In this document: positions 1-64,000 of the stretch, in pieces
How the letters are laid out: the number at the start of each line of letters is the position of its first letter
Numbering within the stretch: the stretch's first letter is position 1
Assembly (NCBI GenBank): GCA_963789955.1
Contig: CAWBMV010000022.1
Coordinates: 544,001 to 608,000, forward strand
Reading direction: 5' to 3'
Source: an uncultured Candidatus Rokubacteria bacterium
Lineage (GTDB): Bacteria; Methylomirabilota; Methylomirabilia; Rokubacteriales; CSP1-6
DNA length: 64,000 nt
The notes under the pieces: generated by a model
The model's input: only the letters and a program-made list of their open reading frames with translations
Told to the model about the DNA's origin: nothing
Databases searched by the model: none
Made by a program: the position numbers and the translations under genes

Positions 1-435
1 AACCGCTTCGGCACGGTCAAGGACTATCCGTACATCGCGACCAGCTACCGGCTGACCGAGCACGAGCACTACGTCACGCAGCACGTGCCGGCCCTGGTCG
101 GGCTTCAGCCGAAGCCCTTTGTCGAGATACCCGAAGAGGTCGCGAAGGACAAGGGCATCCAGACCGGCGATCGCGTTCGCGTGAGCTCCAAGCGGGGCAA
201 GCTCGAGGTGCTGGCGGTCGTGACCAAGCGCCTGGGCGGCCTCGAGGTCAACGGCAAGAAGGTCTATCACATCGGGATTCCGATCCACTGGGGCTTCGTC
301 GGCATCGCCGCCGACCGGGATCCGACCAAGGGCGCCAACTGGCTCGCCAACGCGCTGACGCCGTTCGTGGGCGACGCCAACTCGCGCACACCGGAGTTCA
401 AGGCGTTCCTGGTGAACATCGAGAAGATTGGATGA
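1..435 (+). CDS. fdnG: Formate dehydrogenase major (Mo/W-bisPGD) subunit, C-terminal part (truncated by window edge)
   Basis: Frame open from base 1: ...YPYIATSYRLTEH...FVEIPEEVA..GI.TGD.VRV.SKRG...IGIPIHWG...ANALTPFVGDANSRTPEFKAFLVNIEK, typical FdnG/FdoG domain IV; followed by fdhE and an Fe-S subunit. Confidence 0.9.
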   Translation, partial: NRFGTVKDYPYIATSYRLTEHEHYVTQHVPALVGLQPKPFVEIPEEVAKDKGIQTGDRVRVSSKRGKLEVLAVVTKRLGGLEVNGKKVYHIGIPIHWGFVGIAADRDPTKGANWLANALTPFVGDANSRTPEFKAFLVNIEKIG

Positions 436-1235
436 AGGAGACCGCCGTCGCATCGCACGTCACGGAGGCCTGGGCCCGGCGCCGTCGCCGGGCTCGGCGG
501 CTCGTCGAGCGCCATGCCTTCGCGCGCGACCTGCTGCGGCTCTACGAGGCGCTACTCGACGTGCAGGAGCCCGCGTTCCTGAGGGCGCGGGACGATCAGC
601 CCGACCCGGCAAGCCTGGCCGGCTACGCGGCGCGCATCATCGACGAGGTTGCCGAGGCGACGAGCACCGCCGGGCCCCCAACCCTGGCGGTCGCGGTGCG
701 CGAACGGCTCCGCGAAGCGAAGCCGGCCGGGTTCATCACCCGATGGCTTGCCGGCGAGCGGCAGGCGCCGGTCGACGAATATCTGGCGCGGGCCGCGGTC
801 GCGCCCGTGCTCGAGGCGCTGGGGCCCGCGGCCGGCGGCGCCTGCTCCGGCCGGCCGGCCGAAGGCGGTTGTCCTCGCTGCGGTGGCCTGCCGCAGCTTT
901 CGTATCTGACCGATGCCGGCGAGACCCTGGTCAGTGGCCCGCGCATGCTCTTGTGCTCCCGTTGTGGCGAGAGCTGGATCCATCAGCGCATGACGTGCGC
1001 CGGGTGCGGTGAGCAAGCCACGAACAAGCTGCCGATCTTCGCCGACGGTGATCGCTTCCCGCATCTGCGCGCCGACGCCTGCGACACGTGCCGGCGCTAC
1101 CTGATCACGATCGATCTTCGCAAGGACGCGGACGCGGTGCCCGTCGTCGACGAGCTCATCGCGCTCCCGCTCGACCTCTACGTCAAGGAGCGCGGCTTCA
1201 CCAAGATCGTGCCCAATCTGATGGCGATCGGATAG
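432..1235 (+). CDS. fdhE: Formate dehydrogenase maturation protein FdhE
   Basis: Four CxxC pairs (CPRCG, CSRCG, CAGCG, CDTC), C-terminal PVVDELIALPLDL; ATGA overlap with fdnG. Confidence 0.88.
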   Translation: MKETAVASHVTEAWARRRRRARRLVERHAFARDLLRLYEALLDVQEPAFLRARDDQPDPASLAGYAARIIDEVAEATSTAGPPTLAVAVRERLREAKPAGFITRWLAGERQAPVDEYLARAAVAPVLEALGPAAGGACSGRPAEGGCPRCGGLPQLSYLTDAGETLVSGPRMLLCSRCGESWIHQRMTCAGCGEQATNKLPIFADGDRFPHLRADACDTCRRYLITIDLRKDADAVPVVDELIALPLDLYVKERGFTKIVPNLMAIG

Positions 1236-1245
1236 GAGAATCGCA

Positions 1246-2010
1246 ATGGCGCGAACGGTCGGCTTCTTCACCGACACGACGCTCTGTATCGGCTGCAAAG
1301 CCTGCGAGGTGGCGTGCAAGGAGTGGAACCAGCTCCCCGGGCACGCGCCTCAGTTCGGCGACGGCTACGACAATACCGGCCAGCTCGACGAGCAGAACTG
1401 GCGTCACGTCCAGTTCCACGAGCGGACCACCGCCAAGGGCGGCGTCGCCTGGAACATGATGAGCGACGTGTGCAAGCACTGCGCGATGGCGAGCTGCATG
1501 GAAGTGTGCCCGACCAACGCGATCATCCGGACGGAGTTCGACACCGTCTACATCCAGCCGGACGTCTGCAACGGCTGCCGTGACTGCATCGCGGCCTGCC
1601 CGTACCACGTCATCGGCTTCGACGAGGCCAGCGGCCTGGCCCGCAAGTGCACGTTCTGCTACGACCGGCTGCAGGCCAACCTGATGCCGGCCTGCGCCAA
1701 GGCGTGTCCGACCGAGTCGATCAAGTTCGGCGAGCTCGGCACGATGCGCGAGGTCGCCGGCGCGCGGCTGAATCAGCTGCGCGGGCAGGGGATGTCGGAG
1801 GCGCGACTCTACGGTGAAAAGGAGTACGGCGGCCTGCACGCGCTGTTTCTGTTGACCGACAAGCCGGAAGCCTACGGGCTCCCCAACACCGAGAGCGCGG
1901 TGCTGCCGAGCCGGAACAACGTGCGCGGCTATCTCGGCTCCCTGGTGACGGCCGTGCTCGGCGTCGTCGGCGCCGTCTTCGCGTTCCGCGAGCGCGGCGG
2001 GAAGGAGTAG
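1246..2010 (+). CDS. Formate dehydrogenase iron-sulfur subunit (4x[4Fe-4S], FdnH/NrfC-like) with C-terminal TM anchor
   Basis: CIGCKACEVAC, CKHCxxxxCMEVCP, CNGCRDCIAACP, KCTFC..R...PACAKACP; hydrophobic C-terminus; RBS GGAG. Confidence 0.9.
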   Translation: MARTVGFFTDTTLCIGCKACEVACKEWNQLPGHAPQFGDGYDNTGQLDEQNWRHVQFHERTTAKGGVAWNMMSDVCKHCAMASCMEVCPTNAIIRTEFDTVYIQPDVCNGCRDCIAACPYHVIGFDEASGLARKCTFCYDRLQANLMPACAKACPTESIKFGELGTMREVAGARLNQLRGQGMSEARLYGEKEYGGLHALFLLTDKPEAYGLPNTESAVLPSRNNVRGYLGSLVTAVLGVVGAVFAFRERGGKE

Positions 2011-2014
2011 CGCC

Positions 2015-2877
2015 ATGGACCACTTCGTCGCGCCGCCGCAGTGGGAGTGGTACATCGTCTGGTATTTCTTCCTGGGTGGTATCGCGGGCGGCGTGTACGC
2101 GCTGGGCGCGATCCTGCGCGCTGATGGGCGACGAGCGGGACGCGCCCGTCGCGCGGCTCGCCTTTCTGCTGAGCCTGCCGGTCCTGGCCATCTGCCCGAT
2201 CTTGCTGACGCTCGATCTCGGGCGGCCGCTGCGGTTCTGGCACATGATGATCGACAGCCGCACCTTCGGCCTCAACTTCAAGTACTGGTCGCCGATGTCC
2301 GTCGGCGTCTGGGGGCTGCTGATCTTCGGCCTGTTCGCGCTGGTGTCGTTCCTGGACGCGCTGCCGAGCCTGCGAGGCTCACGCCGCTCCGTTCCTGCGC
2401 GGCGGTCTCGGCCGCGTGTTCGTGATCGTCGGCGCCGTCTTCGGACTGTTCCTGGCGGGCTACACCGGAGTCCTGCTGAGCGTGAGCAACCAGCCGATCT
2501 GGAGCGACACGTGGACGCTCGGCGCCCTGTTCCTGGCGTCGGGCCTGAGCGTGGCCGCGGCCGCGCTCAGCCTCGTGACACGTCTGGGCCGCCACGAGCA
2601 AAGCGCCGAGGCGAAGCTCACCCGGGTCGATCGTTACTTCACGGTCCTGGAGCTGGCGCTCCTCGTGGTCTTCTTCCTGAGCCTCGGCGCGCTCGGCTCG
2701 CGGTTCCTGGAGCCGCGCTGGATGGCGCTCTGGGTGGTCGTGCTGGTCGGCACGCTCGTGCCGCTGGCGCTCCACTTCTCGACCGAGCGCCGCGCGCCCG
2801 CCATGCTCGCGGCCGTCCTGACCCTGATGGGCGGGCTGGCCCTGCGCATCGTCGTGGTGTTCGGAGCGCAGATGTAG
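2015..2877 (+). CDS. nrfD: NrfD/PsrC-type membrane anchor (two apparent frameshifts near 2120 and 2390)
   Basis: P.W.WYIVWYFFLGGIAGG; DLGRPLRFWHM; SPMSVGVWGL; YTGVLLS...PIW motifs spread over three frames. Confidence 0.85.
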
Positions 2878-2903
2878 GGAGGATCTCCGCCTCTCCTGTC
2901 CCC

Positions 2904-3570
2904 ATGCTGAAGATCGGAGTGCGGTTACCCGCGGCAGTTCGAGGACTCCGGAGACTATCTGGCCGACGCACGCGCCATGGAGTCGGCCGGCGCCGACTCG
3001 TTGTGGCTCGACGACGACGGCTACGACCCCTGGCTGCTGCTGGCGGGCATGGCGACCATCACCGGCCGCATCCGTCTCGTCGCCCCGGTCGCGAGCGCCG
3101 AGCTGCGCGCGTCCAAGGATCTCGAGGCGAAGATCGCGACGTTGAGCCGTCTGTCACGCGGCCGCATGGCGCTCGCCGTCACCGGCGCGGCCGAAGGCGG
3201 GGCCGGGGTCGATGCCGCCATCGCGCTCGCCCGGGGCGCGCACTGCTGCGTGATTCTCGAGACCGCGAGCGATCGTCGCGCGGGCCTGGCCGACGGCGTG
3301 ATCGGCTTCAGCGAGTCGCCCGAGCGGTTCCGCGCCGCGGTCGAGCCCGTCGCGAAATTCCGCGAGCGCGAGAAGCTCACCGGCGCCTTCGAGCGCTGGG
3401 CCGCGATCAAGATGCCGGACGATCGCGAGACCTGGCGCCGACTGCGCCACGAATACGAAGAAGCCGGCGCCACCGGCATCGTCGTCCCCCTCGATCCTCG
3501 ACTGCTCGATCTCCTCCGCAACGGAGACGAGGAGGAGGATCGCTCCGACCTGGGGCTGGCGCAGGGCTGA
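2904..3570 (+). CDS. Short luciferase-like (LLM) fold protein (frameshift near 2940)
   Basis: MLKIGVRLP / DYLADARAMESAGADSLW..DPWLLLAGMA.ITGRIRL..ATLSRLSRGRM; about 220 aa. Confidence 0.65.
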
Positions 3571-3578
3571 GCCCCGCG

Positions 3579-4931
3579 TCAGGCGCCCGCCACCACGCGG
3601 GCGAGATCGCTCACGTCGGGCGTGCGCTCGAGGCTCGTCGACCGCCTCGACGACGGCCGCGGCCGTGCGCCGGGTCGAGCACCGAGGCCGTGTACCGTCG
3701 AAACTTCTCCGCGGCTTCGTTCCAGGTGAACGGATTGCTCGGGGCACCTTTGTGGGGACGGGTGCGGACCGCGTGGCGCTGCCCTCCGCACTCGATGACG
3801 ATCTCGGCGGGCCAGAAGCCGGGTGTCTCGTGTGACGCCGCCTCCCGCGGCACCAGCTCGATCCGGCGCGCCAGGCCGCGGACGATCGGGTCCGCGACCG
3901 CGTCGGCGTCGTAGACGAGCGGGTTGGACATGTCGCGGGTCAGCGCGACCGCGGCCGTGAAGGGCAGGCTGTACTGGCCGCCCAGCACGTCGTGCGGCTC
4001 GCGCGCCGCGTGCCGTTCCTCCATGATCCGCGGCGCGCCGCTGATCACCACGCGCGTGATCGCCGCGGGCTCGAGCGGATGCTCGCGCTTGAGGTCCTGG
4101 ATCGCCTGGACGACCGCCTGCTGCGTGACGTGCGTCGCGTACGACTTGAGCGACGGAGGCTCGATGGCCCACTCGGCGCCGAGGCCGTCCACGAGCTTCT
4201 CCAGCCGTGGCGGCGTCGAGAACGCGTTGAAGTAGCCGGAGCGGCCCTCGAGGACCGTCGGCGGGGCCGCGCACGCCCTGGCGCGCGAGCAGCGCGCTCT
4301 CGAGCCCGAGCTGACTCGCGCGTCCCAGATGCAGGCGCTTGGTGTCGCCGCCGCTCCACGCGAACTCGAGGAGCCCCGCGCTCGACGAGCCCGCGATGCC
4401 CAGCGCGTCGGTCAGCCGCTCCGCGTCGAATCCGTAGAGCTTGCCCACCGCGGCGGCGGCGCCGAACGGTCCCTGCGTGCCCGGATTGTGAAAGCCGCGT
4501 ACGGTCTCGAGGCCGACGGCGGTGCGCGCGATCCGCGCCGAGACCTCGAAGCCGAGCGCCAGCGCGGTGAGGAACGCGACGCCGTCGAGCCGCTCCCGCT
4601 CGCACACCGCGAGCGCCGCCGGCAGCACGGTGCCGCTGGCGTGGGAGCCGGTCAAGGGCTCGCATTCGAAGGCGCCGATGAGCACGCCGTTGGCGAGCGC
4701 GGCGCGCGCCACGTCGGTCCGCCAGCCGTGATGGATCACCGAGGCCTGCGGCGCGCCGCCGAGATCCTTGACCACCGCCACGATGCGCTGCGCCCACGGC
4801 AGCCGGGTGCCGACGAGCGCCGCGCCGAACGTGTCCAGGACGGTGATCTTGAGGTTCTCGACCAGCCGCCGGGGCAGGTCGGCGAACGTGGTCTCGGCGA
4901 CGAAGCGGGCGAGCGTGCGCGTGTCGTTCAT
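3579..4931 (-). CDS. MmgE/PrpD family protein (frameshifts near 4262 and 3660)
   Basis: TRTLARFV..T.FADLP; GFEVSARI; GFH.PGT.GPFGAAAA; TKRLHLG; K.Y.T; QYSLPF; KG.P.NP motifs. Confidence 0.85.
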   Translation of the reverse strand: MNDTRTLARFVAETTFADLPRRLVENLKITVLDTFGAALVGTRLPWAQRIVAVVKDLGGAPQASVIHHGWRTDVARAALANGVLIGAFECEPLTGSHASGTVLPAALAVCERERLDGVAFLTALALGFEVSARIARTAVGLETVRGFHNPGTQGPFGAAAAVGKLYGFDAERLTDALGIAGSSSAGLLEFAWSGGDTKRLHLGRASQLGLESALLARQGVRGPADGPRGPLRLLQRVLDAATAGEARGRPRRRVGHRASVAQVVRDARHAAGGRPGDPGPQARASARARGDHARGDQRRAADHGGTARGARAARRAGRPVQPALHGRGRADPRHVQPARLRRRRGRGPDRPRPGAPDRAGAAGGGVTRDTRLLARRDRHRVRRAAPRGPHPSPQRCPEQSVHLERSRGEVSTVHGLGARPGARPRPSSRRSTSLERTPDVSDLARVVAGA

Positions 4932-5056
4932 GCGCCGCCGCGAGTATACCGGCGTCGCGGCCCGCCCGGCGGCGAGACGCGCGGCCGGCGATGGTGCTAA
5001 GCTGCGGCCTCGATCTCGGCGCGCCCGGCGCGCACGACGGCAGCGGAAAGGGACCC

Positions 5057-6472
5057 ATGAGCAGCGATCTCTGCTTCTCCACGGCGGTGGAGCTGGCGCG
5101 GCGGATCCGCGCGCGCGAGGTGTCGGTCACCGAAGTCGTCCAGGCGCACCTGGCGCAGATCGCGCGGGTGAATCCGAAGGTGAACGCGATCGTCACGCTC
5201 ACCGCCGAGCGCGCGCTGGCCGAGGCGCGCGAGAAGGACGCGGCGCTCGCGCGCGGCGAGGCCGCCGGGCCGCTCTTCGGCCTGCCGGTCGCGCACAAGG
5301 ACCTGGTGCCGACGCGGGGCATCCGGACGACCTACGGGTCGCCGATCTACCGCGACAACGTCCCGGAGCAGGACGCGCTCCTGGTCGAGCGGCTGCGGGC
5401 GGCCGGCGCGATCACCTTCGGCAAGACGAACACGCCCGAGTTCGGCGCCGGCTCGCAGACCTTCAACGAGGTCTTCGGCCGCACGCTCAACCCGTACGAT
5501 CCGACGAAGACGTGCGGCGGCTCGAGCGGCGGCGCCGCCGTCGCGCTCGCGTGCGGCATGGTGCCGATCGCGGACGGCAGCGATACCGGCGGCTCGCTCC
5601 GCAACCCGGCGAGCTTCTGCAACGTGGTCGGCCTGCGCGGCGCGGTCGGCCGGGTCCCGCCGTGGCCGACGGATGCGCCGTGGGGCACCCTGCACGTGCC
5701 CGGCGCCATGGCGCGCACCGTCGCGGACCTGGCGCTGATGCTGAGCGCGATGGCCGGTCCCGATCGCCGCTCGCCGGTCGCGATCGCGGAGCCGGGCGAC
5801 CGCTTCCGCGGCGACCTCGGGCGCGATTTCAAGGGCGTGCGGATCGCCTGGAGCCGCGATCTCGGCGGGCTGCCGATCGACCGGCGGGTGACGAAGGTGC
5901 TCGACGCGCAGCGCGCGACGTTCGAGGCGCTCGGCTGCCGGATCGAGGACGGCGCGCCCGATTTCACCGACGCCCGGCAGATCTTCCAGGTGCAGCGCGC
6001 GCTGAGCTTCGCCACCCGGTACGGACCGCTGCTCGCCCAGCATCGCCACCAGATGAAGGACACGGTCATCTGGAACGTCGAGGAGGGGCTCAAGCTGACC
6101 GCGCGGGAGATCGGCGAGGCCGAGGTGCAGCGCGCGCGGCTCTATCATCGCGTGCGCGAGTTCATGGAGCGCCACGAGTTCCTGCTGATCCCCACCGTGC
6201 AGGTGCCGCCGTTCGACGTCACCCAGCCGTACGTCACCGAGATCGACGGCGTGCGGCTGCCCACGTACATCGACTGGATGCGCTCCTGCTCGGACATCAC
6301 GGTGACGGGCTTGCCGGCCATCTCGGTCCCCGCCGGCTTCACGGACGAGGGACTGCCGGTCGGGCTGCAGATCGTCGGACGTCACCAGGACGAGTGGGGC
6401 GTGCTCCAGATCGCGCACGCGTTCGAGCAGGCTACCGGGTTCTACCGACGGCGGCCGGCGCTCGCCGGCTGA
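5057..6472 (+). CDS. Amidase (amidase-signature family)
   Basis: GLPVAHKD, GKTNTPEFG, GGSSGGAA, GSDTGGSLRNPA, GLPVGLQIVG; ATG 5057 with RBS. Confidence 0.93.
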   Translation: MSSDLCFSTAVELARRIRAREVSVTEVVQAHLAQIARVNPKVNAIVTLTAERALAEAREKDAALARGEAAGPLFGLPVAHKDLVPTRGIRTTYGSPIYRDNVPEQDALLVERLRAAGAITFGKTNTPEFGAGSQTFNEVFGRTLNPYDPTKTCGGSSGGAAVALACGMVPIADGSDTGGSLRNPASFCNVVGLRGAVGRVPPWPTDAPWGTLHVPGAMARTVADLALMLSAMAGPDRRSPVAIAEPGDRFRGDLGRDFKGVRIAWSRDLGGLPIDRRVTKVLDAQRATFEALGCRIEDGAPDFTDARQIFQVQRALSFATRYGPLLAQHRHQMKDTVIWNVEEGLKLTAREIGEAEVQRARLYHRVREFMERHEFLLIPTVQVPPFDVTQPYVTEIDGVRLPTYIDWMRSCSDITVTGLPAISVPAGFTDEGLPVGLQIVGRHQDEWGVLQIAHAFEQATGFYRRRPALAG

Positions 6473-6481
6473 GCCGCGGCG

Positions 6482-6811
6482 TCACCGTTCGACATCGCTG
6501 CCTGTTCGAAGGCTCGGGTCGAGCAGCTCGCCGTCGATGTCGATGAAGACGATCGACTCGGCGTCGGGGGCGCGCTGCACCCAGATCGCCGACGCCACGA
6601 CGCCCGTCTGCAGATTCAATCCCTGCCAGACGCCGCCGGTCGGCGGGCGATCGCGTCGACTGCGCGTCACCGCAAGCTTGTATTCGGCGAACCCCTCGTG
6701 CGCGAGCGCCTCGACGACGTCTCGAGGCTGCGCGGCCCACGCCTGATCGTTCTCGGACCAATGCATCTTGCCGCTCTGCCGTAGCTCGCTCAGCCCTGGA
6801 AGCTGCTCCAT
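6482..6811 (-). CDS. Small hypothetical protein (109 aa)
   Basis: Strong RBS GGAGGTG before ATG 6811; protein-like composition (GGVWQGLN..TG.VASAIWV...VFIDIDG); sigma54-type promoter upstream. Confidence 0.65.
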   Translation of the reverse strand: MEQLPGLSELRQSGKMHWSENDQAWAAQPRDVVEALAHEGFAEYKLAVTRSRRDRPPTGGVWQGLNLQTGVVASAIWVQRAPDAESIVFIDIDGELLDPSLRTGSDVER

Positions 6812-6925
6812 GCGCACCTCCTGGCGGCTTGATCGTCCTACCCCAGTGATAGCTCGAGCGCGATTGCCCGGTGATGACGAGTCGATGACCACGTCGTGAA
6901 CTTCGACCTCAGGGGCTGTACCGCA

Positions 6926-6942
6926 CGCAAGGTGCTTGCCAC
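6926..6942 (-). promoter_or_regulatory. Sigma54 (-24/-12) promoter
   Basis: Minus strand GTGGCAAGCACCTTGCG = TGGCA-N6-TTGC with exact GG-N10-GC spacing; divergent from a sigma54 activator. Confidence 0.65.
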
Positions 6943-7176
6943 GCAGATGGACGCCGCGGCTCGCGCCGCGATCGCGGCGGCAAGTGTCGGCAAACGCGAG
7001 CGTGTCGCTCGGCGTGGCGAGCTCGAGCCTGAGGGTTCGGCATTCGGGACGCCGCAAGAACGGTCACACGCTCGCGCCCGGTGCCCGAACCGGGTGCAGC
7101 GAGATCAAGACGTTAGCGCGTGTGGCCGTCGATCGTCCGGGTGAGCGCTTCCGCCACACTCGCGCCTCGCCATTCC

Positions 7177-7205
7177 TTGACATCGTTTTGGAGCGCCAAT
7201 ACTCT
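7177..7205 (+). promoter_or_regulatory. Sigma70-type promoter for the sigma54 activator gene
   Basis: TTGACA-17 nt-TACTCT. Confidence 0.6.
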
Positions 7206-7471
7206 GGCGTGGTAATTCATGCGACACGCAGCGCGTCCCGGTTTCTTTCTGCTTGGCTCGCCGGCTTTTCGCCTCCCCGGCCGAGGCGTGTTCTGATCGT
7301 CTAGTCCTCGCCACGCCGCGCGGCCCGTGTCGAGCTTGCCGCGCGCGACGTCGGTTCACTCCGTTGTCTCGGTCCGCGAAGCGCGGCAGTCCGCGCGCGC
7401 GCCGGAGCGCCGATTGTGAGTCGCCGGCCGAACGACCCCGATCAAGGACATGCAAGTGAGGACAAACAGAA

Positions 7472-8478
<1,007 letters not shown>

Positions 8479-8509
8479 TACTCTTTCACCCGAGCGGTGG
8501 AGATTTGCC

Positions 8510-9472
8510 ATGAAAGCCTACTGGATCAGCCCTGGCCCCGCCGGAACCGGTGTCGAGCTGCGCGAGACCGCCACACCCGAGCCGAAGGCCGGCGAGATTC
8601 TCGTCCGGGTGCGCGCCGCCTCGCTGAACCGCGGCGAGCTACTGGGCGGCGTGTACGGCGCGGCGCCGAAGCCCGGCGGAGGCGAGTGCGCGGGCGAGGT
8701 GGTCAAGGTCGGTGAGGGCGTCACTGGCGTCGCGATCGGCGCGCGCATGATGGGACGCTGCGGCGGCGGCTTCGCCGAGCTCGCCGTGATGGACGCGCGC
8801 GAGGCCCTGCGGGTGCCGGAGCGGCTCACGTGGGAGGAAGCGGCCGCCGCTCCGCTCACCTTCATCGTCGTCTACGACATGCTGATCGCTCAGGGCCATC
8901 TGGCCGCCGGCCAGTGGCTGCTCGTCACCGCGGTCTCGTCCGGAGTCGGCGTGGCCGCGCTTCAGACGGCCAAGGCGCTGGGGGCGCGCGTCATCGGCAC
9001 CTCCGGGTCCGCCGAGAAGCTGGCGCGGCTCGAGAAGCTCGGGCTCGACGTCGGCCTGTGCACGCGCGCCGGCGATTTCCACGACGCGGTCGTGAAGGCC
9101 ACGGACGGCAAGGGCGTGAACCTCGTGGTCAACAACGTCGGCGGCTCGGTCTTCGGCGAGTGCATGAAGTCGCTGGCCTTCGAGGGGCGACTGGCAACGG
9201 TGGGTCATCTGGACCGCGTCCTGTCCGCCGCGCTGGATATCGAGCTGCTCCACCGCAAGCGCCTCACCGTATTCGGCGTCAGCAACCGCCTGCGGACCGC
9301 GGCGCAGCGCGCCGAGACCGTGCGCGCGTTCGCGCGCGACGTGCTGCCGTACTTCGCCGACGGGCGGCTGCGCCCGCTGGTCGACCGGGTCTTCGGCTTC
9401 GACGAGCTGCCGGCCGCCGTTCAGTTCATGGAGTCGGACGCACAGGTCGGCAAGATCGTCGTCCGCGTCTGA
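8510..9472 (+). CDS. MDR-family NAD(P)H:quinone oxidoreductase (zeta-crystallin/PIG3-like)
   Basis: [37 protein letters not shown]; lacks Zn-ligand Cys cluster. Confidence 0.85.
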
Positions 9473-9487
9473 TCCGCGGAGCCGGTC

Positions 9488-10942
9488 TCACGCGTAGCCG
9501 GGCGGCGGCACGAACGCCTGGAACTCGCGCTCGAGGAGCCGCGCGAAGGCCAGGCACTTCAGATCGCCGTACTGCGGGCCGACGATCTGCACGCCGACCG
9601 GCAGCCCGCCCGGCGTGAACCCGCACGGCGCGGCGGTCGAGGGCAGGAAGAACGCGCCGCTGTAGCCGGCCCAGAACAGGTGATCGGTGACGGGAACGCG
9701 CTGACCGTTGACGACCAGGGTGCGCTCGTGGCGCTCGCCCTTGTGATCGTGAGGAAACGCCGCGGTGCCGGCGACGGGGCAGAGGAGCAGGTCGTATTGC
9801 GTGAAGAACTCCGCCCACGCGCGCCGCATGCGATGGCGCGTCTCGTTCGCGGCGAGCCAGTCGCGGTGTGACAGGACCGCCGCGCGCATGGCCCGCGCGT
9901 AGTAGCTCTGGTCGCTGACGGCGAGCCCGCGGGCGATCGCCGTGTTCTGCTCGAAATCGGTATCGCTCTGACGATCCGAGGTCGCGGCGCGCAGGAGCCG
10001 TGTGTAGACGCTGAAGGCCTCGCCGGTGTCGATCGCCGGGCGGGCGCGCGCGTCGACCTTCACTTTCTGCCGGCCCAGGAAGTCGCCCAGCGCTTGCAGG
10101 CGGTCTTGCACCTCGCGATCCACCGCCACCCCAGGCGCGTCGAGCATCAGGGCCACCTTGAAGTCACGCAGCCGCTTCTGCCGCGGCGGTACCAGCCGGA
10201 GCTGCCACCCCGCGGCCTCGATCTCGTCGGGGCCGGCCATGACCGAGAGCGCGAGCGCGAGATCCTCGGCACTGCGCGCCAGCGGGCCGACGACGTCGAT
10301 GTCGACGGCCGCCGTCTGCCAGGGCAGCGCCTGACCGGTGCGCGGCACGATGCCCCAGCTCGGCTTGTGGCCGTAGACGCCGCAGAAGTGCGCCGGGTTG
10401 CGGATCGACGAGCCGATATCGCTGCCGGCTTCGAGTCCGGTGAGCCCGGCCGCGAGGGCCGCCGCGGAGCCGCCCGACGATCCGCCGGGCGCGCGCGTCA
10501 CGTCCCACGGATTGTTCGTCGTCCCGTAGATCGCGTTGTAGCTCTGCCAGTCGGCCAGAAACAGCGGCACGTTCGTCTTGCCGAAGAGCACGACGCCGGC
10601 GCCGAGCAGCCGGTCGACGGCGACCGCGTTCTTCGTCGCGACGTTCTTGGCGTACGCGGGCACGCCCCAGGTCGTCGGCAGGCCCGCGACGTCGTACGAC
10701 TCCTTGATCGTCATCGGCACGCCGTGCAGCGGCCCCCACACTTGGCGTCGCGCCAGCGCCCGGTCGGCCGCACGCGCGCGGGTGCGCGCGCGCTCGAAGT
10801 CGCGAACGACGACGGCATTCAGGGCACCGTCGTACTTTTCGACCCGGGCCAGGTAGAGGTCCAGCAGCTCCAGGCAGCCGATCTTTTTCTTGCGGACGTC
10901 CGCGGCGAGCTGCTTGGCGGAGCGGAAGGGGATATCGAGCAT
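9488..10942 (-). CDS. Amidase (amidase-signature family)
   Basis: GVPMTIKE, GKTNVP, GGSSGGSAA, GSDIGSSIRNPA, GLPVGVQIVG. Confidence 0.93.
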   Translation of the reverse strand: MLDIPFRSAKQLAADVRKKKIGCLELLDLYLARVEKYDGALNAVVVRDFERARTRARAADRALARRQVWGPLHGVPMTIKESYDVAGLPTTWGVPAYAKNVATKNAVAVDRLLGAGVVLFGKTNVPLFLADWQSYNAIYGTTNNPWDVTRAPGGSSGGSAAALAAGLTGLEAGSDIGSSIRNPAHFCGVYGHKPSWGIVPRTGQALPWQTAAVDIDVVGPLARSAEDLALALSVMAGPDEIEAAGWQLRLVPPRQKRLRDFKVALMLDAPGVAVDREVQDRLQALGDFLGRQKVKVDARARPAIDTGEAFSVYTRLLRAATSDRQSDTDFEQNTAIARGLAVSDQSYYARAMRAAVLSHRDWLAANETRHRMRRAWAEFFTQYDLLLCPVAGTAAFPHDHKGERHERTLVVNGQRVPVTDHLFWAGYSGAFFLPSTAAPCGFTPGGLPVGVQIVGPQYGDLKCLAFARLLEREFQAFVPPPGYA

Positions 10943-10994
10943 GGCCGGCCTCCGCGAAGTATACTGCGCTTCCTATGAACAGATCGGAGCGCCC

Positions 10995-11759
10995 GTGACC
11001 GAGTCGATCCGGCCGCATCCCGTCCTGGAAGAGTATTACCCGGTCCAGTCCGACCGCCAGTCGTTCGTCGACGAGCTGTTCAACGGCTCCGCCAAGTATT
11101 ACAACCACATCGGGCGGATGCTCGATTGGGGCTCTGGGCCCATGTACCGCCGCCAGGCGCTCCAGCGCGCCGGGCTCAAGAAGGGCATGCGGCTCCTGGA
11201 CGTCGCGACCGGCACCGGTCTGGTGGCCCTCGGGGGGGGCCAGGTGGTTGGCGATCCCCGGCGGGTGGTCGGCATCGACCCGAACAGCGAGATGCTGCGC
11301 GAGGCGCGGATGGCGCTGTCGAGCCCGCTGGTTCGGGGTCGGGCCGAGATTCTGCCGTTCCGGTCCGACACCTTCGACATGCTCAGCATGGGCTTCGCCT
11401 TGCGCCACGTCGAAGATCTCGAAATCGCCTTCCGCGAATACCGGCGTGTCCTGAAGCCCGGCGGACGCATGCTGCTCATCGAGGTGTCGCGTCCGAAGTC
11501 GCGGATCATGCGATGGGTGATCCGGACCCACTTCCAGCGTGTCTTGCCGTGGCTGGCGCGTGTCACGACCCGGAGCGAGCCGGCGCAGCTCCTGATGAAA
11601 TTCTACTGGGACACGATCGACCAGTGCGTCCCGCCGGACACGATCCTCGACGTGCTGCGGCGTAACGGCTTCGTCGACCTGAAGCGGCGAGTGTGGTGCG
11701 GTTTTCTCAGCGAGTACGTCGCCGTCAAGTCCCGCGGATCGGCGCCGTCACCCGCCTGA
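10995..11759 (+). CDS. Class I SAM-dependent methyltransferase (UbiE/MenG-like)
   Basis: LLDVATGTG motif I, GID, FDMLSMGFALRHV, RVLKPGG; GTG start with GGAG RBS. Confidence 0.85.
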   Translation: MTESIRPHPVLEEYYPVQSDRQSFVDELFNGSAKYYNHIGRMLDWGSGPMYRRQALQRAGLKKGMRLLDVATGTGLVALGGGQVVGDPRRVVGIDPNSEMLREARMALSSPLVRGRAEILPFRSDTFDMLSMGFALRHVEDLEIAFREYRRVLKPGGRMLLIEVSRPKSRIMRWVIRTHFQRVLPWLARVTTRSEPAQLLMKFYWDTIDQCVPPDTILDVLRRNGFVDLKRRVWCGFLSEYVAVKSRGSAPSPA

Positions 11760-11769
11760 GGCTCGACCC

Positions 11770-13083
11770 TCAGCGGATGGCGAGATCCGCCGGGTCGACG
11801 CCGCGCAAGCCGTAGCGGCCCAGAAAGCGCAGGAGGCCGCGACTGTAGCGCGATGTGGTCGCGGCACCGCTGGCCAGGAGCCCCACGTGCTTCGCGATGT
11901 GCGTCTGCATCGCGCGCTTGACCGCCCCGGGATTCTCCGGCATCCAGGACTTCCCGGCCTGGATCAGCGCCGCCAGCCGACCGTCGTAGAGGTACGCGAC
12001 CAGCTCGAGCCAGGCCGTCAGCATCGCGTTCTGACTGGCCGCGTATGACGTCAGCACGGAGTCGAGCTCGGCGGGCGAGGGGATCGCGCGCCGCCGCAGC
12101 CAGGGCGTGAGCGCGTCGGCCAGCTGCTCGGACGAGCGGAGCGCCAGGAACACGCCCGGCGACAGCATCGGATCGACGAAGCCGAACGAGTCGCCGACCA
12201 TCGCCCAGCCGCGCCCGAAGCCGCGCTCGGAGATCAGCTGGTAGTTGGCGTAGGTCGCGACGTCCGTGACGCGCCGACCTTCGCCGGCGATGAACGTGAG
12301 CCCCGGGTCGATCGCGATGGCGCGCTCGAGCCGCTCCTCCGGCGTGCGCCCCAGGCGCGCCGCGTCGTCCTGGCCCAGCACGATGCCGATCGAGAGCCGC
12401 TCCTGGAGCGGGATGCACCAGCTCCAGCCCGCCTCGCCCCGAGCGATCCGCACCTGGCCCGGCACGTCGTCCCAGCGGCATCCCTCGAAGTGGGCGAAGT
12501 GCGCGACGTCCTTGCGAGGCCCGAGCCGCGCCGGAATGCCGAGCGCGCGAGCCGCGAGTCGGGCGCGTCCGGTCGCGTCGACGATCAGCTCCGGCTGCTC
12601 TCCGGAAAGCGCCGGCGCCGACCTGAGCGTCTCGGGACTCAGCTGGAGCTCCGCCCGCGCCTCAGCCGACGGACTCGGCACCAGTTGCGCTCGCCCGGTC
12701 ACGTAGTCGACGCCCGACGCGATCGCCTTGGCGAGCAGCGCGTCGTCGAAATGCGGCCGCGGGACGTTGTAGGCGTACGGGAAGACGGCGGGCGCGAAGC
12801 GATTGAAGGTGACGCTCACCCGATCCGACCCAGACCAGACGAACGAGACGCCGGGCTTCACGCGGCTGAAGCTGGCCGTTTCCTTTTCCAGATCGAGCCG
12901 CTGCAGGATCGGGATCACCGCGGGGACGAGCGACTCGCCGACGAGCAGCTCCGGGCGGCGTCCGTCGTCGAAGAGCGTCACGGCGGCGCCCTCGCGCGCC
13001 AACAAGATGGCCAGGGCGGAGCCGGCAGGTCCGGCGCCGACGATGGCGACGCGCAGCCGCCGAATCCCGTTGTTGTCGCTCAC
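11770..13083 (-). CDS. FAD-dependent halogenase-like oxidoreductase
   Basis: GAGPAGS, VGESL, RVKPGVSF (conserved Lys), DATGR, WSWCIP (WxWxIP), GDSFGFVDPMLSPGV; GTG 13083 overlaps the upstream stop (GTGA). Confidence 0.8.
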   Translation of the reverse strand: MSDNNGIRRLRVAIVGAGPAGSALAILLAREGAAVTLFDDGRRPELLVGESLVPAVIPILQRLDLEKETASFSRVKPGVSFVWSGSDRVSVTFNRFAPAVFPYAYNVPRPHFDDALLAKAIASGVDYVTGRAQLVPSPSAEARAELQLSPETLRSAPALSGEQPELIVDATGRARLAARALGIPARLGPRKDVAHFAHFEGCRWDDVPGQVRIARGEAGWSWCIPLQERLSIGIVLGQDDAARLGRTPEERLERAIAIDPGLTFIAGEGRRVTDVATYANYQLISERGFGRGWAMVGDSFGFVDPMLSPGVFLALRSSEQLADALTPWLRRRAIPSPAELDSVLTSYAASQNAMLTAWLELVAYLYDGRLAALIQAGKSWMPENPGAVKRAMQTHIAKHVGLLASGAATTSRYSRGLLRFLGRYGLRGVDPADLAIR

Positions 13084-14402
13084 GGCGCGATCCTCCATCC
13101 CATGGCTTCGCGAATCACCTCGAGAATTCTGTCTGCCTCGGCCTCGGACACGACGCCCTCGATCCACGACACGACGAGGTTGTTCCGGCCGCCGCAGCGA
13201 TTGAAGAATACTCCGATCCCCGGTCGCGGGGGAACCACCGGCACATGGTACGCGTTGACGACCTTGCGTCCGAAGCATTCGGCGAGCGCGTCCGGCCAGT
13301 CGGCGAGGTCGGCGCAGTTGAACGAGAACAGCTCCCCGCTCGCCGTCCACGGAAGCACCCGCAGCATCCGCGACAGGGGCTGGTACTGCAGGAACTCCAG
13401 CGCGACCTGGTTGGCCTCGATCTGTCCGTCGCGGACCGCCTCGGCCATCTGACGACGAAGCGTCCGCGCCAGCGCGGGCACGTCCGCGGTCTCGGCGGGC
13501 TGGAATCGCGCGAAGTGGAACGCGAGGTGATTCCCAAAGGTCGCGCCCAGCTCTCCCTTCGGGCGCACGTCGACCGAGATCGGCAGCAGGCACGGGACCT
13601 CGGGTGTCCTTCGCCGGCGCGCGAGCTCCGCCATCGCCTTGCCGACCACCGCGACGCGCCAGCAGATCTCCCGTGTCGCGCGCTGGTCGGTCGAGTCGGG
13701 AGCGACGTAGCTCTGCCGGCGGAAGCAGGCTCGGCCCGGCGGCAGCGGCGGGCCCCCGGGTGAGACCGGCGGCACGGGTGCGAGCGTCCGCAGATATTTC
13801 AGGCTGCCGCCGGCGATGCGGCCGCGCGCGACGAGCGAGCGGCGGTCTTGCTCGGACACGAATGCGGGCGGCGTGTCGCCCCAGGGCGTGTCCTCGTGCC
13901 GGTCGAGCTCGTTGAGGTGCGTCAGGAGAATCTCTCCCCCGCGCGCGTCCATGAGCGGATGAAACCAGGTCAGCACGAGGACGCTCGACGGCGTGGGACG
14001 CGCGGACGAGTCCTCGACGATCAGCATGCGCAGCGGCGCCTCGCGTCGCGGCTCGATGGCGCGGTTGAGCTCGGCCGTCAGCTCGCGCGGGAGCTGCTCG
14101 CGCGCGGTGATGGTGACGCGACGGAGCGACGGGCGCTCGAGCGTCTCGCGCGCTCCGGCGACCCAGTGCAGCTTGCCCCAGGGGAAGGGACGCGTGAGCC
14201 GCGCCGAGGGCCAGGGGCACACGTCGAGAAATCGATCCCAGGCGCGCGTGATGCGGCTCGCGTCGATCCGGCCGTCGCACTCGACGACGAGCGACGTGTT
14301 GTGGCCGAGCCCCACGCCTTTCCACCGAGGGTGGTGCGCCAGCAGGACGAGATCCGCCCCGCGCAGGGGCAGTCGGCGCACGTCTCGCTTCAGCGCGGGC
14401 AA
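13080..14402 (-). CDS. Condensation-domain / CoA-dependent acyltransferase-like protein (PapA/WS-DGAT-like fold)
   Basis: APLRMLIV...LVLTWFHPLMDARG (HxxxD-type), PISVDVRP...FGN; probable TTG start 14402 after GAAGGA. Confidence 0.65.
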   Translation of the reverse strand: MPALKRDVRRLPLRGADLVLLAHHPRWKGVGLGHNTSLVVECDGRIDASRITRAWDRFLDVCPWPSARLTRPFPWGKLHWVAGARETLERPSLRRVTITAREQLPRELTAELNRAIEPRREAPLRMLIVEDSSARPTPSSVLVLTWFHPLMDARGGEILLTHLNELDRHEDTPWGDTPPAFVSEQDRRSLVARGRIAGGSLKYLRTLAPVPPVSPGGPPLPPGRACFRRQSYVAPDSTDQRATREICWRVAVVGKAMAELARRRRTPEVPCLLPISVDVRPKGELGATFGNHLAFHFARFQPAETADVPALARTLRRQMAEAVRDGQIEANQVALEFLQYQPLSRMLRVLPWTASGELFSFNCADLADWPDALAECFGRKVVNAYHVPVVPPRPGIGVFFNRCGGRNNLVVSWIEGVVSEAEADRILEVIREAMGWRIAP

Positions 14403-14512
14403 TGGAGTTCCTTCAGCGAATCGTCTCCTGATACCGGCCAGGACTCTGACCCGGCTTGCAGGGCATGTCAAGGGACCCTACACTCTGCGCGGAGTACCAG
14501 AAGGAGCGAGCG

Positions 14513-15511
14513 ATGGGCGACGTCGGTCTCATGGGCATGCATGTGCCGGGCATGTCGTGGCGCGAGACGCGCGAGGCGGCCGTACTGGCCGAGGAGCTCG
14601 GCTACAGCTGCATCACGATGGGTGAATCGTGGGGCGAGGACGCGCTGACCTCGCTGGCACAGCTCGCGGCCGTGACCTCACGCATTCGAATCGGCAGCAG
14701 CATCGTGCCGGTCTTCGCGCGCTCGCCCGCGAATCTGGCGATGACCGCGCTGAACCTCGACCGCATGAGCGGCGGACGCTTCTTCCTGGGGCTCGGCACC
14801 AGCGGCCGTCTGGTGATCGAGGACTTCCACGGCGAGAAGTTCGCGAAGCCGCTGACGCGGATGCGAGAGTACATCGACATCGTCCGCAAGGCCGCGCGCG
14901 GCGAGCGGCTCGATCACGACGGGGAGTTCTTCCACACCAAGCGCTTCCAGCTCCGGTTCACGCCGCACCGGGCGAGCCTGCCGATCTACATCGCCGCGCT
15001 GAGCCCGCCGAGCCTGCGCATGACCGGTGAGCTCGCCGACGGCTGGCTCCCCATTTTCCTCGCACCCTCGCGCATGGCCGCGGCCGTGGTCGAGCTCGAG
15101 GCCGGGGCCGCGGCGGCCGGCCGCTCGCGGCGCGATCTCGCGATCTCGCCGCAGGTGTCGATCTACGTGACCGACGACGTCGCGGCGGCGCGCGATCGCG
15201 AGCGACCGCACATCGCCTTTTATATCGGGGGCATGGGCGTGTTCTATCACCAGTACATGCAGCGGATCGGCTTCGGCGCCGAGGCCGACCGGGTCCGCGA
15301 GGCCTTCCAGGCGCGCGAGCGCGACCGGGCCGCGAAGCTGGTCACCGACGAGATGGTCGACGCGATGACGATCCTCGGCTCGCCCAAGCAGTGCCGCGAT
15401 CAGATCCAGCGGTTCTTCGACGCCGGCGTGCAGGAGGTCAGGCTCGTCTTCAACGAGCCCAACAAGGACGCCTACCTCACGGCGCTCCGGGCGGTCGCTC
15501 CCCGAGGCTAG
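14513..15511 (+). CDS. LLM-class (F420/flavin-dependent) oxidoreductase
   Basis: AEELGY..I.MGE.WG.DA, TSRIRIGSSI, RSPA.LAMTA..LD.MSGGRF.LGLG, PIYIAAL, ELADGW. Confidence 0.88.
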   Translation: MGDVGLMGMHVPGMSWRETREAAVLAEELGYSCITMGESWGEDALTSLAQLAAVTSRIRIGSSIVPVFARSPANLAMTALNLDRMSGGRFFLGLGTSGRLVIEDFHGEKFAKPLTRMREYIDIVRKAARGERLDHDGEFFHTKRFQLRFTPHRASLPIYIAALSPPSLRMTGELADGWLPIFLAPSRMAAAVVELEAGAAAAGRSRRDLAISPQVSIYVTDDVAAARDRERPHIAFYIGGMGVFYHQYMQRIGFGAEADRVREAFQARERDRAAKLVTDEMVDAMTILGSPKQCRDQIQRFFDAGVQEVRLVFNEPNKDAYLTALRAVAPRG

Positions 15512-15523
15512 AGGGGTGAACCC

Positions 15524-16531
15524 ATGAAATTCGGTCTCTACAGCTCGATCGCGAATCCGCCGCGGGGCGAGCACCTCGATCGCTGCATCGACGAAACTAT
15601 CGCTGAGGCCCAGCTCGCCGAAGCGAGCGGCTTCGATTCGTGTTTCTTCGGCGAGCACCATCAAGATCACGACGGGTTCCTGCCTTCGCCGCTCATCGTC
15701 GCCACCGCCGTCGCCGCGCGCACGCACCGTCTCCGCGTCGGCACCTCGGTGATCCTGCTGCCGCTCCACCATCCGGTGCATGTGGCCGAGGACGCAATCA
15801 CCCTGGACCTCGTGTCCAAGGGGCGCCTCATCCTCGGCGTCGGCATCGGCTACCAGCCGGCCGATTTTCGCGCGTTCTCGGTGCCGATGGAGCACCGAAT
15901 GACCTTGTTCGAAGAGAGCGTCGAGATCATGCGTCTCTGCTGGGCAGGGGAGACGTTTTCGTATCGAGGCAAGCACTACACACTCGAGAACGTCCAGATT
16001 CGCCCGCGGCCCTATCAGAAGTCGGGCCCGCCGCTCTGGTTCGGCGCCAGCGTGCCGGCGGCGGCGCGACGGGCCGGCCGGCTCGCCGACGGATTCGTCG
16101 GCACGCCCAGCACCAGCCTGACGAACGCGACGGAGCTGGCCGACATATATAAGGACGCGGCGCGGACGGCCGGGCGCACGGCCGAGGTCGTGCAGATGCG
16201 CGATGCATGGGCCGCGCGCACCCGCGCGGAGGCCGACGAGGTGTACGGCCCGCACGTGATGGCCGCCTATCGATATTACTGGGAGGCGCGGCTGGCCGAG
16301 TTCCAGAACATGCCGCCCGACACGAAGTTCACCCTGGAGAACCTGGCTCCCGACCGGTTGATCCTCGGCGACCCCGAGGCGTGCGTGAAGGAGTTCCAGC
16401 GCTGGCAGAAGGCGACCGGCGCCAGCACCTTTCTGCTCAGGCTGCGCCACGCCCATTCGGGCGGGCCGCCGCACCCGAAGATCATGGAAGCGATCAGACT
16501 GTTCGGCGAGCGCGTTCTGCCCTATTGTTAG
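15524..16531 (+). CDS. LLM-class flavin-dependent oxidoreductase
   Basis: AEASGFD..FFGEHH, PSPLIVA.AVAART.RLRVGT.V.LLPLHHP..VAED, PRPYQ..GPPLW. Confidence 0.9.
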   Translation: MKFGLYSSIANPPRGEHLDRCIDETIAEAQLAEASGFDSCFFGEHHQDHDGFLPSPLIVATAVAARTHRLRVGTSVILLPLHHPVHVAEDAITLDLVSKGRLILGVGIGYQPADFRAFSVPMEHRMTLFEESVEIMRLCWAGETFSYRGKHYTLENVQIRPRPYQKSGPPLWFGASVPAAARRAGRLADGFVGTPSTSLTNATELADIYKDAARTAGRTAEVVQMRDAWAARTRAEADEVYGPHVMAAYRYYWEARLAEFQNMPPDTKFTLENLAPDRLILGDPEACVKEFQRWQKATGASTFLLRLRHAHSGGPPHPKIMEAIRLFGERVLPYC

Positions 16532-16570
16532 GCACGTTGTTACGCACGCCGGGGCCGATTTCGTTCGAGG

Positions 16571-16600
16571 TTGACGGTTATCGGAGCGCTTTGCTAGTGT
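16571..16600 (+). promoter_or_regulatory. Sigma70 promoter of the riboswitch operon
   Basis: TTGACG-18 nt-TAGTGT with extended -10 TG, immediately upstream of riboswitch P1. Confidence 0.55.
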
Positions 16601-16612
16601 TTTTCTGTTGCG

Positions 16613-16799
16613 CGCGCCCGGGTGCCCGTTTGGGCCCAGGGAAGGCGGTGCGAATCCGCCGCGACCCCGTCACTGTAACCGGGGACGAAACCCGAAAGAG
16701 CCACTGGCGATTTGCTGGGAAGGCCCGGGGAGTAGGACGATCCGGAAGCCAGGAGACCTACCCGGGCGCGAACCCGAAACCGGTCTTCGAGGGAGGACC
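16613..16799 (+). ncRNA. Cobalamin (B12) riboswitch with translational expression platform
   Basis: P1 CGCGCCCGGG(16613-22)/CCCGGGCGCG(16761-70); GGTG..AGGGAAGGCGGTGCGAATCCGCC; CACTGTAA; GCCACTG...GGGAAGG; B12 box GAAGCCAGGAGACC; hairpin GGTCTTC-GAGG-GAGGACC (16782-99) buries the GGAGG RBS of ATG 16809. Confidence 0.92.
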
Positions 16800-16808
16800 A
16801 GGGATCAG

Positions 16809-17150
16809 ATGATCTTTCCCCAGAACGTCAGTGCGCGGCGCGCCGCGGAGGTGCTGCACCGTGTCTTCGACGGAATTCCCGGCGGCTTTGCCTTTCGCCT
16901 CTGGGACGGATCGGTCGTGAACCTCGGTGGTGGCACGCCCGTGTGCACGGCCGTCGTTCACCAGCCGCAGACCTTCATCCGACTCATTCGTGACCCGACG
17001 CCGCTCACCTTCGCCGAGGCCTACGTCGACGGCTCCATCGACCTCGAGGGCGATCTGTTCGACGCCATGAGCGTCGCGAACTCGATCGAAGAGATTCGCG
17101 TGCCGTTCGTGGAGCGGTTGCGCGTCCTCTTCACTCTCTGGCGTGGCTGA
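16809..17150 (+). CDS. Stand-alone N-terminal (lipid-binding) domain of cyclopropane-fatty-acyl synthase
   Basis: FAFRLWDGS...P.PLTFAEAYVDGSIDLEGDLFDAM resembles the N-terminal domain of full-length Cfa proteins; 113 aa. Confidence 0.75.
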   Translation: MIFPQNVSARRAAEVLHRVFDGIPGGFAFRLWDGSVVNLGGGTPVCTAVVHQPQTFIRLIRDPTPLTFAEAYVDGSIDLEGDLFDAMSVANSIEEIRVPFVERLRVLFTLWRG

Positions 17151-18279
17151 CGTGGCCCAGCACGACGTCATCGTGGTCGGTGGCGGGCCGGGCGGCAGCA
17201 CCGCGGCATGGCGGCTCGCGCGGGCCGGCTTTCGCCCGCTGCTTCTGGACGCCGCGGTCTTTCCACGGGTGAAGATCTGCGCCGGGTGGGTCACCCCCGA
17301 AGCGCTTGCCGACGCCCAGGTCGATCCTCAGAAGTATCCGCTGACCATCCAGGCGTTCTCGGCATGCCGGTTCGAGTTCGACGGCGCGCGCACCGAGACG
17401 CGGTGGCAGCGGCCAGCCAGCTACGGGATCCTCCGCCGGGAGTTCGACCACTATCTGCTCGACCGCGCCCGCGCCGCCGGCGTCGACGTGCGCGAAGGAG
17501 CCCGGGTGACCGAGGTGGCGCAGGACGCCGACGGGATCCGGGTCGTGAGCCCGCACGGCACGTTCAGCGCGCCGCTCGTCATCGGCGCCGGGGGTCATCG
17601 CTGCCCGGTCGCTCAGGCGCTCGGGCAGGTGTCCGAGCAGGAAGAGGTCGTGATCGCGCAGGAGAGCGAGACGCGGCTCACGCCCGAGCGCGTCGAGTCG
17701 CTCGGCAAGTGGTGGGAAGCCCCCGAGCTCTACGTCGAGCCGGATCTCAAAGGCTACGGCTGGTACTTCCCCAAGGGTGACGTCCTCAATGTCGGCGTCG
17801 GCTGCGTGTCGGGCCCCGGTGCGGATCTGCCGCGGCGGCGCGACGCGCTCGTGAGCGCGCTGCGGGCCGCGGGTCGGCTGCCGGCCGATCTCACTATCGA
17901 GCCGTTTCGCGGCCACGCCTACGTCGTGCGCCGCCGCGCGCCGCGCAAGCTCGCCGGCGACCGGTTCTGCCTCGTCGGCGACGCCGCGGGACTGGCGCGC
18001 GATCTGAGCGGCGAGGGGATCGGGCCGGCGATCAAGAGCGGGATCCTCGCCGCCGAGGCGGTCGAGGCGCGCCTGCGCACGGGCGCCGGCTTCGACGCGT
18101 ATGCGGCCGCCATCGTGCGGCGGTACGGAACGGGAGAAACGGGGTGGCTCGGCCGCCAGCTCGCGCGGATCCCCGATTCGTGGGCGCGGGTGTTCGTGCG
18201 CGCCATTCTCAACACGGAAGCCACGAGACGGCACGTCGTATTCGGACGCATCTTCGGGATGCGGGAGGTCGCATCGTGA
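17143..18279 (+). CDS. Geranylgeranyl-reductase-family FAD-dependent oxidoreductase
   Basis: DVIVVGGGPGGS, FPRVKICAG, RREFDHYL, GYGWYFPKG..LNVGVG, VGDAAGL..DLSGEGIGPA. Confidence 0.88.
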   Translation: MADVAQHDVIVVGGGPGGSTAAWRLARAGFRPLLLDAAVFPRVKICAGWVTPEALADAQVDPQKYPLTIQAFSACRFEFDGARTETRWQRPASYGILRREFDHYLLDRARAAGVDVREGARVTEVAQDADGIRVVSPHGTFSAPLVIGAGGHRCPVAQALGQVSEQEEVVIAQESETRLTPERVESLGKWWEAPELYVEPDLKGYGWYFPKGDVLNVGVGCVSGPGADLPRRRDALVSALRAAGRLPADLTIEPFRGHAYVVRRRAPRKLAGDRFCLVGDAAGLARDLSGEGIGPAIKSGILAAEAVEARLRTGAGFDAYAAAIVRRYGTGETGWLGRQLARIPDSWARVFVRAILNTEATRRHVVFGRIFGMREVAS

Positions 18280-19181
18280 GGGCACGCAGCAAGGAAGCGG
18301 ACGCCAAGGCGATCTCGCACCACTACGACGTCTCCAACGAGTTCTACGCGCTGTTCCTCGACCCGCTGATGGTCTACACCTGCGCCTACTATCGCGATCC
18401 CGACGGCAAGCTCGAGCAGGCCCAGCGCGACAAGCTCGAGCTGGTGTGCCGCAAGCTCGAGCTCGAGGCGGGCGAGACGTTGCTCGACATCGGGTGCGGC
18501 TGGGGCAGCCTGTCGATCTGGGCGGCCCAGCACTACGGGGTGCGCGCCCACGGCGTGACCCTGTCGAAGGCACAGGCCGACTACGCGACCGAGCGCATCC
18601 GCCAGGAAGGGCTCGAGGACCGCTGCAAGGTCGAATATCGGGACTACCGCGATCTGCCGCCGGACGTGCGCTTCGACAAGATCGCCGCGGTCGGGGTGAT
18701 CGAGCACGTCGGCATTCCGAACTATCCCGCGTTCTTCGGCGGCGTTCACCGGATGTTGCGGGACGGCGGCCTCTATCTGAATCACGGCATCGTTCACGAG
18801 TTCCACTGGAAGGCGAGCAGCCAGACCGAGTTCCTCTATCGCCACGTCTTCCCGAACGGCGATCTGGCGGGGCTCAGCGAGACGATCACCGAGATCGAGC
18901 GCGCCGGCTTCGAGATCGTGGACGTCGAGGGGCTGCGGCTGCACTACGCGCGGACCTGCCGCCACTGGGTCGAGCGCCTGCGCGAGCGGGCCGACGAGGC
19001 GCGCGCGCTGGCCGGCGAGCGGACGTACCGGACCTGGCTTCTCTACCTGACGTGCTCGGCGGTCGCGTTTGCCGAGAGCTCCATCGGGCTCTACCAGGTC
19101 CTGACCAGAAAACAGCATGATCCCGTCGTGACTCGCGCGCCACACACGCGCGAGCACCTATACGGCAAGGCATTCCTGTGA
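18276..19181 (+). CDS. cfa: CFA/CMAS-family SAM methyltransferase, catalytic domain only
   Basis: ISHHYDVSNEFYALFLDP.MVYTCAY, LEQAQ..KL, LLDIGCGWG, GVTLS..Q, EHVG, NHGI, VFP.G, HYARTC..W; GTGA overlap with the upstream gene. Confidence 0.9.
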   Translation: MRARSKEADAKAISHHYDVSNEFYALFLDPLMVYTCAYYRDPDGKLEQAQRDKLELVCRKLELEAGETLLDIGCGWGSLSIWAAQHYGVRAHGVTLSKAQADYATERIRQEGLEDRCKVEYRDYRDLPPDVRFDKIAAVGVIEHVGIPNYPAFFGGVHRMLRDGGLYLNHGIVHEFHWKASSQTEFLYRHVFPNGDLAGLSETITEIERAGFEIVDVEGLRLHYARTCRHWVERLRERADEARALAGERTYRTWLLYLTCSAVAFAESSIGLYQVLTRKQHDPVVTRAPHTREHLYGKAFL

Positions 19182-19206
19182 CCCAACGACCGGAAAGGAA
19201 GATGCG

Positions 19207-19947
19207 TTGACTCGTCAGATCTTGATCATCACGATCGCGTCGTTCGTCCTGGCGGAGATTTCCACCTTCGCGACCTCCATCTATCTGCACCGCGCGCTGG
19301 CGCACCGATCGCTGTCCCTGCAGCCGGTGACGGCCCTGCTGTTCCGCGCGGCGCTCTGGCTCCTGACCGGTCAGAGCCAGCAGCAGTGGGTGGCGGTCCA
19401 CCGTAAGCACCACACGTTCACCGACCGCGACGGCGACCCGCACAGTCCGCTGCTCCTGGGCTTCTGGAAGGTGCAGCTGTGGAACGCGTACTACTACATC
19501 CGCGAGGCCCGGCAGCCCAAGACCGTGGAGACCTTCGCGCCCGATCTGGCCCCCGACTGGTGGGAACGGCGCGTGTTCTCGTGGGGCTGGACCGGCCTCT
19601 TCCTCGGCACCGCGCTCGTCATGCTCGCCATCGGCTGGTGGCAGGGCATCCTGGCCATGATCGGCCACGGCATCATCTATATGTTCATCCTGGCGCCGCT
19701 GATCAACGGCCTCGGCCACTGGGCGGGCGGCCAGAACTTCCAGAACACGGCCTACAACTCGCGCGTGCTCGCGTGGCTGACCGGCGGCGAGAGCCTGCAC
19801 AACAACCACCACGCGTTTCCGCGCTCGCCGAAGTTCAGCTTGCGGCGCTCGGAGCTCGATCCCTCGTGGGTCGCGATCCGGCTGCTGGCTGCCTTGCGTC
19901 TGGTGGCGATCGTCGGGGCGCCGCTGCGGGCGCGGACGACGCGCTAG
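19207..19947 (+). CDS. Membrane fatty-acid/acyl-CoA desaturase (Delta9-like)
   Basis: Three His boxes HRALAH, HRKHH, HNNHH; DPHSP; INGLGH; GE.LHNNHH.FP.S; TTG start with AAGGA RBS. Confidence 0.92.
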   Translation: MTRQILIITIASFVLAEISTFATSIYLHRALAHRSLSLQPVTALLFRAALWLLTGQSQQQWVAVHRKHHTFTDRDGDPHSPLLLGFWKVQLWNAYYYIREARQPKTVETFAPDLAPDWWERRVFSWGWTGLFLGTALVMLAIGWWQGILAMIGHGIIYMFILAPLINGLGHWAGGQNFQNTAYNSRVLAWLTGGESLHNNHHAFPRSPKFSLRRSELDPSWVAIRLLAALRLVAIVGAPLRARTTR

Positions 19948-19954
19948 GACGGCG

Positions 19955-21013
19955 ATGGCGCCTCCGCCGCTCGAGCTGAGTCTCGAGCTCTCGGCGCGCG
20001 AGCGCTTCGAGATGGTCGAGCTGCGCTCGCGCTTCTCGAGCGAGCACGCCGACTCGCTCGCGTCGTATCCGCGGTGCCTCTACTGGTCGGCCCACACGAC
20101 GGCCGGGTTCCTGGATCGCAGCCTGATCAGGGACCTGGACTCCGACCACATTTCCACCTACATCGAGACCTTGCGCCAGATCTTCCCGGAGGGCGCGGGG
20201 TACGCGCACGACCGGCTGGAGCGCCGCAAGGATCTCGACGCCGCCCAGCGCGCGGTCGAGCCGCGCAACGGCGACTCGCACCTGGCCTTCATCACCGGCG
20301 GGCTCCAGCCGTGCGTGACCCACCCGAACCGCGCCGGCGAGTCCGTGTGTTTCGTCGACCTCGACGGCGTCAACGACGGGCGGCCGCGCCGCCGCCAGAC
20401 GCGCGTGATCGGTTTCCATCGCGAGATGGTCGCCGGGCAGATGCGCCTGCGGGTGCCGCTCTCCGGGCATTCGATCGACTCGGTCAATCTCAAGAGCCCG
20501 GCGCTCGGTCTCTACGACCAGCTTGCCGAGTTCGTGGCGCGCTCCGATGTGGACAAGGGCCGGCTCCACATCGCGCTCGGCCGCGGCGAGCGAGATGCCG
20601 CGCTGACGATCAACGAGTTCGAGACGCTCCTGATGAAGAACGACCTGGCCGCCGTGCTGAAGAACCCGCTCCGGTTCATGGCGGAGGAGTACCGGCAGGC
20701 GCTGGCCAACCCCCGCGCGGTGCCCGGCAAGGCGCTCGGCTACGCGCAGTACGATCTGGTCCGCGTGCTCAACACCGGCCTCAAGACGCTCGGCCTGCAC
20801 GGCTCCGTGCTGGAGCGGGTGCTCGCCCGCACCCTGGCGGTGCCCGTGGCCCGAATGTTTCGCGTGAGGCGGTCGATCAGCGTGCTGGTGGCCGGTGATG
20901 GAAGCCGCTCCGGCCCCGTCGAGGGCGTTTATCAGAGCCCGATCCTGATCCAGTGGCAGCGCGCGCCTCGAGACCTGCGCGAGCTCGACGTCACGCTGTA
21001 TCGGCTCGAGTAG
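19955..21013 (+). CDS. Hypothetical protein with tandem YjbQ (UPF0047)-like domains
   Basis: YjbQ-like motifs HTTAG, Y.HD, NGDSHL, DLDG..PRRR in the first half; degenerate second copy (AALTINE, G.YQSPILIQW..PR). Confidence 0.6.
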   Translation: MAPPPLELSLELSARERFEMVELRSRFSSEHADSLASYPRCLYWSAHTTAGFLDRSLIRDLDSDHISTYIETLRQIFPEGAGYAHDRLERRKDLDAAQRAVEPRNGDSHLAFITGGLQPCVTHPNRAGESVCFVDLDGVNDGRPRRRQTRVIGFHREMVAGQMRLRVPLSGHSIDSVNLKSPALGLYDQLAEFVARSDVDKGRLHIALGRGERDAALTINEFETLLMKNDLAAVLKNPLRFMAEEYRQALANPRAVPGKALGYAQYDLVRVLNTGLKTLGLHGSVLERVLARTLAVPVARMFRVRRSISVLVAGDGSRSGPVEGVYQSPILIQWQRAPRDLRELDVTLYRLE

Positions 21014-21025
21014 TCGGCCGCGCGC

Positions 21026-21634
21026 TCAGGCGCCGGTTCCAAAGCCTCCCGCGCTCCGCACCGTGGCCGCTTCGCCGAGGTGACCCGCCGAATGGAAGAG
21101 CGCGATGCCGCTCAGCATCGCCGAGCGCGGCCGCCCCGGGAACGCCTTCACGATCTGCTCGGTCCGTATGCCGAACGCGCCCTCACTGGCCGCGCGCTGG
21201 ACGGCGTCGGCCGCGACCGTGCCGTCCCAGTCCTGTGATTTGAAGCTGCCGACCACGTCGCGCGTGCGACGGCCCACCGCGTCGCGATACTCGCGAAGCG
21301 CGCCGAGCTCGATCTGTCGCGTGAGCTCCGTCACCTCGGCGCTGGTCATGCCGATGCCGAAGTCGCGCCGCGTGATGGCCAGGCGCTTGGCCCAGCTCTC
21401 GTCGTCGAACAGTTGCGTGCGCGCGCCCAGGATCGTGTTGACGAAGATGTCCTCGGCCCGCGAGATGTGAAACATGACCCACGCCAGCGAGTTCAGGTCC
21501 TCGCGCGGGCGCACGCGCATCTGCTCGTCGGTCAGGCCGGTGAAGGTGCGCTCCGACGCCGACATCTTGTTGCCGCCGACGGCGGCCGAGTGCATCGCGG
21601 CGTGCTGGTCCAGGAACAGGTCACGAACGTCCAT
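21026..21634 (-). CDS. DinB/YfiT-family protein
   Basis: LTDEQM...NSLAWVMFHISRAED and C-terminal HSAGHLGE metal-His motifs. Confidence 0.75.
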   Translation of the reverse strand: MDVRDLFLDQHAAMHSAAVGGNKMSASERTFTGLTDEQMRVRPREDLNSLAWVMFHISRAEDIFVNTILGARTQLFDDESWAKRLAITRRDFGIGMTSAEVTELTRQIELGALREYRDAVGRRTRDVVGSFKSQDWDGTVAADAVQRAASEGAFGIRTEQIVKAFPGRPRSAMLSGIALFHSAGHLGEAATVRSAGGFGTGA

Positions 21635-21649
21635 GGGTGTCCCCTGTCT

Positions 21650-21707
21650 TGCGCGCCGCAGGCGGTCGCGGGGCTGGGATCCCCGCCGGCCGAGGCGCGC
21701 CTATCAA
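21650..21707. repeat. REP-like GC-rich hairpin repeat, copy 1 (copy 2 at 55568-55624)
   Basis: TGCGCGCCGCAGGCGGTCGCGGGGCTGGGATCCCCGCCGGCCGAGGCGCGCCTATCAA; about 53/58 identical to copy 2; nested stems. Confidence 0.85.
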
Positions 21708-21714
21708 ATGAGAA

Positions 21715-22680
21715 TCAGGCCACGTCGCGCTGGCGCGCGGCATTGTAGTTGGCGTCGTACCACCAGTCGAGGTACGCCGCGTAGGTGATGGGCGCGTGAC
21801 GAGGCGGGTTGCCCGGGCCCTGGCAGGTGGGCAGACACGCGATCTCCGTGTCGAGGTGCGGCCCCATGAAGTAGGGGATCGCATAGCGCGGCCGGCCCAC
21901 CGGCGGCAGTGCGCGATGCGGCGTCGACTTGAACCGGTGGTTGGTCCACCGCTGCATCATGTCGCCGGAGTTGACCGCGAACGAGCCGGGCACGTACGGC
22001 ACGTCGAGCCACGTCGCGTCGGGCATCCGGACCTGGAGCCCGGGCACCTCGCTCTGGGCGAGGAACGTCATGAAGTTCGCGTCGGTGTGCGGCGCGATGC
22101 CGTACTGATTCGCCTCGGCGGCGACCGGCGGGTAGTGGGTCAGCCGGAAGCTGAACTGACTTTCGGCGAACGCGCCGTCGAACGCGTCAGCCGGCAGGTC
22201 GAGCGCCGTCGCGCAGAGCGGCAGGAGCTTGCGGCCAAGCGCGTCGACGGCGTCGGTGTACGCGAGCACCGCGTCGCGAAATCCCGGCAGATCCGCCGGC
22301 CATCGATTGGGGCCGGCGAAGCGCCGGCCCGCGCGTACCAGCGGATCGTCCGGGCCGCGCTCGCGCTTGACGAAGAACGCCTCGTTCAGGTCGGGCTTGT
22401 CGTTGGCGTTCACGTCCGAGGTCCACACCGCGTAGCGCCCGAGCATCATGTAGCCGTTGTTGTGCTCGTTCATGCGCAGCGCGAGCTTCGCGTCCATGGG
22501 CTGGGCGTGGAACCGCCGCGCCTCGGCGAACGTGTCGTCGATCAGGCCCTGCGGGATGCCGTGGCCCACCACGACGAAGAAGCCGACGTCCTCGAGCGCG
22601 CGGCCGAGCTCAGTGGCGGTGGCGGCGAACGCGCCCGGCCGTCCGGCCAGGTAGGGGGCCACGTCGATGACCGGGATCAT
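21715..22680 (-). CDS. 2-oxoglutarate/Fe(II) oxygenase, isopenicillin N synthase family
   Basis: IPVID, VGFFVV.GHGI, HYPP, HTD, GLQV, VNSGD...RWTN..F.STPHR, RYAIPYF. Confidence 0.92.
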   Translation of the reverse strand: MIPVIDVAPYLAGRPGAFAATATELGRALEDVGFFVVVGHGIPQGLIDDTFAEARRFHAQPMDAKLALRMNEHNNGYMMLGRYAVWTSDVNANDKPDLNEAFFVKRERGPDDPLVRAGRRFAGPNRWPADLPGFRDAVLAYTDAVDALGRKLLPLCATALDLPADAFDGAFAESQFSFRLTHYPPVAAEANQYGIAPHTDANFMTFLAQSEVPGLQVRMPDATWLDVPYVPGSFAVNSGDMMQRWTNHRFKSTPHRALPPVGRPRYAIPYFMGPHLDTEIACLPTCQGPGNPPRHAPITYAAYLDWWYDANYNAARQRDVA

Positions 22681-22770
22681 GACGATGAGATAGCACCCTC
22701 CGGCGCCTTTGACAACGAGCCGCGACGAGGATACGGTCCGAGGCGCGCGTCAGAATCAAGGAGGTGCCTC

Positions 22771-23892
22771 ATGGCCAACGGCAAGTTCAGGGTTCTCGAC
22801 AGCGACATCCACATCATCGAGCCCCCCGACTTGTGGCAGCGCTACATCGATCCGGCCTTCCGGGACCGCGCGCCGATCGGCCTCACCGAGGACCAGGGCG
22901 ATCTGCGGCTGGCCTACCAGGGCACGGGCTGGGGGCGGGTCGCGATCGACGCCGACCGCAGCCGTCGCCGGCAGGGAAAGAACTACGCCCTGAACGAGGA
23001 GCGCTGGCGGCCCTACGCCGAGCGCGGCTGGACGTCGAAGGTCCAGCTCGAGGCCATGGACATCGAGGGTATCGACGTCGCGGTGGTCTATCCGTCGCGC
23101 GGCCTGTTCGCCCTGACGATCCCCGACATGGACACGAAGCTCGCCGCGGCCATGGCGCGCGCCTACAACGACTGGCTCTACGAGTTCTGCCAGGAAAACC
23201 CCGAGCGGCTCCTCGGCGCCGGCATGATCTCGCCGTTCGACGTCAACGACGCCGTGGCGGAAGCGCGACGCTGCGTGCGCGAGTACGGCTTTCGCGCGAT
23301 GTTCCTGCGACCGAACGAGGTCAACAACCGGAACTGGCACGATCCGTACTACGAGCCGCTCTGGGCCGCGCTCGAGGAGCTCGAGGTGCCGCTCGGGTTT
23401 CACGAGGGCTCCGGCTCGGCGCTCCGCCAGGTCGGCGAGCAGTTCGGCGCCAACACGATGCTCAAGCACATCTATTCGCACCCGGTCGAGCAGATGCTCA
23501 CCGCCGGCGCCTTCTGCGCGGGCGGCATCCTCGAGCGCCATCCGCGCCTGCGCGTGGCGTTCCTCGAGGGCAACTGCAGCTGGGTCCCGTTCCTGCTCTG
23601 GCGCATGGACGAGCACTGGGAGTGGCTGGGCGACATCTACGCGCGCGAGCTGACGATGGCGCCGAGCGCGTACTTCAAGCGGCAGTGCTTCGTGTCGGTC
23701 GAGTGCGACGAGGAGCCGGTCAAGCACGTCATCGATGCGATCGGCGACGACCGGATCGTCTTCTCGACCGACTTTCCGCACGGCGACTCGAAGTTCCCGC
23801 GGGCGGTCGAGTCATTCCTGCGGCTGCCGATCTCCGACGAGAGCAAGCGCAAGATCCTATGGGACAACTGCGCCGCGTATTACGGGATGTAG
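22771..23892 (+). CDS. Amidohydrolase family protein (Amidohydro_2)
   Basis: DSDIHIIEPPDLW, MD.EGID.AVVYPS, AYNDW, FHEG, FLEG..SW, FSTDFPHGD; RBS AAGGAGG. Confidence 0.9.
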   Translation: MANGKFRVLDSDIHIIEPPDLWQRYIDPAFRDRAPIGLTEDQGDLRLAYQGTGWGRVAIDADRSRRRQGKNYALNEERWRPYAERGWTSKVQLEAMDIEGIDVAVVYPSRGLFALTIPDMDTKLAAAMARAYNDWLYEFCQENPERLLGAGMISPFDVNDAVAEARRCVREYGFRAMFLRPNEVNNRNWHDPYYEPLWAALEELEVPLGFHEGSGSALRQVGEQFGANTMLKHIYSHPVEQMLTAGAFCAGGILERHPRLRVAFLEGNCSWVPFLLWRMDEHWEWLGDIYARELTMAPSAYFKRQCFVSVECDEEPVKHVIDAIGDDRIVFSTDFPHGDSKFPRAVESFLRLPISDESKRKILWDNCAAYYGM

Positions 23893-23901
23893 GAGGGTGC
23901 G

Positions 23902-25047
23902 ATGACCTCGTACAAGCTCATCTCGGCCGATTCGCACATCGTCGAGCCGCCGGATCTCTACACCAAGCGGATCGAAGGGAGGTTCCGCGACCGGGCCCCG
24001 CGCCTCGAGCGGCTGGAGACGCCGACCGGGCGCAAGTTCGACGCGTGGGTCATCGGCGGGCAACAGGTGGGCACGCTCGGCGCCGTGATGCAGGCCGGGC
24101 AACGGTTCGAAGATCCGTCGCAGATCGACTTCCTCGGCATGTGGGAGGACGTCAGGCTCGGCGCCTACGATCCCCAGGCGATGATCAAGGAGAACGAGAT
24201 GGACGGCGTGTGGGGCTCGTGCCTGCAGCCGAGCCAGGGCCTCTTCTGGTATCGCATTCCCGACACCGAGCTGCTCACCGCCATCTGCCGCGCCTACAAC
24301 GACTGGATCGCCGAGTTCTGCAAGCCGTTTCCCGACCGTCTCAAGGGCATCGCGATGCTCAACGTCGACGATGTCGAAGAGGCTTCGCAGGAGCTCGAGC
24401 GCTGCGCGAGGCTCGGGCTGGTCGGCGCGTTCATTCCGGTCTCGCCGCTGGCCGACAAGCCGTACCGTCACGCGATCTACGACCGGTTCTGGTGGACGGC
24501 CCAGGACGTCGGGATGCCGTTGCTCCTGCACATCGGCACACCGCGCGGCGGTATCCCCGGCTGCGAGTTCACGATGAACCTCGGCGAGCTCACCGGGGCG
24601 GGCCGCTCGACCACGGACTACTGGGTACGCTACTCGCTGGGGGCGATGATCTTCGCGGGCGTCTTCGATCGGTATCCGCGGCTGAAGGTCGGCTCGGTCG
24701 AGCACGAAGCCGCGTGGATCCCTCACTGGCTCAAGCAGATGGACTTCACGTATCGCGAGCGCCCGGTGTTCACCAAGGGCTGGCGGTCCAAGGAAGGCCT
24801 GATGCCGAGCGACTACTGGCGCCGTAACATGTTCGTGGAGTTCATGGAGGACGACCTCGGCGTCCAGATGCGCGACACGATCGGCGTCGACAACATGCTG
24901 TGGGGCAGCGACTTCCCGCACGCCGAGTCGACATGGCCGAAGTCGCGCGACTTCCTCACCCGCATCTTCGCCGGCGTGCCCGAGCACGATCTGAAGAAGA
25001 TCACCTCGGAGAACGCGGCCAAGCTGTTCGGCTTCAAGCTGAACTAG
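23902..25047 (+). CDS. Amidohydrolase family protein (Amidohydro_2)
   Basis: ISADSHIVEPPDL, AYNDWIAEFC, LHIG, GVFDRYP.LK, WGSDFPHAESTWP. Confidence 0.9.
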   Translation: MTSYKLISADSHIVEPPDLYTKRIEGRFRDRAPRLERLETPTGRKFDAWVIGGQQVGTLGAVMQAGQRFEDPSQIDFLGMWEDVRLGAYDPQAMIKENEMDGVWGSCLQPSQGLFWYRIPDTELLTAICRAYNDWIAEFCKPFPDRLKGIAMLNVDDVEEASQELERCARLGLVGAFIPVSPLADKPYRHAIYDRFWWTAQDVGMPLLLHIGTPRGGIPGCEFTMNLGELTGAGRSTTDYWVRYSLGAMIFAGVFDRYPRLKVGSVEHEAAWIPHWLKQMDFTYRERPVFTKGWRSKEGLMPSDYWRRNMFVEFMEDDLGVQMRDTIGVDNMLWGSDFPHAESTWPKSRDFLTRIFAGVPEHDLKKITSENAAKLFGFKLN

Positions 25048-25070
25048 GCGTCGACTCGAGCTCGCCCGGC

Positions 25071-25382
25071 ATGCTCGACGGCTTCGTGCCCGTGACCGTG
25101 GTCGCCGAGCTGCCGCCGGGCGCGATGAAGTGGGTCGTGATCGATCGCGAGCGTGTGCTCGTCGCGAACGTCGACGGCTCCTTCTTCGCGCTGCGGGACA
25201 CCTGCGGCCACGCCGGCGCGCCGCTCTCCACCGGCGAGCTCGTCGGCTACGTGCTCGAGTGCCCGCTGCACTACGCCTGCTTCGACGTTCGCACCGGCAA
25301 GCTCCTGAGCGGGCCGGTCTCCGCCGACGTGCCCAGCTACCAGGTCCGGGTCGAAGGCGGTACTGTGTACGTCAAGAGGTAG
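25071..25382 (+). CDS. Rieske-type [2Fe-2S] ferredoxin
   Basis: CGHAG...ECPLHYACFDVRTG. Confidence 0.88.
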   Translation: MLDGFVPVTVVAELPPGAMKWVVIDRERVLVANVDGSFFALRDTCGHAGAPLSTGELVGYVLECPLHYACFDVRTGKLLSGPVSADVPSYQVRVEGGTVYVKR

Positions 25383-25386
25383 CGCG

Positions 25387-26368
25387 ATGCGAAGACTCCT
25401 CGCGATCATTCCCGGCCTTGCTCGCGCTGGTCGGCGGCCTGAGCCTGGGCGCCGATGCCGCGGACGACGGGCTCGCCCGCGGACTCGCCGCCATTCGCAG
25501 CATGACCGGCTGCTACCTGGTGGACTACAGCTACGTCGAGGTGGAGAGCCTCAAGCCGGGCTACACGCGCGACCCGCGCGTCTACGACGTCAACCGGGAC
25601 AAATCGGCCAAGGAATGGATCACCGCCGACGTCGTCTCGCCCTCGCGTATTCGGCTGCAGCGGGTGCTGTTCCTCACCGATCTGGCCGGCACGGTGCGGG
25701 CCGGCACGGAGATCCGGCACCAGACGGAAGACTGGGAGTACGACGCGCCGTTTCTCTACGAGCTGGTCGCCCCGCGGACCTGGCGGGTGCGCGACCTGAA
25801 GCCGACCCCGGGCCTGTGGACCCGGCGCGTCACCAACCTCGACGACGGATTGCGTTACCAGTGCGCGGCGCGGTGGTCGGACGGCACGGCCTATCCGGAG
25901 TGGTCGTGCTCGAGCTACGCGCCGGTGCCCGGCCGCGAGACGCGCGACATGAAGCGCAGCGACTACGACACGCTCGAGCGCACCACGCGGATCATCGCCT
26001 ACGGGCAGAGCTTCCTCGAGCGCCAGGACAACGTGAAGACCATCCACCGTGACGGCGCCAAGGTGCCGCTCGCGCGCGAGGTCGGAAAGAACTGGTCCGT
26101 GCGGCTGCCGGACGCCGAGTGTGACGCGGCGCGCGTGTTCGCGGGGCCGCGTCAGGCGTTCTGGAGCGTGTCACGCGAGGTCTGGGACGGCGTGCTGAAT
26201 GGCGCCGGGCCGTTCGTCGAAAAGGCGCCGGCCGGGCAGCCGCCGCGCTTCGTGAAGATGTACGAGGTCGAGGAGGACTACGTCGGGCGCGATCTCTCCG
26301 ATCCGGCGCTCCAGCGGCAAGCCCGCGAGCGGATCCTGAAGGTCATCGAGGCGTACCGCGAGCCCTAG
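25387..26368 (+). CDS. Exported protein resembling DUF6607 (frameshift in signal peptide near 25412)
   Basis: Signal peptide; AI.SM.GCY.V, KEWI, LQ.VL, H..EDWEY, W...V...DD..RY, P.P.RE..KRSDY, QDN.K motifs recalled for this family. Confidence 0.6.
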
Positions 26369-26976
26369 CCGGCCGCGAGGAGATTCTTGCTCTTCAGGGC
26401 CTGGATCACCGTCTCGACATAGCGGGAGATGTCCTTGCTGATGCTCTCGGGCAGGGTCTCGACCGTGCCGCTCCAGATCAGCTGGTTCTTCGCCGTGTCG
26501 TAGAGGCTGGTCTCGGAGATGAAGACGTCGTACGGGTAGACCGTCGCGGGCTCGTAGTAGCCGAGCCAGGCGGCGGTGTAGCCGCGATAGAAGCCGAAGC
26601 CCAGAAGCGGCGGGTAATAGTATCCGTAGTCGACGGAGTATTTCCGCTCGACCCTGACGAAACGGGTGATGAGCGTGGCATCGGCACCCGACCGTTCGAC
26701 GGCCTCGCGCAGTCGCGGCTCTTCGACCGGCCCGTCTTCCGTGATGAAGCCATAGCTCGGCACGGCGTCGACCCCCGTCGTTTTCAGCTTGGCGACGAAT
26801 TCGTCCTCGAAGGACCGGCGAATGCCGGGCTGCTTGCTGATCGCCATGACCAGAACCTTCTTGAGGCGAGCCGATGGGGCGTCGGGGTTGGTCCACTGAT
26901 GGACGACTCGCGTCGACGCGCAGCCTGCGGCCGCGAGGGCCAGGGCGAGGACAACGAGTCGCAACCGTCGGCGCAT
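26365..26976 (-). CDS. Putative lipoprotein (DUF4136-like)
   Basis: Lipobox AAGC after a hydrophobic stretch; RRSFED.FV; Tyr/Gly-rich loop; ETSLYD...LIWSG. Confidence 0.7.
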   Translation of the reverse strand: MRRRLRLVVLALALAAAGCASTRVVHQWTNPDAPSARLKKVLVMAISKQPGIRRSFEDEFVAKLKTTGVDAVPSYGFITEDGPVEEPRLREAVERSGADATLITRFVRVERKYSVDYGYYYPPLLGFGFYRGYTAAWLGYYEPATVYPYDVFISETSLYDTAKNQLIWSGTVETLPESISKDISRYVETVIQALKSKNLLAAG

Positions 26977-27010
26977 GATCGATATTCCTCTCTCGAGTAT
27001 ACCGACCAGG

Positions 27011-27055
27011 GAACGGGACGGGCACCCCGATGGTTCCGGGTGCCCGTCCTCGTTC
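27011..27055. other. Strong intergenic hairpin (possible terminator/stabiliser, no U-tract)
   Basis: GGACGGGCACCC/GGGTGCCCGTCC perfect 12-bp stem extended by GAACG/CGTTC. Confidence 0.55.
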
Positions 27056-27068
27056 GACGCGAGGTGCG

Positions 27069-27923
27069 CTAGCGGATCTGCTTGTGCGTGAACTCGGCGA
27101 TCAGCTCGAGGGCGCGATTGGACGACGGCGAGCCGGCCTTGCGCATGATGAAGCCCTGGCCCTCGCCCTCGAACAGCTCGAGATCGACCACGCCGCCCGC
27201 CTTGCGGTAGGCCGCGACGAAGCGGTCGAGATGCGGCCGCGGATGCGCCAGATCGTCGGTGCCCTGCAAGTACAGGACGGGCGGCAGCTGCACCTTCTCA
27301 CCGCGCTCGAGCGCTCCGGCCGGCGCGCCTTCCGCCATCGCCTCTTCGGTCTTCCAGTACGCGTCGTGGCACGGCAGGAGCTCGTCGACCGCCACCGGGT
27401 ACGGCTTGCCCTTGGCCATGACGTCCTTCGCGTAGCGATACCGGCCGAGCGGATCGATGACGGGCGAGGTCATGATCACGCAGCGCACGGTGGCGTCGAG
27501 CGCCGGCGCCGTCGCCAGCGGCAGCGCGCTGTAGCGCGGATCGAACGGCCGCATCGCCAGCAGCATCGCCTGGTGACCGCCGCTCGAGTTGCCCATCGAG
27601 CCGACCATGTCGGGACGGCCGCCGAGCTCGACCGCGCGCGACTTGATCCAGCGAATCCCGTAGTGGATGTCCTGGAACGACGCGGGATAGGACGCCGTCG
27701 GCGGCTGCCGCCAGTCGAGCGTGGCCACGATCACGCCGGTCTTGGCCAGCGCCTCGTGGATCACCTTGTCGCCGTGGCGATCCGAGCGGCACCAGGCGCC
27801 GCCGTGCAGCTCCACCATGATGGGGAAGGGGCCCGTGCCCTGCGGCCGGTAGATGGTCGCCAGATACGGCGTGTTCCCGTGACGGAGATACTCGATGTCC
27901 TCGACCTTGACGTCGTAGCCCAT
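27069..27923 (-). CDS. Alpha/beta hydrolase (HSL-type esterase)
   Basis: LHGGAW oxyanion motif, GNSSGG nucleophile elbow, QGT.D; ATG 27923 with AAGGAG RBS. Confidence 0.85.
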   Translation of the reverse strand: MGYDVKVEDIEYLRHGNTPYLATIYRPQGTGPFPIMVELHGGAWCRSDRHGDKVIHEALAKTGVIVATLDWRQPPTASYPASFQDIHYGIRWIKSRAVELGGRPDMVGSMGNSSGGHQAMLLAMRPFDPRYSALPLATAPALDATVRCVIMTSPVIDPLGRYRYAKDVMAKGKPYPVAVDELLPCHDAYWKTEEAMAEGAPAGALERGEKVQLPPVLYLQGTDDLAHPRPHLDRFVAAYRKAGGVVDLELFEGEGQGFIMRKAGSPSSNRALELIAEFTHKQIR

Positions 27924-28009
27924 GCTGGTCTCCTTGTCGGTGCGGAGGACCGTCCCGTGACCCGGGTCCGGAATCAAGAGTCCGCGTCCGGTAGAGTATC
28001 CTGCCCGGT

Positions 28010-30399
28010 ATGGCGAAGCCAAGACGCATCGACGGAATCGGCGCGCCGGTCAAGCGCCGAGAAGATGTGCGCCTGCTGACCGGTCAGGGCCGCTACGCCG
28101 AGGACTGGAACGCGCCGGAGCAGGCGTATGCGGCGTTCGTCCGCTCGCCGCACGCGCACGCCGACGTGACGTCGGTCGATTCGAAGCCCGCGCTGGCGCT
28201 CGCCGGCGTGCTCGGCGTGTTCACCGGGCACGATCTGGTCGCCGCCGGCATCGGGCCCATCCCGACCTTGATCGCGGAGCGCGGCGGCGGCATCCGGAGC
28301 CGCGACGGGTCGGCGTTCGCCGAGCCGTCGTGGTATCCGCTCGCGACCGACACCGTGCGCCACGTCGGCGAGCCCGTGGCGATCGTCGTCGCCGACACAC
28401 CCGCCGCCGCGCGGGACGCCGCCGACGCCGTGCGCGTGCGCTACGCCGAACGGCCGGCCGTGATCGACGCCGTCGCGGCGCTCGCGGCCGGCGCGCCGCG
28501 CCTGCACGCCGGGGTCGAGCGCAACCGGGCGTACGACTGGGAGTGCGGCGATCCTGACGCGACCGCGCGGGCGATCGCGGCCGCCGCGCACGTCGCGCGC
28601 CTGACGCTCGTCGACAACCGGCTCGTCACCTGCTTTCTCGAGCCGCGCGCGGCGCTCGCCGAGTGGGACGCCGGCGCCGGCCGCTACACCCTCTACGCGG
28701 GGCTTCAGAGCGTCCATCAGCTGGCGACGAACCTCGCGCGCATCCTCGGCGTCGCGGCCGACCGCGTGCGGTGCGTCACGGGCGACGTCGGCGGCGGCTT
28801 CGGCTCGAAGATCCAGGTGTACCCGGAGTACGTGGCGCTCGCGTGGGCGGCCCGCCGACTCGGCCGCCCCGTGAAATGGACGTCGAGCCGGTCCGAGGGG
28901 TTCGTCAGCGACGTCCAGTCGCGCGACCATCTGCTCCGCGGTGAGCTCGCGCTCGATGCGGCCGGACGCGTCACCGCGCTGCGCGTGCACTCGACGCCGA
29001 ACCTCGGCGCGTACGTCGCGCCGAGCATCCCGATCTCGACCCTCTCCAACATGGAGCGGATGATCTCCGGGCTCTATGCGATTCCCGCGATCCACCTCCG
29101 CGTCGAGGGCGCCTTGACCAACACGGTGCCCATCAACGTCTATCGCGGCGTCGGCCGTCTCGAGTGCGTCTACACGGTCGAGCGGCTGATCGAGCGGGCG
29201 GCGCGCGAGACCGGCCGCGATCGCGTGGCGATCCGGCGCGCCAACATGGTGCGGACCTTCCCGTATCGGACGGCCACCGGCGCGGTCTACGACTCCGGTG
29301 ACTACGTCGCGCGCCTGGACGAAGCGATCGAGCTCGCCGACACGGTGGGCTTCGCGTCACGGCGCGCCGACGCCGCGCGGCGCGGCCGGCTCCGCGGGCT
29401 CGGCGTCGGACCCTACATCGAGGGCACCGGCGGCGTGCCGCAGGAGTTCGCCGAGGTGCGCGTGCTGCCCGAAGGCGTGGTCGAGGTACCGATCGGCGCC
29501 ATCTCGCAGGGCCAGGGTCACGAGACGGTCTTCGCCCAGGTCGTCGCCGAGCGGCTCGGCCTGCCGTTCGAGGCCGTGCGCATCGTCATGGGCGACACCG
29601 ATCGCGTCGCGAAAGGCGTCGGCACGTTCGCGTCGCGGTCGATGGTGCGCGCGGGCAGCGCGGCCGTCGAGGCCTCGGACGGCGTCGTCGCCGCGGGGCG
29701 CACGATGGCGGCTCATCTTCTGGAAGCGGCGGTCGCCGACGTCGAGTACCAGGACGGCGCGTTCCGGGTCGTCGGGACCGATCGGGCGATCGGCATCTTC
29801 GATCTGGCACGCGCCGCCGCCGGCGGTCAGCTGCCGCCGGCGCTCGGCACCACGCTCGCCGCCGCGAAGATGCACGAGAACCCGGCGTTCGCGTTCGCCA
29901 ACGGCTGCGAAGTCTGCGAGCTCGAGGTCGATCCCGAGACCGGCGCGGTCCAGATCGTCGCGCTGACCATCGTCGACGACTCCGGCCGCTCGGTGAATCC
30001 GATGATCGTGCACGGCCAGATGCACGGGGCGGTCGCCCAGGGGATCGGCCAGGCGCTGACCGAGCGGTGTGTCTACGATCCGGCGAGCGGACAGCTCCTG
30101 TCGGGCTCGTTTCTCGACTACGCGATCCCGCGCGCCGACGATCTACCGTCGATCGCCGTCACGAGCCGCGACGTGCCGAGCCCGACGAACCCGCTCGGCG
30201 TCAAGGGCGCGGGCGAGGGGGGCACGGTCGGCGCGCCGGGCGCGGTGATCCACGCGATCCTCGACGCGCTGGCGCCGCTCGGCGTCACGCACATCGATAT
30301 GCCGGCCACGCCCGAGCGGTGTGGCGCGCGATCCAGGTTGCCGAAAAAGGCCGATCTGCTTCGTTGCCGCCCTCGGCCGCGCGCTCAACGTACATTTAG
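28010..30399 (+). CDS. Xanthine dehydrogenase/CoxL-family molybdopterin-binding large subunit (frameshift near 30320)
   Basis: RREDVRLLTG.G.Y, RSPHAHA, EPRA, DVGGGFGSK, YRGVGR, QGQGHET, NPMIVHGQ.HG, KGAGEGG. Confidence 0.92.
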
Positions 30400-30460
30400 T
30401 ACGCCTCGCGCGCGGCCTTCGGGCGGCGCCTCGCATCTCGACCTTTTTCGACAACCTGGA
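30332..30460. mobile_element. MITE-like 129-bp palindromic element with 23-bp terminal inverted repeats
   Basis: TCCAGGTTGCCGAAAAAGGCCGA vs reverse complement of right end TCCAGGTTGTCGAAAAAGGTCGA (21/23); internal stems GCCGCCC/GGGCGGC, GGCCGCGCGC/GCGCGCGGCC, CGTAC-ATTTA-GTACG. Confidence 0.65.
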
Positions 30461-30482
30461 CTGCTTCGCAAACAGCCTGAGG

Positions 30483-31532
30483 CTACGGCTCGCCGAGAAA
30501 AGCGCGGAGGCGCCGCCATGCGACCCGCAGGCCGGCGATCACCGGAACCGAGAGGAACATCCCCGCCACGCCGGCCAGCTCGCCGCCCGCCAGCACGCCG
30601 AAGATCACGAGCGCGGGATGCAGCTCGACGCCGCGCCCCATGATGAGCGGGCTCGAGACGTAGTCCTGAACGAGACGCCAGATCAGGATGAAGAGCGCCA
30701 GGAGCCAGGGGTGCTCGAACCCGCTGAACAGGGCGACCGACACGACGGTGATCCCCGCGGCGGCGGGGCCGACCACGGGCAGGAACTCGAGCGCCCCGCC
30801 GATCGCCGCGAGCACCAGCGCGTACGGGACGCCCGTGATCAGGAACAGCGCGGTCCAGACGACGAAGGTCAGGGCGCAGAGCAGGACCAGGGCGCGGACG
30901 TATTCTCCGAAGACGCTGTGCAGATCGCGGGCGATCGTCCTCGCGAGCCCGCGCCCCCCGCCCTCGTCGTCGATCGCGCCGGTCACCGAATTCGCGATCC
31001 GCTCGGCGTCGCGCAGGAAGAAGAACGCGAAGATCGGCACCATGATGACGACCCACGCGCCCGACAGCCAGCCCAGGGCGCCGGTGAGAGCATGCTGCGC
31101 GTACTCGACGACCTGCGGCAGGTGCGCTCGGACCATTTCGTCCAGGATCTCCGCGCCGGCCCAGTGCGGAAAAATGTTGCTGATCACCCGGCCGCTCTGG
31201 ATCTGGGTCGAGATATCCGGGAACTTCTGGCCGAGCGCGGCCAGCTCGCGGCCGAGCCGCGGGCCGACCAGCGCGATCAAGGTGCTCAGCCCGGCGAGGA
31301 CGACGAGATAGACCACGCCGATCGCCAGCGGACGCCGGCCCGAGCGCGGCAGGCCGCGCTCGACGAGCTTCACCAGCGGAAAGATCAGGTACGCGAGGAC
31401 CACGGCGAAGATCAGCACCAGCAGGACCGTCCGCAAGAGATAGAGGAGCGCGAGGGCGCCGGCGACGACCAGGATGGTCCACACCACGCGCAGGGTCTTG
31501 AGATCGAGGATGCGGGGTGGCGCGGACGGCAT
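30483..31532 (-). CDS. AI-2E family transporter
   Basis: AVVLAYLI.PLV, FFFLRD, GVPYALVLA, EFLPVVGP, QDYV.SPLIMG..VELHP, G.AGMFLSVP. Confidence 0.9.
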   Translation of the reverse strand: MPSAPPRILDLKTLRVVWTILVVAGALALLYLLRTVLLVLIFAVVLAYLIFPLVKLVERGLPRSGRRPLAIGVVYLVVLAGLSTLIALVGPRLGRELAALGQKFPDISTQIQSGRVISNIFPHWAGAEILDEMVRAHLPQVVEYAQHALTGALGWLSGAWVVIMVPIFAFFFLRDAERIANSVTGAIDDEGGGRGLARTIARDLHSVFGEYVRALVLLCALTFVVWTALFLITGVPYALVLAAIGGALEFLPVVGPAAAGITVVSVALFSGFEHPWLLALFILIWRLVQDYVSSPLIMGRGVELHPALVIFGVLAGGELAGVAGMFLSVPVIAGLRVAWRRLRAFLGEP

Positions 31533-31562
31533 GGCCGGCACGATTCTAGACCAATACGGCAA

Positions 31563-32846
31563 TCAGCCGCGCTGCGGCTGGGCGGTCGCGGTCGGCTGGC
31601 GCCGGCGCTGCCACAGGCTCGCCCGCCATCTGATCCCGATCAGCAAGGTGAACACCAGCCCGACCAGCGACAAGACGCTGATCGTCATCGGGTAGCCGAT
31701 GCGCTCGATCAGGACGCCCGAGCTCATCAGGCCGAGCGGCATGCCGTAGATCGCGAGCGTCCGCACACCCATCACGCGCGCCCGGAAGCGCTCGTCCGAG
31801 GCGTTGAGCAGATTGGCGGTCATCGCGATCATCGCGATGCTCTGGACGAAGCCCGCGACCACGAGCGCGAAGAGACCCGGGCCCATGCTCTGGAGGTGGC
31901 CGAAGGTCAATAGGATTGCGTACCAGACCGCCGTGTAGACCAGCACGGATCGCGCGAGCCGGCGTGGGCCGCCCGTCGCGACCGTGGCGATCGAGCCAAG
32001 GAGGCTGCCGAGCGCGAAGCTGGCGGCGAGCCAGCCGAGCCCGGTCGCGTCCACGAGGAAGATGCGCTTGGCGACGTAGGGCAGGAGCCCGCTCGAGATC
32101 GGATACGCCGTCAGGTTGATCAGGAACGCGAGCCACATCATCGCCAGCAGCTCGGGCGTTCTCAGGACGTAGAGCAGACCGTCCTTGAGCTCGCGGCGCC
32201 GCGACGGAACCAGCGCGACGTCGTGACCCTCCGCGGACGCCTCGCCGGGCGATCCGCCGGGATCGGGCGCCGGGCGCCTTCGCGCCACCTCCCACGTGAG
32301 CACGAGGCTGGCCGCGTAGAGGCTCGTCACCAGGACGTAGGTTCGCTCGATGCCGAGCAAGGTCGAGAGCTCGGCGCCGGCGAGCGCGCCGACCACCCGC
32401 GCCAGATCCATCGTGGCGCGCGACAGACCGACCGCGCCCATCAGGTGCGGCGGCGGAATCGTCTCGCCGATGAGCGCGTTGCGGAGCACCTGATCGTTGG
32501 GGCGGACGATGCCGGCGAGCGCGGCGACCACGAACACCCAGCCCGGCGTCAGCCGTCCGGTCAGGGTCAGCACCAGGACACAGGCGGCGAGGACGGCGTA
32601 GATCGCGCGCATCGCCGAGAGCATCACCCGTCCGCCGAGCCGGTCCCCGAGCACGCCGAACATCGGCGAGGCGAGCGTGCCCAGAAGGAGCAGCGAGCCG
32701 AAGGCGGTGAGCAGCAGGACCGAGCCGGTCTGCACCATCACGTACCAGCCCAGGATGACCGTCTCCATCTCGAATGCCAGCGACGTGAGAAGGTCGGCGG
32801 GCCACTGGAAGCGGAAGCTACGGACGCGGAACGCGGCGGGTAGCAG
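31563..32846 (-). CDS. MFS transporter (start approximate)
   Basis: About 12 hydrophobic segments; FRVRSFRFQW N-terminus in frame upstream of the ORF-track start; G.LGDRLG motif A; RARVMG. Confidence 0.85.
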   Translation of the reverse strand: MLPAAFRVRSFRFQWPADLLTSLAFEMETVILGWYVMVQTGSVLLLTAFGSLLLLGTLASPMFGVLGDRLGGRVMLSAMRAIYAVLAACVLVLTLTGRLTPGWVFVVAALAGIVRPNDQVLRNALIGETIPPPHLMGAVGLSRATMDLARVVGALAGAELSTLLGIERTYVLVTSLYAASLVLTWEVARRRPAPDPGGSPGEASAEGHDVALVPSRRRELKDGLLYVLRTPELLAMMWLAFLINLTAYPISSGLLPYVAKRIFLVDATGLGWLAASFALGSLLGSIATVATGGPRRLARSVLVYTAVWYAILLTFGHLQSMGPGLFALVVAGFVQSIAMIAMTANLLNASDERFRARVMGVRTLAIYGMPLGLMSSGVLIERIGYPMTISVLSLVGLVFTLLIGIRWRASLWQRRRQPTATAQPQRG

Positions 32847-32861
32847 GGTCGAGTACGGGCC

Positions 32862-33698
32862 TCAGCCGGCCAGGCGCTCGATGGCCGACACGTCGTCGGC
32901 CGAGAGCGCGAGATCGCGGCTCGCGAGATCCTGCTTCATGTGCCCATCGTCGGAGGTCCCGGTCAGCGGCAGCATGCCCACCGCGAGCGCGAACCGGAAG
33001 ACGACCTGAGCGGGGGTCGCCCGCACGCGCGCGGCGATCTCGCCGACCTTGCGACTGTGCAGCACCTCGACGTTGGCGGTGAGGAGCGAGAAGCCCTGAT
33101 AGACGATGTTGTGCTCGCGGCAGAACGCGCGCACGTCGCGATCCCAGCCGACCCGGGCGAAGCATCGGTTCTGCACGAACGCCGGTGTCTCGGCGCCGGT
33201 CGCCATCATCTGGTCGAGATGGCGCAGCGACACGTTGCTCACGCCGAGCATCCGGGTGCGGCCGCCGTCGCGCTCCTTGACCATCGCGGCCCAGACCTCG
33301 GCGTCGTGCTCGGTCCAGCCGTAGCCGGACGCCGGACCGTGCAACACGTAGCTGTCGACGTGATCCGTTCCGAGGTGCTCGAGCGAGCTGGCCATCGACT
33401 GCGCGACCTGGGTCGACAGCGGGGCGGCCGGATCGTACGGGAGCCGATGGTCCTGCCCGCCCTCGTACGTGAACTTGGTCTGGAGGAAGAGATCGGCGCG
33501 CGTGACGAGGCCCGCGCGGTAGGCGGCGGCGAGCGCCTGGCCGACCCCCGCTTCGAAATAGTGGCGCCGCTGATTCGCGGTGTCGATCCCGCGGAAGCCC
33601 GCCCGCAGCGCCAGCTCGGTCAGCGCCGGCGTCCGGTCTTCCTTCCAGGCGGTGCCGTAGAGGAAATCGGGGGCGCGCGCTGGCTCCGTTGCCGGCAT
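32862..33698 (-). CDS. Aldo/keto reductase
   Basis: YGTAWK, GFRGIDTA, FLQTKF, SL..L.TD..D.Y.LH.P, LGVSN, QNR. Confidence 0.88.
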   Translation of the reverse strand: MPATEPARAPDFLYGTAWKEDRTPALTELALRAGFRGIDTANQRRHYFEAGVGQALAAAYRAGLVTRADLFLQTKFTYEGGQDHRLPYDPAAPLSTQVAQSMASSLEHLGTDHVDSYVLHGPASGYGWTEHDAEVWAAMVKERDGGRTRMLGVSNVSLRHLDQMMATGAETPAFVQNRCFARVGWDRDVRAFCREHNIVYQGFSLLTANVEVLHSRKVGEIAARVRATPAQVVFRFALAVGMLPLTGTSDDGHMKQDLASRDLALSADDVSAIERLAG

Positions 33699-33779
33699 GG
33701 CGTCATTCTGCCACGACCGCCGCGCCGTAGCCTTCGATTCCGGCTCGTGCTAACGTCCAGCGCGAGGAGCGATCCGGCC

Positions 33780-34857
33780 ATGAAGCTTTCGTTCTTCGAA
33801 ACCGCGCGTTACCAGGCGTCGAAGCCCCTGCCGATCGGAGTGGCCGGTGCCGTCCGGCTCGTACGACCCCGAGGCGGGTGCCCGGGCCTATCGCGGGATG
33901 ATCGAGCGGCTCGAGCTCGTCGAGGCGCTCGGCTTCGACTGGGTGAGCGTCTCCGAGCACCACTACTCGCCGCGAATCCTGACGCCGTCCCCGATCGTGT
34001 CCGCGGCGTTTCTGGCCGCGCATCTGAAGAAGATCAAGATCGCGCTGCTCGGCCCGATCATTCCGCAGAGCAATCCGGTGCGCGTGGCCGAAGAGATCGC
34101 GATGCTCGACACGATGGCCCAGGGACGCCTGATCGTCGGCCTGCTGCGCGGGACGTCGAACGAGTCGCTGACCTACGATCTCAACCCGGCGGAGGCGCGC
34201 GAGCGGACCGACGAGGGCATGGAGCTGGTTCTCAAGGCGTGGACGGAGCCGCAGCCGTTCGGCTGGCAGGGACGACACTACCGCTACCGCACGATCTCGA
34301 TCTGGCCGCGCCCGCTGCAGCAGCCGTATCCGCCGACGTTCGCGCTCGGCACGAGCCGCGAGTCGTGCGACTTCGCGGCGCGTCACCGTCTCGGCTGCGG
34401 CGTCTCCTACGGCTCGTTCGAGAGCGTGGGCAAGGCCACGCGCTACTACCGGGAGCGGTGCGCGCACTACGGCTGGCAGCCGTCGCCGGAGCAGATCATC
34501 TACCGGGCGAACATGCTGCTCGCCGACTCCGACGACGAAGCCCAGGAGGCGCTGCGCAAGCTGCCGGGCCAGGCGCCGTTCACCATGCGGCCCGGCGTGC
34601 GCGACGCGATGATGACGCTCGATTCGCGCAACATCGCCGGGGAGGCGCGGGCTCCGATCGTGAGCGGCGCCTTGCCGACGACGTTCGTCGGCAGTCCCGA
34701 CACGGTGGTCGAGCAGGTGCGCCGCTGCCGCGACGTGGTCGGGGCCGGCGTGCTCGACCTGTCGCTGCACCCGCCCGGGTCCAGCAGCCTCGATCCGCTC
34801 ATGCGCGCGCTGGAGCTCTTCGGCAAGAAAGTGCTCCCGCGGATCCGCGACATCTAG
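33780..34857 (+). CDS. LLM-class flavin-dependent oxidoreductase (frameshift near 33835)
   Basis: MKLSFFE start; LGFDWVSVSEHHY, NPVRVAEE.AMLD, WPRPLQQPYPP, VGSPDTV. Confidence 0.88.
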
Positions 34858-34869
34858 AGAGGCGCCGAC

Positions 34870-35665
34870 ATGGCCGACACCGCATTTCGCGAAGGACACG
34901 TCGACGCCGACGGCTTCCGGATCCGCTACATGCAGGCGGGCGACGGCGTTCCGCTCGTCCACCTGCACGGCGCCGGCGGATTACGGCTGACGCCCGCGCA
35001 CGATCTCCTGGCTCGCCAGTGTCCGCGTCGTGGCGTTCGAGATGCCGGGCTTCGGCGACTCGCCCGTGAACACGCGTACCGAGACCATGGCCGAGATGGC
35101 GTCGACGATCGTGCGCGCGATCGACAAGATCGGCCTCGACTCCTTCAACCTGATGGGCACGTCGTTCGGCGGGAAGGCGGCGCTGTGGGTGGCGCTCCAG
35201 GCCACCGGGCGCGTGCCGGCGCTCGTGCTCGAGGCGCCGGCGGCCATTCGCCAGGAGGGCGCCGCGCCGCCGTCGGGGACACCCGAGGAGATCGCGCGAC
35301 GCCTCTACGCGCACCCGGAGCGGATGGCGTCGATCCCTCCGATCGATCCGGCGGCCCGGGCGAAGGCTCAGCCACTCGTCCAGCGGCTGCTCGGACCGCA
35401 CCGTGATGCGGATCTCGAGAGCCGGCTCCAGGATCTCTCGACGCCGACGCTCGTGCTGTTCGGCACGCTCGACGGTGTCATCGCGCCGGCGATGGGCAGG
35501 ATCTACAAGGACCTGATGCCCAACTGCCATCTCGTCTTCGTGTACGACGCGGCACACGCCATCAGCACCGATCGCCCGGAGGCGTTCACCGAGGTCGTGG
35601 TCGATTTCCTCGAGCGTCATGAGGCGTTCGTCATCAGTCGCGCGGAGACGGTGATCCACCCCTAG
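34870..35665 (+). CDS. Alpha/beta hydrolase (frameshift near 35020)
   Basis: LVHLHGAGG, PGFG.S, GTSFGG, PTLVLFG..D, AAH...DRPE. Confidence 0.85.
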
Positions 35666-35695
35666 GAATCCACCTCGTCGATGAGGAGGATCGCA

Positions 35696-37261
35696 ATGGC
35701 TCGCCTGTCGTCACTCGTATCGCTGACCGCCGTCCTCCTGGCACTCGCGTGCTCCGCGTCGGCTCAGGTCACGCCGCCGGCGCGCACGGACACACCGGCG
35801 GGGCGGTCCGACGCGCCCGCCGGTCAGGTCACGTTCGCCGTGACCGTCACGCTCGCGCCCACCTGGTTCGATCCGGCCGAAACGCCGGGCGTGATCACGC
35901 CGTTCCTCACGCTCTACGCGCTCCACGACGCGCTGGTGAAGCCGATGCCCGGCAACGCATGGGCGCCCTGCCTGGCCGAGTCGTGGACGATGTCGAAGGA
36001 CGGCCTCGCCTACGAGTTCGTGCTCCGCAAGGGCGTGCGGTTTCACAACGGCGATCCGCTGACCGCCGAGGACGTGAAGTTCTCGTTCGAGCGCTACAAG
36101 GGCGGGGGTGCGACGACCTTGAAGGCGCGCGTGGCGGCGGTCGAGGTCGTCGATCCGCTGCGCGTGCGGTTCCGGATGAAGCAGCCGTGGCCCGACTTCA
36201 TGACGTTCTACGCGACGCCGGCCACCAGTGCGGCCTGGATCGTGCCCAAGAAGTACATGGAGCGCGTCGGCGACGACGGCTTCAAGAAGGCTCCGGTCGG
36301 CGCGGGGCCGTACCGCTTCGTCTCGTTCAATCCCGGCGTCGAGCTGGTCATGGAGGCCTACGACGGGTACTGGCGCAAGACACCGTCGGTGAAGCGCGTG
36401 ATCCTCAAATCCGTCCCGGACGAGTCCACTCGCATGGTGATGGTCAAGCGCGGTGAGACGGACATCGCCTACGGGCTTCGCGGTCCGGACGCGGAAGAGG
36501 TGCGGCGCTCCCCCGGTCTCACGCTGAAGGTGGTACTGCCGACGGTCAGCCAGTGGCTCACGTTCACCCAGCAGTGGGATCCGAAGTCGCCGTGGGCGGA
36601 CCAGCGCGTGCGGTTGGCCGTGAATCTCGGCATCGATCGCAAGACGTTCAGCGATGCCGAGTACCTCGGGCACGGCCGGCCGGCGCCGTCGATCATTCCA
36701 CGCGACTTCGAGTTCTACTGGGCGCCGTCGGCCTATCCCTACGATCCGCCCCGGGCGAAGAAGCTCCTGGTCGAGGCGGGCTATCCCAAGGGCTTCGATG
36801 CCGTCGAGGTCGCCACCGACGTGGTGTTCGCGCCCGAGGCCGAGGCCGTGGTCAATGGTCTGCAGTCGATCGGGATCCGCGCGCGCCTACGCCCGATGGA
36901 GCGCGCGAGCTTCTACAAGGCCGACCAGGAACGGCAGTTCAAGTACCTGGTGCGCGTCGGCAGCGGCGCCGCGGGCAACGCCGCGACGCGGATCGAGGCG
37001 TTCGTGATCTCCGGCGGGATTCGCTCGTACGGCGGCTATCCGGACATCGACGCGCTCTTCCGCGATCAGGCCGGCGAGATGGATCCCAAGCGCCGCGAGG
37101 CGCTGCTCCAAAAGATCCAGCAGCTCATGTACGAGCGCGCCATGTTCGCGCCGATCGTGGAGCAAGCCGGACTGATCGGCGTCGGGCCCCGGCTGGCCGA
37201 GGTGCCGACCATTACGGGGCACCCGTTCGTCTCGCCGTACGAGGACCTCAGGCTCAAGTAG
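35696..37261 (+). CDS. ABC transporter substrate-binding protein, family 5 (peptide/nickel-like)
   Basis: Signal peptide; LAESW, LRKGVRFHNGDPLTAEDVKFS, PVGAGPY, D.RVR.A...IDR, AKKLL.EAGY; no permease genes adjacent. Confidence 0.92.
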   Translation: MARLSSLVSLTAVLLALACSASAQVTPPARTDTPAGRSDAPAGQVTFAVTVTLAPTWFDPAETPGVITPFLTLYALHDALVKPMPGNAWAPCLAESWTMSKDGLAYEFVLRKGVRFHNGDPLTAEDVKFSFERYKGGGATTLKARVAAVEVVDPLRVRFRMKQPWPDFMTFYATPATSAAWIVPKKYMERVGDDGFKKAPVGAGPYRFVSFNPGVELVMEAYDGYWRKTPSVKRVILKSVPDESTRMVMVKRGETDIAYGLRGPDAEEVRRSPGLTLKVVLPTVSQWLTFTQQWDPKSPWADQRVRLAVNLGIDRKTFSDAEYLGHGRPAPSIIPRDFEFYWAPSAYPYDPPRAKKLLVEAGYPKGFDAVEVATDVVFAPEAEAVVNGLQSIGIRARLRPMERASFYKADQERQFKYLVRVGSGAAGNAATRIEAFVISGGIRSYGGYPDIDALFRDQAGEMDPKRREALLQKIQQLMYERAMFAPIVEQAGLIGVGPRLAEVPTITGHPFVSPYEDLRLK

Positions 37262-37262
37262 C

Positions 37263-38285
37263 TCAGAGCCGATAGATGCGCGCGGCCGTGTCGTGGAAGA
37301 GCTTGGCCTTTTCAGCGGCCGAGAAGCTCGCCGTCAGGCGCTTGAACGAGTTCCAGAGCACCGTGTAGCTGCAGCTCGCCATGTCGACCGGGAAGTTGGA
37401 CTCGAACATGCAGCGCTCGGCGCCGAACTTCTCGATCGTGAAATCGTAGTAGTGCCGGGTCGCGTCGCAGAGCTCCTGGCTGCCCGGCGGGCGCGAGCGC
37501 TCGTGCCAGCCGAAGCCGTTGATCTCCATGTTGATCCCGCCGAGCTTGGCGACGACGTTCGGGCAGGTGGCGAGCTCGCTGATCGACTTCTTCCACTCGG
37601 CGTAGATGTCCTTGGCGCGGCCGGCGTACGGGCCGATGCCGAGCGGGCCGCCGAAGTGGTTGAGGATGATGGTGGTGGAGGGAAACGCGCGCGCGAGCGA
37701 GGTGACGTCCGGGATCTGGTGATGATAGAGCCACGCCTCGAAGGTGAGCTTGCGCGGCGCCAGCTGCTTGAACCCCACGCGGAAGTCGTCACGCAGCAGC
37801 AGGCCCTGTCCCGGGTTGGTGCGATGGCTCGGCACGGCCTGATTGGGGTCCCACGCCGCGCCCAGACGAATGCCACGAAATCGGCCGCCGCCCGCGGCGA
37901 TCTGCGCGTCGAGCACGGCGCCCACGGCATCGCCCAGGCGAAGATTGGCCGTGCCGATGATGCCGGCCGCGATGCGCGTCTTGCCGTAGAGCCCGGAGGC
38001 GCTCATCGCCGCGATCCCGTTCACGAACTCGGTCTCGCCGACCGGGCGCAGCGCCTCCGGCCCGTCCTGCTTGAACATCGCCCCGCACTCGATGAACACC
38101 GTCGACACGATGTTGTGGCCGGCGCTCACGTCGGCCACGATCTCGTCGATCAGATAGCGCGATGCGGTGCGCGCGGTGTTCTGGTCCCAGAGGTGGTGAT
38201 GCGGGTCGCAGATCGGCAGATCGGGTTCGAGCGCGGGCTCGACGGTCTGGGCGAGCCAGTCGTGGTTCTTCGAGCGTGCCGTCAT
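37263..38285 (-). CDS. Amidohydrolase family protein (Amidohydro_2, lactonase-like)
   Basis: ICDPHHHLW, RPVGETEF, FRGIR, LNHFGGP, KLGG, RCMFESNFPVD. Confidence 0.9.
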   Translation of the reverse strand: MTARSKNHDWLAQTVEPALEPDLPICDPHHHLWDQNTARTASRYLIDEIVADVSAGHNIVSTVFIECGAMFKQDGPEALRPVGETEFVNGIAAMSASGLYGKTRIAAGIIGTANLRLGDAVGAVLDAQIAAGGGRFRGIRLGAAWDPNQAVPSHRTNPGQGLLLRDDFRVGFKQLAPRKLTFEAWLYHHQIPDVTSLARAFPSTTIILNHFGGPLGIGPYAGRAKDIYAEWKKSISELATCPNVVAKLGGINMEINGFGWHERSRPPGSQELCDATRHYYDFTIEKFGAERCMFESNFPVDMASCSYTVLWNSFKRLTASFSAAEKAKLFHDTAARIYRL

Positions 38286-38470
38286 GGCGGGTCGTCTCCC
38301 TCGCGTCGCGTCATTCGTCGGTCCGGGCGCCACGCGCGCCCATGATGCGCCAGTCGCCCGGCCGACCGCAAACGGGTGTGGAGCCCCTGAATGCGCGCGA
38401 TGTCGCCGGACCGCCGCTCCGAACGTATAATCCGGAGGAGCGCACAACTCGACGCGCCAGGAGGCGGACG

Positions 38471-38896
38471 ATGGCGGTGCAGACCTCACGAGAGCCGATC
38501 CGACCGGTGACGGGAACGCACGTGTTCCGGATTCAGCACGAAGGGATCGCGACGGCCGACGCCGAGCGGTCGAAAGACTTCTATTGCCGGGTGTTCGGGT
38601 TCCAGGTGCTGCCGCGGCCGGCGTTCACGTCCGGCGGTTACTGGCTCGGCACGCCCGGGATCTTTCCGCAGATTCACATCATCCAGTCGCAGATGCAGCC
38701 GCCCGGGGCCGCCGCGCCGATCAGCCCGCTCGGCCGCCACACGTGCTTCGAGGTGGTCGACTACGAGGCGATGAAGGCCACGCTCGAGCGCGAGGGCATC
38801 AAGTACGTCGAGAACACGCAGCCCGGCGGGCGCGTGCAGATGCTGTGCAACGACCCGGACGGTAACACCCTGGAGTTCCAGCCCGCGACGGTGTGA
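38471..38896 (+). CDS. VOC/glyoxalase family protein
   Basis: [44 protein letters not shown] upstream. Confidence 0.85.
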
Positions 38897-38926
38897 TCGC
38901 GGGTCTCCTGGTCGGCGCGCCAGGCC

Positions 38927-40523
38927 TCAGAGGCCCGACGCGTCGACCAGGCCCGCGACGTCGTTGACATTGACCCAGCCGCCCCGACCGTAGACCACCC
39001 GCACGGAGTGCCCGGCGGCGAGGACCCGGTTCAGCAGATCTCTGAGGGCCGCGCGGGCGGAGGCTGTCGTCGGCACGCGCCGCGCGAATGGCGTCCACGA
39101 GCCAGACAGCGCCGTCGCGGCCGAGATGCATGAGCCCGATCCACACCCCGTGGCTTTCCGCCGGCATCACGGCATCGCCGACGGCGCGCAGGCGTGTCTC
39201 GTCGAAGCTGAAACGGCCGCTGTCGGCACGATCGGCGAGGACGCGGTCGGTGTCGGCGGTGCCGGCGAGCGCGCTGTCCACGGCGAGCGTGATTCCGTCT
39301 CCCGCCTCCTCGAGCAGCGCCTGGATGATGTGACGCTTCAGCACGATGTCGCCGAACGAGATCAAGGTGCCCGGGCCGAGGTCGGCCTCGGTGAGCGACA
39401 GCGAAAACGCTTCGCCCGTCGATGCGAAGTCCGCATTGTCGACGAAGCGCGCGCCCGGCACGTCGATGGCCTCGGCGCGATGGCCGCGCACGACGACGGC
39501 GTTGCGGCCGCCGAACGCGGCGAAATCGTCGAGGAGCCGGGCCAGGATGGGCCGGCCCTGTACTCTGAGCATCGCCTTGGGGACGCGCGCCGTGAGCCCG
39601 CCGAAGTCCGTGCCCTCGCCGGCCGCCAGCACGACGGCCGAGAGCGATTCGCGCGCCGGCAAGTAGCGCCGCTCGGCCTCGGCCAGCTCGGCGTCGCCCT
39701 GCAGCCGGAACACCTCGTGGAGCGGTGCCACCTGCGGCTCGACGGCCAGGAGCGAGTCGTCCGCGCGAAGGCGGCGCGCCGTCGCCTGCATCGCGGTGAT
39801 CGAAGCCCTCAGCAGATGGTTCGCCCAAATCACCGTGCTGACCCGCCGCGCGCGGAAGTCCTCGGTCGAGGTGCGCCAGTAGGTGGTCGGGACGAGCACC
39901 ACGGGTGAGCGGTTGCCCCATTCCTCGAGGAACGCGAAGATCTCTGCCGGGCTCGACTGACGCGAGTGGATCAGGATCGCGTCGGCGCCGGCCGCGTGGT
40001 AGGCCTCGGCGCGCTTGAGCGCCTCCGGAAGACCCCAGCCCGCGATCAGCGCTTCCACGCGGGCGATCAGCACGAAATCGGCATCGCGCTGGCTGTCCTT
40101 GCCCGCCTTGATCTTGCCGCAGAATTCCCCGATGTCGGCGAGCGGCTGGAGCTCCGAGCGCAGGAACGAGTTGGTCTTCGGGAAGAGCTTGTCCTCGATC
40201 ACCACGCCGGCCACGCCGACCTGCTCCAGCTTCCGGACGAGGCGGCGCATGTTGTTGAAGTTGCCGTAGCCGGTATCGCCGTCGAGCAGCACCGGCACCG
40301 CGCACGCCTCGGCCATGAACGCGACGTGATCGACGACCTGCGTCCAGCTGAGCTCGTTGTTGTCGCGGACGCCGAAGGAGGCGGACAAGGTGAGCCCGCT
40401 CGCCCAGATTCCCTCGAAGCCCGCTTCCTCGGCGACGCGCGCGGAGAGCCCGTCATGGGCTTCCATCAGGAATGCGATCTCGGGGCGGGTGACCAGGCGC
40501 CGGAGCTCGGTGGTGGTGCGCAT
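38927..40523 (-). CDS. pepM: Phosphoenolpyruvate mutase fused to a C-terminal NTP-transferase domain (frameshift near 39050)
   Basis: [21 protein letters not shown], diagnostic [10 protein letters not shown] (EDK-X5-NS), [14 protein letters not shown]; then LAAG.G..PK and GDIV NTP-transferase motifs. Confidence 0.93.
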
Positions 40524-40540
40524 GGGGTGATGGCCCTCCG

Positions 40541-41707
40541 TTACGCTCGAATGGTCGCTCGGAAGCGATCGCGGAGCTCGTGCGGTGTGTAGGGGATGCG
40601 GGGGACCGACGCTTCCTCCGTGGTTACTTTCGCCAGAATGAAGTGCGGGCCGTCGCTCTCGAGCGCCGTCCGCACCGCTCCGGTGATCGCGTCGGCGGCG
40701 GTCACGGAGGCCACGGTCCGGTAGCCGGCCGCGGCGGCCAGCCGGTCGAGTCGAATCTCGGCGCTGAGCGATCGCTGGCTGCCCGTCGAGCCATAGACCT
40801 CGTTGTCGAGGACGATGTGGACGAAGCGCCTCGGTTGCAGCGCCGCGACGAGCGGAAGGACGCCGAGGTTCATCAACAGATTCCCGTCGCCGTCGAGCAC
40901 GACGGTCGCCCGGTCGCGGTCCGCGAGCGACAACCCGAGACCAATCGCCGAGGCCAGCCCCATGGAGCCGATCATGTAGAAATTCTCCGGCCGGTCGCCC
41001 AGCGAGAAGGACTCGCGGCACATATATCCGTTCGCGTGGATCACGGGCTCGCGTCCGAGAGCCTTACGCACGGCGGCGATCGCGTCCCGTCTCGAGATCT
41101 GAGGCGTGAGGACCGGAGGCGTCGCGATCGGCCGCGGATCCGCGGGCGCCGTCGCGGTGCTCGCGCTCGGCCGAGTGGGGTCGGCCGCTCCGTGCCCAGC
41201 GTGGCCGATCTCGACAACTCCCGGCGGCACGAGGAGCGCGACCGGCTGCATCGCCCGGTCCATCGTCTCCACCGTCCAGGCGAGATCGGCCTCGAGCGTA
41301 TCGGCGCTGAGTACCCGATGCGGAATTCTGAGCAGCTCGAGCAGCCCGGGCGAGATCTCGCCGGTCAGGATGTGCTCGGGCGCGTCCTTGCCGAGATGAC
41401 CGCGCCAGGTGATCAGCAGCAGGGCCGGCAAGCCGTACATGAGCGCCAGCGAGGCGAGCGCATTGAGGCTGGTGCCGAGGCCGGAGTTCTGCATCAGGAC
41501 CGCGGGCCGTCGACCGGCGAACCACGCCCCGGCAGCCAGTCCAACCGCGACGTCTTCGCGCGGCACCGGAATATAGGGCAGGCGCGGGTGCGCCTGGAGC
41601 ACGGCGATCAGATCCTCGATCAGCGAGCAGGGCACGCCGGCGAAGAAGTCGAATCCCCGCCGTTCGAGGAGCAAGGCGAGCTCGGACCCGGCGACCGTCA
41701 CGGCCAT
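40541..41707 (-). CDS. ppd: Phosphonopyruvate decarboxylase (ThDP-dependent)
   Basis: [18 protein letters not shown]....[30 protein letters not shown]; directly upstream of pepM. Confidence 0.88.
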
Positions 41708-41782
41708 AAGTCTATCGCGGGCATACCGGCCGGCACCCACTTTGGGACTTGAGGCTTGTCAGGAGGCCCGGGACTCCCCAAA

Positions 41783-43511
41783 ATGGGCCTGATGAAAGAA
41801 GAGCGAGACACGACACCGCGAGCCGATCGGCTGACGATCGCTCGCGCCCTGCGCGAGATGGCCGGGCTGCTCGACGCCTCGGGTCAGGAGACTTTCAAGG
41901 CGCGCGCCTACGCGCGCGGCGCCGAGGTCCTCGAGCGCCTCGATGCCGATCTCGGTGAGCTCGTCGAGCGGCGCCGGCTCACGACCCTGCCGGGCATCGG
42001 CCCGGCGCTGGCCGCGATGATCACCGACCTCTACCGGACCGGCCGCTCGCAGACTCTCGAGGAGCAGCGGCAGCGCGTGCCGGCCGCCGCCGTCGAGCTG
42101 TCCAGGATCCCGCGTCTGGGGCTCGACAAGATCGCGGCGCTGCACGCCGCGCTCGGCATCCGAACGCTCGACGACCTCGAGGCGGCCTGCGTGGCGGGCC
42201 GCGTGCGCACCGTGAAGGGCATGAGCGAGAAGTCCGAGCGCCGGATCCTCGAGGCGATCCGCAAGCTCCGAGAGCCGCAAGCGCAGCGCGTGCTCCTGCC
42301 CGAAGCGCTCGCGACCGCCGAGGCGATGCACAACCACCTCGTGAAGGCGCCGGGCACGGGGAAGCGTCGAGGCCGCGGGGGACCTGCGCCGCTGGGACGA
42401 GTCGGTCGATCAGCTCTCGCTGATCGTCGCCGCGGACCAGCCGGCCGACACGATGAAGCACGCGCTCCGGGCGCCGCTGCTCGCCGAAGTGACCTCGCGG
42501 GGCAAGCAGGTGCTGGAGGGACGCTTGGCCAGCGGTCTGCCGCTGCGGGTTCAGATCGTCTCACCCTCCGCGTACGCCTCGACGTTGCTGAGGGCGACGG
42601 GCTCCGCGGCGCACGTCGAGCATCTCGAGCGACTGGCGCGCGAGCGCGGCGTGGAGCTCAGCGGTGAGAGCGAGGCCGACATCTACCGCGGGCTCGGGCT
42701 GCCGTTCATCCCGCCGGAGCTCCGCGAGGACCAGGGGGAGATCGAGGCGGCGCTCTCGGGCTCGTTGCCCGCCGATCTCGTCACCGCGGAGGATCTCAAG
42801 GGGCTCGTGCACTGTCATACCGTGTTCAGCGACGGCCAGCACACCGTCGAGGAGATGGCGCGGGCCGCCGATGCGCTGGGGATGGAGTACATGACCATCA
42901 CCGACCATTCGCCGGCGGCGGCCTATGCGGGCGGCCTCTCGATCGATCGGCTCAAGGCGCAGTGGGAGGAGATCGCGCGCGTCCAGGAGCGCGTGTCGGT
43001 GCGGCTCCTGCGCGGAACGGAATCCGACATCCTGGCCGACGGCAGCCTCGACTATCCCGACGCCATCCTCGAGCAGCTCGACGTGATCATCGCGAGCATT
43101 CACCGCCGCCATCGCATGAACGCGGACCAGATGACCGAGCGCCTGGTCCGCGCGATGGCGCTGCCGTGCTTCAAGATCTGGGGCCACGCGCTCGGGCGCC
43201 TGATCCTCTCCCGGCCGCCGGTCGAATGCCGCGTCGAGGAGGTGCTCGACGCGGCGGCCGCCGGCCGCGCGGCCGTGGAGATCAACGGCGATCCGAAGCG
43301 GCTCGACCTGCCGCCGCGCTGGCTCAAGGCCGCGCGCGAGCGCGGCCTCCGCTTCGTCGTCTCGACCGACGCGCACTCGGTGCCGGAGCTGCGCAACGTC
43401 CGCTACGGCACGGCCATGGCCCGCCGAGGCTGGATCGAGCGCGGCGAGGTGCTGAACACGCGGAGCGCCCAGGAGTTCGTCAAGCTGGTCGCGCCCACAG
43501 GCACGAGGTGA
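41783..43511 (+). CDS. polX: PolX-PHP fusion (family X DNA polymerase-like plus PHP exonuclease), non-canonical polymerase site (frameshift near 42360)
   Basis: FKARAY, LPGIG HhH, AGDLRR, TGS..H, IPPELRED.GE, PHP motifs HCHT, TDHS, GTESDI, GH, EING, STDAH. Confidence 0.9.
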
Positions 43512-44120
43512 GCCGGATCTTCCTGCTCTCGCCCGCCCACTGCGGCGGGCTCGCGCGCCCGGATGGTGCTGAGCGAGCGCGCGTCGTTCGACCTCGCCCA
43601 GCGCGTCCGCGTCGCGGGCGCTCCACTCGGCGAGGTCTTCTCGTTCCTGAGCGGTCTCTACTTTCGCGGCAAGCTGACCTACGCGCGCGCGTTCGCGAAC
43701 GCCGCGGACGGCCGCGCCGGGGTGTTCGTCATCACGCCGACCGACGGCCTGCGCCCGGCCGACGAGCCGGTCGATCTGGCGCGGCTCCGGCGCTTCGCGA
43801 CCGTCGACATCGCGGGTGACGATCCGCGCTATCGCGAGCCACTCGACCGCGACGCGCGACGGCTCGCCCGGCGGATCGGACCCGGCGGCGAGGTCGTGCT
43901 GCTCGGGAGCATCGCCACCGGGAAGTACGTCGAGCCGCTGCTGGCCGTGCTGGGCGAGCGGCTGCGCTTTCCGGCGGACTTCGTCGGCCGCGGCGACATG
44001 AGCCGCGGCGGGCTGCTGCTCCGCTGCGCGCGAGCCGGCACCGAGCTCACCTACGTCGGCGTGCGCGACGCCGTGCGCCGCGGGCCGCGACCGCCTCGGC
44101 TGCCGCCGCCGGTTCGATGA
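43508..44120 (+). CDS. Conserved-looking hypothetical protein between polX and ligD (frameshift near 43550)
   Basis: GTGA overlap with polX and ATGA overlap with ligD; IFLLSPA.C.G / F.FLSGLYFRGK..YA..F / VITP..GL / VLLGSIA.GKY / FVGRGDMSRGGLLL. Confidence 0.75.
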
Positions 44121-45082
44121 CTCGGGCCGGCGCCGGGCGCCCCCGCGCGGCGAAGCCGACCCGCCGCGTGATCCCGACCGACGTCGACACCGTCGAGCTG
44201 CGCGCCGGGCCGCGCTCGGTTCACCTGACCAATCTCCGCAAGCCGTTCTGGCCGGAGCTCGGCATCACCAAGGGCGACCTCTTGCAGTACTACGTCGACG
44301 TGTCGCCGGTGCTCCTGCCGCACCTGCACGACCGGGCCATGGTGATGAAGCGCTATCCCAACGGCGCCGCCGGCGATTTCTTCTTCATGAAGCGCGCGCC
44401 GTCGCCGCGGCCCGACTGGATCGAGACGTGCGCGATCGAGCACGAGTCGGGCAACGTGATCGATTTCCCGATCATCCAGGATCTTCCCGCGCTGCTGTGG
44501 GTCGTGAACCTCGGCTGCATCGACCTGAACCAGTGGTACGCGCGGTGCGACGATCCCGATCGGCCCGACTACCTGCACTTCGATCTCGATCCGGTGAAGG
44601 GGGCCACGTTCGCCCAGGTCAGCGAGGCCGCGCTGATCCTGAAAGAGACGCTCGACTCACTGAAGATGCCGAGCTATCCGAAGACCACCGGCTCGCGCGG
44701 CATCCACGTGTACGTGCCGATCGTCCGCGGGCCCACGCAGAAGGACGTGTGGTCGATCGCGAAGACGATCTCGATCTCGCTGGCCGGCTCGCACCCGCGC
44801 CTGCTCACCGCCGAATACCGGGTGGCCCGGCGGCCGACCGAGCGCGTGCTCGTCGACTACAACCAGAACGCCTGGGGCCGGACGCTCGCCTCGGTCTACT
44901 CCGTGCGCCCGCACCCGGCGGCCGCCGTGTCGACGCCGGTCGAGTGGTCGGAGATCGAGCGCGGCCTCCGGATCGAGGACTTCCGCATCGACAACGTGCC
45001 GGCGCGGGTGGCCGAGCGTGGCGACCTGTTCGCGCCGTTGCTGGCCACCCGGCGCCGGTTCAAGCTCGAGAGGCTGGCGTAG
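44117..45082 (+). CDS. ligD: Stand-alone LigD primase-polymerase (PolDom) domain, NHEJ-type
   Basis: LTNL.K.FWP..GITKGDL..YY, RYPNG..G.FFFMK, PD.LHFDLDP, KTTGSRGIHVYVP, VDYNQN, YSVRP, VSTP..W.E. Confidence 0.92.
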   Translation: MTRAGAGRPRAAKPTRRVIPTDVDTVELRAGPRSVHLTNLRKPFWPELGITKGDLLQYYVDVSPVLLPHLHDRAMVMKRYPNGAAGDFFFMKRAPSPRPDWIETCAIEHESGNVIDFPIIQDLPALLWVVNLGCIDLNQWYARCDDPDRPDYLHFDLDPVKGATFAQVSEAALILKETLDSLKMPSYPKTTGSRGIHVYVPIVRGPTQKDVWSIAKTISISLAGSHPRLLTAEYRVARRPTERVLVDYNQNAWGRTLASVYSVRPHPAAAVSTPVEWSEIERGLRIEDFRIDNVPARVAERGDLFAPLLATRRRFKLERLA

Positions 45083-45091
45083 GACCGGGGC

Positions 45092-45685
45092 TTACAGCAT
45101 CTCCTTGCGCGCCTTCTTGGCGCGCGCGGCCCCGATCGCGGTCTTCACTTCCCTTTCTTCCTCGGGCGGCGGCACCACGGCGGGCATGCCGAGCGACTCG
45201 ATCCACAGCTCGCGGCACCAGCCGGTGGAGTGATAGAGGTGCTCATCCTCTTCGTCCTCGACCTGCTCGCAGGCCGCCATGAGCGTCTGCCGCAGCTCAC
45301 CCTTCGACTTCTCGGCGATCTCGTGGATCAGCTCCCAGTTCAGGTGATCCTTCGTCTCGGCCTGCACGACGCTCTCGCACGCGACGAGCTGCGCGGCTTC
45401 CGGCGGACCGCCTTCGAGCGCCATTTCCATGGCTTCGACCAGTGACTCGCCGATCTGGCGCACGATCAGCTGGCCCGGCGTTTCCATCTCGGGATCGAGC
45501 CCGAGCTTGTCCATCACCGCGAGGACGATCCGCTCGTGGTTGCGCGTCTGTTCGAGGTACTCCTGCCATTCCTTCTTGAGGTCGTCGTTGAGGACACATT
45601 CGAGCGCCGTGGTGTACACCTCGATCCCGCCGCGCTCGGTCTCCAGCGCCTGATACAAGAGCTCAGCGATCTGTTCGTTCTTCAT
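45092..45685 (-). CDS. Ferritin-like (DUF892/YciF-type) di-iron protein
   Basis: ALETE.GG..VY, EQT.NH, AE.KDH.NW, E.EEDEH ExxH motifs; RBS AGGAGG. Confidence 0.75.
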   Translation of the reverse strand: MKNEQIAELLYQALETERGGIEVYTTALECVLNDDLKKEWQEYLEQTRNHERIVLAVMDKLGLDPEMETPGQLIVRQIGESLVEAMEMALEGGPPEAAQLVACESVVQAETKDHLNWELIHEIAEKSKGELRQTLMAACEQVEDEEDEHLYHSTGWCRELWIESLGMPAVVPPPEEEREVKTAIGAARAKKARKEML

Positions 45686-45733
45686 GGTTCCTCCTGGTCG
45701 AGCGACTTCGTCGTCAGCCGACCAGCCTCGTGC

Positions 45734-45750
45734 TGGCAAAGGTTGTGCCG
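45734..45750 (-). promoter_or_regulatory. Sigma54 (-24/-12) promoter of the ferritin-like gene
   Basis: Minus strand CGGCACAACCTTTGCCA = GGCAC-N5-TTGC, about 50 nt upstream of ATG 45685. Confidence 0.6.
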
Positions 45751-45893
45751 CCGCGGTCGAGGCGTGCCGCTCACCGAGCGTTCGTCTGGCTTTTCGTGCG
45801 CTCTGGAGCGCGGAGGAGGGGCCGAGCCCGATGCCGTGACGCGCGCATCGGCCGCGCGGGTCTACCCGGTCCGGCAAAGTTACCGGGTAATCG

Positions 45894-46772
45894 TTACGCC
45901 TTCCCGAGCGCGCCGACCCAGCGGACGAGGAGGTCGGCCAGCTCGCGCTCGTGTCCCTGAAAACCATGACGGGCCCGCGCGACGACGGTGCCGGTGAAGG
46001 ATCGGGCGCGCACCGCGTTTCGGCGAAACGCCTGGATGACCTCGGGCGCCGGGCGGTCGAGAAACTCGTCGCGGCTTCCGAGGATCGCGGCGACCGGGAG
46101 CCGCACGGCTCGGAACGTCGTCCACCGGGCGTTGTCCCGGTAGTACGGAAACACGTCCTCGACCTCGCCCGGACGGTAGAGGCTGATGTAGCGCCGGGCG
46201 CTCCAGAAGCCCCACGCCGGCGGGACGAGGCCGTCGGGGTCGCGCCGGGCGATCCGCTCGGCCGTGGTCACCCGGCGACGCAGCTCGCGCCCGCCGACTC
46301 GCTTGGCCTCGGCCGCCACGTCGGAGACCGGCCCGATGAGCACGATCCCGCTGACCCGCCGATCGCGGGCGCGGGCCGCGTAGTGCAGGACCTTGTTGGC
46401 GCCGGTGGAGTGGCCGGCCAGGACGATCCGTCGGTAGCCGCACTGCCGCACGAAGGCGACCGTCGCGCGGATGTCCGCGACGCTCTGCGTGAAGCGCTCG
46501 AACGCGGCACCGGCGAGATGTCGGCCCCGGCCGGCCACGACGTCGTGGCCGCGGTTGTTCAGCTTGAAGTAGGCGATGCCCGCGGCGTTGAGGCGTGTCG
46601 ACAGCTCCCGCGTGAGCGGCTGGCCCGAGGAGAACACCGACCCGAGGCCGTGCACCCACACGACGGCCGCGCGGCGACGGCCCCGAGGCTCGGCGACCAC
46701 GCCGTCGAGCCAGACGCCGTCTCGGGTCGCGATCCGGACGAGTGAGACGGGAACGCCGACCGATCGAGGCAT
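45894..46772 (-). CDS. Alpha/beta hydrolase (DUF1749-like)
   Basis: T.DG..LDG, VHGLGS, NNRGHD, GHSTGA, GS.DE, ARHGF. Confidence 0.8.
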   Translation of the reverse strand: MPRSVGVPVSLVRIATRDGVWLDGVVAEPRGRRRAAVVWVHGLGSVFSSGQPLTRELSTRLNAAGIAYFKLNNRGHDVVAGRGRHLAGAAFERFTQSVADIRATVAFVRQCGYRRIVLAGHSTGANKVLHYAARARDRRVSGIVLIGPVSDVAAEAKRVGGRELRRRVTTAERIARRDPDGLVPPAWGFWSARRYISLYRPGEVEDVFPYYRDNARWTTFRAVRLPVAAILGSRDEFLDRPAPEVIQAFRRNAVRARSFTGTVVARARHGFQGHERELADLLVRWVGALGKA

Positions 46773-46821
46773 GTCGATCCGCAGTATAATCGGCCAGATT
46801 TTCCGGTGGGGAGGAAGAGCC

Positions 46822-48102
46822 ATGCTGACCCACGAAGAGAACGAGCTCATCACCCGCATCGAGCCCGGAACGCCCATGGGCAACACCTTGCGGCGTTACT
46901 GGATCCCGGCGTTGCTCGCCTCGGAGCTGCCGGCCCCCGATTGCCCGCCCGTCCGGGTGAGGCTTATGGGTGAGGACCTGGTGGCCTTCCGCGACACGGA
47001 CGGCCGCATCGGTCTCCTCGAGGAGCTCTGCCCGCATCGCCGGGCCTCGCTCTTCTTCGGCCGGAACGAGGAATGCGGTCTGCGCTGCGTCTACCACGGC
47101 TGGAAGTTCGACGTCTCCGGCCGCTGCGTGGACATGATGAACGAGCCGGAGGAGCTCAGCTTCAAGCACAAGATCCGCCAGCCGTCGTATCCGACGGTCG
47201 AGATCGGCGGGATCGTCTGGGCCTACATGGGTCCGTCGGAATTGCAGCCGCCGCTGCCGAAGTTCGCCTGGACGCAGGCGCCGGCCACGCACCGGCACGT
47301 GTCGAAGGTGGTCGAGGAGTGCAACTGGCTCCAGGCGCTCGAAGGCGGCATCGACACGTCGCACGCGCCGATCCTGCACCGTCTGCTCGTACCGAATTCC
47401 AAGCGCGGCGGGCTGAACCCCACGAGCGCGTTCGTGCGCGGCAAGGCGCCGTCGCTGGTCGTCGACCTGACGGACTGGGGCTATCAGTACTCGGGCATCC
47501 GGCCGCTCGGCGAGGCCGAGATGCACATTCGCACCTATCACTTCGTGATGCCCTTCCATCAGATTCGCCCGTACCAGACGCATCAGGGCTTTCCCGCGGT
47601 CGCCGGCCACATCTGGGTGCCGATGGACGACGGCAACACGATGGTCTACAACTGGCACCACAGCACGACGGAAGAGCCGCTCGACGAAGAAGATCGGCTC
47701 GAGCGGCGCTCGGGCAACGGCCCGGTCCATGTCGATCAGACGACGTTCCGCTCGAAGGCGAATCGCCAGAACAACTATCTCCTGGACCGGCAGGTGCAGA
47801 AGACCGAGACGTTCACCGGGATCGACGGCATCAACACGCAGGACCGCGGGATCCAGGAAAGCATGGGGCGCATCGTCGATCGCAGCAAGGAGCACCTCGG
47901 ACCGGCCGACAAGGCGATCATCCAGGCCCGTCGCCTGCTGCTCGCGGCGGTGAAGACCGTCCGGGACGGCGGCACGCCGCGCGGGATCAATCCGACCTAC
48001 TATCCGCTGCGGGCCTCAGAGGGCGTCGTGCCGCGCGATGCCGACTGGCGCGAGATCCTGACGCCCGAGATGGCGTCGGCCGAGATCCTGAACACGGTCT
48101 AG
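46822..48102 (+). CDS. Rieske non-heme iron oxygenase alpha subunit (phthalate 4,5-dioxygenase/LigXa-like)
   Basis: MLT.EENE.ITR..PGTPMG..LRRYW; CPHR...CVYHGW Rieske; DTSH...LH iron site; QD..IQESMG, EHLG..D. Confidence 0.92.
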   Translation: MLTHEENELITRIEPGTPMGNTLRRYWIPALLASELPAPDCPPVRVRLMGEDLVAFRDTDGRIGLLEELCPHRRASLFFGRNEECGLRCVYHGWKFDVSGRCVDMMNEPEELSFKHKIRQPSYPTVEIGGIVWAYMGPSELQPPLPKFAWTQAPATHRHVSKVVEECNWLQALEGGIDTSHAPILHRLLVPNSKRGGLNPTSAFVRGKAPSLVVDLTDWGYQYSGIRPLGEAEMHIRTYHFVMPFHQIRPYQTHQGFPAVAGHIWVPMDDGNTMVYNWHHSTTEEPLDEEDRLERRSGNGPVHVDQTTFRSKANRQNNYLLDRQVQKTETFTGIDGINTQDRGIQESMGRIVDRSKEHLGPADKAIIQARRLLLAAVKTVRDGGTPRGINPTYYPLRASEGVVPRDADWREILTPEMASAEILNTV

Positions 48103-49453
48103 TTGGCCGCGACCGCCTGGCTAGGGCGCCGGCGCAGGATCACGGCGCTCGTGGCCGGCGCCGGAATGCTCCTCGCCGGGTGTGGAGCCGGGTCGTCCAT
48201 GCTCGTGCCCTACCAGTTCGTCGACGAGTCCTTCACGGCCGCCGGTCCGGCGCGCGTGTCGGCGAGCGCCGACCAGGTCGCCGCGGGTGTCGACGGCTCC
48301 ACGCTCGAGCCGGACGTCCGCTATCTCGCGGCCCCCGAGCTCCAGGGGCGGCTTCGCGGTACCGAGGGCAATGCCCGCGCCCGCGCGTACATCGTCGCCA
48401 GCTTGAAAGCGGCCGGCCTCGCGCCGCTCTTCGGTGACGGGTTCGAGCAGCCCACCTATCCGAACGGTCGCGATGCGGGGCCCTTCGCGGTCAACGTCGG
48501 CGCGATCTATCGCGCGAGCGACCCGCAGGCGCAGCTGGATCGTCCTCGTCGCGCACCACGATCACCGCGGCGTGGTCGGCGGCAAGATCCAGGCGGGCGC
48601 CGACGACAACGCGAGCGCCGTGGCCCTGCTCCTGGCCGTCGCGCACTCGCTGGGCCGCACGCGTCCGCCGCTCAGGCGCCACGTCGTGCTGCTCTTTCCG
48701 GATGCCGAGGAGCCGCCCGACGTCCGCACGGAGCGCATGGGGTCGTCGTGGTTCTGGCGCAACCCGCCGCTGCCGATCGAACGGCTCGACCTGGCGCTGG
48801 TGTTCGATCTGATGGGCGGCCGCGCGTCGCCCGAGGTTCGAGCCGCGGGGCTCGCGGATGCGCTGTTCGTCCTCGGCGCCGAGGCGGACCCGAGCCTGGC
48901 CGCGCTCGTGCGCGACGTCGTGCCCGCGCCGGGGGTCGAGCCCGTCAGGCTGAGCCTGCCGATGATCGAGGCGATGCCGTATCGGCCGGGCACTCGATTC
49001 GCGCGGAGCGACTATCACGGCTTGCGCGAGGCCGCACCGCGACCGTTTCTCTTCCTGTCGACCGGCCGGACCGAGAGGTATCACACCGCTTCCGACACGC
49101 CGGACACGGTGGACTACGATCGGCTGCGCGCCGTGACGCCGTGGGTGGCTCGGCTGGCGGTCCACGCGGCGGACGTCGATGTCGAGCTCGGGTGGCGCGA
49201 TCTTCGCGCCGCGCCACGAACGGACGCGCGCGCCCTGCTGAGACTCTATGGCGCACTCGATACGAGCGCGCGCCTGCCGTGGCTCCTACGCCGAGCGCTG
49301 GCGGCGGATCGCCGCCGAGTGGAGCGCCTGCTCGAGAGCTGGGAGCACGGCGTCAGCCCGACGGTGCAGAGCTATCGCGTGCTGCAGCTCGCGTCGATCC
49401 GCGTCCAGGCGGCGATGTGGCACCCTTCGGGGTGGTGGTTCGCGCTGTGGTAG
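48103..49453 (+). CDS. M28-family metallopeptidase, lipoprotein (frameshift near 48530)
   Basis: Lipobox LAGC; L.GR..GT.G; AHHDH, GADDNASAV, DAEE, DLMG, RSDY, YHT.SD. Confidence 0.85.
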
Positions 49454-49455
49454 GT

Positions 49456-49917
49456 CTACGCGGTCTGCGAGACCGCGATGGTGCAGGGCCGCGAGTGAAC
49501 GTTCTTGCTGGGCAGATGCCAGAGCTGTGTGCCCGAGAGTCGAAGACTCTTGCCGTCGAACTTGCCTCGATAGCTCGCCTCGTAGCTCCACGTCTGGCCC
49601 CCGGCGGAGCCCGTCAGCGACACTTCGCCGCTCGGCGCGACCGTGCCGGTTCCTCGTTCGGTGACTCCGAGACGTCCAGGAGTGGTCGGCTTCAGGACTT
49701 CGCGCTGGTACTCGACCTGACCATTGGCGACCGTCAGGTAGAACTCAGTCTTGAGCGCCTGGGCGGTCTGCCCGGGGAGCGCGTCGCACGTGATCATGCC
49801 CGTGTAGCGTCCGTCGTAGTCGGCGGCGCCTGCGGCGCGCGACTGCGAGACGTGCGCGACGGATGGCCAGCCGAGTGTGGCGATGCCAAGCAGCACGAGC
49901 ATGCGGCGTCGGTTCAT
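49456..49917 (-). CDS. Small exported hypothetical protein (beta-rich, two Cys)
   Basis: MNRRRMLVLLGIATLG signal; YDGRYTG.ITC...RPCTI. Confidence 0.6.
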   Translation of the reverse strand: MNRRRMLVLLGIATLGWPSVAHVSQSRAAGAADYDGRYTGMITCDALPGQTAQALKTEFYLTVANGQVEYQREVLKPTTPGRLGVTERGTGTVAPSGEVSLTGSAGGQTWSYEASYRGKFDGKSLRLSGTQLWHLPSKNVHSRPCTIAVSQTA

Positions 49918-50073
49918 GAGCCAATAGTAGTCGACTGATTGCGACCTGGCTTCCTGTCTTGCCTTGGTGCCGGTGTACCGCCACGGCATCCGTCCCCCGC
50001 AAGCCGGGCGGCGGTTCGATGAATTCACTGCATTCGCCGTGAGAACGCCGGCGCCGAGTCGCGCTCGACGTCG

Positions 50074-52317
50074 CTAGTGCGCCAGCGGATCGGGCCGCAG
50101 CTGGAAGTGCACGACCAGCGGGCTCGACAGCGTCTTGCCCGGCGCGCCGGGCTGGGCGCGTCGACGCCTTCGATGTGCATCGGCGTGCGGTTGCCGGAGG
50201 TCACCCAGAGGCCCCGGCCCTTCCAGCCGGCTTTCGGATCGTCGATGCGGCCGTCGACGCCTTTGGCGAAGAAGCCCATCGGGTAGGGGACGCGCAGCTC
50301 GACGACCTTCCCGTACGTCAGCGCGTGCAGTGAATCCGAGAAATTGCCGGTCCCGATCGGCGTGTTCGGGCCCGAGGCCCAGGATGTCGTGCTGATCGAC
50401 CCAGGTGTAGTACGGCCCTTCGGCCGCGCCGTCCCGGCCGGCGAACGCCGGGCCCCGGGAGCGGATAGAACGTCCAGCCCTCCGGGCACAGGTTCCCCTC
50501 CGCCGCGCCCGGCCCGTTGAGGCGGCCCCTTGCACTTGCGACGGTCGAAGCTCGCGATGTGACCGCTCGCGAGCGTCACCCACGCCACGCCGTGGCGGTC
50601 GATGTCGAAGCCGCGCATCCCGAAGCCGGGCGGCGGAACCTTGTAGACCTCGGCCAGCGCGGTCTCCGATGGATTCGGCCCGGGCTGCAGCCGGAGGACG
50701 TAGCCGGGGTGGCCGATGTTCGATCCCCAGATCGAGCCGTCGACCGGGCTGTAGGCGATGCCGTAGAAGCCGAGCCCGATGCGCTTGTCCTTGCCGGGTC
50801 TTCCGGCTGATTGGGCTCGACCTAGGCGTCGCGCTTGCCGTTGCCGTTGGTGTCGACGATGAGCGGCGTCCAGCCCTGCGCCTTGCCCGCGTCGCGCGTC
50901 TCCCAGAACAGCTTCGTGTTGACCCAGCCGACGACGGCGAGCTCGTTCTGGAGGTTGTTGCTGAGCCACAGCGTGTTGTTGGCGTCCTCGGCGAAGTTCA
51001 GATGGTGCGTCCCGAAGCACGTGTCGATGAACGTGAACTGCTTGGTCTTCGGGTCGTACACCGTGACCTGACGCGAGTTCTGCACGAACCCGTCGCGGAG
51101 TCCGCGTGAGCGGATACACCTTCGCCGACGGATGGCCCGACGCGGCCGCGCAGTACGCCGGCGGATTCTTGGGCGAGCGGATCTGCGCCGTGTAGTAGAC
51201 GCGCCCGTCCTGATCCATCATCGGGTTGTGCGCGTTGACCCGCGAATCCCACACCTGCTCCGTGCCGAAGTAGGGCGACGGCGCCACGACCGGGTTGGCC
51301 AGCGCCGAGCTGGGCGCGTCCTGATCGCGGATCGGCACTTTCATGGTCGTCTTGGTGATCTTGACCGGATCGAGGACCGGCAGGTCGTCCGTGCTCAGCT
51401 CGGCGGCGCCGTAGATCGGGCCGTAGGCGTTGACCGTGGGCTTCCGCCGGTCGGTCGAGCGTCAGGTCGTGGAGGTAGTACTTGGGGACAGCCAGTCGTA
51501 CACGGTCACGACGAGATTGCGCTCCACGCCGTGCGGCCGCGACGGCACCGACGCCGGCAGCTCGCCGGCCTTGATGCGATCGGTCCACTCCGCCAGCCGG
51601 CGGAGGTGCCCGCCGTCCGGCGTGTTGAGGGTCGCGATGATGCTGACCATGCTGGTGCCGGCCGGTCCGGACTGGAGCCGCCGCGCCCACGCGTCGATCG
51701 CGAGTTGTCGAACGTGCCCAGGGCCGCGGGAATCTCGCGCGTCGCCTTGTCGCCGAGCTGGTGACAGTTGCCGCAGCCGTTCAGCTGGACGGCGTTGAGC
51801 CACTGCTCCTGGGTCTTGAAGGCGACCGGCATGCCGTTGCCGTCGAGGCCCGTGCCGGGGAACAGGCTCTTGTCCGGAATCTTCGAGCATCGAGAACCAG
51901 TAGATGGCCGGATAGTATTCGCGCCGCGGCCGCCGCGCTCGGCGCGGGCACCGCGGTGCAGGTTCACGATCCGGCCACGCTGCGCTCTTGACCTTCGGCG
52001 AATCGACGAGGCCGTAGCCGCGCACCCACACGTTGTAGGTGGCCTGCGGCAGGTCGGGGATCACGTAGCGGCCGCGCTCGTCGGTGACCACGATCTTGGC
52101 GAACCGGGTGCCCGAGCTCGGTCGTCTCCGCGATCACCCAGACGCCGGCCTCCGGCCCACTCGTGCCGGTGACGACCCCGCCGATGTCGTCGGCACCGAT
52201 TTGCACTCCGCTCGGAGCGCTCGGCTGAGCCGACGGTTGGGCCGTCAGCCAGACGGACAGCATCACGGCGAGTCCGATCACCAGGGCTCCGGAGTAGATC
52301 GATCGCGCGTTGATCAT
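50074..52317 (-). CDS. Exported protein: carboxypeptidase-regulatory-like domain, single CxxCH haem-c motif and beta-propeller (multiple frameshifts)
   Basis: Signal peptide; IGGVVTG..GPEAGVWVIAET, VTDERGRYVIPDLP..Y.VWVRGYGL, GCGNCHQLG, YLHD, HNPMMD, DTCFGTHHL, RVPYPMGFF across frames. Confidence 0.75.
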
Positions 52318-52393
52318 GTCGGTACCTCGCGGCTCGTCAGATCATTGGCGCCATGCTTCGTCCGATGCGCGCACGATCCGTCCGAACGGCGAA

Positions 52394-52412
52394 CCTGTCA
52401 AGCCTTGACAGG
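52394..52412. promoter_or_regulatory. Perfect palindrome of back-to-back TTGACA boxes between divergent genes
   Basis: CCTGTCAAG-C-CTTGACAGG. Confidence 0.55.
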
Positions 52413-52444
52413 GGTCGCGGTGCCGAGCCACGATCCATCGCGCC

Positions 52445-54851
52445 ATGTCCTTTCTTCAGTCGCGAACCCGCTCGGCACGTGAAGGCATCGGCAAGCCGAT
52501 CTTGCGCAAGGAAGATGCGCGCCTGCTGAGCGGCGGCGGCTGCTACAGCGACGACGTCAACGTGCCGGGCCAGGCCTACGCGTGCTTCGTGCGCTCGCCG
52601 CACGCGCACGCCCGCGTCGGCCGGGTGGACGCGGCCGTGGCGCTCGCCACACAAGGTGTGATCGCCGTGTTGACTGGCGCCGACGCCGCCGCTGACGGCA
52701 TGAAGCCGCTCACGCACAGTCCTATGCCGGGCAATCCCCACGAGGACATGCTGCGGGCCCGCGACGTGGCGTTCATCGCGCCGCATCCGCCGATGCCGGC
52801 CGATCGCGTGCGCTTCGTCGGCGAGGTCGTCGCGATGGTCGTCGCCGAGACACCCGCCGCGGCCCGCGACGGCGCCGACCGCGTCGAGGTGGAGTGGACG
52901 GCGTTGCCCGCGGTGACCGCCAGCACGGCGGCGGCTCGCCCCGACGCGCCGATCCTCTACGACGGGACCGCCTCGAACGTGTGCGTGGACACCGACCTCG
53001 GCGACGCCGCCGGCGTCGACCGCGCATTCGCGCGCGCCGCCCACGTGGTGCGCCTGGACACGTGGGTGCATCGGGTCACCGGCGTGCCGATGGAGCCGCG
53101 CGCGGCCGTCGGCGTGTGGGACCCCACGAGCGGCCGCTACACCGTGCACGCCGGCGCGGGCGGTCTCGGCCGGACGCAGACCGGCGTGGCCGGCGCGCTC
53201 GGCGTGCCCGAGAGCGCGGTTCGTGTGACGGCCGGAGACGTCGGCGGCAACTTCGGGACGCGCAACAGCTGCTATCCCGAGTTCGCGCTGGTCGCGTGGG
53301 CGGCGCGCCGGCTCGGGCGCCCGGTGAAGTGGACCGCCGAGCGGCGCGAGGCGTTCATGGCCGACTACGGAGGGCCGCGATCTCACGGCCCGCGCCGAGC
53401 TGGCCCTCGACGCCGAGGGCAACTTCCTCGCGTTTCGCGGCGCCAACACCAGCAACGTCGGCGCGCACGCCGTCTCGTTCCATCCGCTCAACAAGGGCAT
53501 GGCGCTGACGGCGACCGTCTACCGCATGCCCGCCGTCTCGATGCACGGGCGCGCGGTCGTCACGAACACGTCGCCGACGACGCCGTACCGGAGCGCCGGT
53601 CGCCCGGAGGTCATGTTCATCATGGAGCGGGTGATCGACCTGGCCGCGCGCCGCCATGGGTTCGATCGCCTCGAGCTGCGGCGGCGCAATCTCGTGCCCT
53701 CGACCGCGATGCCCTACAAGAATCCGATGGGCCTGGTCTACGACAGCGGCGACTATCAGGCCGCGTTCGATCGCGCGGTCGAGCTCGCCGACTGGAAAGG
53801 GTTCGAGGCACGGCGGACCGAGGCGCGGCGACGCGGACGCTATCGCGGCATCGGCGTGGCCAACTACATCGAGCTCAACACGGGCTTCCCGCGCGAGCGG
53901 GCGCACATCACGGTGCGGCCCGAGGGCGTCGTCGACCTGGTGCTCGGCACCCTGTCGTCCGGCCAGGGCCACGCGACCAGCTTCGCGCAGCTCCTGGTCG
54001 AGTGGCTCGGCGTGGAGCTCGGCGAGGTGCGCCTGATCACGGGCGACACCGACGTCACCGTGGTCGGCGGCGGCGCCCACTCGGCGCGCGCGCTGCGGCT
54101 CGCGGCGGTGGTGATGGCGAAGGCGTCGGATCAGATCGTCGAGAAGGGCCGACGCGTCGCCGCGTGGATGCTCGAGGCGGCGGCCGACGACGTCGAGTTC
54201 TCCGGGCGACGGTTCCGGGTGAAGGGCACCGACCGCTCGGTCGACCTCTTCGACGTGGCGCGCGCCGCGGCCCGCGCCGACGCCCCGGCCGACGTGCGCG
54301 GGCCGCTCGATGGCCTGAGCGACGAGACCATGCCGTTGCCGTCGTATCCGTACGGCACCGCGGTGTGCGAGGTCGAGGTCGATCCCGACACCGGCGAGGT
54401 CTCGGTGGTGCGCTACACGACCGTCGACGACTGCGGCCGCGCCGTCAATCCGATGATCCTCCACGGCCAGACGCACGGCGGCATCGCACAGGGCGTGGGG
54501 CAGGCGCTCTGGGAGGCCTGCGCATACGAGGCCGCGACCGGCCAGCTGCTCTCGTCGACGATGATGGACTACGCGATGCCGCGCGCGGACATGCTGCCGG
54601 CGTTCACGACGGAGATCAGCGAGGTCCCGTCGACGGCGCATCCGCTCGGCCTGCGCGGCGGCGGTGAGGGCGGCACGACGCCGGCGCTGGGCGCCGTGGT
54701 GAACGCGATCGTCGACGCGCTGGCCGAGCTCGGTGTCGAGCACATCGAGATGCCGGCGACCGCCGAGCGCGTCTGGCGCGCGATCCACGACGCGCGTTCG
54801 AAGGCGATCCCGGAGCGGCCTTCGGCGGCCGCTGGCGTAAGATCTACGTAG
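52445..54851 (+). CDS. Xanthine dehydrogenase/CoxL-family molybdopterin-binding large subunit (frameshift near 53372)
   Basis: RKEDARLL.G.G.Y, RSPHAHA, MEPRA, DVGGNFGTR, PYRSAGRPE, SGQGH.T, NPMILHGQTHGG, GGGEGG. Confidence 0.92.
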
Positions 54852-54885
54852 CGCCGAGACCGGCACCGAGCGAGAGGAGACCCCA

Positions 54886-55506
54886 ATGAGCGAGCCGACG
54901 AAATTCGAGATCTTCACCGACTACGTCTGACCCTGGTGCTATCTCAGTACCGTGCGTATTGAGAAGCTCCAGCAGGCGTACGACATCGAGCCCGTGCTCG
55001 TGCATTTCCCGCTGCACCCGGAAACGCCCGCCGAAGGCCGTGACATGACCACGTTCTATGCCGAGCGCGGCATCGATCCGGAAGCGACGTACGCGCGGAT
55101 GAAGGGCCTGATGGACAAGGAAGGGCTGCCCTACAGCCGCCGCTCGCACACCTACAACAGCCGACTGGCCCAGGAGCTCGGCAAGTGGGCCGACACGCAG
55201 CCCGGCGGCTACGCGATCCACGACGCGTTCTATCGCGCCTACTTCGTCGGCGCGCAGAACATCGGCGACACCGAGGTGATGATCGACGTGGTGAAGTCCG
55301 TCGGGCTCGACACCGAGGCGGCGCGCGACGTGCTGAAGGAGCGCCGCTTCAAGGACGCGGTCGACGCCGACTGGGCGAAGTCGCGCCACCTGGGCGTCAC
55401 CGGCGTCCCGACGTTCGTGGCCGGCGGCTACGGCGTGGTCGGCGCCCAGCCCTACGAGGTGCTGGCGCAGCTGGTCGAGAAGGCGGGAGCTCGCCGGCGC
55501 GACTAG
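54886..55506 (+). CDS. DsbA/FrnE-family thiol-disulfide oxidoreductase, predicted selenoprotein (UxxC)
   Basis: RBS GAGGAG, ATG 54886: MSEPTKFEIFTDYV-TGA(54928-30)-PWCYLS...; TGA sits at the first Cys of D.VCPWCY; F.LHP, NSRLA, AYF..NIGD, GVTGVPTF, GAQP. Confidence 0.88.
54933..54972 (+). promoter_or_regulatory. Bacterial SECIS-like stem-loop
   Basis: CTGG.GCT.TCTCAGTAC-CGTGC-GTATTGAGA.AGC.CCAG; apical loop 20 nt after UGA with G at loop position 2. Confidence 0.7.
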
Positions 55507-55567
55507 CTCGCCTCCGAGCGGGGTTCGACGGTGGTATTCTAGGCGCCGTTCGAATCCCATCACGCAG

Positions 55568-55624
55568 TGCGCGCTGCAGGCCGTCGCGGGGCTGGGGCCC
55601 CGCCGGCCGAGGCGCGCCTATTAA
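55568..55624. repeat. REP-like GC-rich hairpin repeat, copy 2
   Basis: TGCGCGCTGCAGGCCGTCGCGGGGCTGGGGCCCCGCCGGCCGAGGCGCGCCTATTAA; matches 21650-21707. Confidence 0.85.
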
Positions 55625-55635
55625 CGAGGTGCCAC

Positions 55636-56328
55636 ATGTTCTACGAGCTTCGCCGCTACGACGTCGCCGCCGGTAAGCTTCCCGCGCTCGTCGACCGCTT
55701 CGGGAGCTTCACGGTCAACAAGTGGAAGGAGTACGGCTTTCGCCTGATCGGCTTCTGGACGCCGGTCGTCGCCGACAAGAGCAACCAGCTCGTCTACATC
55801 TGGGGCTGGGAGAGCCTCGAGGAGCGGGCCAAGAAGAACGCCGCCTGGCGCGCCGACCCCGAGCGGGCCAAGAAGTGGGCGGAGACCGAGAAGGACGGAC
55901 CGCTGGTCAACTGCGTCTACAACCAGCTCATGGAGCCGACCTCGTATTCGCAGATGGACCGCGGCGAGCCTACGGGCCCGACGCGTCGAGCCGCAGCCCC
56001 GTACCTCTTCGAGCTGCGCGAGTACCAGGCGATGCCCGGCAAGATCCAGAACATCACCGATCGGTTCGGCAACTTCACGTGCGGCGCGTTCAAGAAGCAC
56101 GGCTTCCGCCAGGTCGGCTACTGGCACAACGTGTTCGGCGGCAACAGCAACGAGCTCATCTATCTGCTGGCCTGGCAGAGCCTGGACGAGCGCGTGTCCA
56201 AGTTCGACACGTTCGCCAAGGACCCCGAGCGCGCGCGCGCGTTCGCCGAGAGCGAGAAGAACGGCCCGATCGTGCAGCAGGTGAGAAACATGATCCTGCG
56301 TCCGACGGCCTTCTCACCCATGAAGTGA
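55636..56328 (+). CDS. NIPSNAP-family protein, two tandem domains
   Basis: Two repeats (F/Y)ELR.Y...GK....DRFG.FT.....GFR..G.W.....N.L.Y...W.SL.ER...DPE...E..GP.V...PT.(Y/F)S. Confidence 0.88.
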   Translation: MFYELRRYDVAAGKLPALVDRFGSFTVNKWKEYGFRLIGFWTPVVADKSNQLVYIWGWESLEERAKKNAAWRADPERAKKWAETEKDGPLVNCVYNQLMEPTSYSQMDRGEPTGPTRRAAAPYLFELREYQAMPGKIQNITDRFGNFTCGAFKKHGFRQVGYWHNVFGGNSNELIYLLAWQSLDERVSKFDTFAKDPERARAFAESEKNGPIVQQVRNMILRPTAFSPMK

Positions 56329-56345
56329 GCCAGAGGAGACTCGCC

Positions 56346-57825
56346 ATGGACCTGCTGCCCGCCGAGACGTCGTCCTTTCCGTCGCCGATCCCGACGCAGT
56401 TCGTCTCGAGCGACGAGTTCACGCCCGCGCCGCAGACCGCGAAGCAGAAGCAGGTCGAGGCGCGCATCAAGGAGCTGGGCAACCGGCTCGCGAAGCACCA
56501 GGGCGTGACGCCGCCGCCGGTTCTTCCAGACCGCCGCCGGCATGGCCGCGGCCTTCGTCGCGATGAACGACGTCTACGGCCCGATCTTCGGCGTGAGCCG
56601 CGCGGAGGCGCCAGAGCCCCGACATGGCCAACGAGCGCGCGAAGGCGCTCGCCGACCAGTTCATCATGGACATGCACACGCACTTCCTGCGCGACGACAC
56701 GCGGCTCGAGGGCTTCGTGCGCTCGCGCGAGGCGGTGGGCAAGGCGGGCTGGAACCCGGCGCTCGCCGGCAAGCCGCAGACCCTCGACGATCTGAAGTTC
56801 GCGAACTACTTCAAGGAAATCTACTTCGACAGCGACACCAAGGTGGCGCTCATCTCGGGCTCCGGCTCGGAGGAGCCGCGCGACTGGTTCCTCACCAACG
56901 AGATGAAGGCCGACGCGCGCGCCAAGGTGAACAAGCTCACCGGCTCGCGGCGCATGTTGTCGCACGCGATCTTCATGCCGGGCATGCCGGGCTGGATGGA
57001 GTCGGTCGACCAGGCGATCGCCGCAGCTCAAGCCCGACTCGTTCAAGGGCTACACGGTCGGCGACAACACCAACAAGCAGCTCGCGAAGCACCCCTGGCG
57101 CCTGGACGACGAGAAGCTGCTCTATCCGTTCTACGAGAAGCTGGCGAAGGCCGGGCTCGTCAACGTCTGCGTGCACAAGGGGCTCTATCCGTACTCGACG
57201 ACCAAGAACTTCCCGGACCTGCGTCCAGTATGCCGACGTGCGCGACGTCGGCAAGGCCGCCAAGGACTGGCCGCAGCTCAACTTCGTCATCTACCACTCG
57301 GCGTTCCGCTTCACCGGCGGCGAGTGGAACAACGGCTGGGAGCAGTTCGAGAAGACCGGGCGCGTGGACTGGGTGACCGATCTCGCCGAGATCCCGGCGA
57401 AGTACGGCGTGAAGAACGTCTACGGCGACCTCGGCCAGATCTTCGCGCAGAGCACGGTGGCCGAGCCGCGTCTCTGCGCCGCCATGATGGGCACGCTCGT
57501 CAAGGGCCTCGGCGCCGACCACGTGGTGTGGGGCACCGACGCGATCTGGACCGGCGCGCCGCAGTGGCAGATCGAGGCGCTGCGCCGGCTCGAGATTCCC
57601 GAGGACATGCAGAAGAAGTACGGCTTCGCGCCGCTCGGACCCGCCGACGGCCCGGTGAAGCGCGCGATCTTCGGCGAGAACTCGGCGCGTCTCTACAAGT
57701 ACGATGCGAAGCGCCGCGCCGAGCTGACGACCGACCGCATCGCGCTGGCCAGAGCGGACTACGAGCGCGAAGGGCCGGGGCGGACCAATCTTCGCTACGG
57801 GTTCGTGGTCAATCCGGTCGGCTGA
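56346..57825 (+). CDS. Amidohydrolase-family protein with internal twin-arginine-like segment (several frameshifts)
   Basis: SPIPTQ.VSSDEF; DMHTH; FKGYT; CVHKG; YHSA; WGTDAIW.G.PQWQIEALRR; IFGENSARLY. Confidence 0.8.
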
Positions 57826-57889
57826 GCCTGCGACGTCGCGCGTCAGTGAACCGGCGCGCGGGGGCCTCATCCGCCGCGCGCGGACGTCG

Positions 57890-59202
57890 CGCTCGTCGAC
57901 GATCACCTGATAGACGAGCTGTCTGAACAGGGTGCGGTGGTAAACGCGCAGGGCGCCCGCCGACTGCACCATGAAGACCGCGACCAGCTGCTCCTTCGGA
58001 TCGACCCAGAAGAACGTCCCCGCGTAGCCGCCCCAGTAGAAATCACCGGCGGTGCCGGGCACCGGAGCGAGGCCGTCGCCGGGGCGCACGGCGAAGCCGA
58101 GGCCGAACGTATAGGTCGACGCGCCGAGCACTCCGCCACCCGGCGTCGGCGCGACGGCAATGCGCGAGCCGAGCTGATCGGAGGTCATCAGCCTCACAGT
58201 GGTGCGGCTCAGCACGCGATACCCGTTGAGCACGCCGCCGTTCCCCAGCATCTGGGCGAAGCGCAGGTAGTCACCCGCGGTCGCTAGCCCGCCGGCGCCA
58301 CCCGAATCGTTGCCCGGTTGCTTCGACACGTCGATCAAGGTGATCGCCGTGCCCGCCAGCGGATCCTTGTCGAACGGCTGCGCGACTCGCGCCAGCCGTG
58401 CCGGGGTGACCCAGAATCCCGTGTCGCTCATCTTGAGCGGCTTGAAGAGCCGCTCGCTCATGAAGTCACCGAGGCGCTGGCCCGACGCCGCTTCCACCAC
58501 GCGACCGAGGACGTCGGTGGCGAGGCTGTATTCCCACGTGGTTCCCGGCTGGTAGAGCAGCGGAATCCTGGCGAGCCGCTCGACCTGTTCGGCGCCGGTC
58601 ATGTCGCGGATGTCGAATTCGATCACGCCCGGCTTGAAGAGCCCGGCCTGCGTCAGCGCGTCCTTGACCGCGGCGTTCTGCGTGAGCTCGCCGTAGGGCA
58701 GGCCCGCGGTATGACGCAGGAGATCCTGCACCGTCATCGGGCGCTGCGCGGCAACGTCCCCGCTGCTGGTCGAGACCTTCACGTCCTTGAACGCCGGGAG
58801 CCACCTGGAGACCGGATCCGTCAGCTGGAGCGCGCCGTCCTCGACCAGGATCATCGCGGCCACCGAGACCATCGGCTTGGTCATCGAGTAGATGCGGAAG
58901 ATCGTATCGGGCCGCATCGGGTCGGCGCCCTTGGGATCACGGGCGCCGAGAGCGCTCGCGTAGACGAGCTTGCCCTTTCGAGCGATCAGCATGACCGCGC
59001 CGGGCACTTTCTTGTCCTCGATCTCCTTCTTGAACGCGTTCGTGAGGCGCGTGAGACGAGCCGCCGACATGCCGGCCGCGTCGGGCGGCGCTGGCGCGAG
59101 AGCAGTCTGCTGCGCGCCGGCCAGGCCTGGCGTGAGCAGGGCGAGGATCGCGAGAAAGAGTAGCCCCATCGATCGCGCACGGAGTCGCAAGCGGGCAGTC
59201 AT
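57890..59202 (-). CDS. Serine hydrolase, beta-lactamase class C-like (3' end approximate)
   Basis: Signal peptide; FRIYSMTK (SxxK), DLLRHTAG, PG..WEYS, GGAGG, WGGYAGT.FWVDP. Confidence 0.88.
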
Positions 59203-59224
59203 CGTGTTCTCCCCTCGGCGGTTG

Positions 59225-60181
59225 TCATGGACGAAGCACCCGCACCGGCTGGCCGGCGAGCCAGGCCTTCACGTCCTCGAGCGCCTGCCCGTAGAAGATC
59301 CGGTAGCCCTCCTCGGTGACGTAGCCGAGGTGCGGCGTGATCACGGTGTTGGGAAGATTGCGCAGGGGATGATCGAGCGGGAGCGGCTCCTCGTCGTACA
59401 CGTCGAGCCCCGCGCCGGCGATGCGTTGCCCTGGCGAAGCGCGGCGACGAGCGCGGCCTCGTCGACGATCGGGCCGCGCGACGTGTTGATCAGATAGGCC
59501 GTCGGCTTCATCTGGGCGAGCTCGCGAGCGCCGAAGAGCCCGCGCGTGCGGTCGCCGAGCACCAGGTGAATGCTCACGACGTCGGAGCGCGCCAGCAGCT
59601 CGTCCTTGGTCACGAGCGTCGCGCCGATCTCGGCGGCGCGCGCGGCGGTGAGGTTCTGGCTCCAGGCGATCACGTCCATCTCGAACGCGCGCCCGATCTT
59701 CGCGACCCGCGAGCCCAGCCCGCCGAGGCCGACGACGCCGAGCGTCTTGCCGTTCAGGCCGAGCCCGCAGCTGATCTGCCAGCGGCCCTCGCGCGTCGCG
59801 CGATCCTCGGCGGGGATGCGACGGAAGAGGGCGAGGATCAGGCCCCACGTGAGCTCCGCCGTCGGATAGGGAAGCCCCGCGGTGCCGCAGACCACGATCT
59901 CGCGCTCGAGGGCCGCGGCCACGTCGATGGACGCGTTGCGCATGCCCGTCGTCACGAGGAGCTTGAGCTTCGGCAGGCGCTCGAGGAGCGCCTTGCGGAA
60001 AGGGCGTGCGCTCGCGCATGGCGATCACCGCCTCGAAGTCGGCGAGACGCGCCGCCACGGCGCCCGGATCGCTCAGGTGATCGGGGAACACGACGACCTC
60101 GGTTCCCGCGGGCAGGCTCGCCCAGTCGGCCATCCGCCGGGCGACGTTCTGGTAGTCATCGAGGATCGCGACTCTGGCCAT
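59225..60181 (-). CDS. D-2-hydroxyacid dehydrogenase (frameshifts near 60000 and 59430)
   Basis: MARVAILDDYQ, MRERTP, TTGMRNASID, GLGGLG, INTSRGPIVDE, AGLDVYD.EP, TPHLGY. Confidence 0.9.
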   Translation of the reverse strand: MARVAILDDYQNVARRMADWASLPAGTEVVVFPDHLSDPGAVAARLADFEAVIAMRERTPFPQGAPRAPAEAQAPRDDGHAQRVHRRGRGPRARDRGLRHRGASLSDGGAHVGPDPRPLPSHPRRGSRDARGPLADQLRARPERQDARRRRPRRAGLAGREDRARVRDGRDRLEPEPHRRARRRDRRDARDQGRAAGALRRREHSPGARRPHARALRRSRARPDEADGLSDQHVARPDRRRGRARRRASPGQRIAGAGLDVYDEEPLPLDHPLRNLPNTVITPHLGYVTEEGYRIFYGQALEDVKAWLAGQPVRVLRP

Positions 60182-60195
60182 GATGGTCTCCTGGT

Positions 60196-61195
60196 TCAGC
60201 GGATGTCGTCGCCCCAGCGGTATTCGCGCGTGAGGTCGTCGAGACGCGCCTTGAGGCCGCCGTCGAGGCCCTTGTCGACGGCGGCGAGCGCGTCGTCGAG
60301 CTGCTCGGGGCGGCTGGCGCCGACGATCGGCGCCGTGACGACGGGATTCTCGAGCACCCAGGCGACGGCCATCTGGACCATCGACATGCCGGCCTCGGCG
60401 GCCAGAGGACGCAGCGTCTCGACCGTCTCGAGCTCGCGCTCGCGCCAGTAGCGCTCCCGGTAGCGAGCGCCGGCCGTCGGGTGCGTGAACCGGGTGCCCG
60501 GCATCGGGCCGGCCTCGCGGCGATGCTTGCCGGAGAGCAGGCCGCCCGCGATCGGGTTGTAGGGGATCACGCCCAGACCTTCCTCGGCGCAGAGCGGGAA
60601 CAGCTCGCGCTCGACCTGGCGGAAGAGGAGGTTGTAGCGCGGCTGCACGCAGTCGAAGCGCGCCAGGCCCAGGTGCTCGCTGCGCCCGAGCGCGCGCGCG
60701 ATCTGATACGCGAAGTAGTTCGAGCAGCCGACGTAGCGGGCCTTGCCGGCGCGCACGACGTCGTCGAGCGCGCGCAGGCTCTCGTCCATCGGCGTCGACG
60801 GATCGGGATGGTGGAGCTGGTAGAGATCGACGTAGTCGGTGCGGAGCCGGCGCAGCGAACCGTCGATCGCGTCGAGGATGTGCTTGCGCGAGAGCCCCTG
60901 GTCCCAGGGGCGAGCGCTCATCGCGCCGAAGCACTTGGTGGCGACGACGAAGTCGTGGCGCCGTCCGGCGAGCCATCGTCCGATGATCTCCTCGGTGCGG
61001 CCGACCGTGCTCGAGATCGCCGCCGATCGGATAGACGTCGGACGTGTCGAGGAAGGTGATGCCGCCGGCCGCGGCGCGATCGAGGATGGCGACCGACGTC
61101 GGCTCGTCGCACTGCAGGCCGAAGGTCATGGTGCCGAGGCAGAGCCGTGAGACGCGAAGGCCGGTGCGCCCGAGCCGAACGTGTCGCATCGTCAT
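60196..61195 (-). CDS. Aldo/keto reductase (frameshift near 61010)
   Basis: LG.TGLRVSRLCLGTMTFG, FLDTSDVY, SLRRL.TDYVDLYQLH, GKARY.G.SN, QPRYNLL, PIVGASR. Confidence 0.92.
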
Positions 61196-61213
61196 CTCCT
61201 CACGTGATTCGCG

Positions 61214-63185
61214 TCACCGGTGCGCGGTCGGCGACGGCGCGACATCCCGGCGTGTGGTGCCGATCGTGCGCGCGCGGCGCTCCCACATCACGAGCGCAAC
61301 CCCGAGCGCAAGGCCGAACAGATCGGCCGCCGCCGTCGGCAGCCAGGGTGACGGCGGCATCATCAGGAGCGCGGCCGCCGCCCACGCCCACGCGCGTCCG
61401 AGCCACGACAGCGGCCGGAAGAGGTAGCCGGCGCAGCCGATACCGAGCAGCACCACGCCGATCGACGCCGTGAGCATCGTGATCAGGATCTCCGCGAGCG
61501 TTCCGTGGCCGATCAGCGCGGGATGGAACGCGAAGACGAACGGAACGACGTAGGCCACGATGCCCAGGCGCATCCCCGCCCAGCCGGTCTTCCAAAAGTC
61601 CGCCTGGGCGATCGCGGCGGCGGCGTAGGTGGCCAGGCAGTCGGGCGGCGTGATCAGCGAGAGCATGCCGAAGTAGAACAGGAACAGATGCGCCGCCAGC
61701 GGATCGATGCCGAGCTGGGTCAGCGCCGGACCGATCAGTACCGCGAGCGTGACGTAGACCACCGTGGTCGGCAGCGACATGCCGAGCACGATCGAGACCA
61801 TCGCGGTCAGGACGAGCAGGAGCACGACGTTGCCGCCGGCGGCGCTCGTGAGCAAGATCGGCAGCTTCGACGTCAGCCCCGAGAGCTGGAACGCGCCGAT
61901 CACGATCCCGGCGAGCGTCGTGATCGCGATGAGGTCCAGCATCGTGCGGCCGGTGCCCTCGATCGCCTCCATGATGCCGCGCCAGCTCGGTCGCGTCGCC
62001 TTCTGCAGGCATCCGACGAGCACGGTGGTGCCCACCGCGAGCATGCCGGCGGCGCCCGCTTCCCAGTTGCTGAGCATCAACGTATAGAGCAGCACGCCGA
62101 GCGGCACCAGGAAGACCCAGCCCACGCGCATGACGTCGCGTAGCCGCGGCAGCTCGGCCCGCGGCAAACCGGTGAGCCCGAGCTTCGCCGCTTCCAGGTC
62201 GATCTGGACGAACAGCGCCAGGTAATAGAGGACCGCCGGGAGGGCGGCGGCGAGCGCGACCTGACCGTACGGAATCGAGAGATATTCCGCGATCAGGAAC
62301 GCCGCCGCGCCCATGACCGGCGGCATGATCTGGCCGCCGTTCGAGGACACCGCTTCGATCGCTGCCGCCAGATGCGGGGGATAGCCCGAGCGCTTCATCA
62401 TCGGGATCGTGATCGCGCCGTCGACGACGACGTTGGCCACGGCGCTGCCCGACACGGTGCCGTAGAGGCTCGACGAGACGACGGCCATCTTGGCGGCGCC
62501 GCCGCGATAGCGGCCCATCACCGACATCGCGAAGCCGGTGAGAAATGCGTCGCCGCGCACGGCGGTCAGCGCCTGGCCGAAGAAGATGTACGCGACGACG
62601 ATGCTGGCCGTGACGCCGAGCGGGACCCCCAGGATGCCGCTCGAGTCGAGGTAGAGATAGGTGGCGATCCGGCCCCAGCTCGAGCCCTTCGCATAGAGCG
62701 GCCCGGGCAGGAGCCAGCCGAATTTCGCGTAGAGCACACAGCCGAGCGCGATCCACATGAGGGCCCAGCCGGCGATCCGGCGCGTGGCCTCGAGCACCAG
62801 CACGATCGCGAGCGTGGCCGGGACGAGCCGATCCCAGCTGAGGCTCGCGAGCGAGTACGACATCGAGGGATAGAGAATCGTGATGTAGAGGCCGACGGCG
62901 AGCGCGCCGGCGGCGCCGATCCAGTCGTACCACGGCACCCGATCGTGGGCGGCTCCCGGGTGCGCCTTCACCACGAGGAAGACGCCGGCGAGGCCGAGCC
63001 CCATGAACAGGCCGAGGTACTGCTCGTTGAACAGGGCGATCGGCAGGTGATACTGCAGCCCGAGCGCCCAGAACGCTCCGGTCACGGTGACGGCGACCAG
63101 GACGACGCGCTCGATGCCGCGCGCGGCGCCGCCGAGGCTGCGGAACTTCGGGAGAGACTTCGGATCGAGCGGCGCTCGAGCGGCG
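61214..63185 (-). CDS. TRAP transporter fused 4TM/12TM permease (start uncertain)
   Basis: LEATRR..G, GGAAKMAVVSS, SGSAVANV, TIPMMK..GY, SNGGQIMPPVMGAAAF, GMSLPT, ITPP, GWAG. Confidence 0.92.
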
Positions 63186-64000
63186 CTACGGGTTCACCGC
63201 GAGCAGCTTCTGCTGGACCTGATCCATCCCCGGCTTCCAGACGTTGCGCTCCTTGTAGAAGCGGATCGCGCCCGGATGGTACGGGATCGCGACGTCGAGC
63301 GTCGACCGCGCGATCTTGCGTCCACTCCTTGAACATCGGATGGATCGGCACGAGCTGGTCGCCGCCCTCCCACACCGCCTTCAGCGCCGCCTCGACGACG
63401 TGGTCGGGGACGGACTTGCCCGCGAAGAAATACGTATCGTAGGCGATGACGCAGGTGTCCTCGACGACGCCGGTGATCGAGCCGGGCTTCACGACGCGCG
63501 GATAGTAGCCGGGCACCGCCTTGCTTCATGCGGGCCTCGCCCTGCGCCGAGCAATCGTCCGAGATGTGCCGGACGCCGATCGCGGCGTCGGCTTCCTTCA
63601 CCTTGGCCGAGTTGAGCGCGTGCTGGGTGACGTCGGCACGGCCCTGCATGAGCGCGTCGACGCCGTCGTTGACGGTGTTGACCGGCACCACCTTGACGTC
63701 GTTCCAGGTGAGCCCCCCGCTCGCGAGATGTCCGAACATGTTGTACCAGACCGCCAGATGCGCGCGGTACTCGCCGGTGAACCGCTTTCCCTTGACGTCC
63801 TGGACGGTCTTGATCGGCGAGTCCTTCCGGACCAGGAGCCCGACCATCAGCGGCGCGCCGCGCATGACGAGCCGCACGTTGGGCGCGTGCGTGAACGGAT
63901 TGCGACCGCCGATCTGGTGGGCCGGGCCGCGATAGGCCAGCCAGAGGTCGACACCGTTCTGGATGCCGAACTCCATCTCGCCGCTGTTGACGAGCGGGAG
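63186..64000 (-). CDS. TAXI-family TRAP substrate-binding protein, C-terminal part (frameshifted, truncated by window edge)
   Basis: VRKDSPIK...D.KGKR, AL..GR.D, VP..VV..., IHP, PYHPGA.RFYKE; upstream of the fused TRAP permease. Confidence 0.85.

What the first reader, a model, noticed from the sequence alone, without database searches (positions are those of the whole stretch)
16571..21013. B12-riboswitch-controlled lipid-tailoring operon: candidate cobalamin-independent route to mid-chain methyl-branched fatty acids
Seen in the sequence: a promoter, then a complete cobalamin riboswitch whose expression platform buries the RBS, then five tightly linked genes (Cfa N-terminal domain, GGR-family flavoprotein, Cfa-type methyltransferase, Delta9-like desaturase, tandem YjbQ-like protein). 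None is a B12 transport or synthesis gene. Established: B12 riboswitches typically repress B12-independent isozymes (metE, nrdAB) when cobalamin is present. In actinomycetes, 10-methyl fatty acids are made by a Cfa-like methyltransferase (BfaB/TmsB) plus a flavin reductase (BfaA/TmsA) acting on a Delta9 acyl chain. 10-methylhexadecanoate is a hallmark lipid of Ca. Methylomirabilis. Inference: the operon encodes desaturation, SAM methylenation and flavin reduction. It would be a self-contained, O2-requiring, B12-free backup for a membrane methylation otherwise done by a B12-dependent radical-SAM enzyme elsewhere in the genome, and it would use a GGR-type reductase unlike the known one. I am not aware of a described B12-regulated lipid operon with this architecture.
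Basis: partly seen in the sequence, partly recalled or inferred. Interest (0 to 1): 0.9.

Follow-up and report, generated by a model that had tools for sequence, protein, structure and literature searches.

The report
B12-switched branched-lipid operon
In an uncultured soil bacterium, five genes that most likely add a methyl branch to membrane fatty acids sit behind a vitamin B12 sensor that probably turns them off; the enzyme pair was described in 2021, but the B12 control, kept in some relatives and deleted many times in others, hints at an unknown B12-dependent way of doing the same job.

Summary
Observation confirmed: a cobalamin riboswitch (116 bits) precedes five linked genes in a Rokubacterium. 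The claim of an unprecedented reductase is wrong: Cfa-like plus GGR-like is the published tmpBA pair, and this scan already noted the split three-gene core on other DNA. New here: the methyltransferase lies outside the TmpB clade sampled, a desaturase and a YjbQ-fold gene are attached, and B12 control is real. The riboswitch is intact in 9 of 28 five-gene-type loci and 91-98% conserved (80% in one) against 45-61% at synonymous sites. Its SD hairpin matches that of cobU and cbiA leaders, so B12 probably represses. It is absent from 30 three-gene loci and 80 tmpBA-type loci, and has been deleted repeatedly with different endpoints. The 'backup' idea is unproven: none of five B12 radical-SAM genes tested tracks the riboswitch. 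Yet 19 of 20 Methylomirabilis-type genomes lack a Cfa-family gene, so a Cfa-free route to 10-methyl lipids may exist. A B12-regulated desaturase was noted in 2007. New variant of a known kind.

The parts
16572..16600 (+). Promoter-like site: -35 TTGACG (16572-16577), 17-nt spacer, extended -10 TG-n-TAGTGT (16592-16600)
   Evidence: Sequence; conserved in alignment; post hoc pattern in 23 of 28 five-gene-type loci, 0 of 32 others; not found by the generic scan; start site not mapped
16603..16779 (+). Cobalamin riboswitch aptamer; L5 loop CCC at 16666-16668
   Evidence: RF00174 116.1 bits; core 91-98% identical in 7 relatives and 80% in G243
16782..16799 (+). P13 hairpin holding the Shine-Dalgarno GGAGG (16792-16796); its loop is complementary to L5
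   Evidence: Pairs kept in 9 intact leaders; same hairpin before cobU and cbiA/cobB genes
16809..17150 (+). N-terminal domain of a split Cfa-family methyltransferase, 113 aa
   Evidence: DUF7884; 42% to the N-terminus of intact P0248; conserved as a separate ORF
17143..18279 (+). TmpA-like, geranylgeranyl-reductase-family flavoprotein, 378 aa; putative methylene reductase
   Evidence: TIGR02032 above cut-off; motifs shared with published TmpA, by eye; 45% to P0126, whose relatives follow an intact cfa gene in 78 of 80 loci
18276..19181 (+). Catalytic domain of the split Cfa-family SAM methyltransferase, 301 aa
   Evidence: CMAS E 1e-92; C36, E143, H170, Y224 invariant and I172 nearly so; clade apart from the TmpB-type rows
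19207..19947 (+). Membrane fatty-acid desaturase, 246 aa, three His boxes; position of the double bond not tested
   Evidence: PF00487; DesA-family model 198 bits, below its cut-off of 400; His boxes at residues 28, 65, 198
19955..21013 (+). YjbQ/UPF0047-fold protein of about twice the usual length, 352 aa; role unknown
   Evidence: AlphaFold model from 27 rows, pLDDT 72.8; Foldseek hits to YjbQ structures; homologs in 8 of 50 genomes of other phyla, no shared neighbours in the 7 loci read

Best explanation
The operon makes mid-chain methyl-branched membrane acyl chains and is switched off at translation when corrinoid is plentiful. [quoted passage not shown] B12 bound to the aptamer stabilises P13 through the L5-L13 kissing loop and hides the SD; overlapping stop and start codons pass the block on to the reductase and the catalytic half (structure shown by conservation, switching inferred). 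The leader arose by duplication of a cobalamin-salvage leader (sister to cbiA/cobB leaders) and has been under purifying selection in some lineages and deleted in many others. The likeliest purpose is to supply methyl-branched lipid when B12-dependent lipid methylation is limited; the B12-dependent partner is not identified.
For: Riboswitch. TmpA-like reductase beside a Cfa-family gene is the published signature of 10-methyl fatty-acid operons, and TmpB makes 10-methylene acids in E. coli. 78 of 80 TmpA-like loci from other phyla have a cfa gene directly upstream; 2 are cut by contig ends (one of the 78 overlaps by two bases and was binned apart by the script). Order N-GGR-C-Des-YjbQ in 44 of 47 metagenome loci with at least 3.3 kb downstream. 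Intact riboswitch in 9 of 28 five-gene-type loci, 8 of the 9 with desaturase and YjbQ. Aptamer core 91-98% identical (G243 80%) against 45-61% at four-fold sites of the reductase. The 8 same-family operon leaders form one clade (FastTree 0.92), apart from the cobU leaders of the same genomes, so the conservation is not gene conversion. The same P13/SD hairpin precedes cobU and cbiA/cobB, and G184 has metE under a B12 riboswitch. No CbiF/CobM over cut-off in 58 genomes, so these cells depend on salvage. The genome encodes a B12-dependent lipid methylase, HpnR.
Against: No product has been measured; TmpA was inactive in E. coli and yeast. The methyltransferase is closer to lone CfaB-like genes (52-54%) than to TmpB-type partners (about 34-42%), so a cyclopropane product is not excluded. 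19 of 28 five-gene-type loci and 30 of 30 three-gene loci lack an intact riboswitch; among 80 metagenome loci only 16 have it (13 whole, 3 cut by contig ends). None of five B12 radical-SAM genes tracks it. The alternative fold that frees the SD appeared in the window (0.83) but in none of the 4 other operon leaders that could be scored. No MetE was found in this 87%-complete genome, so a SAM-consuming pathway would come on when methionine synthesis is limited. One intact-riboswitch locus (G007) lacks desaturase and YjbQ.
Confidence: 0.55

Rival explanations
1. Strict isozyme pair: a B12-dependent radical-SAM enzyme methylates the saturated acyl chain directly, and this operon makes the same lipid without B12.
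For: Desaturase, methyltransferase and reductase are what is needed to replace a radical methylation at an unactivated carbon (chemical inference). The riboswitch occurs only in the desaturase-bearing type. Family f13 (pmoA-like gene; taken as Methylomirabilis) has a Cfa-family gene in 1 of 20 genomes and in 0 of 4 near-complete ones, although 10-methyl C16:0 is called putatively diagnostic for Ca. M. oxyfera.
Against: No candidate found. HpnR is in 7 of 9 intact-riboswitch genomes and in most that lost it. The P0431 family is in 4 of 9, in 9 genus members that lost the riboswitch and in 6 of 20 f13 genomes. The C6 enzyme is in 6 of 8 other intact and 17 of 19 lost genomes and 0 of 4 f13. The two C14 enzymes are in 1 and 4 of 31 genomes.
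Confidence: 0.2
2. The chemistry is as above, but B12 control is an accident: a cobalamin-salvage leader was captured in front of the operon and is being purged.
For: Leader is sister to cbiA/cobB leaders. A short leftover ORF follows the SD in several relatives (read by eye). At least a dozen different deletions by eye, one in a locus 98% identical in CfaN, while 44 of 45 genomes keep other B12 riboswitches. 0 of 80 tmpBA-type loci elsewhere have one (Rfam control 0 of 13).
Against: The intact copies are far more conserved than synonymous sites over 72-92% protein identity, and one lies in another family (G243). A useless or harmful switch should not last that long.
Confidence: 0.2
3. The methyltransferase makes cyclopropane fatty acids or another modified lipid, and the reductase acts on something else (for example an isoprenoid or quinone chain).
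For: Best NCBIfam match is cyclopropane synthase CfaB; nearest named relatives are lone cfa-family genes; bicarbonate residues kept; the reductase also scores weakly against MenJ and archaeal GGR models.
Against: The reductase gene sits inside the split methyltransferase gene with overlapping codons in about 57 genomes examined; its subfamily is tied to cfa genes in 78 of 80 other loci; in the published set, methyltransferases of differing sequence beside TmpA all gave methylene acids when active.
Confidence: 0.2

Closest known systems
tmpBA (ten-methyl palmitate) operons of Desulfobacter, Desulfobacula, Marinobacter and Thiohalospira (PMC7791843; passages and supplement 3 read)
   Same: Cfa-family methyltransferase with a GGR-like flavoprotein; the window's reductase shares TmpA motifs by eye
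   Different: Methyltransferase split in two with the reductase between; it lies outside the Marinobacter-type TmpB clade; desaturase and YjbQ-fold gene added; B12 riboswitch in front (0 of 80 tmpBA-type loci have one)
bfaAB/tmsAB of actinomycetes (PMC5660069 and PMC7791843, passages read)
   Same: Methylenation then flavin reduction of a monounsaturated chain; the methyltransferase falls in the same broad part of the tree as a Nonomuraea gene with a BfaA-like neighbour
   Different: BfaA is not homologous to this reductase; no split; no riboswitch reported in the passages read
B12 riboswitch before fatty-acid desaturase ole1 in metagenomes (PMC2211319; passages read)
   Same: B12 element in front of a desaturase, with the proposal that a B12-dependent isozyme exists
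   Different: A single gene there; here the desaturase is fourth in an operon that points to methylation as the regulated chemistry
Cobalamin riboswitches of cobU, cbiA/cobB and metE in the same family; L5-L13 kissing-loop mechanism (PMC10327014, passages read)
   Same: Aptamer and, for cobU and cbiA/cobB, the P13/SD hairpin
   Different: Controls lipid genes, and is repeatedly deleted while the cob copies stay

Membership tests
Cobalamin riboswitch (RF00174) | Covariance-model score above gathering over the whole model | tested here: met
   116.1 against 31.5 bits, positions 1-189
Cobalamin riboswitch (RF00174) | L5-L13 complementarity and a P13 that holds the SD | tested here: met
   CCC/GGG invariant and P13 paired in 9 leaders; mostly invariant pairs, so little covariation
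Cobalamin riboswitch (RF00174) | Binds corrinoid and represses | not testable with these tools
   Polarity inferred from the shared hairpin with cobU and cbiA leaders; folding test supported switching in 1 of 5 operon leaders scored; an activating corrinoid riboswitch exists
tmpBA | GGR-family TmpA homolog | tested here: met
   TIGR02032 above cut-off; motifs match published TmpA by eye only; 45% to P0126
tmpBA | Intact tmpB followed by tmpA | tested here: not met
   Order is N-half, reductase, C-half
tmpBA | Methyltransferase in the TmpB lineage | tested here: not met
   21 Rokubacterial rows and 20 TmpB-type rows are separate groups (SH-aLRT 99 each; quick tree). TmpB-type rows were labelled by neighbourhood and by eye; published TmpB and Desulfobacter-type sequences were not in the tree
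tmpBA | 10-methylene or 10-methyl product | not testable with these tools
   No lipid data for these uncultured cells
bfaAB | BfaA-type FAD oxidoreductase | tested here: not met
   Pfam and NCBIfam hits are GGR-type; BfaA and TmpA are non-homologous
Cyclopropane fatty acid synthase (Cfa/CfaB) | SAM motif and bicarbonate-site residues | tested here: met
   C36, E143, H170, I172, Y224 (which residues form the site is recalled); also kept in BfaB-type genes, so not discriminating
Cyclopropane fatty acid synthase (Cfa/CfaB) | Single two-domain chain above the CfaB cut-off | tested here: not met
   342 and 27 bits for the halves against 650
B12-independent isozyme of a B12-dependent enzyme (metE/metH type) | A B12-dependent enzyme with the same product in the same genomes | tested here: inconclusive
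   Five of the seven B12-binding radical-SAM-type genes found in G000 were tested and none tracks the riboswitch; HpnJ and the CUAEP-tail enzyme were not tested

The most novel reading that the evidence does not exclude
Methylomirabilota have an undescribed cobalamin-dependent radical-SAM enzyme that methylates a saturated fatty-acyl chain in mid-chain. This operon is its O2-using, B12-free substitute, and Methylomirabilis, which lacks Cfa-family genes, makes its 10-methyl C16:0 by the B12 route alone.
Probability: 0.2. Interest if true: 0.85.

Novelty: new variant of a known kind. Interest (0 to 1): 0.6.

Why it matters
It ties membrane-lipid branching to vitamin B12 supply in an abundant soil lineage that must salvage the vitamin. 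10-methyl fatty acids are used as markers for actinomycetes, sulfate reducers and Methylomirabilis (recalled; for the last), and a related reductase gene is in 95 of 158 genomes of this family, so Rokubacteria may be an unrecognised source whose output could vary with B12. It gives new parts to test the unproven TmpA step and a natural two-chain Cfa enzyme. It also shows a riboswitch lost in parallel many times at one locus while its paralogs stay, and raises a concrete question: how Methylomirabilis makes 10-methyl C16:0 without a Cfa-family gene.

Tried and rejected
B12 producers lose the riboswitch: rejected, no CbiF/CobM over cut-off in any of 58 genomes. HpnR, the P0431 family, the C6 enzyme and two C14 enzymes as the tracked partner: none fits; the C14 enzyme 9 kb from a desaturase paralog has unrelated genes between. 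Gene conversion from the cobU leader as the cause of conservation: not supported. Operon as a rearranged tmpBA of Marinobacter type: not supported (the careful tree did not finish, the quick tree is reported). General anti-SD switch by folding energy: seen only in the window. Generic promoter scan empty; my first two promoter patterns were too narrow and the third was fitted afterwards. Whole-leader folding was no better than shuffles (z -0.73). Single-sequence AlphaFold of the fifth protein failed (pLDDT 34). YjbQ-like neighbours gave no lipid or B12 link. No plasmid match to the reductase at 1e-25. RNA-library contigs cover the operon but also both flanks, so transcription is not shown. No complex was folded. 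Published TmpA, TmpB and BfaB sequences were compared by eye only. Literature searches with no hit: 'cobalamin riboswitch'+'cyclopropane', 'Rokubacteria'+'cobalamin'+'riboswitch', 'B12 riboswitch'+'cyclopropane-fatty-acyl'; 'tmpB'+'10-methyl'+'Marinobacter' gave only the 2021 paper; the library lacks most subscription papers. The scan's own notes had nothing under riboswitch-lipid words.
Full report
Check of the observation. The riboswitch is real: RF00174 at 16603-16779, 116.1 bits, whole model. Five ORFs follow on the same strand and annotate as Cfa N-domain, GGR-family flavoprotein, Cfa catalytic domain, membrane desaturase and a YjbQ-fold protein. The first three overlap by 8 and 4 bases. 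The promoter fails a generic scan but is conserved in alignment, and a pattern fitted afterwards marks 23 of 28 five-gene-type loci, 0 of 32 others and 3 sites genome-wide. Close homologs are labelled Rokuibacteriota or Methylomirabilota by NCBI. The genome is 87% complete and has two more B12 riboswitches, one before a cobU-like gene followed by cobT.

What the enzymes are. The pair of a Cfa-like methyltransferase and a GGR-like flavoprotein is published as tmpBA; four of five such operons gave 10-methylene palmitate in E. coli and none gave the methyl acid (PMC7791843, passages). The window's reductase shares the TmpA motifs by eye with the supplement's sequences. A 45%-identical relative, P0126, was used to fetch 80 loci from other phyla (the best 80 of 483 found); 78 have a cfa gene directly upstream and 2 are cut by contig ends. 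The window's methyltransferase is only about 34-42% identical to those partners and forms a separate group in a quick tree of 78 rows; its nearest intact relative, P0248, matches both halves (57-58% and 42%). So a TmpA-type gene sits inside a cfa gene of another lineage (inference). Two earlier notes of this scan describe the same three-gene core; I had reached tmpBA before reading them.

Distribution. The reductase matches at 1e-45 in 99 of 251 genomes of the phylum, 95 of 158 other genomes of the window's family. I read loci from about 57 of these. The reductase tree of 63 rows shows a clade of 30 loci (SH-aLRT 100) with three genes, no desaturase and no riboswitch, and 28 loci of the five-gene type, 24 of which carry the desaturase. 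The root rests on a long outgroup branch, so which form is older is not settled. In 80 metagenome loci found with CfaN (best 80 of 113), 44 of the 47 with room show all five genes in order.

The riboswitch. It is intact in 9 of the 28 five-gene-type loci (G000, G011, G012, G007, G228, G186, G184, G185, G243), a remnant in 7 (five by model, two by alignment only) and absent in 12. G243 is in another family and was not used to train my model. Among the metagenome loci 16 of 80 are intact, 3 of them cut by contig ends; many of these loci are near-copies and are not independent. The rest show at least a dozen different deletion endpoints by eye behind a conserved promoter, including one locus 98% identical in CfaN that lost the middle of the aptamer. 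44 of 45 genomes keep other B12 riboswitches. None of the 80 tmpBA-type loci has one by my model, nor 13 of them by Rfam. Where intact, the aptamer core is 91-98% identical to the window's (G243 80%) while four-fold sites of the reductase are 45-61% identical. The 8 same-family leaders form one clade, sister to leaders of cbiA/cobB and apart from cobU leaders (FastTree 0.92 and 0.91; G243 unplaced). The switch is therefore inherited with the operon, old, selected in some lineages and dropped in many.

Direction of control. The P13 hairpin carrying GGAGG is the same as before cobU and cbiA/cobB, and its loop can pair with L5, the kissing loop described for this class (PMC10327014, passages). 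Those salvage genes are repressed by B12 as a rule (same paper), so repression is the likelier sign. A folding test gave the expected alternative, B12 box paired with the anti-SD, in the window (0.83) but not in the four other operon leaders that could be scored, so it adds little. In G011, G012, G007 and G186 the SD serves a short ORF whose stop overlaps the CfaN start (read by eye); in the window that ATG is gone and the SD lies 12 bases from the CfaN start.

Why B12. No CbiF/CobM passes the cut-off in 58 genomes, so B12 comes from salvage and may vary. The window's genome has 11 B12-binding hits, among them HpnR, HpnJ, a CUAEP-tail enzyme and four unclassified radical-SAM proteins. HpnR and the four unclassified ones were mapped; none separates intact from lost riboswitches. 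HpnR and the C6 enzyme are widespread enough to be partners that simply do not track. Against a tidy backup, no MetE was found here (query was the first 456 residues of G184 MetE). For it, family f13 carries a pmoA-like gene (284-292 bits, under the 318 cut-off), is taken to be Methylomirabilis, has a Cfa-family match in 1 of 20 genomes and none in four near-complete ones, and has no close TmpA, although 10-methyl C16:0 is called putatively diagnostic for Ca. M. oxyfera (bioRxiv 10.1101/2021.11.24.469942, one passage; that those lipid data come from enrichment cultures is recalled). A B12 element before a desaturase, with the isozyme proposal, is in PMC2211319 (passages).

Verdict. It works like tmpBA but fails two membership features (gene order, methyltransferase lineage). 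The B12 control of such an operon was not found in print by searches, apart from the desaturase precedent. Shown: anatomy, conservation, selection on the riboswitch, repeated loss. Inferred: product, repression, two-chain assembly. Open: the B12-dependent partner. New variant of a known kind; interest 0.6. Other papers were seen only as search listings. Supplements of bioRxiv papers were not available.

Noticed in passing
L335:2877-5570 (G132); same layout by coordinates in G136, G141, G135: An intact 397-aa Cfa-family gene lies 15 bases upstream of hpnR (B12-dependent hopanoid C-3 methylase) in genus g22, a second link between Cfa-like enzymes and B12-dependent lipid methylation.
   Followed up: partly
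Family f13 genomes G093, G094, G089, G101: pmoA-bearing genomes with a desaturase but no Cfa-family gene or close TmpA; the route to 10-methyl C16:0 is unexplained.
   Followed up: partly
L194:6532-8026 (G000 C34): An unclassified B12 radical-SAM gene, 77% identical to one in some f13 genomes, reads in two frames in G000 and also in G243; assembly error or pseudogene not decided.
   Followed up: partly
L047:195-3001 (G033): A genome of the same order carries the ordinary intact tmpB-tmpA order, unrelated to the split operon.
   Followed up: yes
L106 / L051 (G027): A TmpA-like gene is followed directly by a desaturase 61% identical to the window's; the contig ends upstream.
   Followed up: no
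L043, L044, L045 (G019): Three near-identical copies of the three-gene operon on three contigs; duplication or binning artefact.
   Followed up: no
L304, L308, L310, L313, L314, L332: Riboswitch-led cbiA/cobB genes in genomes without CbiF/CobM, suggesting salvage of an early corrinoid.
   Followed up: no
L191:5706-6748 (G000 C14): A 63%-identical desaturase paralog follows a small ORF of 98 aa with no annotation sought.
   Followed up: no
window 11770-16531: Upstream: two luciferase-like monooxygenase genes on the plus strand and, on the minus strand, a flavoprotein-like ORF and a 463-aa ORF without a real Pfam hit; upstream neighbours differ among relatives, so they are not part of the operon.
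   Followed up: no
window about 21519-21700: A short stretch draws far more contigs than its surroundings in all four runs, with strand-changing joints; probably a repeated palindromic element.
   Followed up: no
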